This document shows positions 1 through 64,000 of a stretch of 64,000 nt of DNA, in pieces; position 1 is the stretch's first letter; each line of letters opens with the position of its first letter. Under the pieces are notes generated by a model, which searched no databases, was not told the DNA's origin, and saw nothing but the letters and a program-made list of their open reading frames with translations. Both the position numbers and the translations under genes were made by a program. This stretch comes from an uncultured virus (IMG/VR IMGVR_UViG_3300025867_000015) (Duplodnaviria; Heunggongvirae; Uroviricota; Caudoviricetes). The DNA lies in the IMG/VR virus record IMGVR_UViG_3300025867_000015, positions 1 through 64,000 of that record; one strand, given 5' to 3'.

Positions 1-446
1 TTCCCGTTGCTATCAATCGAACCTAGATACTTACCAATACCAGTTTTTGGAAACTTGTAAGTATAGCCAGAAATTGGTGATTCAGAAACTACCATGTAAG
101 GCTGTGTACCTATTGAATAAAATTTCGCGTAAAAAGCAGGAATGATACCAATCACCTGCCCATCAGCACCGGTTAAATTTGAAGGATCACCATTTTCTTT
201 ATAATTATGATTTGTTGGGTCAAGATAATAATTTATTGACAGATCATCATTTACGCAAGCAAACCTGATCTTATTGTAAATAGGCTGTGCAAGATGAACA
301 CTTGCAGCACCTACTTTTGTAAGTATTGTAGAAGGTACTGTTGTATCCCATTGCACCCCGTATTGAGGGTTCAACTTTGAGCCAAGTCGAACGTTTCCAA
401 GTTCGCCTAATTGATTACAAAATTCAAATCCAAATCTACTTTTCAT
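1..446 (-). CDS. Partial virion structural/tail-associated protein (runs off the window start)
   Basis: Not in the ORF track. ATG at 446 opens MKSRFGFEF...YGVQWD...YYLDP...GADGQVIGIIPAFY, with no stop before base 1. The motif pattern resembles Bacteroidota phage tail-fibre domains. Confidence 0.5.
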   Translation of the reverse strand, partial: MKSRFGFEFCNQLGELGNVRLGSKLNPQYGVQWDTTVPSTILTKVGAASVHLAQPIYNKIRFACVNDDLSINYYLDPTNHNYKENGDPSNLTGADGQVIGIIPAFYAKFYSIGTQPYMVVSESPISGYTYKFPKTGIGKYLGSIDSNG

Positions 447-447
447 A

Positions 448-1080
448 TTAAAATACCCGTCTTGATTTTACAATATAAGTATTAGTAGAAGCACTATCCA
501 CTATCTTTATTCTAACTAATCTGCAATTCAAACCATTCATCAATATAGCAAAAGTTAATGTTGTATTAGTGACTGTTAGAGAATTTACAAAACCATCACT
601 TTTCAAATCATAAAAATAACTCTGTACCCAATCTGCATTAGCAGTATCCTCATCATTAGTTACTTCAACAGTCATCGTAATAGTGCCAGTAGTTATTAAT
701 TTACCGGTTAATGATAAACTACTATACCCATCCATACTTATACCGCCAGCAGCTGAGTAATAATTTGTCCCAGCTGTTACATTAGTAGTATCAACTAATG
801 ATGTTAAGACAAACTGATCAATAGTGTCTTTAGGTAGTTCTGCTATTATATTACTTGATGTATCAATAAATGCTGAATTCCAATAAGTTATAAAATCAGC
901 AATAGTAGTGAATGGATCTCCATTACTATCTTCTATATCTTCCAAGTTTGCTGTCAAACATAAAGAAAAATTAGACAAATAATATAATGAAATAGTATTA
1001 CCCGTAATACCTAATCCCAAAGTATTAGGTGGGTATGCTATACCATTTATCTTGTTACCATCAAATGTGTAAAGTCTCAT
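448..1080 (-). CDS. Putative virion structural protein
   Basis: 210 aa, T/S/N-rich and beta-strand-like, downstream of the portal and head genes. Confidence 0.4.
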   Translation of the reverse strand: MRLYTFDGNKINGIAYPPNTLGLGITGNTISLYYLSNFSLCLTANLEDIEDSNGDPFTTIADFITYWNSAFIDTSSNIIAELPKDTIDQFVLTSLVDTTNVTAGTNYYSAAGGISMDGYSSLSLTGKLITTGTITMTVEVTNDEDTANADWVQSYFYDLKSDGFVNSLTVTNTTLTFAILMNGLNCRLVRIKIVDSASTNTYIVKSRRVF

Positions 1081-1105
1081 ATTTAGTTTCTTTAATTTTT
1101 AACGA

Positions 1106-2644
1106 TTAAAAACCTAACATTGAAGCCTGTCTTACTGTTAACTTATACTCTTTACTGTCTTTCATATTATCTATCATAGTGTTCAACATAATAACCTCTA
1201 TACTACAATCTATTAATCTACTTACTAATCGATCATATTCACACTTGTCTTTATCTGGTGCTCCACCAACTATATATTCTTCGTTATATACAAGAGGTAA
1301 TACTGGTAATTTATCTTCCCAACCATCAATTCTCCAACCCCACACATCTTTTACTTTCTTAGTTGGTCGTTCACTAATTTCTTCAACTTTTTCATTTATC
1401 TTAGTTGATAATCCTCTTACATCGTCAATCTCTTCCTTTAACATCTCACCAAACTTTTCTTTTAATTCTTTACCTGTCTTGCTTATTTCCATATCTTTAT
1501 TATACACAAACTCATTGATATGTGACTTCTCAATTAAATCTTTATCTTCTATGTTTTGTAAAAGTAATGATTTTACAATATTTTTAGAACTTGTGTTATA
1601 ATTCATAATAGCACCCCATATAACATCTTTTATATCTTTATCTGACATATCAACCGGCCACATACCAGGTTTTACCTCCATCATTAATCTATCAACTTTA
1701 TCCCAGCTTTTTCTACTCTCTTCATTTTTGGATTCTGCTCTTATTTTAAAATCTTTAACATCTACTTCCCCTTCTTCAAATAATGTCCCCATAACATCAT
1801 TAATTTGTTTATCAGTTATATCTTCACCAGACCACTCTCTTATATTATCATAATCAAACTTATCAGAATATGTTTGTTTTTCTTTCTCAGTATTACCCTT
1901 TTTGCCTTCTTCTTTCTTCTCCCCACCAACAGCCCGTTCTAATACTTTCTTACGTTCTTCAGGAGACATCTTATCTAATAATTTATTTACTTCATCTGGT
2001 AAATCATTCTTCTTCTGCTCAGGATTAGTCATATCTTCTAATACTCTTTTCTGTGCTTCAGATGAAAGTTTCTTAAACTTATCTAACATATCTTTATCTT
2101 TATCACTAATAGGTTCTTCCTTTTTGTTTTCTTGCTTAGTTTCATCTTTATTCTTACCATTATCTTTACTCTTTTCAGATTCTGTATTCTTCATACGTTC
2201 CTTCATAACTTCATCAGCATGTTTACCTAACTCTGATGGAGGAAAATCTTCAGGTGCCTTAAATGTATCTGTTGCTTCTTCATTCTTTCTACGTTCTAAT
2301 TCCCTATGTGCAGCCTCTCTTACTTTAGGATCATTACTAACCTTTATAGCATTCTGTAAAGCACTTTCAGAAGCATTCTTAGCTGCTTCTGTAATATCTT
2401 GTGGACCCTCCTTAGTTTCTTCTTCAACTGTCTTAGGAGCTTTTTCTCCACCTTCTTTTACTGGTACCCAACCATTCTCTGTCTTCCTAAATGAACCGCC
2501 AGCCCATTTACGTACTTCACCAACCTGAGCTCTTTTAGCTTTTATAATTTCATCCTGCACATCATCTGATAATTCTAATAAAGACTTACGAATATTATCT
2601 CTTTGAGATTGTAATAACTCTCTATTTTTCTGTTCAATATCCAT
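1106..2644 (-). CDS. Highly charged putative internal head protein
   Basis: 512 aa, K/E-rich, with several I-x-K-S/A motifs. Shares an 'AxxGExRxWxG..RK..W' module with ORF 5080..6051 and lies next to the portal. Confidence 0.5.
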   Translation of the reverse strand: MDIEQKNRELLQSQRDNIRKSLLELSDDVQDEIIKAKRAQVGEVRKWAGGSFRKTENGWVPVKEGGEKAPKTVEEETKEGPQDITEAAKNASESALQNAIKVSNDPKVREAAHRELERRKNEEATDTFKAPEDFPPSELGKHADEVMKERMKNTESEKSKDNGKNKDETKQENKKEEPISDKDKDMLDKFKKLSSEAQKRVLEDMTNPEQKKNDLPDEVNKLLDKMSPEERKKVLERAVGGEKKEEGKKGNTEKEKQTYSDKFDYDNIREWSGEDITDKQINDVMGTLFEEGEVDVKDFKIRAESKNEESRKSWDKVDRLMMEVKPGMWPVDMSDKDIKDVIWGAIMNYNTSSKNIVKSLLLQNIEDKDLIEKSHINEFVYNKDMEISKTGKELKEKFGEMLKEEIDDVRGLSTKINEKVEEISERPTKKVKDVWGWRIDGWEDKLPVLPLVYNEEYIVGGAPDKDKCEYDRLVSRLIDCSIEVIMLNTMIDNMKDSKEYKLTVRQASMLGF

Positions 2645-2755
2645 TTTATTTTAATTTTAAAATTATACAGAATAAATTAACAAATTAGTCAACACTAATG
2701 AATTATAAATTCATTTGGTTTTAAATTATGTAATATATCAATATAATCCATGACT

Positions 2756-4426
2756 TTATGAATTTAATTGAGAATCGACGTATTTCAAACACTCTCTCGT
2801 TATAGGATTACTATTTATAGACTTTCTCATATCAGGAGTAACACCATTTTCAAATTTATCAAATGGATTTTGAACACCTGTTTCTTCTTCACTTGTCATT
2901 TCATCAACCATTTGATTTTGTTCTTCTCCGCCATACATCTTCATCTGTTGTGATTGTAAATATACACTATTTAATATAGTATCCTTTTTAGGATCTAATT
3001 TACGTCCCATTTCCTTTTCAAAAGCTGCTTCTAATGGCATCATACCTGCATCTAATTTCTTCTTTGTAATATCTACCACAACCTCTTCATCTTCCCTATC
3101 TATACCTGTAAATATAAATTCATACTCTCTATCAAGTTCTGATACAATAGACTTAGTATAATTCTTTTCTAAGAACAATAACAAAGGTTTTAACCCCTTA
3201 TGTTTACTATGTTTTAATCTCTCCTTCTGACCATCCTGACCAAATATCTGAGCCTGTTCTTTAAATGAATAGCCTAACTCACTAGGGTCAATAGTGAATG
3301 TACTAAATATCATAACCATCAAAAACTCCATCCACTGTTGAAACTCCATATCTCTATTATTCATCTGTAAATCCACCCACTCTAAATCTATACCTGAAAA
3401 AATAGGGATTTTATGTGAATTATTTACTCCAGCTAACATCTGTCGCCATGTCTGTCTAAAATCATTCAAAATATCCATATTCACATCATTACTCTTTATA
3501 TTCACAAATCCCTTTGGGTTACTTCCTTGTTTAAAGAAGTTACCGTTGTATTGCATACCCCACAAGGCCCAAGTAATAATATCTAACAAGATCTCTATCT
3601 CAGATGTACCATAACCATTCTTTTCAAGTGCTGTGGAACGATTCCTCTGATCATACATTAACTCCCATGGATAAAAGACTATTTCTTCATTAGTCTTAAA
3701 ATTACGCATTATATTACTCTGATATACCTGGCCATAACGAGGTAAATATCCAAACATTTCATTATATTTCTGCTTAGCCTGTTCTGTAAATCTTGGATCA
3801 ATAGTTTCTAATAATCTTATGGTTGATGCATCTATAGCATTATAGCCAATAAGTTCAAATCTATAATTTCTCTCACACTCAGCAGCTATCTGATCATAAC
3901 TCAGAGAATCTTTTAATATTTTTGCAGTAAAATTATGCAAATCATCAGTAATATCCCACTTACTCTTTACTCCCCCATTATCTAAAAAATTAACAATATA
4001 CTCAATTTTCTTCTTTTCTTCATCAGTCAATTCTTTCTTTTTACCATCATCAAATAAACTCTTCTTTTTTCTTATAGTATACCCTTCTTCTTGTTCATTC
4101 TGAGTAAATCTTAAGAAATTCTGAACCTGAGCTATACGAGTTGTAATTACCTGACTAATAATAGGAGTATCAGCTACTTTCTTTAAAATATCAAAGGATA
4201 CACGTTTCCTTTGCTGCTTATATCCACCTGTTGCTGAGTAAGCCTCAAATGGATCGAACAAAAACGAACGTATATCCTTCTTTTTACTTCTTGACTCCTG
4301 TAAGTAATTCTGAGCTTTAAATATAGCATCAGGGTCATTAGAACGTAAATCTGACTCCAACCTCAAATTTCTTTCAATTTGAAGTTTAGCTATTTGTTCA
4401 TCATACTCTCTGATTTTATCACTCAT
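2756..4426 (-). CDS. Phage portal protein
   Basis: 556 aa with portal-like motifs YGTSEIE, NGNFFKQGSNPKG, DMEFQQW, IDPSELG, KGLKPLL. Confidence 0.9.
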   Translation of the reverse strand: MSDKIREYDEQIAKLQIERNLRLESDLRSNDPDAIFKAQNYLQESRSKKKDIRSFLFDPFEAYSATGGYKQQRKRVSFDILKKVADTPIISQVITTRIAQVQNFLRFTQNEQEEGYTIRKKKSLFDDGKKKELTDEEKKKIEYIVNFLDNGGVKSKWDITDDLHNFTAKILKDSLSYDQIAAECERNYRFELIGYNAIDASTIRLLETIDPRFTEQAKQKYNEMFGYLPRYGQVYQSNIMRNFKTNEEIVFYPWELMYDQRNRSTALEKNGYGTSEIEILLDIITWALWGMQYNGNFFKQGSNPKGFVNIKSNDVNMDILNDFRQTWRQMLAGVNNSHKIPIFSGIDLEWVDLQMNNRDMEFQQWMEFLMVMIFSTFTIDPSELGYSFKEQAQIFGQDGQKERLKHSKHKGLKPLLLFLEKNYTKSIVSELDREYEFIFTGIDREDEEVVVDITKKKLDAGMMPLEAAFEKEMGRKLDPKKDTILNSVYLQSQQMKMYGGEEQNQMVDEMTSEEETGVQNPFDKFENGVTPDMRKSINSNPITRECLKYVDSQLNS

Positions 4427-4464
4427 TACTAATAACAGATCAAAAATATCCGAAATAAAATAAA

Positions 4465-5028
4465 TTATTCAGATAAAACTGTTACAGTAACCACATAATC
4501 TTTATAGGTGACAGTATCTTTAGCAGTAACACGATAAGTCTTAGCGGCAGTAAAGTCATTTTCTGTGGTACCACTTACCTGGGCTGTTGCTCCAATTTTA
4601 GCTGTTGCACTGTTAGTAAGTCTAAATGTAGCCTTTAATGCTGTTACTACTGTTTCAGCTGGTACATCTATATCAATAGTGCCTTCTTCGTGATCAATAA
4701 CTACTACTTCATCTTCTACTCCTATTGAATATTCTAAAATATTACACAACTCATCATTAATATTACTCTCTGCTTGTCTGTCTTCATATACCCTTAAATT
4801 CATATTTAAAGCAACTGCTTTAGCCTTCATTAATTTAAGAGTAGTTTCAAGATAATCACCAAAAAGATTAACTGCTGCCCCACTAGCACCAAGACCAGGT
4901 AACCAATTCTCACCGTCTGTACTATGTTTAATCTCATTAATGAATAAACGATCATTTGTACCTACTGCATTAGTCAAATAGGAGACAAAGAAGGATTCAT
5001 CTATCGGTGAATAAATAAACTGTTTCAT
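4465..5028 (-). CDS. Ig-like domain protein (possible capsid decoration protein)
   Basis: C-terminal IDIDVPAET..LKATF...QVSGTTENDFT..TYRVTAKD..YVVTVT, typical of a DUF5018-like Ig fold. Confidence 0.65.
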   Translation of the reverse strand: MKQFIYSPIDESFFVSYLTNAVGTNDRLFINEIKHSTDGENWLPGLGASGAAVNLFGDYLETTLKLMKAKAVALNMNLRVYEDRQAESNINDELCNILEYSIGVEDEVVVIDHEEGTIDIDVPAETVVTALKATFRLTNSATAKIGATAQVSGTTENDFTAAKTYRVTAKDTVTYKDYVVTVTVLSE

Positions 5029-5079
5029 TCTTATAATGTGTTATATGAATTGCGAAATTATAATTTACTTTTTGAATAA

Positions 5080-6051
5080 CTACTTCTTAGTAAATGCTTG
5101 AACTATTAAATCACTTCTACCTTCTTTAACTAATTTATCAATTAATGACTGTACTGCTGATCTTCTTTCACTTTCACTCATCTCCTTACCACCAGCTTTT
5201 ATACTACCATACATTAAATCATTAATGCTATTAGCAATAATACCTAGATCTAAATTTTTACTCTTACTTTCGTTCTCTTCATCTTTGGCTTTTCTGTCTA
5301 ATTCGTGTTTTTGATTTTCGACAGTAATGTCTTCTTTTTTCTTACCTATCTTACCATCAAGATAGTCTTTAGCTGCACCCTTACATACACCTAAAGTTCC
5401 TTTAACAATACCTTTCCCATTAGCAGTCAAAACAAATTCACCACTTACATGTGTTCTCATTATTTCAAAATTAGTATCTCCAACTACAGCAGTATAAATA
5501 CCATCTTCATCCTTATTCCACTCTATATCACTACTCTTACCACCTTCTTGAACTTTCTGCCAATCCTTATTAGGATTACCTGTTGATGATACCTTACGAT
5601 ACTTTACTCCACCCCATTCTCTTATTTCACCAATAGCTGCCTTCTTGCCACCTTTTTCAATATCTGTATCAATTGATTTCTCAATATTATTAACTTCTTC
5701 ATACCTTTTACCTGCACGACCAAGTTTTCTATTTAACTCCGTATCAAGATACTTACCTGTACGTGACTTCTGAATATCGTCTCCTTCAGAAAAGTCCCAT
5801 ACAATTTGAGATGGACGTATAAATTGAACTGATTTCTGTAATGTATTATCATCTGTAATTTCAACAGGTCTGAATGATTTAACTTCTAATGCCACCCATT
5901 CTATCATCTCCTCTCTGGCTTCTTTATCTATAGATTTATTAATCTCTTCGTAAGATTCCTTTGTAAAGTTTCTTATTTGATCACTTGTAAAACATTCAAT
6001 CTCACCTAATTTCACTGATTTTTCTATTTCACTTCTTAGTAAATTTTCCAT
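5080..6051 (-). CDS. Putative internal head protein with repeated I/L-x-K-S motifs
   Basis: IEKS, INKS, LQKS, IQKS, IEKS and IEKG repeats; shares a module with 1106..2644. Confidence 0.5.
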   Translation of the reverse strand: MENLLRSEIEKSVKLGEIECFTSDQIRNFTKESYEEINKSIDKEAREEMIEWVALEVKSFRPVEITDDNTLQKSVQFIRPSQIVWDFSEGDDIQKSRTGKYLDTELNRKLGRAGKRYEEVNNIEKSIDTDIEKGGKKAAIGEIREWGGVKYRKVSSTGNPNKDWQKVQEGGKSSDIEWNKDEDGIYTAVVGDTNFEIMRTHVSGEFVLTANGKGIVKGTLGVCKGAAKDYLDGKIGKKKEDITVENQKHELDRKAKDEENESKSKNLDLGIIANSINDLMYGSIKAGGKEMSESERRSAVQSLIDKLVKEGRSDLIVQAFTKK

Positions 6052-6124
6052 CTTTTTATGGTGTCTATGAGAACAAAATAATTTAAGGCAATAAAATTAT
6101 AAAACTTTTAACACAAATAAAAAT

Positions 6125-6547
6125 TTATCTAAAAATTTTATAAACACTCACATTATCCCACCTATCAATAATATCTTTATTACCTACCAACAAATCTACT
6201 CTATTATTAAACCTTTTATTCATTCTATCTTGCACTACCCATATACCATCATATAAACCAGTACCACAAATATAAACTTCATCACCAAACTTAAATCTCT
6301 TCTCTAAATCTCTTGAAATAGCTACCCATCTATGATTAATAGGGTCATTCAAATTTATCCTTTTACCACTTGCAGTTATGTCTGGATTACTATCTGTTTG
6401 ACCTATTACTGGATTATAACAAGTTATTACTATCTCACTACAAACTAACTCTATACCGATTAAATCATTAACTCCCACATCTTTTATAGGTGTGAGAGTT
6501 AAAAGTAAAATGGTTACTATTAATATTCTTATTATCTTTCTATACAT
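6125..6547 (-). CDS. 3D-domain peptidoglycan hydrolase / lytic transglycosylase-like protein with N-terminal signal
   Basis: TCYN..QTD..P.ITASG, AISRDL, VQDRM..RVDL (three-Asp 3D motif); hydrophobic N-terminus. Confidence 0.75.
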   Translation of the reverse strand: MYRKIIRILIVTILLLTLTPIKDVGVNDLIGIELVCSEIVITCYNPVIGQTDSNPDITASGKRINLNDPINHRWVAISRDLEKRFKFGDEVYICGTGLYDGIWVVQDRMNKRFNNRVDLLVGNKDIIDRWDNVSVYKIFR

Positions 6548-7013
6548 TCTTTTTATTTAAGAATTCAACTAATTCTGGTGTTGATATAATTTCATTTGCT
6601 ATTCCCATCAATTGAATATAATCCTTTAATCTACCCATTAACTTCTTAGCTTTAACAATTTCATTAATTGTACTAAATAGTATACCAAAATGATTCACAC
6701 ACTCTCTTTCTTTTGTATCTATAAAGAAATCAACATTAATACCATTCATTGATACTCTAATCAAATCATCTTTTTGTAGATTAATGTGATATTCTGATCT
6801 ACCAATAGCAGGGGAAGTCTTCTCTAATAATCTTAAACTTTTAATCAAACTTATTGTCGGATGAATAAGTATAACATCAAGATCTTTAACATTATCATCT
6901 TTTACTAACCCAAATAAATTTAAAGCTAATGACCCAGTTACTATAAACTCTGAACATTCAGATGTCATAGTATTGTTTAACTTTTTAGCTAACTCATAAA
7001 TTTTCTGATTCAT
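6540..7013 (-). CDS. Nucleotidyltransferase-fold protein
   Basis: VTGSLAL...DLDV, later VDFF and K..GRLKD, matching the pol-beta superfamily GS/DxD signature. Confidence 0.6.
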   Translation of the reverse strand: MNQKIYELAKKLNNTMTSECSEFIVTGSLALNLFGLVKDDNVKDLDVILIHPTISLIKSLRLLEKTSPAIGRSEYHINLQKDDLIRVSMNGINVDFFIDTKERECVNHFGILFSTINEIVKAKKLMGRLKDYIQLMGIANEIISTPELVEFLNKKNV

Positions 7014-7031
7014 AACAATTGTTTTGTATTA

Positions 7032-7409
7032 TTAATACCCTGTCTTGGGTTTGAACTTTCTGAAATAATAAACTACAAAATCATCACAATCTTCAATTAA
7101 AGGCATAAATATTACTCTGTCATCAAAAATATAAACACAATACAATTCTTCTTCTCTTGCCCCTATATAAGATGATACACAGCTTTTACAAATTGAATCA
7201 GGTATAGCCTCAATCAAAGTAAATATACCTGCTTCATTAAAAGCTATAAACTTGCCTTCTTCGTTTATTTGAATGTTCTCATTCTTTAGTCTGACACTGT
7301 GTATTAATTGTTCTCCTTTATACTTCTCCACTTTCCAAACACTTCCATCCTGAGAATAGGATACCAGTGTTAGAACACTTAAAACTACTATTAGTAATAA
7401 CTTTTTCAT
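7032..7409 (-). CDS. Hypothetical secreted protein
   Basis: Signal peptide MKKLLLIVVLSVLTLVSYSQ. Confidence 0.5.
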   Translation of the reverse strand: MKKLLLIVVLSVLTLVSYSQDGSVWKVEKYKGEQLIHSVRLKNENIQINEEGKFIAFNEAGIFTLIEAIPDSICKSCVSSYIGAREEELYCVYIFDDRVIFMPLIEDCDDFVVYYFRKFKPKTGY

Positions 7410-7421
7410 AATTATCTAATT

Positions 7422-7799
7422 TTATTTTTTCTTATACCATTTTATAAATTTAATAACAGAAGACCAAGTAGCCTCTAATTTTGAATCACATATGACTAAA
7501 TTCTCAAAAAATCTATTTGGTTTATTACCACATCTAATGGCACAACTTTTCTCAATTATTTCAACAATCCAGCCCAAAGATTCTATCTCTTCAACAACAG
7601 GCATTAACCAATCCCAAGAGAAATGATATTTCAATTCTGAAAGAGAAACATATTCTATCCCATCACAATTAATTGGGTGAACCATGTTTAAACATTTTGA
7701 TGGATCGGATAACCCAGAAGATTTACCCAATTCTGTTGCACCCATAAATTTAGCAATTAATTCATTACCTTCAATTATTTCTTCTTGTGTCATTTTCAT
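7422..7799 (-). CDS. Conserved phage hypothetical protein
   Basis: NELIAKFMG...YHFSWDWLMPVVEEIE motif, common in Bacteroidota phages. Confidence 0.6.
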   Translation of the reverse strand: MKMTQEEIIEGNELIAKFMGATELGKSSGLSDPSKCLNMVHPINCDGIEYVSLSELKYHFSWDWLMPVVEEIESLGWIVEIIEKSCAIRCGNKPNRFFENLVICDSKLEATWSSVIKFIKWYKKK

Positions 7800-8511
7800 C
7801 TCTTATCAAATAAATAAAGGGTTAGTGTTAATTCTTCAAAATCATTATCAATCTCTCTTACTTTCTTTTCAACATAATTTTTATCTTGTATTTCTTGAAG
7901 TAATGATAACAAAATATTATTATATTTTAGTTTCTCATAATCTGGTCTGCCCACTATCATTTTATTATACTTTAAATATCTATTACTACTACTTATCTTA
8001 ATCACATTACTCATATTTATTACAATATGAGAATCATCAGGTAATCTTACATACCCAAACTTCTTTAAAATTTTTTCAACTATCTTCATATCAATAGGGA
8101 GTTTAATTTTTCTGAATAAGCATTATCAATCTCCATATACCAACCAAAATCTTCTTCATCATCAACAAATAATTCACAAAATCTATCCATCATAACACAT
8201 ACCATATCTAAATGGATTAGAGATGTACAACTGTTAACTATCTTCAACAGTTTATTCTTAGCTGCCAATTTCTTTTCTTTTGAAATTCTTTTCATATCAA
8301 CCCTTTCTTAATCATATCTAATCTGACTTGCCACCAAGTATAATAATAATTAGGAGCATTAAACAATTTATTCAAATTTACCATTAAAATGGCTTCCCAA
8401 TATTTCTTCATTTTATGATATTTTTTCATATTCTATTTTAACGCCATAAAATTAATAAAAATAAATATAACTTTTATATTTATCATTAATTTTTATTCAT
8501 TATAAATAAGA

Positions 8512-8540
8512 AGGGTGGTCTATCTTAGACAGGCCACCCT
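8512..8540 (-). terminator. Hairpin / intrinsic terminator closing the tmRNA coding piece
   Basis: Minus strand AGGGTGGCCTG-TCTAAGA-TAGACCACCCT followed by TCTTATTT. Confidence 0.65.
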
Positions 8541-8668
8541 AATCAGAAATAAAATTCAGCTTATGCAGCTAATCTCATTTCCTGTTTTTGTGTAAAGATG
8601 TTGCCATCTATTTTGCACTGTTATATCTCTTTTATCCACAACTTATGCTGTCTAAACCAGTCAGCCCC
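8512..8668 (-). ncRNA. ssrA: tmRNA coding piece (permuted two-piece tmRNA); tag (A)GNIFTQKQEMRLAA*
   Basis: Starts GGGGCTGACTGGTTTAGAC (5' acceptor strand plus D-loop analogue). Tag frame 8605..8561 follows AAAATAGAT and ends LAA-stop within the hairpin TTAGCT-GCATA-AGCTGA. Confidence 0.92.
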
Positions 8669-8676
8669 TAATAAGA

Positions 8677-8810
8677 AGATAATAAACGATCACCTGGCAT
8701 CATCTGGTGGGTATAAAAAAATATAAAAAACCACCTCTCCCTGGATTATGGGTTACTTCTTGGATCAAACTTTCCTCAGTTCTTCTCGAGAACAACATCG
8801 TTTATTATCT
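8677..8810 (-). ncRNA. Unassigned structured RNA within the tmRNA intervening segment
   Basis: Perfect 14-bp closing stem (8677-8690 with 8797-8810) and internal hairpins GTTCT/AGAAC and GGTGG/CCACC. Confidence 0.6.
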
Positions 8811-8840
8811 GTTCACCGATTACGCATTAGGCGAATTATG

Positions 8841-8906
8841 TGGAGCTGCGGGGAATCGAACCCCGGTCCAAACATAGTTACAAATAACGTCAACAATATA
8901 ACAATA
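8841..8906 (-). ncRNA. ssrA: tmRNA acceptor piece
   Basis: GGAC-CGGGGTTCGATTCCCCG-CAGCTCC-A gives the T-arm and 3' acceptor strand, pairing with GGGGCTG including G3.U70. CCA is not encoded. It lies upstream of the 5' piece. Confidence 0.92.
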
Positions 8907-8908
8907 TC

Positions 8909-8920
8909 TTCAAAGAACTT
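8909..8920 (-). promoter_or_regulatory. boxA-like motif AAGTTCTTTGAA (copy 1)
   Basis: Exact 12-mer also at 9651-9662 and 9913-9924; each copy lies just 5' of an RNA gene. Confidence 0.55.
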
Positions 8921-8944
8921 TACTAATCACTTTATTTAAAAATC

Positions 8945-9262
8945 CTAAAGTGATTCGAATTCTTCTTCCAAATGCTTAATCTCTCTCTCAAAAATCCTTG
9001 CAATACGAATAGCACATTCTTGAATCTCTTCAACTACTTTCTTTTTTAATTCTTCAGATATACCATTAGCAGTCCCAAAATTATCAGATGTATATTCTTT
9101 CCCACCTTCTTTAGTCACAACAACTGTCTGAATACTTAAAGAACAGTCCTTAACTAAAGAACATGTCTCATCCCTGAAAGAAACTGATGCTCGAATTCTA
9201 TTCTTATAGTCATCAATAGTCTTCTTTAATTCATTAGCTTTTTCTAATTTATCTGTTGTCAT
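8945..9262 (-). CDS. Hypothetical protein
   Basis: Start moved to the ATG at 9262 (MTTDKLEKANELK), because the upstream GTG lies in the structured RNA. Confidence 0.6.
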   Translation of the reverse strand: MTTDKLEKANELKKTIDDYKNRIRASVSFRDETCSLVKDCSLSIQTVVVTKEGGKEYTSDNFGTANGISEELKKKVVEEIQECAIRIARIFEREIKHLEEEFESL

Positions 9263-9276
9263 AATATTTGTTTTAT

Positions 9277-9645
9277 CACCCTCTATCTTCAGACTCACTG
9301 AAATTTATTCCACGTATCTCTTACGAGAGTAGTAGGGTCATGCTGAGAACTCATTCGTGTTGGATATGCCATTTTTACATATCAAGAATTGAATCATGGT
9401 ATCCTTTCTCAAGGGAACAACACGTATAGGATTACTCCATTGATGTTTTTACGCCTACAACTCCTATCAGCATTTCTGCCATCGTATGTTGCATATTCAA
9501 CATCCTGTCAATTCAGGATTATCATCTTTATGTGAATCTATCTGCCAGTTTTAGCTTACTTACAAGCGACATGCGCATGACACAGATAATTACTATTGTG
9601 AGATAGTTTTATTCACAAAGGATCAATGTTTAGCCAAAGATTTTC
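9277..9645 (-). ncRNA. Large, multi-pseudoknot structured RNA (about 370 nt), family unassigned
   Basis: ORF-free and GC-richer than its flanks, with more than 10 complementary segment pairs and GNRA-capped hairpins (CTT-GAGA-AAG, TCTC-GTAA-GAGA). Confidence 0.75.
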
Positions 9646-9650
9646 AATTA

Positions 9651-9662
9651 TTCAAAGAACTT
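9651..9662 (-). promoter_or_regulatory. boxA-like motif (copy 2)
   Basis: AAGTTCTTTGAA on the minus strand. Confidence 0.55.
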
Positions 9663-9673
9663 TAGTCCTTTAA

Positions 9674-9914
9674 AAATTCCTGACCGTTATGCCTACGGAA
9701 TAATACATTAACCTCTGTGATACATATCTGAGTCTAATCTACAGTCTGCTACCCACCGTCGGTTGCGCCGAGCATCTGGACAACTGAATATGTAACACTT
9801 TGTCAACTTTTATCTATCCACAAACAACGACCTTTGCAAGAGGTCTAATTATAACTTTTGACTATATGTCGTACCAAGCAGGCTCTATAATTTGTTTGCT
9901 TCAATCAGGAATTT
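9674..9914 (-). ncRNA. Structured RNA (about 240 nt) with a 13-bp terminal stem, family unassigned
   Basis: AAATTCCTGATTG/CGGTCAGGAATTT closing helix; internal GCAAACAA/TTGTTTGT, GACCT/AGGTC and TCGG-CGCAA-CCGA. Confidence 0.7.
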
Positions 9915-9924
9915 CAAAGAACTT
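9913..9924 (-). promoter_or_regulatory. boxA-like motif (copy 3)
   Basis: AAGTTCTTTGAA between tRNA-Leu and the 240-nt RNA. Confidence 0.55.
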
Positions 9925-9930
9925 ATTTTG

Positions 9931-10015
9931 TAGTCTGAGCCAGAGTCGAACTGGCACACTCGCTATGAGTAATAGATTTTAAGTCTATCGTGTCTACCAA
10001 TTTCACCATCAGACC
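9931..10015 (-). tRNA. tRNA-Leu(UAA)
   Basis: GGTCTGA/TCAGACT-A acceptor, ATAGA-CTTAAAA-TCTAT anticodon arm, long variable arm, GTTCGA T-loop. Confidence 0.95.
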
Positions 10016-10196
10016 AGATAACTTTGCATTATGTGCTTCAATCTCCTTTTTCCTCTTTATAAAATCTGCCATACTCAATTTGTCTAATTCTTCTTTATTA
10101 ATTTTCATAACTCGTCATCTACTTCAATAGGATCGACACTTGAAAATGCACCAATTACCAGTGCAACGAATACAACTATTGTCAACATTGCTTCCA

Positions 10197-10436
10197 TTAC
10201 ATTACTCCTTCCTGATTTTTAACAAAGAAATGATCGACATTAAAGTAGTTGTAACCCTGTTTGTTCAACTGATTGCAAACCATGTTTACAATATTATACA
10301 GTTGCTTAATAGAACTTCCTTTCTTATGAGCCTCTCTGACTCTGGTTATCATCACCGATTCTTGTTGATACATTGACAGATTGTTCTTTGGGTTGGCAAA
10401 CTGTCCAATTTTCAGTAATTCATCACTTAGTAACAT
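10197..10436 (-). CDS. Small hypothetical (early-region) protein
   Basis: 79 aa, preceded by the conserved ATTCAAACAATAATTAAAAA leader. Confidence 0.55.
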   Translation of the reverse strand: MLLSDELLKIGQFANPKNNLSMYQQESVMITRVREAHKKGSSIKQLYNIVNMVCNQLNKQGYNYFNVDHFFVKNQEGVM

Positions 10437-10521
10437 GATCTTAACTTTTTAATTATTGTTTGAATAAATGATGTTTTATAGTTATCACCTACGCTGCAAA
10501 ACTTTTCAGAAAACACAGATT

Positions 10522-10770
10522 TTAAAAACACAATGACTGTGCAAACACGACTATTTCAATAGGGGCTTGTGTCGATGGAGTAGGGTTTGATCCGCTCCAA
10601 AATTGGTTATAAGGTAACCCGGCTTGCTTTATAGCTTTTGTAATTGCGGCATAACCAACTACACACCAACCTTTACTTGGAATCTTATTTCTTCTGGTAC
10701 AAGGGTCGAAAGTTTTTCCTGAAAATTTCTCTTTAAGTACTGCGGCTAAATCATTGATTGTTGTTTTCAT
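10522..10770 (-). CDS. Small hypothetical (early-region) protein
   Basis: 82 aa, preceded by the same leader. Confidence 0.55.
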   Translation of the reverse strand: MKTTINDLAAVLKEKFSGKTFDPCTRRNKIPSKGWCVVGYAAITKAIKQAGLPYNQFWSGSNPTPSTQAPIEIVVFAQSLCF

Positions 10771-10802
10771 TTTGCTTAGATTTTTAATTATTGTTTGAAT
10801 GA

Positions 10803-11000
10803 TTACCCTCTTACCCCTCCATTATAACATCTTCTCAATTTACCGTAATAATATTTTGAGAAGTTGACTTTATCATCTTTGAACATTTTGTATGCTTCAT
10901 CAATATTTGATGCACAATAATAAACGTCGGTCTTTCTTCCCATCGAATCAGTTATATTGTACAAATTATTCTGTTCCTGTTTTGTTTTAATTGTTTCCAT
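10803..11000 (-). CDS. Small hypothetical (early-region) protein
   Basis: 65 aa; first gene after the repeated promoter module. Confidence 0.55.
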   Translation of the reverse strand: METIKTKQEQNNLYNITDSMGRKTDVYYCASNIDEAYKMFKDDKVNFSKYYYGKLRRCYNGGVRG

Positions 11001-11015
11001 AATCTATATTGTTTC

Positions 11016-11110
11016 TTTAACACGGTAAAATTAATATAATAATTAACACAAACAAAATTTTTGGTCAATTATTTTTAAAAATATCCTTAATTTATAATGA
11101 TTATAAATAA
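11016..11110 (-). promoter_or_regulatory. Repeated promoter module (TTTG-N19-TAATTTTA plus upstream 19-bp palindrome), copy A
   Basis: 92/95 nt identical to 32948..33042; resembles the Bacteroidota -33/-7 promoter. Confidence 0.75.
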
Positions 11111-11145
11111 TATTATCATTATTACTAATATACACACTATATTTT

Positions 11146-11583
11146 TTAGTCCTTAAATATTATCTCATAAGTCATAACAAACCCAGCCGAATATGCTAAA
11201 GAATAAATCACGAAATCATCCAAATAATATTTAAATGGCTTCTTCTTACCTCCGATTTGAACTGTTATAGCTAATATTGTTGAATACTTATTACAAGTAT
11301 TCATCATATGCCATCCATCGGTAAATGTGACAAAGATTGTTGATGAACCCGGAAACTTTTCACCCTGTGCAGGATCGCCGTTTTTCCACTTATTTTGCCA
11401 GCTTAAATCGGGATTCCAGAACTTGGAATTGCCCGTGTAATGGAATTGCAGGAAATCGGCAGTTCCTTTACTTGCTCCAGATATAAACATTAATCCTGTT
11501 GGTACAGGCTGAAACTTATATTGAGCCATCACTACAGTAGGCATGAGCACCAATATAGAGAAAAATAATCTCATTGTCTTCAT
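11146..11583 (-). CDS. Hypothetical membrane/secreted protein
   Basis: Signal-like N-terminus, SWQNKWKNGD...TDGWH motif, hydrophobic C-terminus. Confidence 0.55.
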   Translation of the reverse strand: MKTMRLFFSILVLMPTVVMAQYKFQPVPTGLMFISGASKGTADFLQFHYTGNSKFWNPDLSWQNKWKNGDPAQGEKFPGSSTIFVTFTDGWHMMNTCNKYSTILAITVQIGGKKKPFKYYLDDFVIYSLAYSAGFVMTYEIIFKD

Positions 11584-11598
11584 AATTAATATGTTTAA

Positions 11599-12765
11599 TT
11601 ACTCCTCCATACTATTCTGATCATTCTTAATTATCTCCAATAACTTATCTCTATTACTCTGGACCTTCTGAGTATCCTTTAATGGAAGTTCTTCATATGA
11701 TACATCTTGTATACTACTATCTGGTTTACTCCTCTGATATTGTTCTATCTCATTCCAATCATAATTTCGTATAAGATCCATTGTAGTAGGTACCAAATTT
11801 GTAGACAACTTACTAAACCCATTAAACTGACTGTAAAAAGAAGAAGTTAGTGCTGTTAATATAATATGTGGATTAATATGCTGTTTGGCAGCAGTTAGAT
11901 AAACTGGTATTAAATGGATAGGGACCTTCTTACTTATATCAGTAATAGTAGATGCTGCCATTAATGTAGCATTAACATCTATCTTACCATCTATTGTCAA
12001 CTTTACTTCATCACCCTTTATTTCTTTCCTTACCTGTTCAATGATAGCCCTGATCTCTTGACTTATCCCTTTTAACTCAGTTCTTATCTGTGTAGTGTCT
12101 CTATCTTTCTTACTATACAGATCATTAAAAATAGCCATAAACTTACTATACAATATAGACAAAGTTTCAACACGTCCTGCATCAGTAGCTAAATAATGAT
12201 CTTTAGCTGATCGTATAAACTCCATTCTCTTTCTATCAATAGTGTCCTTGTTCTTTAGGAAGAACTTATATATTAACACACTATCAGTCTGATACCCCCA
12301 ATTCTTTAATATTTCTTCAACTTCCTCAAAAGTCTTATATTTAGCAAATTCATCAATTATGTCTGCCTTTCTCCAATCAAATATATCCTTTCCCAATCTT
12401 GGTCTTATCCATTTTAGCCATGCAAACTTTAATCTACTCTTTTGATGCTTTCTTTCTTCCATCTCCTTACATAAATCTTCCAATGATGTCAAATCAGTAG
12501 GTGAAATATTCTTCTCTTTTGCTCTCTTAACTGCCATCCCGTTAAACAATAGTGTATCAACACTTTCCACCTCTTTTGTCTTACTATTTACAAATTGAAA
12601 ATATCGTCTTGGATGTTCCCTTGTTTCTTTTCCTAGTTGTAACCAATTGATATACAACTGTTTAATATCCTCAGGAGCATCATCAAACTCTCTGGGAAGT
12701 ATGACAATACCACGCTCGTTATACTGAACGTCGGTATCATCTTGTATCATAGATAGTCTATCCAT
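11599..12765 (-). CDS. Hypothetical protein, possibly DUF2280-like / small terminase-related
   Basis: R.EF...LA..GRVETL...IIEQVRKEIKG resembles the DUF2280 pattern as I recall it. Confidence 0.35.
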   Translation of the reverse strand: MDRLSMIQDDTDVQYNERGIVILPREFDDAPEDIKQLYINWLQLGKETREHPRRYFQFVNSKTKEVESVDTLLFNGMAVKRAKEKNISPTDLTSLEDLCKEMEERKHQKSRLKFAWLKWIRPRLGKDIFDWRKADIIDEFAKYKTFEEVEEILKNWGYQTDSVLIYKFFLKNKDTIDRKRMEFIRSAKDHYLATDAGRVETLSILYSKFMAIFNDLYSKKDRDTTQIRTELKGISQEIRAIIEQVRKEIKGDEVKLTIDGKIDVNATLMAASTITDISKKVPIHLIPVYLTAAKQHINPHIILTALTSSFYSQFNGFSKLSTNLVPTTMDLIRNYDWNEIEQYQRSKPDSSIQDVSYEELPLKDTQKVQSNRDKLLEIIKNDQNSMEE

Positions 12766-12790
12766 GTAGTATTAGACTGTGTTATTACCT

Positions 12791-13356
12791 TTACGAAATT
12801 AAAATTATCTCTTTAATAGTCCCTTCTAATTTTTCTATTCTGTCTCTAATTTTTCTTCTTATACGATCAAGTTCTTGTATTGGACGAAAAACTTCACCTA
12901 TTAATTTTCTATTCACATCATTCATTTCTTCATCAACTAATTTAAAAAATTTAATTTCATCATATACTCTCTCTTCTAGTATATATTTTAATGTTTCAAT
13001 AGCCTCATCTACCTGCACAACCATATCTTCTTTAGAACCATATAAACCATTAAGAAACTCATCTTTAATAGATGACCCTATTAATTCGCCTGTTTCTCCA
13101 CAATTATAAACATATCTTCCATACTCTATAAACCTTTCTATCCTTTTTATAGATGTCTTGATATTAGGCTTAGGGTATTTTATTTCTTCACTCACACTTT
13201 CTTCTTTACTTTCTTTAATAGCCTTTTCCATAGCTATTAAACAAATCTTTCTCCAATCTGAAGAACGTTGTTCAACTGACTGTTTATAAGTCTCATTGAG
13301 TATTTCATTTAAGTCTCTCATAACTGTTTCTTCTTTTAATTGTTTCTTCTCTTCTA
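12791..13356 (-). pseudogene. 3' part of a phage gene interrupted by the IS element (may reinitiate at MRDLNE)
   Basis: Joins in frame to 14633..14717 when the element is removed. Confidence 0.75.
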
Positions 13357-13361
13357 GTGAA

Positions 13362-14561
13362 CTACCCACCCACAGCAAAGCTGATGGGTTGGGCTTCGGA
13401 CTTCGTAGATAGTTGAGTATTACTACTTCTTACACCATCTCCATCCGTGTTTTCGACAGTTCCTGCCGAGTTTAATATTTTTAATCCTTCTTTAAAAATG
13501 TTCTTTGCTGCATTAAGGTCACGGTCTAATACGTGTCCATTTTTGCAAGTCCATTCTCTTATTGAAAGATTTAAGTCTTGATTTATCCAACCGCACTCAC
13601 AACAGGTTTTTGAACTTGGATACCAGCGATTGATTTTAACAATTTGTTTGTCATTCCAATTTGCTTTGTATTCAAGTAATCTTACAAAAGTTCCCCAACT
13701 GGCATCTGATATATGTTTTGCAAGTTTATGGTTTTTGACCATACCTTTCACATTCAAATCTTCTAATGCGATTATATCATAATCAGTTACCAATTTGTGA
13801 GATACCTTGTGTAAGTTATCCATTCGTGAGTTGGTTATCTTCTCGTAAATTAAGGCTGTTTTTCGTCTTTGTTTTTCAAACGAATTACTACCCTTTACTT
13901 TACGAGAAAGATGTTTTTGTGCTTTCGCTAACTCTTTTTCATATTGTTTTGTGTATTTGTTGTTCTTGAATTTGACACCATCAGAAGTAATAGCAAAGTC
14001 TTTTAAACCTAAATCTATTCCACAAACAGCACCAGTCTTTTCTTTTGGTTGATATTGTTCTTCTGATAGTATTGATACGAAATATTTTCCTGTTGGTGTT
14101 TTGCTCAAAGTGCATTTACCAATTTCCCCTTTAACTTCACGGTGAACATTTACTTTAATACCTTCTTTGAATTTTGGTGCAAAAAATCTACCAACTTCAA
14201 GTTTTGCGAACTGTGGAACTGTGAATGAGTTTTTCTTTTTCCTTGACTTAAATTGTGGAAACTTAGCGTTACCTCTAAAGAAGTTTACGTAAGCAGTATC
14301 CAAACATCTTAAAGCAAATTGTAATGATTGGCTATTCACTTCTTTGAGCCAAGCAGTTTCTTCTTTCTTTTTTAGTTCGGTTAATGTAGCAGCCTGTTTA
14401 TAGTAACTATCAGACTTTTTATCTGCTTGATATTGCTCTTTTCTTTCATTTAAAAAGTGATTGAACACAAACCGAACACAACCAAAATGCTTATCCAACA
14501 ACACTTTTTGCTCTTGTGTTGGCTGCAATTCAAATTGATATGTCCGAAAAATTGTCTTCAT
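13362..14561 (-). CDS. tnpB: RNA-guided endonuclease TnpB
   Basis: N-terminal HTH (FGCVRFVFN), RuvC D/E/D residues in GIDLG, LEDL and DRDLNAA, Zn-finger SSKTCCECG. Confidence 0.95.
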   Translation of the reverse strand: MKTIFRTYQFELQPTQEQKVLLDKHFGCVRFVFNHFLNERKEQYQADKKSDSYYKQAATLTELKKKEETAWLKEVNSQSLQFALRCLDTAYVNFFRGNAKFPQFKSRKKKNSFTVPQFAKLEVGRFFAPKFKEGIKVNVHREVKGEIGKCTLSKTPTGKYFVSILSEEQYQPKEKTGAVCGIDLGLKDFAITSDGVKFKNNKYTKQYEKELAKAQKHLSRKVKGSNSFEKQRRKTALIYEKITNSRMDNLHKVSHKLVTDYDIIALEDLNVKGMVKNHKLAKHISDASWGTFVRLLEYKANWNDKQIVKINRWYPSSKTCCECGWINQDLNLSIREWTCKNGHVLDRDLNAAKNIFKEGLKILNSAGTVENTDGDGVRSSNTQLSTKSEAQPISFAVGG

Positions 14562-14587
14562 TATACTATTAAATAGTTTTATTTATG

Positions 14588-14595
14588 CAAAGATA
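14588..14595 (-). promoter_or_regulatory. Bacteroidota -7 promoter box for tnpB
   Basis: TATCTTTG matches TAnnTTTG, 26 nt upstream of the tnpB ATG. Confidence 0.6.
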
Positions 14596-14632
14596 ATACT
14601 TTTTTGTAAATCCGCTACATTTTATAAAATGT

Positions 14633-14717
14633 CTAATTCGCCTAATGCTTCTTCTGCAACATCCCTTACTTCTTTTAGGGAGTGTTCTAGTATTAGAATT
14701 CTTTGAAAATCATCCAT
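14633..14717 (-). pseudogene. 5' part (28 codons) of the IS-interrupted gene
   Basis: MDDFQRILILEHSLKEVRDVAEEALGEL followed by the IS left end. Confidence 0.75.
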
Positions 14718-14725
14718 AATCTTAT

Positions 14726-15658
14726 TTAAAGATTAATAATATCATTAATATCTTTAACTATAAAACTAGCATACCATTTATTACCTCCACCTCCATATTG
14801 TTTAGCAATAATAGAACAATCAACAAGCCCGTTATCATTATATAAACTAAAACACCATTTTGAACCATCATAATAAAAACTGGCACACCCATCATAACCA
14901 TCTTTATGATAGTCTATACCAAAATCAGTTAAATTAAGTCTCTGTCTATTAATACAAATAAAATTATATCCCTCTTCCAGAATAGTAATGTTAGAAAATG
15001 TAACAACAACTCCATTTTTATAAAGTTGTTTAGCTTCTGTACAGAGATACTTATAAATTACTCTTCCTTCATTCTTAATTATTTCTATGTCACTTTTATT
15101 AATAGGAGAATTAAAACTTCTTTGCAAAAATATATAAGCATCTTCATAACTAGAAATTATTGATCTAACACCATATTGAAACTCTAATACATCTTTCCAA
15201 TTAATAGTGCCTATACCACCAAAACAATCATAACGACCAATAAGTCTTACTATTTCAGGCATAGGTTCATTGGGGGAGAGGAACTTCCAAGTAAGTTCAC
15301 AAGCAGCATAATTAATATCTCTAATTCCCCAAATACTATTATTAATTTTACTGTCTCTAAAACTATGAAAATAATCTTTTACTTCTTTTATAGCAGATAT
15401 ATGATGATCTAACCATAATAGAGACTTATTATTCAACTTTTTAATCTCTTCTTTAGGAAAACTAATATCAACCATAATTACTTTATCATACCCTGATAAA
15501 TCAGGAATAGATTGTCCATAATCATAACCTATAAAATCTAAATAATCCTTAGAAGTAGACTTATAAATTTTAACGTGTTCTGTAGACCAATGTTTAACAA
15601 TGGCTGCAGACATCCAACCATCAAGATCAACGTTGTGATAAATACATGCTGTTTTCAT
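14726..15658 (-). CDS. DHH-family phosphoesterase
   Basis: YH..DLDG, VDISF, LDHH, and C-terminal GGGG (N in place of the usual H). Confidence 0.85.
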   Translation of the reverse strand: MKTACIYHNVDLDGWMSAAIVKHWSTEHVKIYKSTSKDYLDFIGYDYGQSIPDLSGYDKVIMVDISFPKEEIKKLNNKSLLWLDHHISAIKEVKDYFHSFRDSKINNSIWGIRDINYAACELTWKFLSPNEPMPEIVRLIGRYDCFGGIGTINWKDVLEFQYGVRSIISSYEDAYIFLQRSFNSPINKSDIEIIKNEGRVIYKYLCTEAKQLYKNGVVVTFSNITILEEGYNFICINRQRLNLTDFGIDYHKDGYDGCASFYYDGSKWCFSLYNDNGLVDCSIIAKQYGGGGNKWYASFIVKDINDIINL

Positions 15659-16923
15659 ATATTTATTTTTTATGTTGTTAGTTTAATTTAATACCAATGT
15701 TCACAATTATCAAATACACAGAAAGAACATTTCTGCAACCCTTCTTATACTTCCTTACTGTTACAACTCTTTTTTCTTTTCTTCAAAATACATACCATTA
15801 AAGCTCCAACATACCCATGCTTTAACTAATATTAGATTAATACCAATCTCATAAGCATTTACAAGATTATTACCCCATTCTTTAGTATGGTTAAAATCCT
15901 TTCTACCTACAATCTTATCTCTTTTAAACCACAACCCAACTTCCCATTTTGAGAATACTCTATCTATACGTTTAGATTTTTCAAATCTATGGCGTAAAAC
16001 AGTTGTAATATTGCAACTTCTTATTCTAAAACTTCTTACCATTTTTTATTTATCTAGATTATCTATCATTATGAATGAAAAATGTCCATGTCTTTGCTTG
16101 TGGATGTTCTACCCTCCACGTTTTATAATTAATATACCCAATTCCATATATAACACCTATTATTAATAAGCAAACTGCTGTCACAGTTAAAATAGTTTTA
16201 ATTTTCTTTATCATAGTTTTTAAATTATTACTTCAATTTAAATATTAACTACTAAATTCAAATCTTCTTTAGTCACTATTTTACTTTGTAAAACCCTTTC
16301 TTGCTCCTTTTGGCAGTCAATGATAAAATTACTAAATTCCTCAGTAAATATAATTTTTTCAGAAGATAAACTTTCACCTTCTTTCAAAATACTCTTTAAA
16401 GAAACTTTCTTCAAATGTGTCATCTTATTTTTACGTTTATTTGTCTTCTAATTTCCTATCTTATTTAAAAAATGTTTTTTAGACTTATCATCCAAATTAT
16501 TGTACAAATTAACATGTATTACTTCATCTTTATCAACTTATACAACTTTTTCAATATATAATATATCTTCAACTTCTCCATTTCTAACTCTCTTAAAAGT
16601 AACTTCATAAAATGGACAACACTCACTCTCTTCATAACACTAACTATTATATTCACATATTTCACAATCTTCAATTGTACTTACACAACCACTACAACAG
16701 TTACAATCCATACTGTCTACTTCTGTTTCTTCAAACTTACCATACACCATGAATAACCCAGAAATAGCTATAGCTATAGAAATAACCCAAGAAAACGAAA
16801 AGCCCCAATAAAACATTTTATTACCTGTTATAGCAACTAAAATAACCGGAGATATAAAAATTAAAATAGGGAGAATAATAGTCAATAATATCTCAACCTT
16901 TTCATTTACTTTTTTATTTTTCT

Positions 16924-17274
16924 TCATTTTATTATGTATTTAAACCAACAAAACTTACTACGAATTAATGGATATAAATAATTTTTCTCCCCACTTCTAG
17001 CTTCTCTTTCAAATGACAAATTATAATATGAATTTTCCCCACATACAAATAATTTAATCACCCATTCAATAAAATATATGATATAGAAGAATATAAACAA
17101 TAACTCCTTCTGTTGTTCCCAATGTATATACTCATGAGTTTTAACACAATTACTTGCATTCATATCTCTTAAATATATACCAAAAGGAGCTATTGTTATA
17201 CCACCTACCCATTTAGGTAGGATAATGGTTAAAAACCAATTAAATTGATAATATTTAACCCTGAACAATATCAT
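16924..17274 (-). CDS. Membrane-associated HEXXH protein
   Basis: HEYIH..QQ.E and YYNLSFEREA motifs. Confidence 0.55.
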   Translation of the reverse strand: MILFRVKYYQFNWFLTIILPKWVGGITIAPFGIYLRDMNASNCVKTHEYIHWEQQKELLFIFFYIIYFIEWVIKLFVCGENSYYNLSFEREARSGEKNYLYPLIRSKFCWFKYIIK

Positions 17275-17954
17275 TTACTCGATGATTTCTACGATGTAAT
17301 ACCTGTTGAGGTAACCTTCTCCTACATGTTACCACGTTACATGCTCCAACCTTAGTTGAATTAGGATACTCATTTGCTTTACGTATAATACGTCTGGTTT
17401 CTGATGCTCCGGAATTCTTTCGTTTTAATCCCTGTAGGAATCTTGATACTCTGCCTACACTCTTACGAGTTCTCATTCTGTTTTTCATTGTAAATTGTTT
17501 TGTTTCATTAATGATATGACTTCGTTTTGAATTTCTTCTATTTTCTTCTGTTCAAAATCTTTTTCGTAATACACATTCACTTCTCCCTTACGTTCTTCAC
17601 ATGGTACTATAAGACAAAAATACTCTTTATTTATTTCAGATTTTCTAAAACTCTCTAAAAAATTATTTATATCTTCTTGTGAAAATACTTCAGAAACATG
17701 AATTATTATTAATGGTTTAACTGACATAGTATTTAACTTTTAAAGATTTAAATGAGTATCCCTGTTTTATTAATTCTTTCTTCATAAAACTCAACCAAGC
17801 AAACGGTTTATCATCATACAACACTGATTCTCTACCATTTTCAATAAATACTAATTTACCTCTAGTTGGTTTCTTCAATTTCTGAATACCGTAATTTCTT
17901 AAACGACCAAATTCAATTTCTTTACTCATTGACTATTAATCCTTTAAAACATAT

Positions 17955-18026
17955 TAAAATTAATATAATAATTAATACAAACAAAATTTATTTTTAATTT
18001 ATCATTAATTTATAATGATTATAAAT
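17955..18026 (-). promoter_or_regulatory. Promoter module with 19-bp palindrome
   Basis: TAATTTTA box at 17955-17962; ATTTATAATGATTATAAAT at 18008-18026. Confidence 0.65.
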
Positions 18027-18472
18027 AATTATTCTCTCAAAAAATGTTCTCTAATGGTTGTTCTACCATTTTCAACAGAAGATGTTATAACACTTTTCAT
18101 CTTCTTTTCTTTAGCTTTCAACCTCTCTAAAACCTTTAAAGCCTCTAACCTATTATTCTTATTAAGTGTGCCTAATCCAATTTCATTGTTTGCCATAAAT
18201 AATGTATTTAATTATTATTTTTATTTTATATAATTATACAAAATTAAATATCCCAGTCATCCATATCAAAATAAATCTGTTCAACTATATTTTCAATTTC
18301 TATCTTAGTTTTATTTATATCTCCTATTATTGAAAATATTAAATCAATTAATAACAACTCTTCATCACCATCTGTTTTATATTCTCTCAACGTCACACTA
18401 TTCAATGATTTTTCTATTAAATCACAAATTTTTTGTTTTTGTTCTTCTGTAAGATTCATATTTAATTATTAT

Positions 18473-21400
18473 TTAACCACATTTTGAATACCCACAATTC
18501 AAACACTTCCAACATCCATCTGATGGTTGTAGTTTACTACCACATTCAGGACACTCTATAAACTCACTATCTATATAATTACGTAAAACCCTTTGAACAA
18601 CCTTATCAAAACTAGTAACCAATGCATATTGTTCTATTTCTGAAACGATAAACTTAGGATCTATCTTATGTCTAAGCATCATGGAATACTTACGTGTACC
18701 CACTTGATCTTCATTCTCTATAAGATCAATTATATTAGGAATTTCATAAGATTTATCAAATTCCTTATCAACACCTACTAACTTATATACTCTACTCTTT
18801 AGTTTTCTAATAGTACCCTTCTGTATCTTATAAGGGAAAATATGATTAGGTAACTCTGGAAATGCAAATATTTCATATGGTTTCCCTTCATATTTACCTA
18901 CCAAAATCATCCAATTTATTTTCAATGCCACTTTATGATAAATATCACACTCCAACTCTTTTGGCCGTTTAACAGCGTCAACATACTCAAAATTATTTTT
19001 CTTATCATTAACTAATATACCAGATCTTGATCCTTCTCTATATATTGTCATTCCCTTACAACCACTTTTATAAGCTGTCATATAAATATCATCAACAACA
19101 CTAATAGGAGTGTTTTCTGGAATATTAGTTGTTGCAGATATTGAATGATCAACCCACTTTTGTACCCTACCTTGCAATTTAACTTTATCAACCCAATTAA
19201 CATCTGATGAAGTTGAATTATGATAAGGAGACTTACTAACTAATATATTTAATTCTTCATCAGTATAATCTTCCAGTGGTTTTTTATAATCAATATCAAA
19301 CAATTTAATATCTGTTTTATACCAATTTTTATCATACCAGTCTTTAAACTTATGATGAAATACATTATATTCTTCAAACATCTCACCATGTTCATCAATA
19401 AAAGTAGCTTTACTCTTATCTATAGTCCTTCTTCTACGTTTATAAAATACAGCAAAACAAGGCTCTATACCAGAAGTAGTTTGTGTCATTATACTAGTAG
19501 TCCCAGTAGGGGCTATAGTTAAGTTAGAAATATTTCTACGACCATATTGTTTATAAACTAAATCAAATCTCCCCAATTCAGAATCACTATAATTAAAATC
19601 TGATATCCAATTAATAACTCTACTAACAAATGGATTATTTTTTTCTAATTCAAAATCCCACTTAAGAAATGACTCTCTCTCCTTAGCCATTATAATAGAT
19701 GATACATAACTTGAAATAGCTAATTGTTCATGAACTCTCTCACTCATATCAATAGCTAATCCAGAACCATATGTAAACCCTAATGCAGCCAACATATCAC
19801 CTTCTCCTGTTGTTCCTAATCCTGTTCTACGACCTGCTTGAGTTTTATAAAATATATTCTCCCAAAGTTCTTTTTCAACACTCTTAATACTATCTGATTC
19901 AGGATCATTTTCTATTTTTTCAAGTATCCTGTTTATCTTCTCAAGTTCTAAATCTACTAAATCGTCCATTAATCTTTGAGCAATAATTACATGTTCTTTG
20001 AATAAATCAAAATTAAAATATGCATCTTTCTCAAATGGATTAACAACATATGAATAAAGATTAATAGACATCAATCGACAACTGTCTTGAGGACAAAGTG
20101 GAATCTCTCCACAATTATGAACTAACAAACCTGAACTGTTTAAGAATTTATCATCATCTGTTTTAGTTATAATATAAAAATTATGATAATCTTCAACATA
20201 AATATCATATACTTCTTCTTTAGCAAGTTCTATAATATTATCTACATATATAGATTCATCTAAATTAACATTAATATCTTCAGGTTCTAATTCTTTTAAT
20301 AGATTACCAAATTCCTTATCAAATAACATTAAAGAATTTTCTAATCTATCATTATCCCAATTATATTTTTTAGCATTTGCATAAATATTTTTACGTTTAT
20401 TCATTAATCTTAAACGTTCTGTACCAACTATCTTATGAATAGGATTAGATTCTCCAATTCTATCTGTAATTTTAACATGCTCATTTATATCTAATAACCT
20501 TAAATTATTTAATGAATCATTTGTAGAATCACGATCAATATGATCAATATTATATAATTTACCATCATAAGAACCATAAAAATATTCATAAATCATTCTA
20601 TATTGTTTAGAATACCCATTATATCTACTATTAATATGTCTATATGATGATCCATTATTTTTATTAGAAAAAGAATAAAATTTACCTAACTTAACTCCTA
20701 AAGAATCTTTTGCTTCAACATAATTACCATCAAAAGTAGCTAATAAATGATCTGGAGTACATCTAAAAGAAGAGCCATCAGAAAGAATTACTTCTAAAAC
20801 TTTTCTTATACCAGTTTTAAATGCAATACCTTCTTTAATATTAACTTTCCATCCTCCACCTCTATTACCGTTAGAAGCATTCTTATCAGCACAATATACT
20901 AAAAATTTACTTCCCTTATCAGCTAATTCTTTAATAGTAACACCATTTCTTCCATCAGCAACAGCAATAATTGTATCTCCAGTTAAACATGGATTAGTTG
21001 ACTTAGTCTTCCACTCTTCTCCATAACAATCTGCAGGTGATTCTCTTATAATAGTATCCCAAAAGAGGATACCCGGTTCAGCTGATTTCCATGCATTCTT
21101 AATTATCTTATCCCAGAGATATCTTGCTTTTACTTTCTTTATATACCCACCATCAACCTTTAGTAGTTTGTTATACTCTAATTTATTAATTAAATCATAA
21201 TCTTTACTACAATATGGTATCTCTAAATCAATAGGAAAAGTTTGATAAAAATCACCATCACATACTACTCTTCCCATAAACTCATCTGTTATACGAACAG
21301 ATATATTAGCATCTGTTATCTTACCACTTTCTAATTTTGAATCTATAAATCTTTCAGCATCGGGATGTTTAATAGAAATAGATAACATCAATGCCCCTCT

Positions 21401-21925
21401 ACGATCACCTTGTCTTACTTCTTTAGTGGAATTAGAAAATCTCTGAGCATACAACACTGATCCTGCCATATCATTTAAAGCAGCATTATTAGCTAAAGCC
21501 CCAGCCGGTCTTAGATTAGATAAATCATGACCAACTCCACCTCTTCGTTTCATTAACTGTATTTGTTCTTCATCTGTACGCATTATACCACCATAAGAAT
21601 CTATAGCAGAATCTATAACAAAACAATTGGAAAGAGAAGTTATTGAAAATTCATTCCCGATCCCAAACATAGGTGATCCCTGTGGAACTATATATCTAAA
21701 TCTATCAAACAATTCAAATATCTTCTTTTCAGAAATGGGATTTGGATAGTTAGACTCTATTCTAGAAAACTCCTTAGCTAATCTTCTATGCATATCTTCA
21801 GGTGTCTTCTCTTTTATATCACCATTTTTATCTTTCAATGCATATTTATCTATCCACACATTAGCAGCTAGTTCATCGCCATTAAAATATTCACATACTG
21901 ATGAAAATATTTCTTCTTTAGTCAT
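18473..21925 (-). CDS. nrdJ: Class II (adenosylcobalamin-dependent) ribonucleotide reductase, intein-containing
   Basis: SLSNCFV, RRGGVG, RRGALM, NP[intein]CGEIPL, RRTGLG, TIAPTGT, SGIEP, C-terminal Zn ribbon; no beta subunit nearby. Confidence 0.93.
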   Translation of the reverse strand: MTKEEIFSSVCEYFNGDELAANVWIDKYALKDKNGDIKEKTPEDMHRRLAKEFSRIESNYPNPISEKKIFELFDRFRYIVPQGSPMFGIGNEFSITSLSNCFVIDSAIDSYGGIMRTDEEQIQLMKRRGGVGHDLSNLRPAGALANNAALNDMAGSVLYAQRFSNSTKEVRQGDRRGALMLSISIKHPDAERFIDSKLESGKITDANISVRITDEFMGRVVCDGDFYQTFPIDLEIPYCSKDYDLINKLEYNKLLKVDGGYIKKVKARYLWDKIIKNAWKSAEPGILFWDTIIRESPADCYGEEWKTKSTNPCLTGDTIIAVADGRNGVTIKELADKGSKFLVYCADKNASNGNRGGGWKVNIKEGIAFKTGIRKVLEVILSDGSSFRCTPDHLLATFDGNYVEAKDSLGVKLGKFYSFSNKNNGSSYRHINSRYNGYSKQYRMIYEYFYGSYDGKLYNIDHIDRDSTNDSLNNLRLLDINEHVKITDRIGESNPIHKIVGTERLRLMNKRKNIYANAKKYNWDNDRLENSLMLFDKEFGNLLKELEPEDINVNLDESIYVDNIIELAKEEVYDIYVEDYHNFYIITKTDDDKFLNSSGLLVHNCGEIPLCPQDSCRLMSINLYSYVVNPFEKDAYFNFDLFKEHVIIAQRLMDDLVDLELEKINRILEKIENDPESDSIKSVEKELWENIFYKTQAGRRTGLGTTGEGDMLAALGFTYGSGLAIDMSERVHEQLAISSYVSSIIMAKERESFLKWDFELEKNNPFVSRVINWISDFNYSDSELGRFDLVYKQYGRRNISNLTIAPTGTTSIMTQTTSGIEPCFAVFYKRRRRTIDKSKATFIDEHGEMFEEYNVFHHKFKDWYDKNWYKTDIKLFDIDYKKPLEDYTDEELNILVSKSPYHNSTSSDVNWVDKVKLQGRVQKWVDHSISATTNIPENTPISVVDDIYMTAYKSGCKGMTIYREGSRSGILVNDKKNNFEYVDAVKRPKELECDIYHKVALKINWMILVGKYEGKPYEIFAFPELPNHIFPYKIQKGTIRKLKSRVYKLVGVDKEFDKSYEIPNIIDLIENEDQVGTRKYSMMLRHKIDPKFIVSEIEQYALVTSFDKVVQRVLRNYIDSEFIECPECGSKLQPSDGCWKCLNCGYSKCG
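20114..20989 (-). mobile_element. Intein (292 aa) with HNH endonuclease domain in RNR
   Basis: CLTGDT...CTPDH...HIDRDSTNDSLNNL...VYDIYVEDYHNF...LVHN/C, inserted in the NPCGE active-site motif. Confidence 0.93.
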
Positions 21926-22259
21926 TGTTTTTAGCCATTTTTTCAGAATCCAATATAACTATCATTACACCACCTTTTGGTTGAAGTAATATAGGTATCT
22001 GATTTCTATTAACGAAATAACTATACAAAAATCCTTTATACTTACTACTTAAATGACTTACCAGTTCAGTAAACTTCTCAGTAGTAACACCTATCAAAAT
22101 TGGTTTTATTCTATAATCTTTATGTTCCTTCATAAAAATCAACTGTGCTCTCAAATGTTCAACAATATCTTCTTTAGATATCAAATATTCTTTAAACACC
22201 TCATCATTAGAAATGTCTACAACGTTCTCTCTTTGATTAATTATATAATATTTATTCAT
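21918..22259 (-). CDS. Hypothetical protein
   Basis: Likely ATG at 22259 (MNKYYII), overlapping the groEL stop. Confidence 0.5.
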   Translation of the reverse strand: MNKYYIINQRENVVDISNDEVFKEYLISKEDIVEHLRAQLIFMKEHKDYRIKPILIGVTTEKFTELVSHLSSKYKGFLYSYFVNRNQIPILLQPKGGVMIVILDSEKMAKNND

Positions 22260-23844
22260 CTTTCTCTTCTCCAACATTATAAATAGTATAAGAAGTAGTA
22301 AGTAATAATCCAGCAACTGAAGCTGCATTCTCTAAAGCAACTCTGGTTACTTTTACGGGATCAATTATACCAGTATCAAAAAACATCTCATATTTATCAT
22401 TATAAACATTATATCCTGTATCATATACTTTAGGATCAACATTTATTATGCTATGCATAATCACATCTACAGGCAAGCCAGCATTCTTCATTATAACTTT
22501 AAAAGGCTCTTCTATAGCTTTACGTATAATTTCTATACCTAATCTTTCATCATAATTATCATATTCACAATCATCTAAACTTTTAATACAACGTAATAAT
22601 GCTACACCTCCGCCAGGAACTATTCCTTCTTGAATAGCTGCTCTAGTAGCATTAAGAGCATCTTCATATCTGTCTTTTTTCTCCTTCATTTCAACTTCAC
22701 TTATACCACCTACATAAATTATCACTACTCCACCAATTAACTTTGCTTTCCTTTCACGTAACTTTTCTGCATCATATTCACTAGGAGCCAATTTTATATG
22801 TTCATCTATTAATTCTACCCTTTGTTTTATTTCCTCCGTGTCTCCTTTGCCATCAATAATAACTGTATCATTTGCAGTAATTATAACCTTACTCGCTTTA
22901 CCAAGAGTATCAAATGTGACTTCTTCCAAATTATAACCAGTATTTTCTTCATATACGAAACCACCTGTTAAAATTGCAATATCTTGCATTATATCTTTTC
23001 TCATTGCTCCATATGATGGAGATTTAACAGCAGCTACTTGCACCACATTCTTGACCTTATTCATAATTAAAATCTGGGTAGCCTCCAAATCCAAATCATC
23101 AACAATAATAAGTAAAGGTCTCTTTTCTTTAATAGCTATTTCTAATGACTGTATTAAATCTCTAGCTAATGATACTCTTTTATTTATCAAAAATATCAGG
23201 GGATTATCAAATACAACTTCCATTCTAACAGTATCTGTAACAAAATAAGGGGATAAAAATCCTTTATCAAATTTCATACCTTTTGTAACTTCAATCTCTG
23301 TGTCTATACCAGATGCTTCTTGTATTGAAATAATACCATCTTTAGATGCTTTTGAAACAGCATGAAAAATACCTTCACCAATTTCTTCATCACCATTTGC
23401 TGATACTGTAGCTACTCTTCTGATATTATTAGTATCATCATTCTTAACCGCTATACTTTTCAAATAATCAATAACAACTTTAACTGCTTTATCAATACCT
23501 CTTTTTAAGAAGATAGGATTAGAACCAGATTCAACATATTTCATCCCTGAATTAAGAATAGCAGCAGCAAGAACTGTAGCTGTAGTTGTACCATCACCTG
23601 CAATTTCATTAGTCTTATGAGCTACATCTTTTATTAGCCTTGCTCCCATATTTTCTACTCTATCAGTAAGAGTAATTGAACGAGCAACTGTAACGCCATC
23701 CTTAGTAATAGTAGGTGACATATATCCATTATCAATAATCACATTTCTCCCTTTAGCTCCTAGAGTACTACCTACTGCATCAGCTAATTTATTTACACCA
23801 ATACGAAGTTTTTTAGTATCAATAGTTATTTCTTGTGTTTGCAT
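22252..23844 (-). CDS. groEL: Chaperonin GroEL (phage-encoded)
   Basis: TLGAKGRNV, ITKDGVTVA, AGDGTTTATVLA, GIVPGGGVAL, IIDPVKVTR; no GGM tail. Confidence 0.97.
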   Translation of the reverse strand: MQTQEITIDTKKLRIGVNKLADAVGSTLGAKGRNVIIDNGYMSPTITKDGVTVARSITLTDRVENMGARLIKDVAHKTNEIAGDGTTTATVLAAAILNSGMKYVESGSNPIFLKRGIDKAVKVVIDYLKSIAVKNDDTNNIRRVATVSANGDEEIGEGIFHAVSKASKDGIISIQEASGIDTEIEVTKGMKFDKGFLSPYFVTDTVRMEVVFDNPLIFLINKRVSLARDLIQSLEIAIKEKRPLLIIVDDLDLEATQILIMNKVKNVVQVAAVKSPSYGAMRKDIMQDIAILTGGFVYEENTGYNLEEVTFDTLGKASKVIITANDTVIIDGKGDTEEIKQRVELIDEHIKLAPSEYDAEKLRERKAKLIGGVVIIYVGGISEVEMKEKKDRYEDALNATRAAIQEGIVPGGGVALLRCIKSLDDCEYDNYDERLGIEIIRKAIEEPFKVIMKNAGLPVDVIMHSIINVDPKVYDTGYNVYNDKYEMFFDTGIIDPVKVTRVALENAASVAGLLLTTSYTIYNVGEEKDE

Positions 23845-23845
23845 A

Positions 23846-24328
23846 TTAAGATATTTTATCTGATAAATAAATATTCTTTGTTTTATAATTTGCTAACATA
23901 TCCGCCATTGCATTACCAAAAACATGGGCACCAGATATGTTAGTCTGGTGCCCACGAATGTGTTTAAATGTTAAAGTTAGTAATGGATGATTTTTTATCT
24001 CTGCAATGATAGCTTTCCACATATCAACATTCTTTACTCCTGACCACCCAATCATCTCCCACTTAGTTAAACGATTATCTGTGAATGATCTAACAATATA
24101 TTCAGAGTCAGAATATACATTAGCACTTATTTCAATCTCTTTACTAAGAGACCTTAATGCATGTAATAATGCAAACCCTTCCATACGTGATATTGTGGTA
24201 TCTCTGTAACCTTCACTAAGAAACCATTCTCTATCACCATCATTCATATAAACGCCTATCCCACCAAGTCTACTACGATGATCACAGCTACCATCACAAT
24301 AGATACTAATCTTCATCTGTTTTCTCAA
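23846..24328 (-). CDS. rnhA: Ribonuclease HI
   Basis: YCDGS, RME, SDSEY, VKNVDMW, HIRGH, GN..AD.LA. Confidence 0.9.
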   Translation of the reverse strand: MRKQMKISIYCDGSCDHRSRLGGIGVYMNDGDREWFLSEGYRDTTISRMEGFALLHALRSLSKEIEISANVYSDSEYIVRSFTDNRLTKWEMIGWSGVKNVDMWKAIIAEIKNHPLLTLTFKHIRGHQTNISGAHVFGNAMADMLANYKTKNIYLSDKIS

Positions 24329-24659
24329 AATCTACGTTATCTGCAATTTTTGTCCATTCAGATACAACAACTTCAGTTTTATAGATAAACTCTCCATCTT
24401 TTTCTAATTTCTTAGTCTTTAACTTACCGACAACCATAACTTTGTCACCTTTGTTAAGAATCCGTATAGCTTCATCTCCAATTGAATTCCAAAGAATACA
24501 ATTATGGAAATTCTTCTCAACCTTTCGGTCTTCTTTGGGACCAAAAAATTCACGAGTCTTAACTACAAGATTTACACACCTTGTGTCATTTTCAAAATGT
24601 TTTTCTGTTGGTTTTACACCTACATAACCAACCAATACGACCTGATTGAAAGTCTTCAT
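24306..24659 (-). CDS. ssb: Bacterial-type single-stranded DNA-binding protein
   Basis: NQVVLVG..G..P, FHNCILW, KGDKVMVVGKLKT, TEVV. Confidence 0.85.
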   Translation of the reverse strand: MKTFNQVVLVGYVGVKPTEKHFENDTRCVNLVVKTREFFGPKEDRKVEKNFHNCILWNSIGDEAIRILNKGDKVMVVGKLKTKKLEKDGEFIYKTEVVVSEWTKIADNVDFEKTDED

Positions 24660-24762
24660 CTGTTTTTCTTTCTGTTAATTAATACCATTGTTTATTTTAA
24701 TTGGAACAATAAAATTATAAAAAATCTAAATACGAATATAATTTATCATTAATTTATAAACA

Positions 24763-26433
24763 TTATAAATAAGAACCTATAAGATTATACAAGTATCTAT
24801 TGTTATTATCTGATTCCACACCCTTATTAACACTACTAGTAATTTTATCTTTCTGTAAAATAATGTCCCAAATTTTTATATCTATAGTATTATTGCCTAG
24901 CATAAAATAAACACCAATACTATTCTTTTGCCCACTACGTTCTAATCTAGAAATAACCTGTTCTATATCAGTAGGACGCCAAGGCAATTCATAAATCAAC
25001 ATATTAGAAGAAATATTCTGCAAACCATCTATCCCAAATCCACCTGTTAAAATATTCATTATTAAAATACGTTTATCATTAGTCTGAAAATCATCAATTA
25101 TATTTTGACGTTTCTTTTGACTTACTTCTCCTATAATATAATCACATTTAAACTTCCTGGATAATTCTTTTATAATATCTGTATGTATACCAAACAAAAC
25201 AATTTTCTCATTAGATGACTCTAAAAAATCTTCAACCCATTCTACTATATTTGATATCTTACCAATAGCTGATAAATATGACAATGAATTTATCTTAACA
25301 ATAGTTTCTGCAAGTAAAGCAGATTCAGCTTTAATATTACCCATATTCTCTCTAACATATTCGATAAAATCATTATTTGCATGTTTATACTCTTTCATAT
25401 TATCAATATCAACACTCAACACAGTTTCAACTCTATTAGGTAGGTCGGGTAATGCTTCTTTCTTATCAACACGATAATAACAATATTTTTTAAGTATAGT
25501 ATTTAATTCTAATGTATTAGTTGCCCCTGAGTAATTCAAACCAAATGGTGACATATATGCTCCACAGTATCTATCAATAAAATAATTCCAGTTAAAAATA
25601 TCACTAAATTGATCTAATAAATTCAATTGATTTATAACCTCTGATGGCCTGTTCATAATAAGTGTGCCAGTAAGAAAAAATCTATAATCAATATTCTTAG
25701 ATAATTTTCTTACAGATTTAGATCTTATGGTTTTACTAGATTTTAAGTTATGTGATTCATCACAAATTATTGATTTAAATCTTATATTTAATAATTCTTT
25801 ATATTTTATATCAATCTTTACTTTGTCATCTTCTTCTTTCTTATTACCCAGTGAACCATAAGTAAATATTAATACATCAGAGTTAAAATCAATTTTATTA
25901 TTCTCCAAAACTGATATTAATCTATTTTTATTAACAAATTTCCATTGTCTTTCCCAATAATATTTAACTGAAGTAGGAGATATCACTATACATGGGAATA
26001 AATTCTCAGTTTCAACAGCCATAATAGACATAAAAGTCTTACCAGTTCCCATATCACTACCATTAATACACCTTTTAGCATATAACATATAAACAATACC
26101 ATTAAATTGATAATCTCTAACGAGCCAAGGTAACTTCAACTCTTCTATTTTCCGTTCTAACATGTCTATCTTTTGTTCTAATAAAAGATCTATATTTTCA
26201 AGTAAATATGTGTTCCAATCACAATCGCTATTATTAGAACAAAGAATTCCAAATTTTAAAATCAAATCTTCAATATCATCTTTATTTATCAAATTAATAG
26301 GGCAATACCAAATATGATTTATTGCATCATATTTTCTGCCTCTAATATTTTTAATAGAGGTGATGAAGTTAATATCATAATCAGTTTTAAAACTAATTAG
26401 GTGATGTCTTATTGTATATTCTTTTAATGACAT
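24763..26433 (-). CDS. SNF2-family helicase (HARP/SMARCAL1-like)
   Basis: DMGTGKT, CDESH, LTGT, SRLERSGQ; N-terminal HARP-like segment. Confidence 0.88.
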   Translation of the reverse strand: MSLKEYTIRHHLISFKTDYDINFITSIKNIRGRKYDAINHIWYCPINLINKDDIEDLILKFGILCSNNSDCDWNTYLLENIDLLLEQKIDMLERKIEELKLPWLVRDYQFNGIVYMLYAKRCINGSDMGTGKTFMSIMAVETENLFPCIVISPTSVKYYWERQWKFVNKNRLISVLENNKIDFNSDVLIFTYGSLGNKKEEDDKVKIDIKYKELLNIRFKSIICDESHNLKSSKTIRSKSVRKLSKNIDYRFFLTGTLIMNRPSEVINQLNLLDQFSDIFNWNYFIDRYCGAYMSPFGLNYSGATNTLELNTILKKYCYYRVDKKEALPDLPNRVETVLSVDIDNMKEYKHANNDFIEYVRENMGNIKAESALLAETIVKINSLSYLSAIGKISNIVEWVEDFLESSNEKIVLFGIHTDIIKELSRKFKCDYIIGEVSQKKRQNIIDDFQTNDKRILIMNILTGGFGIDGLQNISSNMLIYELPWRPTDIEQVISRLERSGQKNSIGVYFMLGNNTIDIKIWDIILQKDKITSSVNKGVESDNNNRYLYNLIGSYL

Positions 26434-26496
26434 AAAAATGTACGCTTGCGCCTCCTATTTTCTAATATTATTATCTATTATTATATTCTATCCTTA

Positions 26497-26559
26497 TAAT
26501 AAATTAAATACCCCATTTAATAAATTAAATACCCCATTTAATAAATTAAATACCCCCAT
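26497..26559. repeat. Three tandem 21-bp iteron-like repeats TAATAAATTAAATACCCCATT
   Basis: Copies at 26497, 26518 and 26539; the third overlaps the stop of the HTH gene. Confidence 0.9.
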
Positions 26560-26923
26560 ATTTTTCTGACAATCTTTTTAGTAGTAATCTCTCATATTCT
26601 TCATTACCTTCTATATAAATTTTTGCGTAATTAACTCTTATATACCTTTTATTAATTTCTTTTGAATATTCTTTGTATTGCATATCAACAAAAATATACC
26701 CCATTTCTTTCAAATGACTAATTATCTGGCTAACTCTTCCATTTGACACTCTAAGTATCTTAGCAAAATAAGAGTTTGAAGCAAAACAACCTTTTTCAGA
26801 TGATTTACTTAAATGCATAATCTCAACAAATGCATCTCTTTCTACCCTAGTTAAATTAGTATCTTCCCATATTTCTATAGGTATCCAAATGCCTGTTAAA
26901 ACTCTTTTACTTTTCATTCTCAA
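26546..26923 (-). CDS. Winged-HTH protein resembling the N-terminus of a phage replication initiator
   Basis: GIWIPIEIW, GCFASNSYFAKILRVS..RVSQIISHL...GYI. Confidence 0.7.
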   Translation of the reverse strand: MRMKSKRVLTGIWIPIEIWEDTNLTRVERDAFVEIMHLSKSSEKGCFASNSYFAKILRVSNGRVSQIISHLKEMGYIFVDMQYKEYSKEINKRYIRVNYAKIYIEGNEEYERLLLKRLSEKYGGI

Positions 26924-27257
26924 TATGTTTATTATAGATTATAGAATTTCGTTTTTCTATATATGCTCTACACTCTTCAATCACATCTATCATTTTTGAT
27001 AAAGACTTCAAATATTCTTTGTTAATAGAATTACCAAACTCTGGGTTGTTTAAAGAGATATCAATAAAATATTTTCCCATATGAATTTTATATAACATAT
27101 GATATTTATTATGTAACCATTTAGGCAAGGCTACTAAATTTAGTATATCATTGTTATTTCTATCAAAATCTATATGATGAATAACTTCATTATTCTCAAG
27201 TTTGAGACTCAAGTATTTTTCATAAAATTTTCGATAGTTAAATTGTTTTTCTTTCAT
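26907..27257 (-). CDS. HNH endonuclease
   Basis: IHHIDFDRNNNDILNLVAL...H..YH. Confidence 0.8.
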   Translation of the reverse strand: MKEKQFNYRKFYEKYLSLKLENNEVIHHIDFDRNNNDILNLVALPKWLHNKYHMLYKIHMGKYFIDISLNNPEFGNSINKEYLKSLSKMIDVIEECRAYIEKRNSIIYNKHIENEK

Positions 27258-27570
27258 AGTTTATTTTTAATAAATCCCTAATTCTTTTTCAAAATTATCT
27301 AAATGAGAATTAGCATCAGACAACATGTCTTCCATGAATGATCTATGTTCTTCAAGAATTGTTTTTAATTCTTCTTTAGAATTTGCTCTATTTACTCTTT
27401 CATAATCAGCAATATCTCCACCATAGAAATCCTTCCATTTAAGGATCTTTTCTTTCATTCCCTCTAATGTCATATTACTTTATTTTATAGATAAATCTTC
27501 TCTAAAGTTCAAATCCCGCAATTATCAAGGCTTTCAGGCTATTACGTATAGCCATTCGTTATGTGCCATT

Positions 27571-27960
27571 TTAGGGGCGACCAATCACCGAAGCTATATC
27601 CCAAACATTTTCCAATGGAATTTCTCTTTGTTTGACTATTCCTTTTAGACAAAAAAGAATTTCATTTTCTAATTCCTGAAACATTGTGGTTTCAAATTCA
27701 AATAACTTAAAGCCGTTATTGAATAAGTTTATTGCATCAGAAGCTGTGAACCATTGATTCATATTTTCAGCACTCTTTCCTGCACTTTGCCAAATATGAC
27801 CGTCTTTTTTGTGAATAGGGTTAAAAGGCATTGGAAAATCTTTTGCTATCCCATCAGGGCAAAGTATGTGTATTTTCTTTCTAAGAATACCATCTTTTGT
27901 GTACCACATCCCGTCTTTATCTTCTGGATTTTCAATTCTGTAAACGATTTTTGTTTCCAT
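27571..27960 (-). CDS. Hypothetical cassette protein
   Basis: 129 aa, VYRIEN...GMWY...WF. Confidence 0.65.
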   Translation of the reverse strand: METKIVYRIENPEDKDGMWYTKDGILRKKIHILCPDGIAKDFPMPFNPIHKKDGHIWQSAGKSAENMNQWFTASDAINLFNNGFKLFEFETTMFQELENEILFCLKGIVKQREIPLENVWDIASVIGRP

Positions 27961-28041
27961 TGTTTCTTGATTTTAATTTTTTATTAAAACGGCACATAAC
28001 AAAGTGTAAAAAACATTAAAACGTTTTTTTACACTCAAACG

Positions 28042-28275
28042 TTATAGCCAATTATGAGAAACATCATCGTACACAACAATATTGCCTTTTTGAATTATAT
28101 TATTTGTCTTTATAGGTACACCTTCATAAGTTGGATTGTCGCTAACTACAACAGTTGTTTTTGATTCAATTTCTTTTTTGAAAACTTCAAAATCGTTTTC
28201 ATTCATTACGATTGTTGGGTTTTTCATTTCCCTAATTTTCTTTGATCTTAGCTCTTGCCTTAATTTATCATCCAT
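28042..28275 (-). CDS. Hypothetical cassette protein
   Basis: 77 aa; the stop codon lies inside the TAAC core. Confidence 0.6.
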   Translation of the reverse strand: MDDKLRQELRSKKIREMKNPTIVMNENDFEVFKKEIESKTTVVVSDNPTYEGVPIKTNNIIQKGNIVVYDDVSHNWL

Positions 28276-28304
28276 GATTGAAATGAATAACTGGCTATAA
28301 CCCT

Positions 28305-28775
28305 TTACAATTTACATCTTATTAACACCCCAGTATTTATCTGCATCTCAGTATTAATGCCAAATTCTAAATCAATCCAAGATAATCTTTTATTTAATTT
28401 AGAAAGACGTATTGCTGATCTTACTTCAAATATAGGCTTACTAATAATATCAGTAACATAATAATCATAATGAATATATTTAGTTTTACCAGCACCAATA
28501 CAAATAATAGGAAATAAATCCCAACCTGTATCCAAACTTACCCCTATTATCCAACCATGATAATTAGTTACTCCATCATGTCTCCAAGTAATATCAGCAT
28601 TAATGTCCTCTTTAATAAGAGTATTGGCATAAACACCGAAGCACTTATACAATGATTCGACATTTATGCCATACTGACATGATCCTTTTGAGGACATCAT
28701 AAAATCAAGTCCGATAGATTGAGATCTGGAATTTAAAGACATTAAAACTAAACTTACTAACAAAATCTTTTTCAT
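28305..28775 (-). CDS. Putative outer-membrane beta-barrel-like protein
   Basis: Signal peptide followed by alternating hydrophobic beta-strands. Confidence 0.4.
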   Translation of the reverse strand: MKKILLVSLVLMSLNSRSQSIGLDFMMSSKGSCQYGINVESLYKCFGVYANTLIKEDINADITWRHDGVTNYHGWIIGVSLDTGWDLFPIICIGAGKTKYIHYDYYVTDIISKPIFEVRSAIRLSKLNKRLSWIDLEFGINTEMQINTGVLIRCKL

Positions 28776-29238
28776 ATTTTATGCAAGTTCTAATCTTGTT
28801 CTTAATTCCTCATTACCCTTCATAAAACCATTAATAAAAGCCTCAATTTCTTTTCTCCTTTCTCCTTTGGCTTCAAAATAGGTAGTGTAACTCATATTTT
28901 CAAAGAAATTAAGTTTTGTCGTACAATTAACTTCTTCACCAAAAGTTTCATTAACTATTTCATCAAGTTTTTTAGGAAACTCTTGTAAAATTCTTCTTTC
29001 TTTCTGATTCATGACTATTTAGTATTACTCATCAATATTCTTTTAACATTTGCGACAATCTCTAATTCTGATAAAGGATTCATTTCATTATCATAAATTC
29101 TTACCTGTGCAACTTCATTACCATCTCTATCTATGATAATAGGAGTCTCCTGAACAACTTTAACATCCCAAGGTGTAGGTAATGCATCATATTCATTTGA
29201 TGAATAGACTTTCTTTTTAAGCTCTTTTGTTGTCATTT

Positions 29239-31287
29239 TTATATGGATTTGAATTGTTCAACACTCATTATATAAATTCCAATTTCTTTGGCTTTGACAG
29301 TTTTACTAGTATGCTGATTAATATCAGCAACAATAAGATGTGTAGTATTTTTGCTCACACTATCTGAAATCTTGCCTCCATTATCAATAATAACCTTTTC
29401 AAGTTCTTTATCTCTTAAACCTGAGAAACATACTGAGAAACCATGGTATTTATCCCCAGAAGGAACTATCTGTATTGTCTCAACCATATTCACGTTATAA
29501 AGAGAAAGTGTGTTAGAACTAATTTTCTCAAGTCCTTCTAAGAATACTCCTGCAGTAATATCAGATACACCTTTTATCTTATTTAGTTTATCAATTGTTT
29601 GGTTCTCTTCGAGAAAAATATCAAGAGAATCAAATATTAATTGAGTAGTCTTTTCACCAATCTTACCTTCAAAAATATCCAATGCATACATTAACTTAGC
29701 AAGTGAAATTCCCCTTTCTCTCACTTTAGTGAATTGGGAAACGATAGTGTTAATTGTTGATTCGCCAAAACCTGAAATATTAGCTAAATCATTTTTTGAC
29801 ACAGTATATAATTTTTCACAAGTATTAATACCAGCTTCAAACATTGCCTCAATAGTAGGACGACCAACTTCTTCAATTTCTAATACAGTAACAAAATGCT
29901 CCAATTTAGAAATTAGTTTATCTTTACAATTAGGATTACTACAGATACGTTCAACAAAAGTATCATCATCAACTAAACCACAACCACATGATGGACAAGT
30001 GGAGAATGTTGATAAGAAGTATTTAATAATATCCTGATCACTGGGAAACTTCTTATCTTTAACAGTCTCAAATATCCTCTTACTAACCTCATATTCTTCA
30101 ACACTATTTGATCCAGTGGGCAATTTAATTCCTTCAACAGCTACTATTTTAGGTATAACTTCTCCACTTTTCTTTACTGTTATATTCACACCAGGAAATA
30201 AACAATACTTACGTATAAATTTAACATTATAAAAAGTAGCTTGTTTAACATCTGTACCATTAATAAGTACAGGGTCAAATGTGACAACCCCCTTTAATTT
30301 ACCTTGTTTTGAAATTTGAAAATCATAACCAGTAATTACTGTATCTTTTTCTTCAGACCATTTATCTAATTTTAATGCACGAGCATATGCTGGGTTACCA
30401 TTAGGCTCTCTTCCCAATTTATTTCGAATGTCTCTATCATTGAATTCAACAACTACTCCATCAATAGGAAGCAGTTTAGAATTCTTTTTAAAAATCAAAT
30501 CACAAATATCTTCAGTAAGATCACTGAATTTTAATTTAAGAAAATCAACTTTTAGTGTTGAAATATCATTAAGATACTCTAATTGTTCAACTTTATTAGT
30601 AAGAGGTAATACTGGTGTACCATATTTCATAAATGTTACATACTGTAACATATCAGATGGTTCATCACAATTGAATAAACCTGCTACTGTAGCATTATTC
30701 AATTTGTATGGTAATCCGGTAGGAGAAACTTTACCTTTAAATTCTTTTTCCCAAATAGAAGTTGGTATGATAGCTTCTCCTATAGTAAAAGTCCCATCTG
30801 AAATATCCGGAGCATCAGAAAAATTTATATCCATTTTTAAGAAATGATTATCACATTTCTGACCAAATTCCCCATCTCCTCTAGTAAATGCTTCTAAGTT
30901 TTTAGAATCATATAATAAAGAAATACCATTATATTTAGGAGTTAAAACTAATTCTACATTCTGAATTTCTTCATCAGAGTAATTTAATTTTTTAAGTGTA
31001 GAGTAAATCCAACTTTTAAGTTCTTCAAATGTCTTACATTTGTTCATACTCATCATTGGAATAGGCAATTTTCTTTTACGAGAATTGTCTTTCTGTTCCT
31101 CAATAATCCCCCTCTTTAGAATAGAATTTTCAGGATCAATTGATGCAAGTTTTGCAATTAGTTCATCATACTCTTCATCTGATACCTGAGGATTACCAGC
31201 TCGATACTCTCCATTGAGATACTGGATTTCACCTACTAATTCTTTTACGATATTAGATTGTTCTTGTTGTATTTTTATTGATTTCAT
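29239..31287 (-). CDS. ligA: NAD-dependent DNA ligase
   Basis: SDEEYD, PMMSMNK, KYNG adenylation motif, TRGDG, IDGVV, SGEVIPKI, Zn finger, HhH and BRCT. Confidence 0.95.
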   Translation of the reverse strand: MKSIKIQQEQSNIVKELVGEIQYLNGEYRAGNPQVSDEEYDELIAKLASIDPENSILKRGIIEEQKDNSRKRKLPIPMMSMNKCKTFEELKSWIYSTLKKLNYSDEEIQNVELVLTPKYNGISLLYDSKNLEAFTRGDGEFGQKCDNHFLKMDINFSDAPDISDGTFTIGEAIIPTSIWEKEFKGKVSPTGLPYKLNNATVAGLFNCDEPSDMLQYVTFMKYGTPVLPLTNKVEQLEYLNDISTLKVDFLKLKFSDLTEDICDLIFKKNSKLLPIDGVVVEFNDRDIRNKLGREPNGNPAYARALKLDKWSEEKDTVITGYDFQISKQGKLKGVVTFDPVLINGTDVKQATFYNVKFIRKYCLFPGVNITVKKSGEVIPKIVAVEGIKLPTGSNSVEEYEVSKRIFETVKDKKFPSDQDIIKYFLSTFSTCPSCGCGLVDDDTFVERICSNPNCKDKLISKLEHFVTVLEIEEVGRPTIEAMFEAGINTCEKLYTVSKNDLANISGFGESTINTIVSQFTKVRERGISLAKLMYALDIFEGKIGEKTTQLIFDSLDIFLEENQTIDKLNKIKGVSDITAGVFLEGLEKISSNTLSLYNVNMVETIQIVPSGDKYHGFSVCFSGLRDKELEKVIIDNGGKISDSVSKNTTHLIVADINQHTSKTVKAKEIGIYIMSVEQFKSI

Positions 31288-31305
31288 GATCTTAGTTTTT
31301 ACTTG

Positions 31306-31378
31306 TGACCCCGGTAGGATTCGAACCTACGACCCGCAGCTTAGAAGGCTGCTGCTCTATCCACTGAGACGAGAGACC
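31306..31378 (-). tRNA. tRNA-Arg(UCU) with atypical 5' segment
   Basis: GCAGC-CTTCTAA-GCTGC anticodon arm and GTAGG-TTCGAAT-CCTAC T-arm are canonical; positions 7-10 read TCGT instead of the usual GTAG. Confidence 0.8.
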
Positions 31379-31388
31379 ATTAAAAATA

Positions 31389-31862
31389 TTAATCCCACTG
31401 ATAAGGGGCAACAATCAGAACATCTTTTTTATGATACATTTTGATATTGACTTTTTTGTAATCAACTTTATTCAGTTTAGAATACAACAACCGGGCATCT
31501 GTCCTATTGAATTTCTTATCAACATAAATATGATCTTTATCATCTCCTCTTAAATAAACAATCCAATCCCCATCAGCTGGCACACACTTAGGAGAAATTG
31601 TATCTACATCTCCATTAGATCGCTTAATAGACTTTACTTGTGAAGTTTTGTCTAAAGCAGATTTGTTGGTAACAAATAGTCTACCATTTACAAACTCTGT
31701 CTTAAGATTCTTCTTGACAATCAACTGACTAACTATTGATCTTATACATGATCGTAAATCTTCAGAAATCTCTTTAAACTCATTTACTATCTGATTAATG
31801 GTGATTCTATCACTATTGTCAATCAACTGTTCAACTCTAAGTTCTAAATCAAGTGTTGTCAT
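31389..31862 (-). CDS. Hypothetical protein
   Basis: 157-aa ORF in operon orientation. Confidence 0.5.
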   Translation of the reverse strand: MTTLDLELRVEQLIDNSDRITINQIVNEFKEISEDLRSCIRSIVSQLIVKKNLKTEFVNGRLFVTNKSALDKTSQVKSIKRSNGDVDTISPKCVPADGDWIVYLRGDDKDHIYVDKKFNRTDARLLYSKLNKVDYKKVNIKMYHKKDVLIVAPYQWD

Positions 31863-31890
31863 TTTTATTAGTTTTTGATAGTTTTACAAA

Positions 31891-31914
31891 AGGTGGGAGA
31901 TGAATCTCCCACCT
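31891..31914 (-). terminator. Intrinsic terminator
   Basis: AGGTGGGAGA-TTCA-TCTCCCACCT then TTTG, after the DUF932 gene. Confidence 0.7.
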
Positions 31915-31927
31915 GTATTTACGTAAA

Positions 31928-32914
31928 TTATATCATTGATACTAATTGATCAAATGCTTTCTGTGATTGTAGAGATTCTTCGCCCCGAAACATAAGACCA
32001 GACATCTTACGATCTTCTGTTTTGTATGATTTTACATTTTGAAGGAATGACGTTACTCCATTTAAAACCCAAAGTCCAGTACCTTCACCAATGTTCTGAC
32101 CAGGTGCTGAATAAAGTGCATTGTAAACTTCCTGCATAAAATTCGAACGACGAGTAGATAGACTTTCTCCTAATGCTAAAGTAGCATACTCTTCTGAAGT
32201 AAGAAAAGTATGATTCAGAATGTCCTTTGCCTGAGTGTCGTTGATTTGTATCTTACCAAGTTGTTGTAATACTTCAGCAAGTTTATCTGACCATTCAGTA
32301 GCTAAACCAATAAGCTCTCTGCCAAGTTTGAGACGATCATGAATACCAGAAGTATGACGTAAAGATACTCTGTTCTTACAATCTTTCATTGCCATATCAT
32401 AAGTGTTATTACAAACAACTCTTATGTTAGTAAACTGAACAGACCCCCCTGCTCCATTATGTGTATTTGAAAACAATAGATATTCTTCCATAATATCTGA
32501 CTTACCAAGTTTAAGATATTTAGGAAGTTTAGCAGTAATGAAAACAATTTCTCCCTTACCGAGTGCACCAGCAGTATGATAAACGATATCCTTTTGATCT
32601 TTCACTAAAGAATCAAGAAAATCAAAAGCCTCCCTGTTTTGAACAGGTGAATACTGATTTCCGAAAATGTTACCAAGAATATCCCCATTATCAGTACGAA
32701 TGGTGGAAAATGAACCACTTTCTTTCCATTCATTATTAACACTAACAAAATTAGGAATTTTCTCAACTTCCCAGTCAAGATGGGCAATTTTAAGAACCTC
32801 TTCTGAAGTTTTTGCTTCTTCAACGACCTGGCCTAATTTATGCCAAGCGGGTTGCTGTAAAAGATAGAGAGCAGCTTCCCCTGATTTTGAATCCATTGCT
32901 AAATTGTGTGACAT
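31928..32914 (-). CDS. DUF932 / phage-plasmid protein
   Basis: WHKLG, LDWEV, YSPVQNREAFDF, TAGAL..G, NTHNG, RVVCNNT, RHT. Confidence 0.85.
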   Translation of the reverse strand: MSHNLAMDSKSGEAALYLLQQPAWHKLGQVVEEAKTSEEVLKIAHLDWEVEKIPNFVSVNNEWKESGSFSTIRTDNGDILGNIFGNQYSPVQNREAFDFLDSLVKDQKDIVYHTAGALGKGEIVFITAKLPKYLKLGKSDIMEEYLLFSNTHNGAGGSVQFTNIRVVCNNTYDMAMKDCKNRVSLRHTSGIHDRLKLGRELIGLATEWSDKLAEVLQQLGKIQINDTQAKDILNHTFLTSEEYATLALGESLSTRRSNFMQEVYNALYSAPGQNIGEGTGLWVLNGVTSFLQNVKSYKTEDRKMSGLMFRGEESLQSQKAFDQLVSMI

Positions 32915-32947
32915 GATCTTAAGTTTTTTTAATTAATGTTTGAATGA

Positions 32948-33042
32948 TTTAACACGGTAAAATTAATATAATAATTAACACAAACAAAATTATTAATCAA
33001 TTATTTTTAAAAATATCCTTAATTTATAATGATTATAAATAA
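32948..33042 (-). promoter_or_regulatory. Repeated promoter module, copy B
   Basis: Near-identical to 11016..11110. Confidence 0.75.
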
Positions 33043-33388
33043 GGGATATTGATTATTATATTAACTATCAATTAAATAACACTATCATAACCTTTAAACC
33101 ATATCCATTTTAAATCACTAAAAACAAAATTTTGTATAGGTATCTCCATCATCTTTTGAGACAAAGTTAAATCTCCTACACTAAATCCATTAGAAAAACT
33201 TCCCAATGCTTGTATTACTCCATTAATACATCTTCCCTTCACAAAATTATCATGTATATGATTAGAAGGGTTAGCTGGTTTAAATTCTTCAATCAAATAA
33301 CAATAATCTTTATCATCAACATCGTGAATCACTAAAATAGTTTTACCTACTTTATTAATAATGTACTGTAAAGAATCTTGATCCTGTA

Positions 33389-33718
33389 TCATTTTTGTTT
33401 TCCTTTTTCAAATTGTTGTTTTATATTTTTTATTGTTTCATCTCTCTTATGTTCAGCTTCTTTCTTATCAACATTATTATAATGACGTCTAGCTCTGTCT
33501 TTAATAACTTGTCTCTTTTCTTTTTCTCCCATTGACCCCCATCTTGATACTTCAAATCCTTCTATAGCACTCTCATTAATAAATGATGGTTCTTCAACTA
33601 ACGCTGTACCGCAATTAGGACATACTTTGTTTACTTTAAAAACTTTACCATCTTTGCAATAAGTTACTTTATGAACAGTAACTTCATACTCACAATTAGG
33701 GCATGATAGTATAGCCAT
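33389..33718 (-). CDS. Zn-ribbon protein
   Basis: CPNC...CPNC. Confidence 0.6.
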   Translation of the reverse strand: MAILSCPNCEYEVTVHKVTYCKDGKVFKVNKVCPNCGTALVEEPSFINESAIEGFEVSRWGSMGEKEKRQVIKDRARRHYNNVDKKEAEHKRDETIKNIKQQFEKGKQK

Positions 33719-34245
33719 TAGAAATTTCTCCTACAATATTCACATATCAAAAGTGCATCAATAAGATTTTCATCATTATTTTTGCACCTTGTTGTACGAC
33801 GAAAATCCATATCTGGGAACAATCTTCTTGCTGCCATTTCTGAAATAGCTTTAGTATTATTAACTAAAGTTTTACCTGTTGAAGATACTTTCTTCTGTAT
33901 AGGTACACCTTGCCACATTAATGATTGCCACTTTTTAGGGGCTACTTTAGTATATGAAAATCCACAAGAAACAATAGCCATCTCTAATATACCATTAATG
34001 TACCCAAATTCAAAAGTACTCTTTGCAGATGCTCCAAATATAGCATGAACATCTTCTATACATACTTGTATAGAATAGTCATGAAATGTGGTTTTTATAA
34101 CACCAAACAATTCATATATACCATGTACATCAACTTTGTCTCCTATCTTTGGAATAGGTAACATAGTTCTGTTACCAGTAACATCATTATATGTTACTAC
34201 ATACCCATCTTTACCAGGATCAATACCAATACACAACTTTTTCAT
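33718..34245 (-). CDS. RuvC-like Holliday junction resolvase
   Basis: IGIDPG, IEDV, FG...G, P..WQ, DALLI. Confidence 0.8.
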   Translation of the reverse strand: MKKLCIGIDPGKDGYVVTYNDVTGNRTMLPIPKIGDKVDVHGIYELFGVIKTTFHDYSIQVCIEDVHAIFGASAKSTFEFGYINGILEMAIVSCGFSYTKVAPKKWQSLMWQGVPIQKKVSSTGKTLVNNTKAISEMAARRLFPDMDFRRTTRCKNNDENLIDALLICEYCRRNF

Positions 34246-34250
34246 ATTTT

Positions 34251-36266
34251 TTAATTTACAAGTTTACTGACTCCATTTATTTTTTGAATAGTAACTACAG
34301 GACATTCATAATTATCACCAGGTATATGGGTAGTAATTAAAATTGTCTTTTTAAGATCAACCAATGAAGATGTTAGTAAATTAATACCTAATCTATCAGC
34401 TGATTCGAATATTTCATCTATACTTAAAAAATTCAATCCTCCATAAAGGTGTGTTGAATTTATAGCATGTTGAATGGTGAGAATCATAGCAGCTTCTAAT
34501 CTTACTCTCTCTCCACCAGAGAAATTACCAAACTCTCTTACTTGACCATCCCTAACAATATATGCTGTTATTTTGTCTGACAGTGTACCATCTGATTTTA
34601 TCTTATATCCTTCTAATTGTACTCTTAAATCTGTTTTTAGATCATTTAGGAACTTATTAGCATAACTCTGTAAAACCTTTAATGTTTTGACTGATAGATA
34701 TTGTACAAATTCTTTGAACGTAAAAGCCCATTGTTTATAATTCAAAATCTCTTCATCTATTTTATTAATATTTAAACTAATATCTTCAATTTCATCTTCA
34801 CAATTTTTTATCTCTTGTTCAATAGCTTTAATTTTATCAGTATTATCAAAGTTATTAGTATTTAATTTCGACTTACTGGTCTCAAGATTTTTAATATTAC
34901 TATCACAAATCTCTATCAATTTTTTCTTACTATCAGAACTTTGTTTTAAAACTTCAATATCATTATTTGTTCTTCTTATTGACAATAAGCTATTATCTAT
35001 ACTCTGATTCAATTTATTATTTAATGTCTTTATTTCTGACTCTTCTGATTCCACCACTAGCCTGTCTCTCTTTAATGAAGTAATATTTTGATCATATAAC
35101 CTTAACTTCTCTTTTAAAGAATTATAATTATTCTCTATTTTATCAACTAATTCTTTAGCTTGACTCAAAGCCTCTTTCTCCTGTGTAACATCAATATCTT
35201 CTTTACTAACTATAAATTCATGACTACATTTAGGACAAACAACAGTACCTTTCAAATTTATCTCTATTTCCTGAATAGTTAACAATATCTCTCTCTTATT
35301 ATCATTTAATTTATTTATTTCATTATCTACAACATCTTTATCAACTCTAACATTTGAAATCTTACTATCAATCTCTTTGTATTTTAAATCAAATACCGAC
35401 AGTTTACTTTTTGAATCATTAACCTCTTCTTTAATCTTAACAAGCTGACTATCTATAGTTTTTAAATCACATAATAATTTATCAATCTCTTCATTATTAC
35501 AACTAATATCTGATCTGTACGCAATAATCTTATTACTTTCTTCAATTATCTGTTCATCTATTTTATTCATTTCTTGAACAAGTAGGACCTCTTTATCAAT
35601 ATTCTTTTCATTATCAATATTCTGTTTATGAACTTCAATCTTGCCTAGAACACGTTCTTTAGAACCATGTAATAATTTTAAATTAGTTTCTAATTCTCCA
35701 ATATTTGACAAAATATCACTATCTATACCAGAAATAATACTTGAATTAGAAAATCTACCAATTAATTTTATCAAATTAGTATTAGATGAATCAAAGAATG
35801 ACACATACTTAAACTTATTCAATATAAAAAAATTCTGCAAATCTTCTTTAGAAATACCAATCCAATCAATTATGAACTTATCAATCTCATTGACCATTTT
35901 ATCTCCGAATGCATATTTTATCTTACCATTTACTGATAGTTGACTACTACCACCATTTTTACGTGATATTTCACGTTCTATCAACAAAGATTCCTTCCGG
36001 ATAGGGCAATAAATTTCTGAAGAAAGAGTGCAATTATCTTCTAACCAATTAATCAAATTAACATCAGTAACTTTCTTAGAAGTCATATGTAAGTATACAT
36101 ACTCCACAATTGACATCAATACTGATTTCCCAGACCCATTAGATTCCTGGCCAGGGTCTGTTTGATTATCACCTTTTATTAGAACAGGTAATCCATTCTG
36201 GATCTGATAGTAAACTTCACCACGAAATGATTGAAAATTTACAGCTTTTAAGAATTTAATTTCCAT
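34251..36266 (-). CDS. SbcC/Rad50 (gp46-like) ATPase
   Basis: NGSGKS Walker A, coiled coil with CPKC hook, FSGGE signature, IDE Walker B. Confidence 0.92.
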   Translation of the reverse strand: MEIKFLKAVNFQSFRGEVYYQIQNGLPVLIKGDNQTDPGQESNGSGKSVLMSIVEYVYLHMTSKKVTDVNLINWLEDNCTLSSEIYCPIRKESLLIEREISRKNGGSSQLSVNGKIKYAFGDKMVNEIDKFIIDWIGISKEDLQNFFILNKFKYVSFFDSSNTNLIKLIGRFSNSSIISGIDSDILSNIGELETNLKLLHGSKERVLGKIEVHKQNIDNEKNIDKEVLLVQEMNKIDEQIIEESNKIIAYRSDISCNNEEIDKLLCDLKTIDSQLVKIKEEVNDSKSKLSVFDLKYKEIDSKISNVRVDKDVVDNEINKLNDNKREILLTIQEIEINLKGTVVCPKCSHEFIVSKEDIDVTQEKEALSQAKELVDKIENNYNSLKEKLRLYDQNITSLKRDRLVVESEESEIKTLNNKLNQSIDNSLLSIRRTNNDIEVLKQSSDSKKKLIEICDSNIKNLETSKSKLNTNNFDNTDKIKAIEQEIKNCEDEIEDISLNINKIDEEILNYKQWAFTFKEFVQYLSVKTLKVLQSYANKFLNDLKTDLRVQLEGYKIKSDGTLSDKITAYIVRDGQVREFGNFSGGERVRLEAAMILTIQHAINSTHLYGGLNFLSIDEIFESADRLGINLLTSSLVDLKKTILITTHIPGDNYECPVVTIQKINGVSKLVN

Positions 36267-37252
36267 TATTTACGAAAGTTTTTATTAATAATAACTTCAA
36301 GTTCACCAAGCAATTCAGGGTTATCCAATATAATTTTTTTAACTTGTTCTATACCTTGTCCCAATTTAGTATCTTCATATGAATACCATGACCCACTTTT
36401 CTTAATTACTCCTAATTCAACACTTAATTGAATAAGTTCATTTAATTTATCAATACCCTCTCCATATATAATGTCAAATTCTGCAACCCTAAATGGAGGA
36501 GCTGTTTTATTCTTTATTACCTTTACTTTTACTCTGTTACTAATAGCTTCATCACCATCTTTATTAATATTAATTCTTCTAATATCCAATCTTTGTGAAG
36601 CATAAAATTTTAAAGCATTTCCACCAGTTGTTGTTTCCGGATTACCAAACATAACACCAATTTTTTCACGCAACTGATTAGTAAAAAATAATATAGTATC
36701 AGTATTACCAACAATTGAAGTTAGTTTACGTAAAGCCTGTGACATTAATCTGGCCTGTAACCCCATCTTTGAATCTCCGAAATCACCTTCTATTTCTGCT
36801 TTAGGGGTCAATGCTGCAACTGAATCTATAACAACAATATCTATTTCTCCCGTACGAATCAAAGTTTCAGCAATGTCAAATGCTTGTTCTCCATTACTAG
36901 GCTGTGAAAACAAAAGACTCTCTTTAGAAATATCAACACCCAAATTTTGAGCATACACTCTATCAAAAGCATGTTCCATATCAATGAAAGCAGCTACACC
37001 ACCTTCTTTTTGAACTTCAGCAATAGCATGCAAGGTTAATGTAGTTTTACCAGACGATTCAGGGCCAAATATTTCAATAACTCTGCCTCTGGCATAACCA
37101 CCCCCTAATGCATTATCAAGAGTAATAGAACCAGATGAAACAAACTTTATACCTGATGTGCTTTCACCATCATCATCAAGACCAATAATAGTATTTTTAC
37201 CAAATTTCTTTTCTAAAGCAAAAATGGCATCTTTTATTTTATTATTTTCCAT
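36266..37252 (-). CDS. recA: Recombinase RecA
   Basis: [44 protein letters not shown]. Confidence 0.98.
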
Positions 37253-38291
37253 TCAATTTTTTATTTAAAAATTTAATGCCTTCATTGAAGTCTTTTTTAT
37301 TCTCAGCACAAAATTCTTTAAACTCTTCAACAATAGTCTCTTTATCATGTTTCTTAATTTCATTAGAAGCATATTCTATCTCTTTTTCAATCTCCTTAAC
37401 TTTTATTTTAACATCAATACCAGCAGCAATAAACTTTTCTTTCTTAATAAATTTAACCCTATCTTCTGACCCAACAAACTCAAATCTAATAAACTTATTT
37501 AAACTAGCATACTTTACTATCTGTTCATCAACATAATCAGTGTTATGTTTATCCATATCTATTATTACTTTCTCATACTCTTTAAAACTTGACTTTACTA
37601 AATCAATAGTACAATCATCATACACGACAGTAAATCCCTTTTCAGAATCTTCACCAAAATTATTTTGTTGTATAGAAGGAATATGAAAGATATTTTTAGA
37701 TAATTGTTGAGCATTGTGATAATGACCCAATAAAACTAAATTAAATCCTTTAAAATCATTAACAGATATACCACATTGAACTTTTGACCCATCATTATTT
37801 ACTGACCCATTAATAGCTTGATGACTTAATAAAACATATCTTTTACTCTTATCAAACTCTCCAATATATTCCTTAAAATCTTCAAGTTCCTTGAACCACA
37901 TATCTTCTTTAAAAAAGGGCATCATATGGAATAGAACATCACCTACTGAATACATTCCCTTTCTATCTATTACTTTAAATTTAGGGTGAAACTTATAACT
38001 ATTCAAATAACTATCATAACTTGAATAATTCTGTTTATCATGATTACCCGGAATTACCCAAAAATCAAACTCATACTGAGTACATACCATATTAATTATA
38101 TCGCTTAAAGCTGTAAGAACTACTTCTTTCTGGCCGGGTCTACTATCTAACATATCTCCCAAACAAAATAATACTTTTATTCCTAAAGATTTAGCTAGTT
38201 CACATTTTTGTCTAACTAAATCTTTTATTTGTTCAATATTACTTTCTTTTAAATGCCAATCAGTTGATATAACTGCTATTTCCTTTTTCAT
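37242..38291 (-). CDS. SbcD/Mre11 (gp47-like) nuclease
   Basis: DWH, LGD, GNHD, SHQ, GHYH metallophosphoesterase motifs. Confidence 0.9.
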
Positions 38292-38306
38292 GTTACAAAA
38301 TTTTAA

Positions 38307-38339
38307 AATAGGAGTGGGTGATTTAATCCCACTCCTATT
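38307..38339 (-). terminator. Intrinsic terminator-like hairpin
   Basis: 12-bp stem AATAGGAGTGGG/CCCACTCCTATT. Confidence 0.65.
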
Positions 38340-38351
38340 AATTTACGAAAA

Positions 38352-39773
38352 TTATTTACTTTGTCTTCTTTTTCTTAAAGCATCAATTTGTGCCTGTAAA
38401 TCAGGATCAATCTGTTTTGAATTTACAACAACTTCAGGCTTATTAGATGACTCATTTGATTGTTCAGGTTCTTCTTCTTTCTCAATTTTTGACTCTTCTT
38501 TCGGTTCTGTTATTTTATTGTCCTGACCTATTTCTTTTAATTCTATTTCATCAAATGGTAATTCATCACCATTCTTAGCTAACTTATACCATTCAATCAA
38601 CTGTTCCCTTGACAACTCAGGTAATTTATAATCATCACCATAATTATCTTTAATATACTCCGACAATTGACGTTTCATAGCTGGAATAGGAGCAGGTAAA
38701 TTATTACTAGTCACTTCCTTTGAAGATTCACTTTTAATACCAGTTCCATGTTTCTTATCAGGAGCAATATTTTTCTCAGATACTTCTTCCTTATGATTTT
38801 CATCATTAGATCTTTCTTCAGATGATGCTCCATACTGTTTAGGAGTATAGGCAGGGACTTGTTTTTTAAGATTGGCTATCTTTTCAAGAAATTCTTCATT
38901 CTCAAAAATATTATACTTATATCTTTTATCAAATCTCATCAATCCATCAATAGCCATCTCAAAATCACGCATAGTATACACATTCTTATATAATTCATAC
39001 AAACTCTCTCTTTTCATGAAATCAACAAACTGTTCATCAGTAATTCTAGTCCTCTTAAAAAAATCATCCCAAGATTCACGCTTTTCTTTTGAAGGGAGTT
39101 CACAGGATATAGTGTATTCAATTTTTCCCTTATCATTTTTACCTTTTGTGATAATTAATGGATAACCTTCATCAGGGTCAGTAAAAATATCAGGGATAAT
39201 TTCAGTATTTTCTGGTGCTTGTTGAACTGAAATTTTCTTCATACTATCTAACATATAAGAATAAAGAGTCTCTCTACCTAATTTGCCATTTTTATCCCAA
39301 GCATAACAAATATACTCAATTGAAGGTTTTATACCCCAATTCCATTTACCGTCTTTACCTCTCCAACCATTTATAGGGTACAAAAACTTCTGTCGCTCAT
39401 CTTTATCCTGAATCTCATCATTTGCACGTTTTTGAACAAATGAAATATAAAGAAGAATAGGATCTTCCTTTAAAACATTAGAATGCTGAGTTGCAATAAA
39501 AATGTTTTTAGTTTTAAGTTCTTTTCTGCCTGTTGGATTACCTTCTTTATCAAGTTCATCCACTTCGCATTCAAGAAATACTGTTGACTTAGCACAATAT
39601 GCCGGTTGATCTGGTTTATGTGCTGGTGCAATACGACGCCAATTTTCACCATCCTCAATTTTGTGAAACCCGGCTCTACCCTCTCCATCAGAAGTAGGGA
39701 TTGCCTTTTTGGCATTTTCTTGTTCATCTTTGATAGAGCCTAATGTTGCTCCTTTAAATTGACTTCTGTCCAT
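38352..39773 (-). CDS. Putative gp32-like phage ssDNA-binding protein
   Basis: FHKIEDGENWRRIAP, DIFTDPDEGYPLIITK, long acidic tail; lies in the recombination block. Confidence 0.6.
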   Translation of the reverse strand: MDRSQFKGATLGSIKDEQENAKKAIPTSDGEGRAGFHKIEDGENWRRIAPAHKPDQPAYCAKSTVFLECEVDELDKEGNPTGRKELKTKNIFIATQHSNVLKEDPILLYISFVQKRANDEIQDKDERQKFLYPINGWRGKDGKWNWGIKPSIEYICYAWDKNGKLGRETLYSYMLDSMKKISVQQAPENTEIIPDIFTDPDEGYPLIITKGKNDKGKIEYTISCELPSKEKRESWDDFFKRTRITDEQFVDFMKRESLYELYKNVYTMRDFEMAIDGLMRFDKRYKYNIFENEEFLEKIANLKKQVPAYTPKQYGASSEERSNDENHKEEVSEKNIAPDKKHGTGIKSESSKEVTSNNLPAPIPAMKRQLSEYIKDNYGDDYKLPELSREQLIEWYKLAKNGDELPFDEIELKEIGQDNKITEPKEESKIEKEEEPEQSNESSNKPEVVVNSKQIDPDLQAQIDALRKRRQSK

Positions 39774-40064
39774 GATGTTTTGTTTTAGATTAATGTTTCA
39801 ATTTTATTTATGAGTTTTGTGAGTTCTTGTTCAAATGTTTTTATATCAACTGTTCGTGTATCCTTGGCCAACATAATACCAACTATCTTCTGCTTAGCTG
39901 TTTTTAAAGATATACCGAAAGCAATTTCATTATAATCATCATATATCTTGCCATCCGACTCTCTCTTTCGTTGTACAACTTCAATTAAATCCCATCGTTC
40001 TGATGCCCCGGTGCAAGGCTTTAAAATATAATTCTCAATTTTAATGTTCATTTATTTGTGAGTT

Positions 40065-40628
40065 TTATGAATTCTGTGTCCAATTATCTTTTAATTTTTT
40101 AATAAACATTCCATTTATTTCTCCTTCAATAATTTCATTTACAAATTCTTCAGGAGTTACTGGTCTAGTTATCAATGACAATTTCTTATCCTTACTTTGT
40201 ATGGCCCAATACAAAGAATCTATAAACCCAAAGTTCTTTTTTGATTCAATTAGACTATTCTTCTTAGCTTGATAAATAGGATCTAAAATTATTGCCTGAT
40301 TTATAGAATCTTCAGTAAGTTTTATAGATACCAAATGTTCACCATCTGGAATAGTAAACTTACCTCCATTAACATTAGCTTCTCTTCTATATCTCTTACC
40401 TAAATCTGCCGAATATACATCACATTCTAGTTGTTTTAAAGATACAGCACTTTCTGCCTCTGCTCTTAATAACCCAATCTTATTCAAAAGAGCTGAAACT
40501 GTTACTATCTCACCATACAAATTACTATAATCTATAGAAGTTAATTCATCAACATTCACTTCATCTTTAAACCCTTCAAATTGAAGTACAACAGTCTGAT
40601 TACCAAAGAATATTGTTACATTAGACAT
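40065..40628 (-). CDS. Putative UvsY-like recombination mediator
   Basis: Helical protein with KLTEDSINQAI..DP.Y and AIQSKDKKL; located between the polymerase and SSB genes. Confidence 0.5.
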   Translation of the reverse strand: MSNVTIFFGNQTVVLQFEGFKDEVNVDELTSIDYSNLYGEIVTVSALLNKIGLLRAEAESAVSLKQLECDVYSADLGKRYRREANVNGGKFTIPDGEHLVSIKLTEDSINQAIILDPIYQAKKNSLIESKKNFGFIDSLYWAIQSKDKKLSLITRPVTPEEFVNEIIEGEINGMFIKKLKDNWTQNS

Positions 40629-40703
40629 ATAAATGTTTTATTTATTAAAATTAATAAAAATCTTTTTCACTAATTAAGTCTGAACAAATTATATTAAAAC
40701 TCT

Positions 40704-43700
40704 CTACCCTAATAATATAACCTCTGAACTATCCCAAATTTTTACTACTTTTTCTTTTCTATATTCATCTTCTCTTATCAACCCTGTAATAATTAGAAGC
40801 TTTTTTTCTGAACCAACTAATTGTATTCCTGAATCTAAAATACGTTTATATTGATCTGGGAATATATTAACCCAAACTGACTCACTATTACTGTCTAAAT
40901 TAATACTACAATACTTCCCTTTCTTCTTACTCTCTCGTTCTATAACTTCAATAATATACCCACCAATCCCATAATAGATGTTATCATTTGTATCATCTTG
41001 TATATCTGAACTATTTATATAAGTATAGTCTACTAAATATTTATCACAAATCTCTTCATAATTAAAAAATGCAATCCCTGTTAATCGTTTCTGTTGTAAA
41101 TCCCACCACCAATTATAATAAACAAACTCTTGATCAAGTGTAAATAAATCTCTCTCTTTATCCACTTTAATCTTCTTTATCTCTCTAAATTGTGTTAATA
41201 AACGAATCCGACCATTTGAAGTTTGAATATCTTCAATCTCATCAAAAGCACCTGAAAAAATTAAATTCTCTATATGAAGTTTATTAACTTTACTACCAGT
41301 AAAAGTATGACGTTGGACAAATTCTTCAAAACTAAAATACTTACCATTTTTTGATCGTTCTTGTAAAATTTGATCCATTGCTATCCCACCTACTTGCTTT
41401 ACAGAAGATAAAGTCCAATAAATTATATTAGAAAGATGATCAGATTTCACAGATGATTCAGAAACATTAATATTCGGAGATTTAATTTTTATATGGCCTG
41501 TTTTATTAATCTCTGAAACAAATTGAAATGTACGTTCTTCTCTTCTACTCTCATCAATAAATTCAAAAGCAGAAGTCCAAAACTCAATAGGATAGTGTAC
41601 TTTAAGATACTGACATATATACCCAGTAATAGTATAAGCTGCAGCATGTGATTTATTAAATCCATATAAAGCAAATCTCTCCATAACTTCCCAAATATGA
41701 ACTGCTTCATCATGAGGGCAACCTCTCTCTTCTGCCCCTTTAATAAAACGCTCTCTATAGGGGTCAGAATATTTTTTCTTCATCTTCCCTAGGGCCTTTC
41801 TAATCTCATCTGCTTCAATAAGTGTAAAACCACCAACTTGCACACATGTTTGCATAATCTGCTCCTGATAAATTAAAATCCCATAAGTCTCTTTTGTAAT
41901 AGATTCAGTACCCCAAAGATACTCGACTTCTTTTGATCCTTCTTTACGAAAGATATATTCATTATGAAGATTAGATTCAATAGGCCCCGGTCTATAAAGA
42001 GAAATAGCAGCTATTAAATCCCCTATATTTTCTGGTTTACTCTCTTTACAATACTTTGTTAATCCCTTCGCTCCAAAATGAAATACATCTTGATTCCACC
42101 CCTTACGAAAATACTTAAATACAATTTCATCATCATAAAAAAGTTTATAAATATCAGGTCTCTTCTTCCCATTAGCTTCTATAAGAGAAAGAATAAACTG
42201 AAACTTATCTAATTGTCTAATGCCTAAAATATCTTCTTTTAAAAGACCTATTGACTCTAATTCTCCGCCTTCCCACTCACTCACTAATAAATTTTCATTA
42301 TTTTTTGTCATTACACTTTTTACTGGGATCCAATGAAATATATCACGGTCCTCAGGTAAAATAATAGTAGCACAGGCATGAACAGATTGAGATCTTGGTA
42401 ATTTTAAAATTGATTCTAAATCGTTTACTAAGTCAACATGATTCTGAATAAAATTCATTATTCTACTATGTTGTAATGCATTTTTAAATATCCCAGCTAT
42501 AGAATCATCTTCATCATTAAGTACTGTAGTAATCCAATTTACGTCTCCAATATCAAGATTATAAATTCTTGATAGATCTTTAATTGCAGCCTTTAATTGT
42601 AGAGTAGTATATGTCCCAACAGAACAAACTTGATACTTTCCATATCGTTTCTCCATATAATGTTTAACATCATCTCTTCTATCGCCAGCAAAATCACAAT
42701 CTATATCAGGTAATGATCCCCCTTCCACACGCCCTTTATTAAGAAAACGTTCAAATAATAACCCAAACTCTATAGGGTCCAGATGGGTTATCCCTAGACA
42801 ATATGCAACCAAACACCCACCTGCTGATCCACGCCCAATCCCTGTCAATATCTCATTTCTGTTACTCCACTGTATAATATCCCACAAAATTAAAAAATAA
42901 TCAATAAACCCACCTAATTTAATTACTTCAACTTCTCTCTCAACTCTATCTAAATACTCTTTATATCTATTTTTGGGGACTCTTTTCTCTATTCCCTTCT
43001 CAATTAACCCCCAAAATAAATCTTCATTATCTTTATACTCTCTACTTTGCTCATCTGTCATTTTATAAATTGGAAGAAATTTCTTTGTAGAACTAATTTG
43101 AAAATTACACTGGGAACATAATAATAATTCATTAGATAATGCACTCTCAAAATAGTTAAATAAACGTTCTTCATCCTTGAATAAAACACTTAACTCATCA
43201 AAATATTCTAACTTGCTTTTAAAAAATTGGTTCAGAGATTTATATTCTTTTATTTCTGAAATTTGATTTAAACGTGTCTTAATAAAACTGTCCTCTTTAT
43301 CTAAATAAAAAGCATCTGTAATAGATATCGGAGATAGTTTACTATCTACAAACTTCTTAAGATTAACTAAGTACTCCTGATCTCTTTCTTTATCTTCATA
43401 TTCTACAGTGTCTAACTGATAGTAAATCTCCAATTTATTAAGAAAATCTAATACTCTATTAAAATTTATAGACTTTGGATCTAATACAACTACTATTCCT
43501 TCTAGTAACTCTAAAAATCTCTCCTGTTTAATAAACTTATTATTAGTGACATTTACTTCAGTATTAATTAATAATAAATTCTCCCACCCTATTGAGTTCT
43601 TAACATAGCACTTAACATCATACTTGTAATCTGTCTTACTTTGATAAACTGTATATGTTGCACCAATTATAGAAGATATTCCTGATGCTTGGCACTGATT

Positions 43701-44126
43701 CTGAAATCGTAAAACCCCTGCTAATGTATTTTTCTCACAAATTCCCAAATATTTAACATTTAAAAACTTAGCTTTTCTAATCCACTCACTATAATGTCCT
43801 GATCCATTTAACAACTCATACATCCCTCTAACACCTAAAAATGAAGTTGTTAAAATTTCTTCTTGTAAATTGCCTAAATATCTTAACTTAACTAGTTGAG
43901 GGTTATTAACAGAATCACTTGATATATAATACCACTTACCACCAAAATTAAAAACTAAATTTTCACCCTTAATATCATCTATAATTAAATGGAAATCTTC
44001 ATTAAACAACTTCTCTTCTGTAGGGGCTACTAATTGAAAAAGCTGATCATCAATTTTTAAAAGCTGATCATCAATTTCTTCAAACTTTATTTTCTTACTT
44101 ATAAGATATGATACTAACTCTTGCAT
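40704..44126 (-). CDS. dnaE: DNA polymerase III alpha subunit
   Basis: GIGRGSAGG, LLFERFLN, PDIDCDF, SLYRPGP, IYQEQIM, YGFNKSHAAAY. Confidence 0.97.
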   Translation of the reverse strand: MQELVSYLISKKIKFEEIDDQLLKIDDQLFQLVAPTEEKLFNEDFHLIIDDIKGENLVFNFGGKWYYISSDSVNNPQLVKLRYLGNLQEEILTTSFLGVRGMYELLNGSGHYSEWIRKAKFLNVKYLGICEKNTLAGVLRFQNQCQASGISSIIGATYTVYQSKTDYKYDVKCYVKNSIGWENLLLINTEVNVTNNKFIKQERFLELLEGIVVVLDPKSINFNRVLDFLNKLEIYYQLDTVEYEDKERDQEYLVNLKKFVDSKLSPISITDAFYLDKEDSFIKTRLNQISEIKEYKSLNQFFKSKLEYFDELSVLFKDEERLFNYFESALSNELLLCSQCNFQISSTKKFLPIYKMTDEQSREYKDNEDLFWGLIEKGIEKRVPKNRYKEYLDRVEREVEVIKLGGFIDYFLILWDIIQWSNRNEILTGIGRGSAGGCLVAYCLGITHLDPIEFGLLFERFLNKGRVEGGSLPDIDCDFAGDRRDDVKHYMEKRYGKYQVCSVGTYTTLQLKAAIKDLSRIYNLDIGDVNWITTVLNDEDDSIAGIFKNALQHSRIMNFIQNHVDLVNDLESILKLPRSQSVHACATIILPEDRDIFHWIPVKSVMTKNNENLLVSEWEGGELESIGLLKEDILGIRQLDKFQFILSLIEANGKKRPDIYKLFYDDEIVFKYFRKGWNQDVFHFGAKGLTKYCKESKPENIGDLIAAISLYRPGPIESNLHNEYIFRKEGSKEVEYLWGTESITKETYGILIYQEQIMQTCVQVGGFTLIEADEIRKALGKMKKKYSDPYRERFIKGAEERGCPHDEAVHIWEVMERFALYGFNKSHAAAYTITGYICQYLKVHYPIEFWTSAFEFIDESRREERTFQFVSEINKTGHIKIKSPNINVSESSVKSDHLSNIIYWTLSSVKQVGGIAMDQILQERSKNGKYFSFEEFVQRHTFTGSKVNKLHIENLIFSGAFDEIEDIQTSNGRIRLLTQFREIKKIKVDKERDLFTLDQEFVYYNWWWDLQQKRLTGIAFFNYEEICDKYLVDYTYINSSDIQDDTNDNIYYGIGGYIIEVIERESKKKGKYCSINLDSNSESVWVNIFPDQYKRILDSGIQLVGSEKKLLIITGLIREDEYRKEKVVKIWDSSEVILLG

Positions 44127-44127
44127 T

Positions 44128-44880
44128 TTACTCTCCCTTTATATCATCAAATAAAATAGGAATCTGTTTCTTAAAATCTTCTAATAAAGGACACATTAAC
44201 TCTCTCATTTGAGGATGTACACCTTCAGCAGTACGAAGTCTAAGTATATATCTCCATTCACGAATATTAGCACCAATTACAATCTCAGTTTTAAGAGAAT
44301 TAGGAAGGATACTACGAGCTTCTTGAGGAGACCACTTACGAAATCTTAAATCTACTTTACCAGTTTTAGGATTAATTTGATTAACAAGATTATTATATTT
44401 TATTTCATCTTTATTAATACTATCTAACCAAGTAAGAGTACCATCATACTCACTAAAATTATCATAGTCTTTATTTAGATTATAGACACCCTCTTTAATA
44501 TCTAACCAACTAGGAATAATAAACTCAATATCTTTCCCATTAGCATAATTACAATATCTCGTACTTTCTTGTACAAAACTTGCAAGTCTATGTCTAACTA
44601 GTTCATGAGTTACTCCCCTATCACAAATAAAGCGAACATTAATCATCCCACCTAATTCAAGCGGCGCTTCATGTCCACGTTTAAGAAGTTTAGAAAGAAA
44701 TTCATGTGCTGAAATACCAATTCGTGAATACTCTTTCCCTCCAATATTAGTTCTCTGTTCTAAAATCTCTATCTTACCTTCACTTTTATAAGCAGTTCTC
44801 CCAGCAGCTTCAATAGCAATAAGAATCTCTTCTCCATTGATAGGAGTCTCAATTCTATAACTTGGTTTTATCAGTTTCAT
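44128..44880 (-). CDS. thyX: FAD-dependent thymidylate synthase
   Basis: GHEAPLE, THELVRHR..SFVQESTRY, QEARSILPN, HPQMR. Confidence 0.95.
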   Translation of the reverse strand: MKLIKPSYRIETPINGEEILIAIEAAGRTAYKSEGKIEILEQRTNIGGKEYSRIGISAHEFLSKLLKRGHEAPLELGGMINVRFICDRGVTHELVRHRLASFVQESTRYCNYANGKDIEFIIPSWLDIKEGVYNLNKDYDNFSEYDGTLTWLDSINKDEIKYNNLVNQINPKTGKVDLRFRKWSPQEARSILPNSLKTEIVIGANIREWRYILRLRTAEGVHPQMRELMCPLLEDFKKQIPILFDDIKGE

Positions 44881-45202
44881 CTTTCTTTGATTTAATGTAT
44901 CCAGACATTAATAATGCATAATTAGCAAGATCAAGTAATGTATCTTCTATTTTTTCATTCTCTACTCTAGTAACACCCTGTAGAACAAAAGAATTTACAC
45001 GCGAAATCTTATCCATCATACGTGTTAGAAAACCTTGTTCTACAGAAGCAACCCCTATCTTTTCAACAACTTTGAAATTTGCAAAAGCATCAAGTTTATC
45101 AAAACCTGAATAATCATGATTCTTTGCAGACACTATTTTATGTATTCTATCACAACATTCTTTATGATAGATAAGAAATTCTTCATTATTCATATGACAC
45201 AT
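44855..45202 (-). CDS. Nucleotide-modification-associated alpha-helical protein (DUF1599/Nmad1-like)
   Basis: KNHDYS, ANF, RMMDKISR, EDTLLDLANY. Confidence 0.75.
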   Translation of the reverse strand: MCHMNNEEFLIYHKECCDRIHKIVSAKNHDYSGFDKLDAFANFKVVEKIGVASVEQGFLTRMMDKISRVNSFVLQGVTRVENEKIEDTLLDLANYALLMSGYIKSKKDETDKTKL

Positions 45203-45917
45203 ACTTTACAGGATCAACTATCCCAACTCTATCAAATGCTTCCAGTCTCTCTGTACACGACCCACACTTTCCACATGATTCACCTTTTTCATTAGGTCGG
45301 TAACATGTATTCGTATTTTCAAAAATCATAAAAGGGTCAATCTTTAATATCACACAACTTGCTAATGCATCTCTTAATATATCAGCCTTATCTAATTGAA
45401 GATAGGGAAGATAGTTAGATACACGTTCAGACCCCCAGTTACCAATTTTAAATGCATAATCTAATGCTGTATGAAACTCTGGACGACAATCAGGGTAAAT
45501 AGCATGGTCACCTGAATGTGTACCTAAGCATATCTGAATATCTTCATCTAAACTCTTAGATAGTGAAAGCGCATACCCATATATAAGAGATGAAAAGATT
45601 GCATTACGATTAGGAACCACTGTACTCTTCATATTCTCATCTGCATAGTGCCCTTCTGGCACATTCATTGAATCAGAAGTCAATGATGAATGAAACTTTC
45701 TCATTATCTGTGAAAGATCAATTACTTCCCACTCTATTTTTGATTCTGTAAGTATCTGAAGAAATCTTATATTCTTCTCAACTCTTTCTAGTTCTATAAC
45801 ATGTTTCTGCCCATAGTTAAATGAAATACAGTGTACAAAATAATCTCTTGATAGAAGATGTAGTAAAAGAGAAGTAGAGTCCATACCTCCACTAATTGAT
45901 AGAACGGCGTGTTTCAT
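45186..45917 (-). CDS. queC: 7-cyano-7-deazaguanine synthase
   Basis: SGGMDS, YGQKH, VPNRN, YPDCRPEF, TCY...CGKCGSC.ER. Confidence 0.97.
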   Translation of the reverse strand: MKHAVLSISGGMDSTSLLLHLLSRDYFVHCISFNYGQKHVIELERVEKNIRFLQILTESKIEWEVIDLSQIMRKFHSSLTSDSMNVPEGHYADENMKSTVVPNRNAIFSSLIYGYALSLSKSLDEDIQICLGTHSGDHAIYPDCRPEFHTALDYAFKIGNWGSERVSNYLPYLQLDKADILRDALASCVILKIDPFMIFENTNTCYRPNEKGESCGKCGSCTERLEAFDRVGIVDPVKYVSYE

Positions 45918-45954
45918 TTTTTAAAATTAAGTACAATTGATTTCAAACTTAGAT

Positions 45955-46767
45955 TTATTGTTGTAATAACTTAGAAAGTGATGGCATATTAAAGTCTGGG
46001 TATGACAATCTAAATGGGTTTATATCAATTCCGCCCCGTCTTGTATATTGACATAAAACTGAAAGATAAGTAGGCTTTAATTCATTATAAAGATCGTTAT
46101 AAATTCTCTCACAAACAACTTCATGAAACCCTTGATGTTTTCGAAATGATACTAAATATTTAAGTAATGACTCGTAGTCAACTCGACGACTCCCAATGTA
46201 TTCAATTGTAACACGACCCCAGTCTGGTTGATTTGTAACTTCACAATTTGAACGTAATAAATTAGAGTATAAAAGTTGTTTGGTATAACCTGATTCATAA
46301 GACTTAAGTAATTTAGGGTTATACTCATACTCATTAATTTTAATACTTTTACATTCTCTCTCTAAACAAATCTTATCTTCAACTCTAGATCTTGGGAAAC
46401 TATTTAATTTCTCTACAAAAACTTCAGTGCCAACTTTCCTAGATAAATCTCTTTCAATAATTCGCTTAACTTCTGCAATCCCTGAAAAGCATGTATTATT
46501 AAATGAATTCAAATATAACTTTAAAGATTTTGATTCAAAAATATACTCAGAATATGCAAAATTATAAATTCGTAGTACACAAAAATAAGGTAACCCACTT
46601 TTCAATAAAAAAGAAAATTCATATGCTGTCCATATATCAATCCCAAACATCAAAGATGACATCCCCTTACGTCTCTCTGAACGAGGAAAAACATCAATTA
46701 AATCAGAATTATACTCATTGTCATATTGGGTCTTCTGGCCTAATTTAAAACTGTTTGACTTATTCAT
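45955..46767 (-). CDS. queF: preQ0 reductase, bimodular (type II)
   Basis: D.WTAYE, ESKSLKLYLNSF, SNCEVTNQPDWG, FHE..CERI, YTRRGGIDINP; start placed at the ATG at 46767. Confidence 0.93.
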   Translation of the reverse strand: MNKSNSFKLGQKTQYDNEYNSDLIDVFPRSERRKGMSSLMFGIDIWTAYEFSFLLKSGLPYFCVLRIYNFAYSEYIFESKSLKLYLNSFNNTCFSGIAEVKRIIERDLSRKVGTEVFVEKLNSFPRSRVEDKICLERECKSIKINEYEYNPKLLKSYESGYTKQLLYSNLLRSNCEVTNQPDWGRVTIEYIGSRRVDYESLLKYLVSFRKHQGFHEVVCERIYNDLYNELKPTYLSVLCQYTRRGGIDINPFRLSYPDFNMPSLSKLLQQ

Positions 46768-47299
46768 GACTATAAATTTTATTAAATTGATCAACTCGTT
46801 CTTGTATAGATCCCTTTAACTGGAATACTGGCAAATTATTTTGCTTAAAAAATCGATCAAACATATAATCTACTTCAATTTGAAAATCCATATTCATACT
46901 TCGAACTGAGTCATCATCTATCTCTTGTTCAGGTCTTAACCATACAATTAAATCAAACTTCTTAATAAGAAGATTACACATACTTCGATTTATATCAATC
47001 ACCCAACTTGGTAATTTATCATATAAATATAATGAATAAATCAATGTATCTAAAATACTTCTATCATAAATTACTTTACTATCTTCATTTTCTATAAGAT
47101 TTAAAAAATCCTTACACATACAATATAATTGTGTATATTCATCTCCACTTTCATTGATCTCAAGTCCTAAATTTCTAGCACTTCGTGTAACACCACCAAT
47201 AAACTTAAAATCTCGAAACTTATCCAACTTTTTCAATTCTTCAAGTAAAGTTGATTTACCTGTACTATGTGTCCCTGTAATTAATATCTTAGTTCCCAT
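46760..47299 (-). CDS. P-loop nucleotide kinase-like protein
   Basis: ITGTHSTGKST, DRSILD, DDSVR. Confidence 0.75.
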   Translation of the reverse strand: MGTKILITGTHSTGKSTLLEELKKLDKFRDFKFIGGVTRSARNLGLEINESGDEYTQLYCMCKDFLNLIENEDSKVIYDRSILDTLIYSLYLYDKLPSWVIDINRSMCNLLIKKFDLIVWLRPEQEIDDDSVRSMNMDFQIEVDYMFDRFFKQNNLPVFQLKGSIQERVDQFNKIYSHE

Positions 47300-48083
47300 T
47301 TACTAACTGTTTAAAAATCTTAATATTATTATTAATTGCTACTCTTTGTAAATCCGTAACTTTTGCATCAATCAATTCAAATAATTTAATAGACTCCTTC
47401 TTCTCTAGCCCATATTGATCATAGTAAATCTCTAACAAACCATGTACAATAGGGGAGGAAGTATCAATAGATTGAATAAAATCATAGACATTAGATTGAT
47501 AAAAAAGAAATTCTTGTGGTAAACTACACCCTAATAAATGATGAGGTTTCTTTTTATTTATTATTCTCTCTCTCACTAATTTTACTATCAAAGACTGTCT
47601 CCCATACACCCAATTTTTAAATTTATTAGTAAGTTCAAATATACTTTCATAATAACTATAGTCAAAAGAAATAGCTATAACATCACAATATCTATCTATT
47701 TCTTGATAACACTCTACTAAATCTTCATATGTCTTCCCTTGGACCACCCCTATTTTCTTTCCAGGCAAAAAATTATACTTTGATACCCAATTATGTAAAC
47801 GTTCAATTGTAGCCTTACTATCTTCTAGAACATCAGGGATAATATAGTAAGTTGGCTGTAGTCTCTCTACCCATGTTGCAAATTGGTCATTATCAAAAGA
47901 CTTCCCAAGTTCAAATATCGAATTATCTAATATTACTTCACGACCTAACTTTAATGACTCTACAAAAAACTGATAATATTGTGGATATTGTTCAAATAAA
48001 TGGACTAGTGCATAATCATAGTCATTAAAACTACGACTTTCTGATAAAAGTGCTAGAGGGCACTCATGTGATATTTTTCTCAT
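47289..48083 (-). CDS. TGT-fold transglycosylase, DpdA-like (7-deazaguanine insertion into DNA)
   Basis: ILDNSIFE, PDVL, GVVQG, HLLG and SIDTS motifs; embedded in the que cluster. Confidence 0.75.
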   Translation of the reverse strand: MRKISHECPLALLSESRSFNDYDYALVHLFEQYPQYYQFFVESLKLGREVILDNSIFELGKSFDNDQFATWVERLQPTYYIIPDVLEDSKATIERLHNWVSKYNFLPGKKIGVVQGKTYEDLVECYQEIDRYCDVIAISFDYSYYESIFELTNKFKNWVYGRQSLIVKLVRERIINKKKPHHLLGCSLPQEFLFYQSNVYDFIQSIDTSSPIVHGLLEIYYDQYGLEKKESIKLFELIDAKVTDLQRVAINNNIKIFKQLVNGN

Positions 48084-48161
48084 TTCTTAAAGTTGTATTT
48101 ATATACTCTAACATATCACAATATCTATATCAAATATAATCAGCTCTAAACTAATTTATTA

Positions 48162-48202
48162 TATAGTATAGAGAGACTTTGTCAAAGTCTCTCTATACTA
48201 TA
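48162..48202. repeat. Perfect 20-bp inverted repeat with 1-nt spacer
   Basis: TATAGTATAGAGAGACTTTG-T-CAAAGTCTCTCTATACTATA. Confidence 0.9.
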
Positions 48203-48217
48203 CTGCTATCTCTTATA

Positions 48218-48925
48218 TTACTTACTCTGAGAATAGGTAGAAGCAAAGTTGAACAAAGATTTAGGGGTCTTATAAAACTCCCGACTGTCTCCCTCCACTT
48301 TAATTATAAAGAAGGCACAATTGCCCTGAGGATCCCAAACAAAAGATTTTATTTTACCTGATAAAATAGCCCCAGGATTTATTTTGCTTCTTTTTGAGAC
48401 TTCAAATGTAACATCTTGTCCAATTTCATATCCCATTTTATCAACAGAATCAAGAAATTCTTGATACTTCTTTACTCTAACAGTAAAGGAAGCAATAACT
48501 TCTTCTTTTTTAATCTCAGAGATTACTGTTTCAATAGTATTTTTCTCTGTCTTATTAACAGATGTTGCTTTCTTATTTAAATCGCCAGGCACATCAATAT
48601 CAATGTCTGTTGAGTAAAAAAGCTTAGGTAAATCTTTGCCATCCAAAAGAATAGAGGCACAATCATCACCCTGTATTTTCTTCAAGCGAACAACTGTTCC
48701 CGGAAACCAATTCCCACCTATTCTAACACTTACTCTTTGTCCCTTATTAATAGGGAGATTATGACGATCAGTAAAAATCTCCTCTGAAGTCACAGTAGCA
48801 GGATTTTCAATAAGGGCGTTGATCATCTCTTCTTTAGTCATCCGACCATAATTTTTAATCTTACCTTTACATTCTTCACGAAGTGATAAAGTGGTCATTT
48901 TCTCTAAATCTGTTCTTGTTTTCAT
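48218..48925 (-). CDS. Rho-N (HEH)-domain nucleic-acid-binding protein
   Basis: LEKMT..SLREECK..IKNYGRMTKEEMINAL followed by SH3/KOW-like segments. Confidence 0.55.
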   Translation of the reverse strand: MKTRTDLEKMTTLSLREECKGKIKNYGRMTKEEMINALIENPATVTSEEIFTDRHNLPINKGQRVSVRIGGNWFPGTVVRLKKIQGDDCASILLDGKDLPKLFYSTDIDIDVPGDLNKKATSVNKTEKNTIETVISEIKKEEVIASFTVRVKKYQEFLDSVDKMGYEIGQDVTFEVSKRSKINPGAILSGKIKSFVWDPQGNCAFFIIKVEGDSREFYKTPKSLFNFASTYSQSK

Positions 48926-49038
48926 GATTTTTATGTATTTGAATTATGGATTAAAAATATAAAATTTATATTTACGAATCTAATTTTCAATCAAAATAAT
49001 TTATAAAAACCATAAATTTATAATGATTTTAAATAAAA

Positions 49039-49473
49039 CTACTTAGAACCAGTATGCCCAAATCCACCTGTTCCACGATCAGTATCACTTACTTCATTTA
49101 CCAACTCTAAAGATACTTCATTTACCTTTTCAAAGTAAATTTGAGCAATTCTATCTCCAATTTTATATGGGAATTCTGGTTCCTCCCCAGTATCAATATG
49201 AGTAAATCTTACTTGCCATTCACCACGATATGAAGAATCCACCTGACCTGGGCTATTAAGCATTGTCCAATTAGTCTTAGTTATACTACTTCTTGGTACA
49301 ATGACCCCCTTCCAACCTATAGGTATCTCTGTAGAAAAACCTAAATAACAGATACATTTATGTCCTAATTTCTCTATATGATGTACTACAACATCGAAAC
49401 AAGCATCAGTACTGAAACTTTTTTCAGGTAACTTAAAATTATCTCTAAGTTGTTTAAATTTTATTGTTGTCAT
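49039..49473 (-). CDS. dut: dUTPase
   Basis: ACFDV, PRSS, GQVDSSYRGE, GDRIAQ, RGTGGFGHTG. Confidence 0.95.
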   Translation of the reverse strand: MTTIKFKQLRDNFKLPEKSFSTDACFDVVVHHIEKLGHKCICYLGFSTEIPIGWKGVIVPRSSITKTNWTMLNSPGQVDSSYRGEWQVRFTHIDTGEEPEFPYKIGDRIAQIYFEKVNEVSLELVNEVSDTDRGTGGFGHTGSK

Positions 49474-49484
49474 ACTATATAAAT

Positions 49485-49814
49485 TTAACGATCATCACCA
49501 GAACTTTGAATTACTTCACGTTGAATACGATCTTCAAGTTTAATAAGATTCAATTCAGCAGCTTCTTCTAAAGTAAATCCTAACTCCTCTGAAAGACGAT
49601 TCAAATACCATAATACATCTCCAATCTCTTTCTTAATTGCATTTATATGTTCTTCTCCAAATATCCCAGCATTGTCTCTATAAACCTTCTTTACTTTTTC
49701 ACCTACTTCTCCTGCTTCACCATTAATCCCTAAAGCTAGATAGAGTGGGGCTATATTACGAGGGTAAATTAAAACTTGACTAGATAGTTCACTATACTCT
49801 TTAAAAGAAATCAT
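49485..49814 (-). CDS. MazG-like nucleotide pyrophosphohydrolase
   Basis: LGINGEAGEV.EKVKK, KEIGDVLWY, N..KL.DR. Confidence 0.9.
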   Translation of the reverse strand: MISFKEYSELSSQVLIYPRNIAPLYLALGINGEAGEVGEKVKKVYRDNAGIFGEEHINAIKKEIGDVLWYLNRLSEELGFTLEEAAELNLIKLEDRIQREVIQSSGDDR

Positions 49815-50401
49815 TTTTTTAAATCATTTATAAAGTGATAAAATTCTTCTCTTGATTTATCAGTATTATCTAAGAAGACACCAGATAATTTAGAAGTTTT
49901 CATAGTTGAATCTTGTCTTATACCTCGATGAGACACACAAGTATGTTGAGCTTCAATTAACACTGCTATCCCCTTACTATCTTGTAAAATCTCTTGCAAA
50001 AAATTATGTATTTGCATTGTAAGATTTTCTTGAACTTGAGGTCTTCTTGAAAAATACTCAACAATTCGATTCAACTTAGAGAGACCAATAATACGATTCG
50101 AACTCCCTGGGATATAAGCTACATAAGCCTTACCCCAGAAGGGCATATGATGATGAGAGCATTGAGACTTCACTTCAATATTCCCTTGAAAGACAATCCC
50201 ATCATAAACTTCACAATTTTCAAAAACAGTAATTACAGGTTCTTCACTATACAGTCCCTTCCATAAATCTTGAAGAAACATTTTTGCAACTCTCTTAGGG
50301 GTATCTTTCGAATTTGGATCTTCTCTCCAATTAGGAAGAACCACATCCATAAATTTAGCATAAGCTTGTTCAGCCGCTATAAGTTTTTCACTATCAATCA
50401 T
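49811..50401 (-). CDS. folE: GTP cyclohydrolase I
   Basis: TPKRVAKM, SQCSHH.MPF, GLSKLNR, QVQE.LT, H.CVSHRG. Confidence 0.96.
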   Translation of the reverse strand: MIDSEKLIAAEQAYAKFMDVVLPNWREDPNSKDTPKRVAKMFLQDLWKGLYSEEPVITVFENCEVYDGIVFQGNIEVKSQCSHHHMPFWGKAYVAYIPGSSNRIIGLSKLNRIVEYFSRRPQVQENLTMQIHNFLQEILQDSKGIAVLIEAQHTCVSHRGIRQDSTMKTSKLSGVFLDNTDKSREEFYHFINDLKK

Positions 50402-51153
50402 ATTCCAGTTTTTTTATCCCAAATTATAACGTGTTCTCTTGTTGTATATCTTACATTTTCACGTATTGAAATCTCTACTACTCTCTCTCTATTTTCAATT
50501 AACTCCTGACGTGTTGCGCCTAAAGGCATTAAAACAACTTGATCTTTTCTAATTAATCTTTTATCTAAAAAGTCTGACTTAATCTCTTTCCAATCTTCTT
50601 CTTTACTAATTACAAACTTAAACCAAGCATTCTTTAAAGATGAGAGATAAGAGAGTATACGAGGTTGATAACGAATAAAATCTGCACTCCCTGAGTCTAG
50701 TAACTTAGGTGAATTATTCCATAAATCAACTATATCAACTAATTGGTCATGTGGCATTAAAGTACATTCATTCTCGATCTCAATATAAGGTTTAAATTCA
50801 TAACGCTTAATAAACTCTTGTATAAATCTAACTACATTGTCTTGTTGCAACATAGGCGAACCACCTGTCAATACTAAATGTTGTCCCTCTCTAAACTTTC
50901 GAACAAGATCAAATTTCTCAATCAATTCAAAAAGCTCTTCAAATGTATAGGGGTTGCCAAAACGCCATACTTCCAAGGTATCACAATATGAACAAACGGA
51001 TGTACACCCCTGTAATCTTAAAAAAGTTGCTGGGTACCCTACAAAATTTTCTCCTTGAATTGTATCACAGAAAAACTCAGCAACATTCAAATAATTAATC
51101 TGTGGCTTTTCTTTTTTAAATGAAGGATTACCTTCAATCATAATTTTACTCAT
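50398..51153 (-). CDS. queE: 7-carboxy-7-deazaguanine synthase (radical SAM)
   Basis: TIQGE, FLRLQGCTSVCSYCDT, LTGG.P, SPKL; start placed at the ATG at 51153. Confidence 0.92.
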   Translation of the reverse strand: MSKIMIEGNPSFKKEKPQINYLNVAEFFCDTIQGENFVGYPATFLRLQGCTSVCSYCDTLEVWRFGNPYTFEELFELIEKFDLVRKFREGQHLVLTGGSPMLQQDNVVRFIQEFIKRYEFKPYIEIENECTLMPHDQLVDIVDLWNNSPKLLDSGSADFIRYQPRILSYLSSLKNAWFKFVISKEEDWKEIKSDFLDKRLIRKDQVVLMPLGATRQELIENRERVVEISIRENVRYTTREHVIIWDKKTGI

Positions 51154-51718
51154 ATATACTTCGTGATTTAGGAGTTTCAAAAAACTCAACTCTATGAACT
51201 TGAACATCTAATTCTGACATCTTCTTCTGAACAATGTCAAATATCCACTTAGAGAGATTTTCTGAAGTTGGAACGAAATTGACAAACACCATCCCTTCAT
51301 ATAGTTCTCGATAGGATGTTATAAATGAACTATAAAGCTTTTGTTTTATTGTCATTGCGCCATATTCATCAATATTAAATAACTCTTTATCCACTACAGA
51401 ATACTGTTTATTATCATTACGTTTCTCTTTTATTAATTCTGAAAACCAACCACTCACGACCAACGGATCATGAATATCTATAATAAATTTATGATCTAGT
51501 GTATCATCTAACCACTTTTTAAACCAATTCAAATGTTTAAAATCAGTAACCATTCCACTCTTCAACTCTTCTCCAGATAATGAAATATTAACTACTCCCT
51601 GATGTCCATGTAAGTGTCTACACTTTAAACATGAATCTAAAGAAAAATCAGTATTTAATGTTTGAGACCAAACACGATGGCCATAACAAAAATCAAACTG
51701 CTTAGTGATTATCCACAT
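51146..51718 (-). CDS. queD: 6-carboxy-tetrahydropterin synthase
   Basis: FCYGHR, CRHLHGH, GMVTDF, LDH, PTSEN, ETP. Confidence 0.93.
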   Translation of the reverse strand: MWIITKQFDFCYGHRVWSQTLNTDFSLDSCLKCRHLHGHQGVVNISLSGEELKSGMVTDFKHLNWFKKWLDDTLDHKFIIDIHDPLVVSGWFSELIKEKRNDNKQYSVVDKELFNIDEYGAMTIKQKLYSSFITSYRELYEGMVFVNFVPTSENLSKWIFDIVQKKMSELDVQVHRVEFFETPKSRSIYE

Positions 51719-51780
51719 AGTTTCTTAATTTGAAGTTTTAAAATTAATAAATAATTTTCAATTCTAATATAAAATCTATA

Positions 51781-52275
51781 TTAAAAATTTATCAATTTAT
51801 CAGTTAAAATTCTCGAAATGAATTCATAACTAAATCTACGTGTAAAACCATTAATCTCAGCTACTACACAATTATCATTACCAAGATTCTTAATTATCTT
51901 AGTACACACCATACCACCATTATCTCTTATTTGTATACTTGTACCCTCTGAAAACCAATAATTCTTGTCCCATCGTCCCATCATTCTGATTGATTCTTCA
52001 TCTCTATACTCAAAATTAGGTAATCCATACGGGTTAAAAAATTTATTAATATAACTCTCTCTTACAGATGTATTATTAAATATGGATGGCAAATTATTTT
52101 TACTACCAATTTTATCAATCTTTTCTTTCTTAAGAACACAATATTGTTTATACTTCTCTGAATACTTACCAGGATAAATAACTGATCTGACATAATAGGA
52201 GATATACTCCATCTGGAGTATAGAGTAATACTCTGTAAGTGGCAAATTACGAGATTTAGTTACTTGAGAAGTCAT
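51781..52275 (-). CDS. Hypothetical protein
   Basis: 164 aa, abutting the primase gene. Confidence 0.55.
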   Translation of the reverse strand: MTSQVTKSRNLPLTEYYSILQMEYISYYVRSVIYPGKYSEKYKQYCVLKKEKIDKIGSKNNLPSIFNNTSVRESYINKFFNPYGLPNFEYRDEESIRMMGRWDKNYWFSEGTSIQIRDNGGMVCTKIIKNLGNDNCVVAEINGFTRRFSYEFISRILTDKLINF

Positions 52276-53240
52276 TATTTATAAGATTTTAATTGTAAAA
52301 AAAATTGCATAAAATTCTTAAGATTCTTTAACAAATAACATAAATATTCAAAACTCATATTCCCAGGGTCAATATTTTCATCTGATAATAATGCCACATC
52401 TACTTCAAACATTGTTAATAATTTACTACCAGCATCCTTCATACTATCTATAGTTCCCAAATCATACATCAAAATAACTCTTTTTATAGTTGAAGGAATT
52501 AAATTAATTTGATCAATTGATAAGCTACTCCCAAATGTAAAACAACACTTTATATCATCAATGTCATCCAATCTCAACAACCTATCTACATTAGCCTTAT
52601 CAAATAACCCTTCTACTAGTATTAATGTATGTGTCTTATCATTTATTTCATCTAACCCTCCAAGCATTTTCGAAAAATCATTGTTCGAGTTTCTATACCT
52701 TAAAACAAGTGGTTCACCTAACTCTTTATGTCTTCTTAAATTTTCATGATGCCATTCCTTACTATTTCTTGATCTAGCTATCCAACCACTTAAAACCCCA
52801 TTTTGAAATATCTTAAATACTATCATATTATCTACTCTAGGGTCTACATCAGACTTACACACATTAAATTTTCTATATTGATAATCTAAAAACCCTCTAT
52901 CATTAAGATAATCATCATAATTAATATCTATTAAACATAATGGTAATTCAACTTCTTTATTTACTTCATTAACCGTTTTAGATAGCGTAGGCAATGTTTT
53001 TTCTTCTTCATAATAATATTCCTTATCCAATAAATCTAACCTACTTACACTCTTTAATACTGAAAATAATGAATAAGATTTAGAACAATAAAAACACTTA
53101 CAAACAGCACTATTATCAGTAAATAAAACACCAAATTTGTCATTACGTCCACATTCTGGACAAAATAAATTACCTCTAAGCCACCCTTTTTGACCAAACT
53201 TCTTTAAATTAAACTCTGATATTATCTTACTTTTATTCAT
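52275..53240 (-). CDS. DNA primase
   Basis: CPEC...CFYC Zn finger; TOPRIM LVEGLFD, MYD, DPG. Confidence 0.88.
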   Translation of the reverse strand: MNKSKIISEFNLKKFGQKGWLRGNLFCPECGRNDKFGVLFTDNSAVCKCFYCSKSYSLFSVLKSVSRLDLLDKEYYYEEEKTLPTLSKTVNEVNKEVELPLCLIDINYDDYLNDRGFLDYQYRKFNVCKSDVDPRVDNMIVFKIFQNGVLSGWIARSRNSKEWHHENLRRHKELGEPLVLRYRNSNNDFSKMLGGLDEINDKTHTLILVEGLFDKANVDRLLRLDDIDDIKCCFTFGSSLSIDQINLIPSTIKRVILMYDLGTIDSMKDAGSKLLTMFEVDVALLSDENIDPGNMSFEYLCYLLKNLKNFMQFFLQLKSYK

Positions 53241-54609
53241 CTTTATTATATATATCTTTGTAAATCTTTAATGTTCTAGTATTATCATAAAACCTCCCTA
53301 AACTGTAGTTAGTAGCAATAGGATAGGTTCTTTCTGAAGGACTATAATATCTAAATTTATCACAAAAAATTCTCATTACTCTTCTTTTTTCTTCATCTAT
53401 TGTTTGGTTCCCCGTTAAAACAAAACTATAAGAATTAGCAATATTTTTATCTCCCATAGAGTCTGAACGTGTAATAACCTTATCTGGGTCATTCCATATC
53501 ATAATAGGGACATCAGATGTTTGGGTCGCCGTAATCCCCCGCATATCAAACTCATTACACAAATTCTTAAATTTTCTTGAAGCATTATTCAATTTCATTT
53601 TGATTGACTGGGTATCTACACCATAATGTAACCCATCTCCGGGATGACATAAATCTATACTATCTAGAATTAATATATCTGGAAACTTCCCCTTTTCTTT
53701 ATTATATTCTATAATACTGTCTCTAACATCTAACATTGAAGCCTCATCAAATTGTTCAAAAGAACGTATTGCAATATCTTGTCTATTAACTACCATCTGT
53801 TGAGCTATAGAAAGTAATTTGTCATACTCATCGCCTTCTATATTACCATTCTTAACTTTACTATAATTGACAGCAGACCATACCTGTGTATACTTATCAT
53901 ACGCTTCATCTTCACTACCTTCCAATTGAATATGTAATACATCATACCCTAATCTACAAGCATACATCCCATGCCATTTTAATACTGTTGACTTACCTAC
54001 TCCTGATCTCATTATCCAAAGAACTGTATCTTTCCTATCTATACCTCCCTCTGATAAAGTGTCTAAAGGTAAAATACCAAATGGTATTTTTGTTCTATCT
54101 ATCTTCTCTTCTTTATTAATGGCCTTTTCTAATTGAACACGTTGAAAATCATTAAAAACATATAAAAATTTACTTGACCCCTTAAAAATTGAAAACTCTG
54201 CTATCTCAACACTATTCTTAGACATAACTTCAATAGCTCTCTTTCTATCCCCACTCTTATGAATTTCTATGACATCATCCCATAATAACTGAAATCTTAT
54301 ATCTTTAATATAATTTTCTAATTGGTGAAGTACAGGTTCTGGATCTACAATATCACAATCTTTTATCTTATTTAATTCAAATAATACCTTATCATCATTT
54401 TTATTCTTTTCATAAATTACTCCAAAAGTCGGTAATTTCCCAGTTAATTTAAAATGATTAATTATATCTTTGTATATCTGTTTTAATTCTGGGGTAGGTA
54501 AATATTGATACTTCAAATTCTCCTGTAATCTCTCTACAATACTCTTCTTTAAAAAACACAAACGGAATATCTCTTCTATGAATTTAGTACTAAGAACTTC
54601 ATTAGCCAT
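53233..54609 (-). CDS. Replicative DnaB/gp41-like helicase
   Basis: RSGVGKS Walker A, HIQLE, ILDSID, TATQ, DKFR. Confidence 0.88.
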   Translation of the reverse strand: MANEVLSTKFIEEIFRLCFLKKSIVERLQENLKYQYLPTPELKQIYKDIINHFKLTGKLPTFGVIYEKNKNDDKVLFELNKIKDCDIVDPEPVLHQLENYIKDIRFQLLWDDVIEIHKSGDRKRAIEVMSKNSVEIAEFSIFKGSSKFLYVFNDFQRVQLEKAINKEEKIDRTKIPFGILPLDTLSEGGIDRKDTVLWIMRSGVGKSTVLKWHGMYACRLGYDVLHIQLEGSEDEAYDKYTQVWSAVNYSKVKNGNIEGDEYDKLLSIAQQMVVNRQDIAIRSFEQFDEASMLDVRDSIIEYNKEKGKFPDILILDSIDLCHPGDGLHYGVDTQSIKMKLNNASRKFKNLCNEFDMRGITATQTSDVPIMIWNDPDKVITRSDSMGDKNIANSYSFVLTGNQTIDEEKRRVMRIFCDKFRYYSPSERTYPIATNYSLGRFYDNTRTLKIYKDIYNKDE

Positions 54610-54646
54610 TGTTACGAAATTTTAAGTTATAAAATAATAAATCTCT

Positions 54647-56329
54647 TTATACCCAGAAAGATTCAAACCGTAAATCTTTTTCTCTTAATTCATTTACTGC
54701 CATAAATGAAGACATTGGTATATCATCATGTTGATCACTAGATTCTAATTTTCCTGTGTCTTCATTAAAAGTTATTGAATTAAACTCCCCAAAAATCAAA
54801 TTAGTTGTATTTCTTGTATCTTCATCATCTCTAAACGGCAATTTTAATTGGCCTCTCTCAAACATTGCACTCATAGCTGGTAATCCATTATATAAATCCT
54901 TTTTAATACCTGAAGTAGTAGTAAATCCTTCTATATTCTTAAGTCCTCTGGCTCTAGCCATATCACTTAATATCCCTTGAAATCCATTATCTTCACAAAC
55001 TACTTTATTAGGTTTGAATCTTTGATCCAAACTTACTATTTGATTAATTTGTTCATCATGAGATGCACCTTGCTTACGCCAAATATGTAGTAAATATAAA
55101 TTCTTAAACTTATCTCGACCCCATACAGTATATACAGTATAATCTGCTCCTATTGCTCCAGAAATAGCAAAGTCACAACCAACAACAACTCTTTCTAATT
55201 TGATCGGGAATGATTCAATATTATCAACATACCCTATATTCTCCATACCTATAACTGATCTCATAAGATATTCATATGGAAACAAAGAAGAAGAATCTGA
55301 AATAGGGGATACTAAAATCTCTCTAGCAAATACTATAGTCCCTAATGACTTTTTCAACTCCATCAAATAATCATATGTAAATCTATCAGGAGCTAACAAT
55401 TCTTTATTAGGAAGTATGCCTGGGTATGTGAACACTTTAAACATTTGATCTTTCATCAAATCACCATATAAATCTTGCTGATGAAAAGGGGTACCAGATA
55501 CTAAATTATATCCACCTTGTTCAACAATTGACTTTATTTCAGCATAAAATACTTCGTGAAACTTACCTCTTTGATCTTTAGAATACAAACAACTTTTATC
55601 TAAAAAATCGTCTGTAATAGAACTACCCACATGAAGACCACGTATAAATGATCCATATGATCTTTTATGTAAAATTGCACCAGCTTCTGAAGTAATACCC
55701 TCTTTGCCTAAATTAGCTCCACCAGTTGGATTAATCTTCTCTCCTAATACATCATTTATCTTTATCTCCTCTACAATTTTACTAATATGTAAATTACCTA
55801 ATCTTGACTCATTTGTGATTAAACAAGTCTCTTTTCTTAACAAATTATCTTTAGTATCTGGGATAAGTGGATGAGGCCTTCTATACGAATATAACCTCCA
55901 AAGTGGAAATGCATATGTAAATTCAAAACTTTTACCACTACCACGTTGGCATAGATACCCAGACCAAGGGTAAAGTTGAACTAAATTGCCCCACTCTAAA
56001 TTTCTCCAATTCTGAGTAAAATTAGTTAAACATGTTGATTTAAAATAATTATATGAAAGTATTTTATATTGATCATCTAAACTCTTTTCAAAATAATCTA
56101 AATATTCTAATTTCTCAGAATCTAAACTTGAAACATTATTATTTATAACATTATTAGTCTGAACAAGCAATTCAGATAACAATTTATTCAAATCATTATC
56201 ATAACCTTCTAACAGTTCCTTTAAAGCAACATCAGGCAAATTCTTAATTATCTCTTCAACATATCTATATACATTTTGTATCTGTAATTTCGTTAATGCT
56301 TTCTTGTGAGTCGATAATGAGTATGACAT
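54647..56329 (-). CDS. Terminase large subunit
   Basis: RGSGKS, RGLH...DD, GTP, nuclease GCDFA..DYTV, HDD. Confidence 0.9.
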   Translation of the reverse strand: MSYSLSTHKKALTKLQIQNVYRYVEEIIKNLPDVALKELLEGYDNDLNKLLSELLVQTNNVINNNVSSLDSEKLEYLDYFEKSLDDQYKILSYNYFKSTCLTNFTQNWRNLEWGNLVQLYPWSGYLCQRGSGKSFEFTYAFPLWRLYSYRRPHPLIPDTKDNLLRKETCLITNESRLGNLHISKIVEEIKINDVLGEKINPTGGANLGKEGITSEAGAILHKRSYGSFIRGLHVGSSITDDFLDKSCLYSKDQRGKFHEVFYAEIKSIVEQGGYNLVSGTPFHQQDLYGDLMKDQMFKVFTYPGILPNKELLAPDRFTYDYLMELKKSLGTIVFAREILVSPISDSSSLFPYEYLMRSVIGMENIGYVDNIESFPIKLERVVVGCDFAISGAIGADYTVYTVWGRDKFKNLYLLHIWRKQGASHDEQINQIVSLDQRFKPNKVVCEDNGFQGILSDMARARGLKNIEGFTTTSGIKKDLYNGLPAMSAMFERGQLKLPFRDDEDTRNTTNLIFGEFNSITFNEDTGKLESSDQHDDIPMSSFMAVNELREKDLRFESFWV

Positions 56330-56979
56330 TATAATTCAAATTTTACTCTATATGTATTTTTAACTTCAGACTGATCATTACAACTGGTTGACATACCACG
56401 CAACCTCTTCATAAATTCAATCCATAATTTAGCAGTAGCAATAGTATCACTTAATGCTCTGTGTGCGTCTTGTAATGTTATATTAGCATTCTCACAACAA
56501 GTCCCTAACTTATAATTAACAGATTCTACCCATGCCAATCGTGACCATTTAATAGTGTCTTCAGGTTCAGGGTTAACATACTTCATCAAATCAAATTTAC
56601 AAAATTCAAACATATTCAACATAAATTCAGAGTCAAATTTGATAAAATTATGTCCTAATAATACTGGTAACTTAGTTCCCACTTTATATTTTTTAAATAC
56701 ATCAATAACTTTCATACAGACTTCTTTTAAATCTTCCCCTTGCTCTTCTACCATTTCTTTAGTTATACCAGATGTAACAGCTGCTTCTTGTGAATATACT
56801 AAACCTTCTTTATAGGGTTTAATCAACCATGAATACTGATCAATTATTTCTAATTCTTTTGATACAACCACTAAAGCTATTTCAGTCAAAGCAATATCAA
56901 ATACTGCTTTCTTAATCTTACTGGGGAGCCCCCCAGTTTCTACATCTATTACAATAAAATTTTGATATGGACTATCCAT
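56329..56979 (-). CDS. DEDDh 3'-5' exonuclease (Pol III epsilon-like)
   Basis: IDVETGG, GHNF..FD, HRALSD. Confidence 0.9.
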   Translation of the reverse strand: MDSPYQNFIVIDVETGGLPSKIKKAVFDIALTEIALVVVSKELEIIDQYSWLIKPYKEGLVYSQEAAVTSGITKEMVEEQGEDLKEVCMKVIDVFKKYKVGTKLPVLLGHNFIKFDSEFMLNMFEFCKFDLMKYVNPEPEDTIKWSRLAWVESVNYKLGTCCENANITLQDAHRALSDTIATAKLWIEFMKRLRGMSTSCNDQSEVKNTYRVKFEL

Positions 56980-57175
56980 TCTTTTTAAGATTATATAGTT
57001 TTACACATTTAATTTCGCTATTCAATACAATTATATTACCACCTAAATATTTAGGTAAATGTCCACGTCTAATATAAGATTGAACATCACTAATAGTAAA
57101 CTTTTTACCAGTCTTCTTCTTATAATTTTCATTAAGATAACTTACTAAAAAAGTAAGTGTTATGTTTGTTAACAT
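56972..57175 (-). CDS. Small DNA-binding-like protein
   Basis: FTISDVQSYIRRGHLP resembles a MerR/excisionase-like HTH. Confidence 0.4.
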   Translation of the reverse strand: MLTNITLTFLVSYLNENYKKKTGKKFTISDVQSYIRRGHLPKYLGGNIIVLNSEIKCVKLYNLKKNG

Positions 57176-57206
57176 TTTTCATAAACATAAAAAATAAATC
57201 GAAATA

Positions 57207-57719
57207 CTATCTTAAAAATAACCCTCTATATAATTCCATATAATCATCTAATTTCTTAAGAACACTATCTCTATCTTCTAAATTATCATATTCTAAAATT
57301 TCGTTAGCATAAAATGGTACTTGTTTCGCATTATCTGGAGTAGGGTTCAATCTTATAACATAGATTATACCATCTTTTTCAGATACCCAATCTACAGAAT
57401 CATACCCGATCAATAAAAATAAATCTAATCTTCGACCACAAGTATTTAAATACCTAAGAAATAATGGATTACTATTATCACCCTCTTTACTATTAGTAAT
57501 ATTTGTATTTACTTCTAATAAGGCTAAAGCAATATCATCATCTGATTTATATTTATAATTATTCAATATTTCAACCACATCTTTAAATCTCAGTTTCTTA
57601 AATAACTCAATAATCTCAGTAACTATCTGTCCATCTATATCAGAAATAGGATGGATGAGTTTATCCTTGATTTCATCTGGGTATCTATCAGATGCTGCCT
57701 TTAGATATTTGTTCATCAA
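57207..57719 (-). CDS. Hypothetical protein
   Basis: 170-aa ORF in operon. Confidence 0.5.
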   Translation of the reverse strand: MMNKYLKAASDRYPDEIKDKLIHPISDIDGQIVTEIIELFKKLRFKDVVEILNNYKYKSDDDIALALLEVNTNITNSKEGDNSNPLFLRYLNTCGRRLDLFLLIGYDSVDWVSEKDGIIYVIRLNPTPDNAKQVPFYANEILEYDNLEDRDSVLKKLDDYMELYRGLFLR

Positions 57720-58212
57720 ATAATTCTTGTATTATTTCTTGGTTCATTTTAAAAATTTTCATATTCTCTCTATCACCACTTTCCCACCTAGTATGATCTC
57801 TTTGACATAATCTATTAAAATTTTTCTTATTTCTTCTAAATTCTGGATATGCTCCCTTACTCAATATATGTGAATACTGATATCTATCTATAACAAAACC
57901 ATTACTGTCTCTAAAAATATCTGGCAATTCTGTCTCACACTCTGCACACTTATTTGGTTGACTGCAAAAAACTTCATAATATACTTCTTCATCCAACCTG
58001 AGTTCTTCTTTACGTTTATCAATTCTTTCTTGCTTCAAATTACTAATAACACTTGATTTCTTTTTCTTTACTATACTTTTATTTCTTTGCTTATCTAATT
58101 CATATTCAAACTTATTCTTACCATGTAATCTAATAAAATTACAATTATCACATAAACAGTATTTCTTATTTGTTACATAAGAACTACCACATTTAACACA
58201 ACCGTCTGACAT
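57688..58212 (-). CDS. Zn-binding HNH/NinG-like nuclease
   Basis: CVKC..CDNC, CAEC, SHILSKGAYPEFR...N...LC..DH..W. Confidence 0.7.
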   Translation of the reverse strand: MSDGCVKCGSSYVTNKKYCLCDNCNFIRLHGKNKFEYELDKQRNKSIVKKKKSSVISNLKQERIDKRKEELRLDEEVYYEVFCSQPNKCAECETELPDIFRDSNGFVIDRYQYSHILSKGAYPEFRRNKKNFNRLCQRDHTRWESGDRENMKIFKMNQEIIQELFDEQISKGSI

Positions 58213-58684
58213 GATTATAACAAATTTGGTAATTAATACAACATTTACAAATATCAGAACTATCGCTAAATAAACTTAATTCATCACAATATAATAATCT
58301 ATCATTTATATCAGTAAATCTTAATTTCTCTCTCTCATTATGTTCTTTTATATTTAATTTATCAAATTCTCTATTAATACCTAATTTTCTTCTAAATTCA
58401 TTAGCAAAATAAACTTGTTGTTCTGTCCTATTCTCCCATCTCTCAATTGCCTTATCACCAAAAATCCAATTCAAATAAACCCTATCGAATCGTGTTTTCA
58501 TACCATCATAATATGAAAACTGAAAAATAATAAAATCTAACAACCACTGTTCTCCAACATTAATATTAATCTTATCTATAAAATCTTTTATTAATTTCTC
58601 AACTTTATCATTCTTAAAATGATATTCAAAACCATATATCTGCATGTATACTTTATTAAATATATCTTTAACCAAATCTATCAT
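58193..58684 (-). CDS. Hypothetical protein
   Basis: 163 aa with Cys-rich C-terminus. Confidence 0.5.
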   Translation of the reverse strand: MIDLVKDIFNKVYMQIYGFEYHFKNDKVEKLIKDFIDKININVGEQWLLDFIIFQFSYYDGMKTRFDRVYLNWIFGDKAIERWENRTEQQVYFANEFRRKLGINREFDKLNIKEHNEREKLRFTDINDRLLYCDELSLFSDSSDICKCCINYQICYNHVRRLC

Positions 58685-58761
58685 TTAAATATAAATTTTA
58701 TATTTTAATTTATAAAATTATATAATTTATCAATATAAACTTTAAAAAACCAAAAATATTT

Positions 58762-59325
58762 TTACCACTGAAAATTAATATCAATAATATCCTCTTTAGA
58801 AAGTTCCACCTCATTATAATGATATGGATCACTAGAGTCTTGTTGATATATAGAATTTTGTTCTAACTTAATAGCATCTAAATTTAATTCTCTTTCAAAC
58901 CAAATACCAAGCATACCACCTGAAGCTATACTGCCTATACTAATTTTATTATCTTCTCCATCAGCTTCATAAAATGTTGCATACAATGGTTTACTCTCAT
59001 TACTACTAATATGTTCCATAAATTCTATACCGTCTGTATCAGTAGCTAAATCGACAATAGCTACCCTAAATTTAGAAGAACAAGAACTTGGATATTTAAA
59101 CCAAAAATATACATCTGAATGTGCTACAGAATCTTCATTAACTAAAATTAGACCAATATATTTATTACTGTTGTTATTCTTAACAGTATACATTGATATG
59201 TCACTAAACAAATTTTCAAATCTATTACTCTCAACTAAATTAGCAGATTTATATCCACCTAAACTTAGTTCAGGTTTAAATTGGACATCATTCTGAGCTG
59301 ATGCTACAGTATAGTATAATTTCAT
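58762..59325 (-). CDS. Putative tail/baseplate-associated protein
   Basis: SLGGYKS..LFSDIS..GIWFER; last gene of the structural block. Confidence 0.5.
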   Translation of the reverse strand: MKLYYTVASAQNDVQFKPELSLGGYKSANLVESNRFENLFSDISMYTVKNNNSNKYIGLILVNEDSVAHSDVYFWFKYPSSCSSKFRVAIVDLATDTDGIEFMEHISSNESKPLYATFYEADGEDNKISIGSIASGGMLGIWFERELNLDAIKLEQNSIYQQDSSDPYHYNEVELSKEDIIDINFQW

Positions 59326-59328
59326 TTC

Positions 59329-60993
59329 TTAGAAGTATATAATTACTGTTTTATAACAATTCCCAATGCCAGTTGTGGTCATAATCGTTACTAACCCATT
59401 AATATCTATAGTAACCTTACCAGTCATCTCTATACTATCATAAGATTGTAGAAAATCTACCACTTTATGAGAAAATGTAAATGGCACTACAAAAGTAATA
59501 GGTACCGCTACAGATATTGCAATGCGTTCTATATTAATTACTAATTTATTTACATCATATTTATAATACACCTTATTAGTAGCAGTACTTATAAGAGCAG
59601 AATTAGTATCATACATCTTATCAACTTGAACCCAAGGAGAATCTACCCAACTTGAATTGATATTTACTAAATTCCAAACATTATCTTTATCTAAAACTAA
59701 ATGTATAATACTACCACTCTTTATCACAACTCTTGGCCCTACTACATAATTAAGAGCATAATCATTAGTCTTTATAGACCAAGCTACAGCTGGATCAGAA
59801 TTTACTTTTACTCCAATTGTTAAATCGACACTACTATCATCTAATTTTAAAAACAAAGAAGTCCCTGGTAATACTGATTTAGTACAAGTAATACTAACTA
59901 ATTCATATCCACCAGTAGCAGTTATATAAAACAATGATCCATTCCTATCAGGAATAACTAGACTACTAGTATTATTCCCATTCGTTAATGTAATAGGAGT
60001 AACAGCTGATATAGAATCTAAATAATATTCTAAAAATGAAGCAAACGAGGGCACAGCTGTTGAAAAAGTCTTTTTACCTGTAATTGTCTGAACTAAACTC
60101 TTATATACTATATCAGGTGAATAAGCAAAATTGAACAAATAATCGCCTCTCAGATCCACTACAGTAAATGCCCCACCTGAACCAAACACTAATTTACAAA
60201 TAATAAAACCACCTGCCCCTGTTATATCTGATGCTGTCTCCGTAAACGTTAATTTCCCATTAGCAGTAACATATGAAAATTTATTTGTCAAACTGCCTTG
60301 AATATCTAAATCATAAGACCCAACAATCAACATTTTTACATTAGTTTCATTACTTACTATACCTGAAATAATAATATTATTATCATCTATAATTGATATT
60401 ACTTCATATGTCTCACTATTAACAGCTGCTGCACCAAGTTCTGTATAAAATCGTATTTTAGTAGGATTCTTCAGAGATTGTCCTCTTAATTTCGTAAAAT
60501 CTCCCCCAGTTATAGTAACCTGGTTAGAAGAAGAAATATTACACAACCCAACCTCTAATGGATCCCAAATAGGGGAGAGACCCATATAAACTTCATCTCC
60601 ACTACCATAAGTTTCTATACCATCAACTGTGATATTATCAGTCTCTTCCCATTTTAACAATGTCACTAATTGCTTAGAAAGAGAGTTATTATAATACTCC
60701 AACCCTGATACTTTCTTTGTTGTTGTATTTTCAACACACAGAACACCACGTCCAACTCCAACCTTTAATGTATTATAACCCTCAACTTGAACAGATCCTA
60801 ATGATACTTTAAAAAAATCATTTATTAATGAACTTGTATTAGTATCATAAGCATCTAAAGACCCTCCCACTAAATCTGAATTACGATTATATCGTAATAC
60901 ATTACCAACTAACTCTCTCAAAGATTCATCCCAAAGTCTTAATTCTTCTTTAGAAATTATCTGTTTACTATTGAAATTAGGTGTCTGTTGCAT
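59329..60993 (-). CDS. Putative tail fibre/baseplate protein
   Basis: 554 aa, beta-rich; QTITGKKTF fibre-like motif. Confidence 0.55.
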   Translation of the reverse strand: MQQTPNFNSKQIISKEELRLWDESLRELVGNVLRYNRNSDLVGGSLDAYDTNTSSLINDFFKVSLGSVQVEGYNTLKVGVGRGVLCVENTTTKKVSGLEYYNNSLSKQLVTLLKWEETDNITVDGIETYGSGDEVYMGLSPIWDPLEVGLCNISSSNQVTITGGDFTKLRGQSLKNPTKIRFYTELGAAAVNSETYEVISIIDDNNIIISGIVSNETNVKMLIVGSYDLDIQGSLTNKFSYVTANGKLTFTETASDITGAGGFIICKLVFGSGGAFTVVDLRGDYLFNFAYSPDIVYKSLVQTITGKKTFSTAVPSFASFLEYYLDSISAVTPITLTNGNNTSSLVIPDRNGSLFYITATGGYELVSITCTKSVLPGTSLFLKLDDSSVDLTIGVKVNSDPAVAWSIKTNDYALNYVVGPRVVIKSGSIIHLVLDKDNVWNLVNINSSWVDSPWVQVDKMYDTNSALISTATNKVYYKYDVNKLVINIERIAISVAVPITFVVPFTFSHKVVDFLQSYDSIEMTGKVTIDINGLVTIMTTTGIGNCYKTVIIYF

Positions 60994-60995
60994 TT

Positions 60996-62855
60996 TTATA
61001 TGAATTGAATATTGGTATTACAATTATAAGGTATTAATTTATCATCAATGAAATCTTTGATATACTCATCTGACATACCTGAATTATTCTTTAAAAAACA
61101 AATCATCTTATTTTTATTATCTATCATTCCTTTTGAAGTATTCAAACTCAATGGCCTGACTACAATATCTTTTATATTAACAACTGCTCCTAAACCAGAA
61201 CAATAAAAATTAATTACTGGCATCAAATATTTTACTTCATTCTGAGAATCATTATACAAATTACTGCCAATATTTATATTTAACGTATCAGCAACATCTG
61301 GTAACTTTATCAATGAATATACTCCTCTTACCCATAAATCTCTACCATTACACAATGAAAATAAAGTGTCTTCAATAAACATATTAGAAGCTGTATCATC
61401 ACTATACTTCTTAGTCTTATCAACTTCATTGAAATCAACATCTAATGTCTTTATACCAAACTGTAAATTAATATTAGCATCTGTTTTAATCACAAAACTA
61501 ATTTCATACCCGGAAATATCATCACTGTCTGTAGCAATAGGTATTGGACAAAATGGGAATAAAGTATTTGGCTTATAAGAATCTAGAGTCATAACATCTA
61601 CAGTATTTAACCCAAATACTCCAGGATTTTCAAAATCTAAAGAATATTGAATATATCCATTACTAATTATAGGCTTAATATTATTAGTCCATAATAATGG
61701 ATATCTACTTAATCTATTTACAACTCCCTTTTCATACGATTTGTTTAAATTAACGCAACTTGCTTCCTGAGAAATAGGGGAGCTAACATCAATAGTTAAC
61801 CCTAATTCTGATGATTTTATCAACTCGGTTAAACATTCACCATCAATATGATTAATCAATCTTCTTATCTCTCCATCAACTCTTACATAATCAATATTAT
61901 CAAATCCAACATTTCTTACCCAATTACTATCCCAGACACCATCAACAGTTACTCCCATTACTCCGGGGTATAAAGGTGCTTTATTACTATCTAATATAAA
62001 TCCTCCTCCTTCATTACATTTCCATTGATATACATCATCAATAGTATAATCACTATTATATTTAGTAACTCTAAGGTTAGCTAAAACAGGTAATGAACCA
62101 TTAAACAAGTGTATAAACGTATATGCATTAACTGTGGAAACTACTATACTACTTATTAGTTCACCATTAATATACAGATAAATATTAGTGCCTACTCTTA
62201 TAAACTTCACATTATTAACAATAGTAACATCTAATGATGCATTATATGTTAAAACATTAGTATAACAATTATATGAAATACTATACACTCCTATATTATT
62301 TTCGTCTGGGTCACTTACTTTCTTTATATGAATAAAACAACTACTTAATGTTCTATAAAATAAATCGCCATCAACAGTTAATAAAGTATCACCATTTTTT
62401 AATAAAATATCAAACTCTATACAATGAAAAAAACCTAAATAAACAGAAGTGTCTAATGAACAAGCCCCACCAATAACACCAATCCCACTATTATTATCTA
62501 TATCTGATTCTATATCTTCTGTTAATTCATACATATTTGATCCAACTTCATCTGATTTACCAATATAATTATCAATTTGTTTAGTGCCTCGTTTACTTAT
62601 TTCTTCTCTCCAGTATTTATACAAATAATCTAACAAATAACTATCTGAATCATTACTAAAAGCAATTTCTCTTGATTTTAAAAATCTTCTAACCATTTCA
62701 TCATAATTATCAATATCTCTAAATACATATCTATAAATATTAAGCATGCCAACTAAATAACAAATAGAATACCAATATGAATAAAAATCCATATCGCCAT
62801 CACCCGAGTCTACAAAAACTCCACCAACTTTAGTATAGTCATTTATTTCAGGCAT
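60996..62855 (-). CDS. Putative baseplate/tail protein with LamG-like insert
   Basis: 619 aa; KRGT motif, central LYINGEL..WKCNEGGG segment. Confidence 0.5.
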   Translation of the reverse strand: MPEINDYTKVGGVFVDSGDGDMDFYSYWYSICYLVGMLNIYRYVFRDIDNYDEMVRRFLKSREIAFSNDSDSYLLDYLYKYWREEISKRGTKQIDNYIGKSDEVGSNMYELTEDIESDIDNNSGIGVIGGACSLDTSVYLGFFHCIEFDILLKNGDTLLTVDGDLFYRTLSSCFIHIKKVSDPDENNIGVYSISYNCYTNVLTYNASLDVTIVNNVKFIRVGTNIYLYINGELISSIVVSTVNAYTFIHLFNGSLPVLANLRVTKYNSDYTIDDVYQWKCNEGGGFILDSNKAPLYPGVMGVTVDGVWDSNWVRNVGFDNIDYVRVDGEIRRLINHIDGECLTELIKSSELGLTIDVSSPISQEASCVNLNKSYEKGVVNRLSRYPLLWTNNIKPIISNGYIQYSLDFENPGVFGLNTVDVMTLDSYKPNTLFPFCPIPIATDSDDISGYEISFVIKTDANINLQFGIKTLDVDFNEVDKTKKYSDDTASNMFIEDTLFSLCNGRDLWVRGVYSLIKLPDVADTLNINIGSNLYNDSQNEVKYLMPVINFYCSGLGAVVNIKDIVVRPLSLNTSKGMIDNKNKMICFLKNNSGMSDEYIKDFIDDKLIPYNCNTNIQFI

Positions 62856-62867
62856 GACAAATTTTAA

Positions 62868-63608
62868 TTATATGATAATTGCATTACTTTCATCATTATT
62901 ATAACTACATCTAGCTAAAGTAGTTAAGGCTGCCCATGCTGCATTATCTGTAACTTCCGGTATTAATGTCCCATCTCTTAATTTTGTTTCACAAATATTA
63001 TCAGCTAAAATTTCAAGACCGCCAATACAAATTGTGCGATACACTTTATCATCATTTCCTATATATATCCCTGACTCCCCATTCTCTAAAGTTGTCGAAT
63101 CCTTTATTACTCTTATGGATCTCCCACTTTTTTCTTCTCCCAAATAAGCCATAACAAAATAACTATGTAAATAACTAAAAATAATTTCAGAAGGAGTTTC
63201 ATAAACTAAATCTGATGTCATAATATTGCTAATATTTTTTAAATCAGAAAATGTACCATCAGAGTTTCTTTTACCACCGCCTCTTGCATTAAATCCATAT
63301 AAATTATCAGCACCAGTATTAGGTGAATTCCAAAAATCATTAATAATATCTTTCATATGTCCACCTCCTATTTCATATCCACCCACACTATCTTCAATAG
63401 TTATATATTCATCTCTAGATGCCACATGCCACCCTATAGCAGCTAATTCATTACCATTTAATACAGTATATGGATTATATAAATATCCAAATTTTACAGA
63501 TGTAATAATAGGACTAGGATCACTTCCACCTGTGAAATAATTCAATTTCCACCAATTCTTAATGACATCCTTGGATGTCACTTTTATATTTGCTATATAT
63601 GTCGACAT
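62868..63608 (-). CDS. FISUMP (Fib_succ_major)-like domain protein, circularly permuted
   Basis: FGYLYN, GWHV, WNSPNTGADN..GFNARGGG.R, SIRVIKD, then GNDDKVYRTICIG. Confidence 0.75.
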   Translation of the reverse strand: MSTYIANIKVTSKDVIKNWWKLNYFTGGSDPSPIITSVKFGYLYNPYTVLNGNELAAIGWHVASRDEYITIEDSVGGYEIGGGHMKDIINDFWNSPNTGADNLYGFNARGGGKRNSDGTFSDLKNISNIMTSDLVYETPSEIIFSYLHSYFVMAYLGEEKSGRSIRVIKDSTTLENGESGIYIGNDDKVYRTICIGGLEILADNICETKLRDGTLIPEVTDNAAWAALTTLARCSYNNDESNAIII

Positions 63609-63611
63609 ATC

Positions 63612-64000
63612 TTATATATTGTTTTCATCTCCATTAGGATAGCACCATGCTCCTGTAGATAAATGGCCCCAAATAGAATTGCTATCTACAAAAGATATAG
63701 AATCACCATTACGGTAATGTTTCACTTTTAAATTAGTAGTTGCCCACCTTTGCTCACCTATAACTATAATATCATACACATTACCATCATAATCCGTTAT
63801 CTGACTAGGAGGCGGATTACTTTGTGAGAATAATGACATATCTATCAAAAATCTAACAGACATACCTACCTTATTATATTCATACGATCTTACTAATGAT
63901 ACTAATGAATCTGATAACTTTCTATACCAAGATCTATCATAAGAATACTGTGTATCGGTCCACCACAATCCTTCTGATTGGAATTGATGATATACCCCAT
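63612..64000 (-). CDS. FISUMP-like domain protein, 5'-truncated by the window
   Basis: Frame is open to the window end; WWT...GMSVRFLID...DYDGNVYDIIVIGEQRWATTNLKV.HYRNGD. Confidence 0.75.
   Translation of the reverse strand, partial: GVYHQFQSEGLWWTDTQYSYDRSWYRKLSDSLVSLVRSYEYNKVGMSVRFLIDMSLFSQSNPPPSQITDYDGNVYDIIVIGEQRWATTNLKVKHYRNGDSISFVDSNSIWGHLSTGAWCYPNGDENNI

Follow-up and report, generated by a model that had tools for sequence, protein, structure and literature searches.

Phages are known to carry tRNA genes and sometimes a tmRNA, and little has been explored of how they get long blocks of untranslated RNA transcribed or of which further stable RNAs they deliver. GOLLD and ROOL, large and ornate RNAs of no known function that phages carry among tRNA genes, can be likened to one of the RNAs described below. 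In bacterial rrn operons, the boxA element, the NusB-S10 antitermination complex and the RNase III leader-trailer helices have established roles, as described in PMC10250234. Two-piece (permuted) tmRNAs of phages have already been published, for example that of the OM43 phage Melnitz (PMC9004378), and Rfam holds them as the family tmRNA_permuted, RF04321 (PMC11915505). The Cellulophaga crAss-like phage phi14:2 was reported to make an abundant 'long non-coding RNA' at the g004-g005 junction, which persists late in infection while early mRNAs fall; the preprint's account of this RNA gives it no structure, family or function (Drobysheva et al., bioRxiv 10.1101/2020.03.07.982082).

Here, we have analysed a window of 64,000 nucleotides from an uncultured sewage-sludge phage (IMGVR_UViG_3300025867_000015, positions 1 to 64,000) and showed that it contains an RNA-gene island of ~1.5 kb (8512..10015) with all its elements on the minus strand (Table 1). 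The initial annotation, made from the sequence alone, had listed a tRNA-Leu, two RNAs of 240 and 370 nt (here RNA1 and RNA2), a small ORF, the two pieces of a tmRNA enclosing a third RNA, interspersed copies of a motif and a terminator, and this order is borne out. The island combines repeated copies of the rRNA boxA of the host phylum with a leader-trailer helix of the rRNA type, a tmRNA and two RNA families that Rfam does not contain. We argue that it forms the untranslated end of a transcription unit of the phage, laid out as an rRNA operon in miniature with boxA-led cassettes, an explanation that we consider fairly probable. The host would belong to the Bacteroidota, judging solely from the motif, the relatives and MAG labels.

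Table 1. Features of the RNA-gene island and its downstream border (window coordinates)
Feature	Position	Strand	Basis
tRNA-Leu, anticodon UAA, no encoded CCA	9930..10015	-	ARAGORN; Rfam RF00005, 56.6 bits vs cut-off 29
boxA copy 1; also 5' strand of RNA1 leader-trailer helix	9913..9924	-	Exact motif; matches Bacteroidota rRNA leader boxA
RNA1, ~250 nt	9663..9912	-	11 unique family members; RNA contigs; no Rfam match
boxA copy 2, ahead of RNA2	9651..9662	-	Exact motif
RNA2, ~370 nt	9272..9640	-	Homology; covariation; RNA contigs; no Rfam match
Small ORF, 105 aa	8945..9262	-	ORF listing; no family
boxA copy 3, 8 nt ahead of tmRNA	8909..8920	-	Exact motif
tmRNA acceptor piece, T-arm + 3' acceptor strand	8841..8900	-	Rfam RF04321 alignment
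tmRNA intervening sequence, closed by 14-bp stem	8669..8840	-	Insert in Rfam alignment; fold
tmRNA coding piece	8561..8668	-	ARAGORN; Rfam
Terminator-like hairpin + U-rich tail	8512..8541	-	By eye from sequence
Promoter-like AT-rich repeat of next unit	8446..8512	-	5 copies in genome, aligned

The stretch 9925-9270 is free of genes, with several kinds of stop codon in all six frames. A hidden gene under another genetic code was rejected, as TAA, TAG and TGA are all present in the three sense frames. Rfam (v15), searched at E up to 10 with RNase P, group I intron, 6S, GOLLD and ROOL included, gave eight weak matches and none inside 9925-9270, and the whole island matched cultured phages only at their tRNA-Leu genes. 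The small ORF has no PHROG match and no similarity to gp010 of phi14:2; it has one 36%-identical relative, which lies without RNA genes nearby, and it seems to be missing from a DNA variant (joint 8920 to 9282). The promoter-like repeat of the next unit has a further copy upstream of the island, at 11073-11110, so that one copy stands upstream and one just past the terminal hairpin, and none within the island itself. The terminator scan did not call the hairpin at 8541-8512.

Of the three RNAs that had been called unassigned and structured, RNA1 and RNA2 are genuine RNA genes with relatives, while the supposed 134-nt RNA is the spacer of the tmRNA (~171 nt, 8840-8669, as read off the Rfam alignment). 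Structure is shown only through the relatives of RNA1 and RNA2 and not by the island sequence itself: the fold z-scores of the three candidates (-1.67, -0.57 and -1.34) come from single-sequence folding and are of no help as evidence of structure.

Both translation-related genes proposed in the initial annotation were recovered by dedicated tools. The tRNA forms a cloverleaf scoring above the curated Rfam cut-off, and ARAGORN reads it as tRNA-Leu(taa). The tmRNA was called 'tmRNA*' by ARAGORN and matched RF04321 at 62.3 bits (cut-off 47) over the full model (1-213, 8900-8561), with the T-arm and 3' acceptor strand placed ahead of the 5' acceptor strand, as in permuted tmRNAs, and a tag frame (8605-8561) that reads GNIFTQKQEMRLAA followed by a stop, with the hydrophobic tail -LAA. 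It resembles the Melnitz-type permuted tmRNAs in its order of acceptor piece, spacer and coding piece, in its -LAA tag end and in scoring above the Rfam cut-off; it differs from them in coming from a Bacteroidota-type sludge phage and in having a boxA ahead of it. One RNA-library contig holds the acceptor piece together with the spacer at depth 4-5, and we propose that the mature product would be two-piece, with the spacer discarded. Its nearest relatives are tmRNAs of other uncultured phages (L131 and L252). In the diverged L131, a tRNA is followed by GTTCTTTGAA and then by a permuted tmRNA, as in the window. The tmRNA acceptor pattern was found at 118 IMG/VR loci, mostly host ssrA ends of prophages, none of which has an RNA1 or RNA2 homologue.

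The 12-base motif AAGTTCTTTGAA occurs, as had been noticed, in three exact copies, which lie on the same strand 8-15 nt before the bodies of RNA1, RNA2 and the tmRNA. With at most one mismatch it has eight matches in the window (1.41 expected), a number reached in 0 of 100 shuffles. The identification of the motif as the Bacteroidota rRNA boxA itself, rather than as merely boxA-like, came from a comparison with nine sampled Bacteroidota rRNA loci: GTTCTTTGA is located 84-143 nt before the 16S gene in seven and within the 16S-23S spacer in eight, while the reversed control is found in 0/9 leaders and 0/9 spacers. The phage 13-mer is exact in one Bacteroidota 16S leader. The letters thus equal the rRNA boxA of the presumed host group and precede untranslated stable-RNA genes, as an rrn-type boxA does. 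The likeness extends to position, since the Bacteroidota boxA adjoins the foot of the 16S leader-trailer helix and a boxA of the island stands at the foot of a long helix bracketing a stable RNA, in a unit that is likewise untranslated and includes a tRNA. Unlike an rrn operon, the island is phage-borne and without rRNA, repeats boxA ahead of each small cassette, places boxA inside the helix in RNA1, and has a leader-trailer helix in only one of three cassettes.

The boxA is not a general feature upstream of RNA2 relatives, where it was found within 170 nt in three loci only (L147, L168 and L239). Its 14-mer lies near tRNA genes in 3 of 116 sampled IMG/VR loci, not significantly different from 0 of 120 for the reversed control, and four Bacteroidota-type MAGs show no enrichment of its 11-mer. 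A search for the motif combined with a T-arm was discarded, as it returned three foreign loci, about the chance number by a rough estimate. In a literature search that covered its sources in part, we found no published boxA in phage tRNA/ncRNA operons and no RNA2 family beyond the phi14:2 remark.

RNA1 belongs to a new family with few members (11 unique sequences) and is composed of a closing helix, a variable hairpin, an invariant anticodon-arm-like hairpin (9845-9829) and a long arm. Its closing helix is a 22-bp leader-trailer helix that starts in boxA copy 1, which pairs with 9687-9663 at -26.4 kcal/mol, a value matched by 0 of 300 shuffled leaders. In 10 relatives, too, the motif is paired with the 3' flank by RNAalifold. 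In the family, 95.9% of the cells are paired and 11 are compensatory (0/500 shuffles), all in the closing helix, where five pairs are changed on both sides in a helix above the 17 bp set as the minimum for a leader-trailer (RNase III) helix; these figures come from only 10 sequences, from which the structure itself had been derived. The best corresponding duplexes of RNA2 (-19.0 kcal/mol, 20/300 shuffled leaders as good) and of the tmRNA (-13.6 kcal/mol, 93/300) are not significant. Taken together, boxA identity and the RNA1 leader-trailer helix support the claimed analogy with an rRNA operon at the level of sequence. Once the trailer is made, the boxA of RNA1 is buried in the helix, and copy 2, as read from the sequence, is also able to pair locally with the RNA1 trailer. 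The relatives L256 and L257/L261 keep the helix with changed boxA letters, and in these it may be the pairing rather than Nus binding that was selected. RNA1 alone found nothing credible in cultured phages, and a profile search of 635 loci and the window gave only one extra weak copy.

RNA2 belongs to a much larger family. It is homologous to the 'lncRNA' of phi14:2 (E 7e-4 database-wide, 8.7e-18 pairwise), with conserved blocks and helices common to RNA2 and phi14:2 2905-3589. A two-block pattern finds at least 113 IMG/VR loci and an independent 5'-block pattern at least 120; 89 of the 92 unique sequences are less than 90% identical to each other, and their sizes range from 190 to 512 nt. Misalignment of the variable regions left RNAalifold with only two helices on the trimmed alignment, and the core was therefore defined by hand, which biases the covariation test towards that core. 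In the 37 pairs so defined, 90.0% of the cells pair (77.1% in shuffles, 38-50% in slid controls) and 309 are compensatory (71.6 in shuffles); none of the five measures was attained in any of 500 shuffles. Covariation, one of the checks suggested in the initial annotation, is thus strong for RNA2, next to the compensatory changes in the closing helix of RNA1. A pseudoknot between a hairpin loop and the strand after helix 2 is suggestive only: in an independently retrieved set the changes are mostly pair-compatible, with one compensatory sequence and five incompatible terminal changes.

RNase P RNA, group I introns and 6S RNA were considered for RNA2 on a weak likeness of motifs and were rejected, as no model matched; a permuted group I intron was a further candidate. 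A chromosomal bacterial RNA was also rejected, since 185,579 species genomes hold six loci, all in MAG contigs. The phi14:2 homologue gave only a chance-level snoRNA match in Rfam (E 0.93). RNA2 differs from GOLLD and ROOL in being smaller and in matching no Rfam family at E up to 10, and no conserved protein partner of it was found. In phi14:2, too, small ORF(s) and, beyond them, a tmRNA lie behind the homologue, and the RNA is very abundant in both phages, as the preprint reports for phi14:2. The two loci differ in that the tmRNA is one-piece there and permuted in the window and the intervening ORFs are unrelated; moreover, the window's phage is not crAss-like by its genes.

The abundance of RNA2 was seen when RNA runs were searched as contigs, so that all depths given here are contig-level values without information on ends, strand or single transcripts. 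Exact-match RNA2 contigs occur in three sludge metatranscriptomes at depths of 553, 322, 218 and 370; in the same data the depth is 4-5 for the tmRNA, 2.4 for the small ORF and 0 for the flanking protein genes, whereas a DNA run covers these protein genes at depth 2-14. RNA-library contigs cover RNA1 at 9665-9846 with depth 35-44. Neighbouring RNAs of the island therefore differ 10- to 100-fold in depth, which fits differing stability and also separate promoters. One RNA contig (8891-9116) bridges the small ORF, boxA copy 3 and the start of the tmRNA; none among the contigs searched joins RNA1 to RNA2 in exact form. Some parts of the island are not covered by RNA contigs in these runs, a gap that is given no weight here.

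How the island could be expressed is suggested by this arrangement. Transcription would start, probably, at the promoter-like repeat near 11100, cross a few small ORFs and then run through ~1.5 kb that is almost untranslated. Each cassette (RNA1; RNA2 with the small ORF; the tmRNA) is led by an exact host-phylum rRNA boxA, and the nascent boxA would bring in the antitermination complex NusB-S10 of the host, which would keep Rho from stopping RNA polymerase on untranslated RNA. The tRNA and tmRNA could be released by the usual tRNA-end enzymes, and RNA1 could be cut out through its 22-bp helix, boxA copy 1 included, a likely RNase III substrate. The expected products are a tRNA-Leu serving the AT-rich codons of the phage, the two-piece tmRNA freed of its spacer, RNA1 as a four-way-junction RNA with the invariant anticodon-arm-like hairpin, and RNA2 as a very stable, pseudoknotted RNA ~100-fold over its neighbours. 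We infer co-transcription, Nus recruitment and the processing enzymes from the sequence and its known counterparts.

The motif copies could instead be junction scars of exchangeable RNA-gene cassettes, left by recombination sites or by target duplication at an RNA1 insertion, and not working antitermination signals. Two identical 12-mers do flank RNA1, and in a variant from a DNA run, a single contig of depth 7.7 with the joint 9635 to 9912, RNA1 and motif 2 are replaced by 11 different letters between the tRNA-Leu and motif on one side and RNA2 on the other. RNA-library contigs likewise join RNA1 (1 difference in 182 nt) to unlike sequence, and modules are combined differently in relatives: L260 has the first variable hairpin of RNA1 and not the second, and L252 has RNA1 without RNA2. 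A scar, however, leaves unexplained why the motif is the host rRNA boxA; the motif is also kept ahead of the tmRNA in the diverged relative, and copy 2 does not adjoin the end of the RNA1 helix, from which it is separated by 13 nt. We consider it unlikely that the copies are scars instead of signals, while noting that both readings can hold, because cassettes would also be exchanged more readily if they had boxA copies in common.

The depth differences between neighbouring RNAs, together with the motif ending 8-15 nt before each conserved RNA body, would also be expected if the RNAs were independent genes, each with its own promoter, and the motif were part of a promoter or a start mark. This is improbable, as in the RNA1 family the motif is part of the transcript and of a helix with compensatory changes, a sigma-70-type scan gave 15 sites against 14.7 in shuffles, and the recurrent promoter-like repeat of the phage is absent from the island. 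Less credible still, with very little probability in our judgement, is that RNA2 is a cis-acting leader (a riboswitch-like attenuator or translation element) of the following ORF and not a free RNA. In 20 of 33 loci, the start of an ORF of at least 40 aa does lie no more than 150 nt from the 3' block of RNA2, and a terminated leader would far exceed its ORF in abundance, as seen in the contig depths. Yet the downstream ORFs are unrelated across loci except for three pairs (the window's ORF with a near-identical relative, and two others), a tmRNA follows instead in 12 of 80 loci (with an Rfam match in eight of ten checked), and the RNA of phi14:2 is reported to outlast the early mRNAs. Among these readings, we favour the boxA-led, rRNA-operon-like unit.

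What RNA1 and RNA2 do is a guess: they might act on host translation or on the tRNA apparatus. It is conceivable, at a low probability, that RNA2 represents a new class of large, pseudoknotted, extremely abundant phage RNA that acts jointly with the tRNAs and tmRNA of the phage on the translation apparatus of the host, for instance by docking on tRNA/tmRNA elbows or ribosomes, or as a ribozyme, that the anticodon-arm mimic of RNA1, in its rRNA-style helix, is a decoy for a host enzyme targeting tRNA anticodon loops, and that both are delivered via rRNA antitermination and processing hijacked through repeated boxA. The island had been put forward as an undescribed system. That is true in part: a homologue of RNA2 is in print as an abundant phi14:2 transcript, and so are two-piece tmRNAs of phages, while RNA1 and RNA2 match no Rfam family, the check on which the novelty had been made to depend. 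The RNA2 family is widespread in uncultured phages, and few phage transcripts are more abundant, both in sludge metatranscriptomes and in the one cultured relative. As this relative, phi14:2 on Cellulophaga baltica, carries its RNA2 homologue near a tmRNA, the function of RNA2 is directly testable at the bench.

The genes of the island are solid. Its opening tRNA-Leu(UAA) and its permuted tmRNA, both proposed in the initial annotation, are each called by ARAGORN and by Rfam, the latter gene scoring above the Rfam cut-off and encoding the tag GNIFTQKQEMRLAA* (ARAGORN). The order tRNA, motif, permuted tmRNA is also found in a diverged relative (L131). Between the tRNA and the small ORF, all six frames are shut by several kinds of stop, and an Rfam search of this interval at E up to 10 gave no match; single-sequence fold z-scores are unremarkable (−1.67, −0.57 and −1.34). 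Three unassigned RNAs had been proposed for the island, and two of them, RNA1 and RNA2, proved to be families with relatives. The third, a separate "134-nt RNA", was rejected: in the Rfam alignment it corresponds to the ∼171-nt insert, closed by a 14-bp stem, that separates the two tmRNA pieces. Genes for permuted tmRNAs normally contain such an intervening sequence. Two-piece tmRNAs of phages are published; the cited part of a survey of 18,146 genomes, 402 of them tmRNA-encoding phage genomes, gives 53 among 133 unique tmRNA structures (PMC9004378).

Coordinates of the island genes, motif copies, repeats and other features in the window
Feature	Position	Strand	Evidence
tRNA-Leu(UAA)	10015-9930	minus	ARAGORN; Rfam 56.6 bits
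Motif AAGTTCTTTGAA, copy 1	9924-9913	minus	exact match
RNA1	9912-9663	minus	
Motif, copy 2	9662-9651	minus	exact match
RNA2	9640-9272	minus	
Small ORF	9262-8945	minus	
Motif, copy 3	8920-8909	minus	exact match
Permuted tmRNA	8900-8561	minus	ARAGORN; Rfam tmRNA_permuted 62.3 bits (cut-off 47)
Insert between tmRNA pieces	8840-8669	minus	Rfam alignment, fold
AT-rich repeat	8446-8512	minus	alignment
AT-rich repeat (upstream of island)	11073-11110	minus	alignment
AT-rich repeat	17965-18028	minus	alignment
AT-rich repeat	24709-24775	minus	alignment
AT-rich repeat	33005-33043	minus	alignment
399-aa ORF	13362-14561	minus	phrog_506 'transposase', E 5e-133
GroEL, full length	22252-23844	minus	phrog_5725, E 1e-149
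tRNA-Arg(UCU)	31305-31378	minus	ARAGORN, Rfam

RNA2 dominates the island in metatranscriptomes. Contigs from three metatranscriptome runs of sludge and from a DNA run were aligned to 7800-10700; contigs show presence and neither ends nor strand. Depth in the RNA runs was 0 over the flanking protein genes (2-14 in the DNA run), 2.4 over the ORF, 4-5 over the tmRNA and 35-44 over RNA1, while exact-match contigs of RNA2 had depths of 553, 322, 218 and 370. Numerous further contigs have ∼40-nt blocks in common with RNA2, the sequence between them differing, and they raise its summed depth to 9232 and 6982. Such common blocks with unlike sequence between are the signature of a family.

A two-block pattern retrieved 113 RNA2 loci from IMG/VR and only six, each in a MAG and four of them labelled Bacteroidota, from 185,579 species genomes; an independent 5'-block pattern gave at least 120 loci. 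The family is diverse: of 92 unique sequences, 89 have pairwise identities below 90%. From a MAFFT alignment of 83 sequences we defined by hand a core of 37 pairs, 33 of which show changes on both sides. Core cells are paired in 90.0% of cases (77.1% in shuffles), and 38-50% pair when the 3' partners are slid by 1-3 columns. Covariation among homologues, the check suggested in the initial annotation, is borne out: compensatory cells number 309, compared with 71.6 for shuffles, and none of 500 shuffles equalled any of five measures. The two blocks are invariant by construction, being part of the search pattern; in an independently retrieved set they were, among the matches listed, exact in 76/97 and 55/97 and absent in 14/97. 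The few block changes in that set mostly fit a putative loop-to-strand pseudoknot, with one compensatory case, which is suggestive only.

RNA2 alone matches Cellulophaga phage phi14:2 at 3018-3151 (E 7e-4), and pairwise comparison extends this to 200 nt with six blocks in common (E 8.7e-18). According to the cited part of Drobysheva et al. (bioRxiv 10.1101/2020.03.07.982082), phi14:2 has two long intergenic regions whose transcription exceeds that of most protein genes, at the earliest time point and from then on. We found that the second is a one-piece tmRNA lacking annotation (3514-3985 of our locus, GenBank KC821624 4031-4502), called by ARAGORN with the tag GSSVQKLAMVA* and scoring 46 bits in Rfam (cut-off 47; E 3.9e-16). 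The order RNA2, small ORF(s), tmRNA is therefore common to both phages, and the ORFs in between are unrelated. As far as that part of Drobysheva et al. goes, the published record of RNA2 is only an unnamed transcript; searches at the level of listings found no paper on the family.

Of the 80 loci having 1.8-kb flanks, 12 have a same-strand tmRNA 3' of RNA2 (ARAGORN; Rfam confirmed 8 of the 10 submitted), a tRNA-like T-loop ends 16-19 nt ahead of the RNA2 5' block in 5/73 loci, and the ORFs behind RNA2 are unrelated when loci are compared. RNA2 thus stands as a phage RNA gene in its own right, often amid tRNA and tmRNA genes. Separately, about ten loci have a conserved element just 5' of RNA2 (e.g. 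L143, L149, L162, L163, L176), and five (L142, L154, L161, L201, L248) carry a tRNA-like 5' half 4-40 nt past the 3' block, which neither ARAGORN nor Rfam calls.

The motif preceding RNA1, RNA2 and the tmRNA had been described as boxA-like. Allowing up to one mismatch, AAGTTCTTTGAA has eight matches against 1.41 expected, a number attained in none of 100 shuffles. For comparison, 15 genomes were sampled from the phylum of a Bacteroidales MAG bearing an RNA2 relative, nine of which yielded a 16S locus. GTTCTTTGA occurs 84-143 nt 5' of 16S in seven of these nine loci and within the 16S-23S spacer in eight; the reversed word occurs in neither leader nor spacer (0/9 each), and the phage 13-mer is exact in one 16S leader. 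Such placement indicates that the phage motif is the rRNA boxA of the presumed host phylum, an identity that we regard as solid on sequence comparison. In the sampled operons, the bases immediately 3' of boxA pair with the spacer just past 16S and so form the leader-trailer helix that has been described for rrn operons (PMC10250234, part cited).

The RNA1 cassette repeats this boxA-plus-helix arrangement. Relatives, sought with a 20-mer from its invariant core, came from four viral and nine metagenome loci (the near-identical relative of the phage being included in each count), giving 11 unique sequences with the window. Common to all of them are a motif-like leader, closing stem, variable hairpin, invariant core of ∼37 nt, second variable region and conserved 3' strand. 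Within the core, a 5-bp hairpin carries an anticodon-like loop of 7 nt. In RNAalifold, the boxA-like motif pairs with the 3' flank and runs on into the closing stem. The leader helix in the window spans 22 bp (−26.4 kcal/mol), and none of 300 shuffled leaders was as good. Cells are paired in 95.9% of cases, and all 11 compensatory cells (0/500 shuffles) fall in the 22-bp closing helix, in a small sample whose structure was drawn from the same sequences; the inner helices are invariant and uninformative on covariation. Motif letters and trailer are altered together in two relatives. One metagenome contig (L258) has, beside a full RNA1, a second, diverged copy at 1054-1230 on the minus strand (nhmmer E 7e-10).

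The proposed likeness to an rRNA operon is supported in sequence by boxA and the RNA1 helix; for RNA2 and the tmRNA, comparison with shuffled leaders gave no significant leader-trailer helix. This result, the rarity of boxA 5' of other RNA2 relatives, and the motif 14-mer adjoining tRNA genes in only 3/116 sampled loci (0/120 for the reversed control) count against a general rule. Searches at the level of listings found no paper on boxA in phage RNA operons. In two RNA2 relatives, a boxA-like word also occurs on the sense strand inside the optional stem of the RNA (L198 ∼1900, L236 ∼400). In two other phage tRNA arrays, minus-strand units run from T-arm through 3' acceptor strand, short loop and 5' acceptor strand to D-arm (L010 ∼2560-2410; L011 2563-2440 and 2400-2290); stem-bracketed and directly 3' of the boxA motif, they look like circularly permuted tRNA-like genes, without a call by ARAGORN or Rfam.

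Modules are reassorted from one relative to another: in L252, tRNA, motif, RNA1, membrane ORF and permuted tmRNA occur without RNA2, and a DNA-run variant has tRNA-Leu, motif and RNA2 without RNA1.

The source record is a 76.5-kb linear IMG/VR virus (∼70% complete), of which the window is most, with G+C of ∼30% and nearly all genes on the minus strand. Its PHROG matches include portal, large terminase, DnaE-type DNA polymerase, ribonucleotide reductase, GroEL, NAD ligase, UvsX, SbcCD and DnaB, and it is therefore a tailed phage. A 94-kb contig is near-identical (99.4%), and the stretch is present in activated-sludge and wastewater runs. Its GroEL is full length, its second tRNA is distant from the island, and its phrog_506-matching ORF looks like an IS605/TnpB-type gene.

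How might the island be expressed? A ∼35-nt AT-rich repeat has five genomic copies, all in intergenic gaps; one lies upstream of the island, another immediately past the terminal hairpin and none inside, and it also stands 3' of the tmRNA terminator in L252. This repeat is probably the phage's own promoter. A sigma-70-type scan gave no excess of promoter-like sites, a terminator scan did not call the terminal hairpin, and a single RNA contig runs from the ORF across boxA copy 3 into the start of the tmRNA. We lean towards a reading in which the island would be the untranslated tail of a single transcription unit; boxA would recruit Nus factors and so protect it from Rho, and the transcript would then be processed into separate RNAs. 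The protection and processing are steps that we infer. What is new is the combination in one island, the abundance in metatranscriptomes, the RNA1 family, and boxA as part of the RNA1 helix.

Follow-up and report, generated by a model that had tools for sequence, protein, structure and literature searches.

A stem-closed RNA insert in the intervening segment of a phage-encoded two-piece tmRNA gene

The window analysed here, a stretch of 64,000 nucleotides (nt), covers the initial 64 kb of an uncultured phage record of 76.5 kb (IMGVR_UViG_3300025867_000015) and has a G+C content of 30%. Using ARAGORN, a permuted tmRNA gene was located at 8470..8931 on the minus strand, where its neighbours are a portal gene, a ribonucleotide reductase gene, and a TnpB-like transposase gene. 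The Rfam family RF04321 (tmRNA_permuted) matched 8900->8561 over model positions 1-213 with 62.3 bits, the gathering cut-off of this family being 47 bits. The tag reported by ARAGORN, GNIFTQKQEMRLAA*, is read from the frame 8605->8561 and ends as a hydrophobic degron in AA followed by the stop codon. The acceptor stem is formed by GGGGCUG (8668->8662) and CAGCUCC (8848->8842), the latter followed by the discriminator A8841, and it pairs with a probability of ~1.0 in the 396-nt precursor. The alanine identity of the tRNA-like domain is given by G8666-U8844, which corresponds to the G3-U70 pair, together with the discriminator A8841. Two tmRNA pieces and the segment between them can accordingly be delimited, all on the minus strand:

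8841..8900, minus strand: tmRNA acceptor piece, with the P2 5' strand, the T-arm, CAGCUCC and the discriminator A8841 (RF04321 alignment, ARAGORN, and reading of the letters)
8669..8840, minus strand: intervening segment (spacer) of 172 nt, between the acceptor 3' end and G8668, an unaligned insert in a loop of the Rfam model
8505..8668, minus strand: tmRNA coding piece, with the GGGGCUG 5' strand, the tag frame, a terminal hairpin and a U-rich tail (ARAGORN, Rfam)

The terminal hairpin of the coding piece is rich in G+C and spans 8512-8540, directly before the U-rich tail. The 172-nt stretch separates the two pieces of a circularly permuted tmRNA gene that the phage encodes on the minus strand: it is the intervening segment of this gene, and its extent, 8840->8669, is exactly that of the spacer which the first-pass annotation had placed between the two tmRNA pieces. 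The 3' ends of tRNAs mature by a cut after the discriminator and the subsequent addition of CCA. In the tmRNA, CCA is not encoded, as A8841 is followed by C8840 and A8839, and the two tRNAs of the phage likewise lack an encoded CCA and continue with CA, which fits a 3' cut after the discriminator followed by CCA addition. Within the spacer, a scan of 8300-9100 detected nothing resembling a minus-strand promoter or a terminator, and separate transcripts for the two tmRNA pieces found no support. Elsewhere on the minus strand, 18473-21925 encodes a 1150-aa ribonucleotide reductase large subunit with HNH-endonuclease matches at residues ~414-486, which points to the insertion of a homing element, perhaps an intein.

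The spacer itself consists of a short 5' part, a module closed by a long stem, and a leader in front of the coding piece, with the following features:

8811-8840, minus strand: 5' part of the spacer, 30 nt, containing a hairpin region partly common to a related phage
8812..8835, minus strand: 5' spacer hairpin, UUCGCC (8835->8830) with GGUGAA (8817->8812) and a 12-nt loop (minimum-energy fold; pair probabilities 0.6-0.95)
8677-8810, minus strand: stem-closed module of 134 nt, lineage-specific
8797..8810, minus strand: 5' arm of the 14-bp closing stem, AGAUAAUAAACGAU (repeat search; unchanged in a divergent variant)
8691..8796, minus strand: module interior, 106 nt, site of the 13 substitutions and of six of the seven deleted bases of that variant
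8779..8793, minus strand: hairpin H1, GUUCU (8793->8789) with AGAAC (8783->8779), loop CGAGA (alifold consensus)
8706..8735, minus strand: hairpin H3, GGUGG (8735->8731) with CCACC (8710->8706) and a 20-nt U/A-rich loop (minimum-energy fold and alifold)
8677..8690, minus strand: 3' arm of the 14-bp closing stem, AUCGUUUAUUAUCU (repeat search; unchanged in the divergent variant)
8669..8676, minus strand: RNase P leader of 8 nt, UCUUAUUA, ending at the presumed RNase P site A8669|G8668
8700..8798, minus strand: open reading frame of 32 codons, judged not to be a gene, with its start in the stem and its stop lost in the variant

An inverted-repeat search returned the two arms of the closing stem, 14 nt each, 100% complementary and 106 nt apart, confirming at 8677-8690/8797-8810 the perfect 14-bp stem around 106 nt that had been claimed from the sequence. 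Perfect inverted repeats of at least 14 bp with a loop of 3-200 nt occur twice in the 64-kb window, compared with a mean of 0.19 in 100 dinucleotide shuffles; at least one was present in 17 of these 100 shuffles of the whole window, and shuffling the spacer alone gave such a stem once in 20,000 trials. The 14-bp stem is non-random, and its mean pair probability is 0.98 both in the isolated spacer and in the 396-nt precursor. The second of the two such repeats in the window lies at 48162-48202 and has a 19-bp stem with a 3-nt loop. The fold of the whole spacer is unexceptional when compared with shuffled sequences (z = -1.24; equalled or surpassed by 17 of 200 shuffles). Inside the module, two or three hairpins had been proposed, and H1 and H3 do appear in an alifold consensus, yet they are weak in the window's own sequence, with ensemble probabilities of ~0.5 for H3 and 0.10-0.17 for H1. 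The 134-nt insert is real and probably folded. Searching 8640-8860 with the 4227 families of Rfam 15 returned only tmRNA models and chance-level matches (E 1.2-3.1), and the module belongs to no described RNA family.

Further information on the module comes from contigs of four public runs that were aligned to 8400-9000. In one near-identical variant (X3 record 1), C8833 is replaced by U and the pair of the 5' spacer hairpin is kept as U-G. The sole divergent variant (X3 record 6), a 747-nt DNA contig of depth 5, matches 8646-8839 and differs from the window by 13 substitutions and seven deleted bases. Apart from one deleted base at 8669, all of these changes fall within 8701-8792, and the module interior is ~18% divergent; both stem arms, the 5' element, and the rest of the leader are unchanged. 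Two pairs of substitutions are compensatory, one in H1 (8792/8780, U-A to C-G) and one in H3 (8732/8709, G-C to A-U), and the loop of H3 carries four substitutions and six deleted bases. For the window together with the variant, whose sequence was rebuilt by coordinates from the difference table of this one contig, the consensus returned by RNAalifold comprised the 14-bp stem, H1, H3, and a pair of 3-bp hairpins. The joint alifold energy of -38.25 was lower than in 400 of 400 random placements of the 13 substitutions, and the energy of the module alone was lower than in 999 of 1000 placements that kept the mix of transitions and transversions, a null in which at least two compensatory pairs arose 29 times in 1000. 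A generous count of any possible helix was not significant, with at least two chance cases in 2,870 of 20,000 trials and three observed. In addition, the 14-bp stem is missing from the minimum-energy fold of the variant by itself. We take the module to be non-coding, and these modest signals suggest some constraint on its stem and its two small hairpins.

The flanks of the divergent variant differ from those of the window. Beyond 8839, the 69 nt available are not an acceptor piece, indicating that the spacer sequence is not strictly tied to the tmRNA arrangement. Before 8646, the contig diverges and shows, by eye, patchy likeness to the P2/PK1 region of the window. The relative from which the variant stems may carry a further insert at the acceptor end, as does another phage locus described below (L108), or may have a different arrangement. 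A 30-nt consensus of the loose end of the variant had no match in viral contigs.

Inspecting related phages places the module in a wider context. The same phage is also represented by a 94-kb contig (L008/L027/L047/L110), and the tmRNA gene on it is identical. When 11 loci were collected through their related portal genes, ARAGORN found a permuted tmRNA in two, that is, in the same phage and in L036, the portal of which is 71% identical; L036 was confirmed by Rfam among nine of the portal-relative loci (L026 and L027 being left out). The spacer of this relative (L036/L056) is 79 nt long, and what it has in common with that of the window is limited to its initial ~22 nt, around UCGCC..UAAUC, a likeness that covers the 5' spacer hairpin and was established by eye. 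Two further relatives with 68% portal identity, L111 and L112, scored 25.4 bits in two of the five records searched, below the cut-off; read directly, they contain a permuted tmRNA-like gene with a 68-69-nt spacer that includes a 7-bp hairpin. As the spacers of these relatives are shorter (68-79 nt) and free of the module, the 134-nt module is specific to the phage lineage of the window. In broader searches, none of 50,697 phage records matched 8450-8950 by blastn. A covariance model of the module (R1) found nothing beyond the module itself in 83 sources (264 kb) and no second copy in either record of the phage, and when metagenome contigs were screened with a two-arm pattern, the 94-kb contig already mentioned was the only one to match.

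Patterns drawn from the tmRNA pieces reach further. A 21-nt T-arm/acceptor pattern retrieved 24 loci from viral contigs, one of which is the same phage (L008, 100% over 600 nt). Among 20 of these loci (L008, L011, L016, and L022 being left out), Rfam detected no permuted tmRNA; they represent host-type tmRNA ends, tRNAs, and short tmRNA-like elements. Eight of the loci found in viral contigs (L003, L004, L005, L010, L012, L018, L021, and L023, at ~1441-1581) hold elements of 79-83 nt that match both ends of the standard tmRNA model (1-374 of 374, 56-66 bits) and look like mini-tmRNAs reduced to the tRNA-like domain or like reconstituted attachment sites. A mini-tmRNA consisting of the tRNA-like domain only has been described in mycobacteriophage DS6A (PMC4131195). 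The 19-mer of the tmRNA 5' end had no match in genome contigs, and a T-arm 30-mer had more than 120 matches, across Nocardioides, Bacteroidales, Chitinophagales, and others; given this taxonomic scatter, the matches carry no host signal.

Using a 19-nt pattern of the tmRNA 5' end, 73 viral loci were obtained, of which 17 were called permuted by ARAGORN and two more have an upstream acceptor motif. Across the 16 phage permuted tmRNA loci in which the acceptor pattern was found (L050 and L071 being identical, L047 being the window's phage, and the mutually identical L055, L062, and L105 being left out), the spacer ranges from 10 to 234 nt. Closure by a long stem also occurs in the spacers of L042, L061, L075, and L070, and others are strings of hairpins. 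Two comparisons are instructive. The tmRNA parts of L057 and L101 are nearly the same (69/70 and 218/230 nt identical), and their spacers measure 41 and 194 nt. Conversely, L050 (identical to L071) and L108 have 114 of 131 spacer nt in common, in a block of ~115 nt with 87% identity, while their tmRNA parts are only 64-73% identical. That this block is better kept than the tmRNA argues that some spacer contents may be selected for their own sake. In nine such loci, no known Rfam family was found in the spacers at E up to 0.1. Given how length and content vary among phage tmRNA genes, the spacer behaves as a variable slot, the contents of which come and go.

A small hairpin with GCC(A) in its loop was also seen just past the acceptor end in several of these loci, namely at L050:831-851(-), L072:815-835(-), L108:560-581(+), L082:746-767(-), L111:1656-1678(-), L056:622-642(+), and 8822-8840(-) of the window. 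Its stems vary (CUUUC/GGAAG, CUCAA/UUGAG, CUUAA/UUAAG, AUUAU/AUAAU, and GAUCA/UGAUC), all members of this subgroup lack an encoded CCA, and in L108 the hairpin lies ~100 nt downstream, behind an extra insert. As these hairpins were picked by eye and their registers vary between loci, the grouping is unproven.

RNA-library contigs offer a view of the transcript. Two contigs from two metatranscriptome runs, X6 record 17 (8694-8899) and X8 record 19 (8694-8846), have the same sequence as the window, and a third, X8 record 23, covers 8884-9000. The first two span the junction between acceptor piece and spacer, which are uncut from each other, so a molecule in which the spacer is still attached to the acceptor piece is present in the libraries; DNA carry-over is possible, the contigs display neither ends nor levels, and the two runs come from the same year and the same habitat, maybe from one campaign. 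Neither run yielded a contig over 8400-8693, the part with the coding piece, and a gap in coverage of this kind carries no weight. Both contigs end at 8694, 3 nt before the 3' arm, where DNA contigs continue. This shared stop is a weak hint of an RNA end, and a strain branch point or an effect of assembly could produce it as well as an RNA 3' end.

On balance, we favour the explanation that the module is a tolerated or exchangeable insert, clamped by its stem, co-transcribed with the tmRNA, and released as a by-product of processing. The whole gene (~8900->8505) would be transcribed as a single precursor of ~396 nt, in which the 14-bp stem folds the insert back and out of the way, its presumed role being that of a clamp. 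The 3' strand of the acceptor stem and the GGGGCUG 5' strand could then still meet and form the tRNA-like domain. RNase P would be expected to cleave 5' of G8668, at a site (A8669|G8668) placed from the tRNA-like domain and the established 5' processing of tmRNA, and the acceptor piece would be completed by a 3' cut of the tRNA type behind A8841 and the subsequent addition of CCA. The 172-nt spacer, including the module, would thereby be released once per tmRNA. The earlier idea of the spacer as a carrier is in keeping with this scheme, as by the logic of tRNA-type processing the segment would be cut away once for each tmRNA made. Beyond being tolerated, it is possible that the module has a function of its own.

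Such a function is the core of a reading we find credible but distinctly less likely, in which a stable small RNA, either the module or the 172-nt spacer in full, acts in its own right while the phage infects and is made 1:1 with the tmRNA through RNase P and tRNA-type processing. It could draw on the substitutions of the variant, which preserve structure and leave the arms intact, on the presence of the module in RNA-library contigs, on the L050/L108 spacer block being more conserved than the tmRNA, and on the precedent of an intact tRNA-Ala inside the intervening sequence of a permuted tmRNA, as reported in PMC11915505. However, neither a homologue nor a structural look-alike of the module turned up in the 83 sources, the phage collection, and one metagenome scan, the interior is ~18% divergent in the sole variant with weak internal hairpins, and the comparison of the spacer with its shuffles gives no thermodynamic signal. 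The first-pass annotation had regarded the segment as a separate structured RNA; the structured part of that claim is supported by the non-random stem and the structure-preserving changes of the variant, but the separateness is not, the nearest relatives having 68-79-nt spacers devoid of the module and the RNA contigs that contain it still being joined to the acceptor piece.

The RNA contigs also bear on two proposals about how the precursor is cut, both of which we consider unlikely. According to one, the 14-bp duplex is a site of the RNase III type, where a primary cut separates the two tmRNA pieces before RNase P and 3' trimming finish the ends. A perfect duplex with a pair probability of 0.98 that closes the insert would suit this, as would the long closing stems in four other phage spacers (L042, L061, L075, and L070), and the contig ends at 8694, 3 nt before the 3' arm, may be a weak hint in the same direction. 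Yet this stop falls outside the duplex rather than inside it, RNase P and a tRNA-type 3' cut already suffice, and 14 bp is short, as classical RNase III substrates are longer duplexes. The other proposal, which we hold to be comparably improbable, takes the stop at face value: the module would be selected within an exchangeable slot, the stable form would be a chimera of ~206 nt made of the acceptor piece and the module and ending at G8694, and the phage would use the tRNA-like half as a handle that carries extra RNA to the binders of that half. If true, the chimera could modulate trans-translation or compete with it.

Readings in which the module is a gene or a mobile element fare worse. It is very unlikely that the 32-codon open reading frame (8798->8700) is a real gene for a small protein carried in the spacer. 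The frame is open in the window and in the variant, but its AUG shares the final two bases of the stem's 5' arm and lacks a Shine-Dalgarno sequence in front of it. In addition, the five substitutions within the first 20 codons change four residues with none of the five silent, the variant no longer has the stop codon, the peptide matches none of the PHROG families at E up to 1, and the best tblastn match in 50,697 phage records has E = 9. Just as little weight can be given to the module being the relic of a small MITE-like mobile element whose 14-bp terminal inverted repeats, once it had inserted into the spacer, would yield the stem as a by-product of their pairing. Perfect 14-bp inverted repeats do bound a 134-bp unit absent from relatives, and a gene for a TnpB-like transposase lies ~4.5 kb away (13362-14561). 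Against this, the spacer and module are single-copy in both records of the phage, no direct repeat flanks the arms (the flanks being GAAC and UCUU), the homology of the variant (8646-8839) extends well past both arms, and the two-arm scan of metagenome contigs found nothing else. Searching the window for the stem arms with up to two mismatches likewise gave nothing beyond chance. The transposase open reading frame (minus strand, 399 aa) matches PHROG 506 'transposase' with E = 5e-133 and resembles TnpB of the IS200/IS605 type. A 15-nt identity between the 5' part of the spacer and 14634-14648, just upstream of this frame, has E = 0.04 and was treated as probably due to chance.

The two purine-rich strings to which attention had been drawn are both present in the RNA-sense minus strand, GAGGAAAG at 8777->8770 and AGATGATG at 8705->8698. 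That they mark a miniature RNase P-like RNA or another ribozyme can be practically dismissed: although GAGGAAAG(U) and AGAUGAUG (8705->8698) resemble what we take to be CR-I and CR-IV of bacterial RNase P RNA, the echo claimed on these grounds fails, as no RNase P, hammerhead, twister, or other ribozyme family matched 8640-8860 at E up to 10, the P4 partner strand was not found, including in the folds, the variant carries a change in each string (G8770>U and G8701>U), and 106-172 nt is far too small, every RNase P RNA known to us being far larger. A hidden tRNA-like 3' end (CCACC-AGAUGAU-G-CCA, 8710->8695) was also considered and rejected, as a 5' strand to match it would include a mismatch and four G-U pairs, the pairing is poorer still in the variant, and ARAGORN reports no tRNA here.

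Returning to the preferred reading of an exchangeable, stem-clamped insert, its interest lies in the kind of gene that carries it. Two-piece tmRNA genes are rare among genes for stable RNAs in having a built-in 'waste' segment that is excised once per molecule by universal enzymes. With spacers varying from 10 to 234 nt, differing by ~150 nt between near-identical tmRNA genes, and in one pair better conserved than the tmRNA itself, this segment is a plausible cargo slot. The module of the window would be one more filled slot, an ordinary member of the pattern. If any such cargo were functional, it would constitute a new route by which phages make small RNAs in a fixed ratio with a host-like RNA, and it would also be a natural design for the co-expression of RNAs.

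Circularly permuted tmRNA genes were reportedly described by Keiler, Shapiro and Williams in 2000 and by Sharkady and Williams in 2004, and the permuted types are alpha-proteobacterial, beta-proteobacterial, and cyanobacterial. According to two reports, the intervening segment of two-piece tmRNAs lies between the 3' end of the tRNA-like domain and the RNase P site and is removed without re-ligation (PMC11915505, PMC3978253). The segment of the window takes the same position between acceptor and coding pieces, and the same removal is expected; it differs in being phage-encoded and in its 134-nt insert with a perfect 14-bp stem, set 30 nt in from the acceptor end. At 172 nt, it also exceeds the loop of ~25 nt in the Rfam consensus (RF04321) and the 68-79 nt of the nearest relatives. 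A further parallel is found in ribosomal RNA: bacterial 23S rRNA can contain stem-closed intervening sequences that are excised by RNase III, leaving the RNA fragmented but functional. By analogy, both would be stem-closed inserts in precursors of stable RNAs that are lost without re-ligation, whereas here the host RNA is a different one, the break pre-exists through permutation, the stem is only 14 bp long, and a role of RNase III is putative.

Intervening segments of two-piece tmRNAs, tRNA-Ala cargo, and two-piece tmRNAs of phages are already known. In the literature searched, no paper dealt with structured-RNA cargo in phage tmRNA spacers beyond two cases (PMC11915505, PMC9004378). The first reports permuted tmRNA genes of up to 1152 bp and a permuted gene whose intervening sequence harbours an intact tRNA-Ala (PMC11915505). 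That gene and the one studied here both have a second folded RNA in the excised spacer, for which co-release is expected, but the cargo is a high-scoring tRNA in the former and matches no family in the latter. The second case is the OM43 phage Melnitz, which has a two-piece tmRNA and in which the 3' domain of ssrA includes a glnA-type riboswitch (PMC9004378). Melnitz, an aquatic myophage, belongs to a different phage lineage and has a different tmRNA type, and its element is a known riboswitch located in the 3' domain, whereas no riboswitch family matches the window; yet both are permuted ssrA genes of phages that carry an extra structured RNA element.

Follow-up and report, generated by a model that had tools for sequence, protein, structure and literature searches.

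An uncatalogued, widespread family of phage-encoded structured RNAs with a member in the tRNA/tmRNA island of an uncultured phage

The window analyzed here is a stretch of 64,000 nucleotides from an IMG/VR phage record of 76.5 kb and 30% G+C. Its minus strand carries, from 9636 to 9273, a gene for a stable non-coding RNA that is about 360 nt long and belongs to an uncatalogued, widespread family of phage-encoded structured RNAs. Most likely, the product is a stable trans-acting RNA of the tRNA/tmRNA island of the phage. An RNA gene of an uncatalogued family whose compact product works in trans is, as a whole, the explanation that we favor, with a probability of roughly 0.6. The original prediction, made from the bare sequence, had placed an ornate structured RNA on this strand at 9277 to 9645, and this much is borne out by family motifs, by covariation, and by RNA contigs.

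Delimited by the 5' and 3' motifs of the family, the gene measures 364 nt (9273 to 9636, minus strand, like all parts of the RNA described below), and the mature RNA extends from about 9636 to 9277, that is, from the start of P1 to the end of P7, with a tail to 9273. The P1 hairpin (9620 to 9635), with the conserved loop CUAAACAUUGAU, has only 2 bp (GG/CC) in the window copy and carries the family loop motif exactly, at 9623 to 9631. It is followed by the P1a domain (9531 to 9617), which is closed by the covarying helix UGUGAAU/AUUCACA around a variable interior, and by an expanded P2 domain (9426 to 9522), closed by AUA/UAU, where changes on both sides are seen in six of six P2 pairs. Within the latter, P2a (AUCCUG/CAGGAU, 9502-9519) and the P2c hairpin GGA-GUAA-UCC (9429-9438) are common to long-form members, and the insert between them (9439-9501) is specific to the window and replaced in diverged RNA contigs. 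The 5' strand of P3 (CGUGUUG, 9418 to 9424) has its partner at 9356-9362. Enclosed by P3 are the P4 hairpin (9402 to 9416), with a bulged C, the sequence CUU-GAGA-AAG, a GNRA loop at 9407-9410 and three covarying outer pairs, and the variable hairpin P5 (9363 to 9401), a position at which every member has a hairpin of differing sequence and length. The 3' strand of P3 (CAACAC) leads into the conserved joining strand GAAUGAGUUCUCAGCA (9341 to 9362 together, the joining strand itself being 9341-9356), after which the P7 domain (9278 to 9338) pairs ACCCU (9334-9338) with AGGGU (9278-9282) around window-specific hairpins; the P7 motifs GACCCUAC and AGGGUGCUAA are present in most members.

The gene closes with the 3' tail GAUAA (9273 to 9277), whereas the family consensus is GCUAA. 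A second phage, L002, is 99.3% identical and differs in 1.8 kb solely by a 12-nt indel directly after the RNA; the window tail reads GAUAA because of this 12-nt deletion, which starts at the tail, and L002 keeps GCUAA. With its 2-bp P1 and its tail affected by the deletion, the window copy looks slightly eroded. Its core is intact: all P3 and P4 pairs form, blocks of 40 and 24 nt are 100% identical to the relative L065, and the core model described below matches at 9341-9454 with 92.4 bits, the window sequence itself being in the seed of that model.

Among the matches listed, 97 distinct cores gave member lengths of 146 to 502 nt (median, 315), with the P1-loop motif in 89, the 3' motif in 91, and both in 83 of them. 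All members share a core consisting of the GNRA hairpins P2 and P4, helix P3, and the conserved joining strand. This core is set by minimal members of 146 to 147 nt (L130 and its kin, 147 nt), in which a P1 hairpin whose loop contains AAACAUUGA precedes the P2 GNRA hairpin on the 5' side, P3 encloses P4 (bulged C, CUU-GAGA-AAG) and the variable P5 in the middle, and the joining strand GAAUGAGUUCUCAGC leads to P7 (ACCCU/AGGGU) and the tail GCUAA on the 3' side. In longer members P1a is added, P2 becomes a three-way domain ending in GGA-GUAA-UCC, and P6 as well as extensions of P7 are inserted, while peripheral hairpins are gained and lost from one member to the next. The inner part of P4 is invariant, partly as the search patterns demanded it; the member of Cellulophaga phage phi14:2, which was found by BLAST, also has it.

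BLAST of 821 nt against cultured phages returned only tRNA-Leu matches, and a 126-nt core, searched against the same phages at E ≤ 10, led to phi14:2. Neighboring genes served poorly as anchors: the downstream open reading frame (ORF) retrieved a 99% identical phage and one 36% relative lacking a gap for the RNA, a 388-aa gene recovered the identical phage alone, and the T arm of the tmRNA gave 22 loci with no homologue of the RNA. Likewise, BLAST found no homologue in four larger relatives by portal (67 to 70% identity) and a 4.5-kb fragment (84%), the single 33-nt match being coding region, and three of these portal relatives were negative with the core model as well. In the portal relatives, the slot between two conserved genes is filled by other small genes and RNA genes. 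The absence of the RNA from the closest portal relatives (67 to 70%) therefore indicates that it is dispensable for that lineage. The 18-mer GATAATCCTGAATTGACA occurred at nine loci, comprising the near-identical phage, one true relative, and seven chance matches in coding sequence. Exact patterns drawn from the conserved blocks retrieved relatives in more than 119 viral contigs and at least 17 metagenome or metagenome-assembled genome (MAG) loci, and phi14:2 adds a cultured one. With a 19-base gapped pattern run on metagenomes and genomes, 219 of the 238 loci listed were chance, and the counts are no measure of prevalence or host range. Two true matches in the genome collection, among those listed, lie on MAG contigs labeled Peribacteria and Saccharibacteria, which may be mis-binned phage.

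To score these loci, we used a covariance model of 117 positions (R1) that represents the core, P2-P3-P4-P5 plus the joining strand; P1, P1a, and P7 lie outside R1 and were judged by scripts only. True members scored 60 to 105 bits, as opposed to at most about 30 bits for chance pattern loci, and of the at least 119 viral loci that the last scan had yielded, 100 were scored and R1 matched every one. Membership of one locus, L075, is uncertain, and L096 reached just 29.8 bits. Two loci (L388 and L415) each hold two tandem members about 350 nt apart (R1, 70.9 and 79.5 bits).

Covariation within the family is strong. In a MAFFT alignment of 29 sequences (A3), 95.1% of cells were paired, compared with 75.0% upon shuffling, and 15 of 19 pairs were altered on both sides (110 cells); the covariation score was 0.594 against 0.199, with none of 500 shuffles as high, and sliding the partners lowered pairing to 38 to 53%. 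An alignment of 93 distinct sequences (A4), which was made to the model and thus leans towards it, gave 96.5% paired cells against 74.8%, both-side changes in 16 of 19 pairs (310 cells), and a score of 0.545 against 0.135, again unmatched in 500 shuffles. P3 has 99% of cells paired and both-side changes in six of its seven pairs in A3 and in all seven in A4, where 61 sequences have U-A as the first pair, 19 have C-G, and 10 have A-U. G-U pairs, for instance in 7 of 29 sequences at one P3 pair in A3, identify the minus strand as the functional RNA strand. As to the parts outside R1, the P1 stem around the loop motif averaged 4.33 bp in 27 members against 3.16 when permuted, and the closing helix of P1a averaged 7.25 bp against 5.60 with permuted partners, with 0 of 1,000 permutations as high in either case. 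P7 is mostly invariant and offers a few compensatory changes (ACCCA/UGGGU in L174, ACCUA/UAGGU in L162, and GCCCU/AGGGC in the uncertain L075); the P7 script chose spurious 5' arms in eight rows.

The details of the fold first proposed for this RNA fared less well, its pseudoknots above all, and were largely not borne out. All the complementary words named do occur in the sequence, but words of 5 to 7 nt are about what chance leads one to expect in 370 AT-rich bases. Around half of the proposed nested helices have support from the family: TGTGAAT/ATTCACA is P1a, ATCCTG/CAGGAT is P2a, CGTGTTG/CAACACG is P3, and the GNRA hairpin CCTT-GAGA-AAGG is P4. GATATG/CATATC is plausible, falling at the position of the variable hairpin P5, whereas ATGCTGA/TCAGCAT and ATAGGA/TCCTAT are contradicted, as they clash with the conserved joining strand and the GGA-GUAA-UCC hairpin. 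TATCTG/CAGATA, TGTTG/CAACA, TTCAG/CTGAA, and a GTAA hairpin all lie within inserts specific to the window phage. None of the four crossing pairings is conserved, each having one arm in a window-specific insert. Of the checks named with that prediction, folding against shuffles gave it no support: the minus strand has a minimum free energy (MFE) of -82 kcal/mol versus -79.1 ± 5.4 for shuffles (z, -0.54; 25 of 100 fold as well), and the plus strand gave a z of -0.48. This flat z-score is explained by the family fold not being the MFE fold (-69 versus -81.4 kcal/mol in the window copy). The search for compensatory substitutions in homologues came out strongly positive, as detailed above.

Assembled contigs from two activated-sludge metatranscriptomes (X4 and X5) point to an RNA that accumulates as a discrete species. 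Exact contigs of 119 to 146 nt cover 9286-9431 (depth, 218), 9409-9528 (370), 9410-9528 (553), and 9501-9628 (323), hence 9286-9628 jointly at depths of 218 to 553, values that are averaged over each contig and may include relatives. Where exact contigs lie on other parts, the depth is 2.4 (ORF), 4.3 (tmRNA), and 2.7 (upstream genes). Among phage-derived RNAs, that of the family appears to be one of the most abundant in both samples. Abundance and boundaries are to be taken as hints only, because the data are assembled contigs with pooled mean depths and carry neither strand nor true ends, and stretches without contig cover are not read as silent. Many further contigs, 80 to 95% alike, keep the blocks 9635-9615, 9537-9498, 9441-9402, and 9362-9341, while the stretches between them are replaced: the P2 insert is swapped (joints 9438-9442 to 9498-9506), and so is the P5 stretch 9363-9401 (joint 9362 to 9402). 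Such kept blocks and replaced stretches are characteristic of a family in which the core is conserved and the inserts vary.

In the window, the gene is part of an island of RNA genes that all lie on the minus strand, in the order tRNA-Leu, element A, structured RNA, small ORF, and permuted tmRNA. The tRNA-Leu(UAA) (9930 to 10015) marks the upstream end. Element A (9663 to 9912) is an ORF-free module of 250 nt with no Rfam match and with no similarity in any locus collected for the family. RNA contigs match it at 99% identity with depths of 35 to 44 and continue into unlike sequence, and one DNA variant lacks it, joining 9635 to 9912 through 11 other letters. Directly downstream of the structured RNA is an ORF of 105 codons (ORF105, 9262-8945), followed by a permuted, two-piece tmRNA (8470 to 8931; Rfam RF04321, 62.3 bits; ARAGORN tag GNIFTQKQEMRLAA*), for which an exact RNA contig was found over 8694-8899 (depth, 4.3). 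A DNA contig (run X3) links 8920 to 9282, and this joint implies a variant phage that lacks the 105-codon ORF and has the RNA directly beside the tmRNA. Hence, the island varies module by module. The 12-mer AAGUUCUUUGAA lies 15 nt upstream of the RNA (9651 to 9662, minus strand), with further exact copies at 9913-9924 and 8909-8920; as AAGTTCTTTGAA, it precedes element A, the structured RNA, and the tmRNA. The window holds three exact and five one-mismatch copies compared with 1.41 expected, and none of 100 shuffles reached eight. It may serve as a promoter, as a signal for processing, or as a site of recombination. Scans for sigma-70 promoters and terminators did no better than on shuffles.

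Other features of the window were noted in passing. The AT-rich stretch at the tmRNA 3' end (8441-8512) has 69 to 89% identity to numerous places in three related phages (G001 to G003), which suggests a repeated intergenic element. A TnpB-like gene at 13362-14561 (minus strand) has OrfB_IS605, Cas12f1-like TNB, and HTH_OrfB_IS605 domains. An ORF of 1,150 aa (18473-21925, minus strand) aligns in two pieces to homologues of about 860 aa in relatives, and its extra middle part reads like a putative intein with an HNH motif.

The member in phi14:2 brings the family into a cultured phage. It occupies 2912-3359 of the record, rightward, filling the long gap between gp006 and gp010, and scores 75 bits with R1 (E, 4e-16), outside the seed. 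Like the window RNA, it has the P1 loop, P2a, GGAGUGAUCC, P3, P4, the joining strand, and the AGAGGGUGCUAA end; its joining strand has A in place of the first G, and U replaces the paired C. The two RNAs differ in length (448 nt versus about 360 nt in the window) and in their peripheral inserts. Drobysheva et al. describe two long intergenic regions of phi14:2, at the g004-g005 and g005-g006 junctions, that are transcribed rightward above most genes, present from the earliest time point, and, unlike other early transcripts, not declining later; their account attaches no structure, family, or function to the transcript (10.1101/2020.03.07.982082). Judged from gene order only, and with a gene numbering in the preprint that differs from that in GenBank, the phi14:2 family member is probably the abundant early "long non-coding RNA" of the g004-g005 junction. 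The second long gap holds a tmRNA (L337 3418-3887, corresponding to about 4031-4500 of KC821624.1, plus strand; ARAGORN tag GSSVQKLAMVA*), which overlaps small annotated ORFs and scores 46 bits with Rfam against a cut-off of 47. This tmRNA probably accounts for the second abundant non-coding transcript, and it follows from its position that both phages have the order RNA, small ORF(s), tmRNA. ORF105 of the window and gp010 of phi14:2 show no similarity. Three tandem copies of AAAGAACTT downstream of the phi14:2 RNA match part of the reverse complement of the 12-mer.

The portal protein of the window phage has its nearest relatives in Chryseobacterium phage MA9V-3 (35%), in phages of Bacteroides (33%), and in SPO1-like phages, whereas phi14:2 is a crAss-like podovirus. 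Since the family occurs in a crAss-like phage as well as in the window phage, which is not crAss-like, the RNA gene must have moved between phage lineages. The original prediction had pointed to GOLLD and ROOL as large phage RNAs beside tRNAs, and this context recurs at the window and at 9 of 14 viral loci searched, where a tRNA or tmRNA is found on the same strand within 1.5 kb. It is not universal: with shorter flanks, a tRNA or tmRNA neighbor was seen far less often, in 7 of the 119 loci listed (450-nt flanks) and in 1 of 16 metagenome or MAG loci. Pfam searches of 79 neighboring ORFs at 30 loci revealed no recurring family. At a single one of these loci, L088, a gene with a TROVE domain (Ro60-like; 1-852, minus strand) lies on the same strand about 570 nt downstream of the member, which itself follows a tmRNA; the gap between member and TROVE gene might hold Y-RNA-like genes.

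Of the two options that the original prediction had left, a divergent member of GOLLD or ROOL and a new class, the former fails and the latter holds. Searched with the 4,227 models of Rfam 15, the window gave nothing in 9277-9930, at the gathering score or at E ≤ 10 (regions 8400-10200, 1.8 kb, and 9255-9665, 411 nt), including no match to GOLLD (RF02032). Models of ROOL, OLE, group I and II introns, RNase P RNA, 6S RNA, and Y RNA did not overlap the RNA in the window or in the loci of 30 relatives, and in the searches of all Rfam models nothing overlapped it at 14 viral loci with a pattern match (E ≤ 0.1) or in 16 further homologues (E ≤ 0.01). The GOLLD model itself works, as seen from a 173.5-bit match in L098 about 1 kb from the family member. 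We found no description of the structure or function of the family in the literature. Four motif strings did not occur in six of the nine supplementary files of a 2023 survey that lists candidate structured RNAs of viruses (PMC10690425), so that the family may still be listed in that work, and no related term has a relevant mention in a 2026 preprint on a genome language model. We conclude that the family is a novel class within a known kind, the large structured phage RNAs of unknown function.

As to its function, we propose that the RNA folds compactly, works in trans, and would be neither message nor leader. Its conserved unpaired strands and GNRA loops may form a surface for binding a partner from the host or the phage, probably one tied to tRNA or translation. 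Release from a longer island transcript would probably be brought about by the enzymes that mature the adjoining tRNA and tmRNA.

Alternatively, the unpaired strands and the two GNRA loops could make up the active site of a ribozyme that cuts or ligates RNA and frees, for example, itself or the neighboring tRNA/tmRNA from the island transcript. We consider this unlikely, although conserved junction strands inside covarying helices, with peripheral inserts tolerated, are the typical pattern of a ribozyme, and in three loci (L080, L065, and L068) the RNA gene ends 6 to 17 nt before a tRNA. Moreover, in L065 the RNA gene is interrupted, at 1116-2235 between the P2 domain and P3, by a gene on the opposite strand for an HNH endonuclease of 173 aa, as is also seen with catalytic introns. 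After the HNH gene, P1 occurs a second time together with a new, simple P2, and the two restore a complete short form there, which is evidence of selection on the RNA. However, no ribozyme or intron model of Rfam matches at E ≤ 10, neither exons nor an interrupted gene flank the window RNA, the exact RNA contigs span its whole body with no internal break, and for most members the flanks examined contain no tRNA next to the RNA gene.

Somewhat more doubtful, to our minds, is an RNA-only multimer in the manner of ROOL and GOLLD, in which the P1 loop and the GNRA loops would make contacts between subunits. In its favor, the genomic niche is that of ROOL and GOLLD (phages and tRNA islands, with GOLLD close by in L098), the RNA is abundant, and its conserved loops have no conserved partner inside the molecule. 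The formation of homo-oligomers by ROOL and GOLLD has been demonstrated (PMC12286853). The family nevertheless lacks any similarity to either RNA in sequence or by model, and its minimal members, at 146 to 147 nt, are far smaller than both.

It is highly improbable that the RNA is a known cellular one, such as RNase P RNA, 6S RNA, or Y RNA, that is carried by phages and has diverged strongly. The gene adjoins tRNA and tmRNA genes, which need such partners, and a TROVE gene lies near the member in L088. Y RNA and RNase P RNA have a helix that joins their 5' and 3' ends, but no such helix exists in the family, and neither the rarity of the TROVE gene nor the Rfam results at the window and the 30 relatives' loci agree with this reading.

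We would give equally little credit to a cis-acting leader or processing spacer that regulates the downstream ORF or the maturation of the tmRNA and has no role of its own. The RNA does lie directly upstream of an ORF (start, 9262) and the tmRNA, and phi14:2 has the same order. Yet the downstream neighbors vary among members (tRNA, tmRNA, and unrelated ORFs), the small ORFs of the window and phi14:2 are unrelated, the DNA variant without the ORF (joint 8920 to 9282) retains the RNA, and the RNA contigs are far deeper than those of the ORF. Finally, chance complementarity in an AT-rich spacer, with no functional RNA at all, would account for the two flat folding z-scores but is refuted by the covariation among 93 distinct relatives, the conservation across unrelated phages, and the exact RNA contigs.

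This leaves a stable RNA acting in trans as the reading that we prefer. A bolder version, which we put forward tentatively and think possible rather than probable, is that of a new class of RNA machine, either compact ribozyme or RNA-only assembly, that would be made from the outset of infection and aid or subvert host translation together with the tRNAs and tmRNA of the phage. If true, such a machine might, for example, counter defenses that attack tRNA or mRNA, and it would have spread horizontally among unrelated phages that infect Bacteroidota and other hosts. With phi14:2 on Cellulophaga baltica there is a non-pathogenic model in culture, which makes the function of the RNA directly testable. 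A natural comparison is offered by the window copy and the 99% identical phage, whose tail still has the consensus sequence.

In summary, a family that is absent from Rfam 15 is nevertheless found in considerably more than a hundred genomes of uncultured phages from lakes, sea, sludge, and gut. To this family the window adds one more member, in another phage lineage, unrelated to the crAss-like phages, together with a modular, polymorphic island of RNA genes. Large, highly conserved, and highly expressed RNAs without known function are rare, and past examples proved to be ribozymes, ribonucleoprotein cores, or RNA-only assemblies. Among known systems, bacterial Y RNA with its protein Ro60/Rsr resembles the family as a stable structured RNA tied to tRNA-like biology, and a TROVE gene lies near one member; the family differs in having no terminal stem joining its ends, no Rfam match, and a TROVE gene at only 1 of 30 loci. 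ROOL (Rfam RF03087) shares with the family its phage niche beside tRNAs, its abundance, and its ornate fold of many hairpins, but the region of the window RNA has no Rfam match of any kind, and the smallest members of the family need as few as 146 to 147 nt. GOLLD is likewise a large structured phage RNA among tRNA genes, in comparison with which the window RNA is much smaller, has a different core, and gives no model match at E ≤ 10. Both kinds of RNA meet in L098, where GOLLD lies about 1 kb downstream of the family member, as a separate gene with a tRNA between the two.
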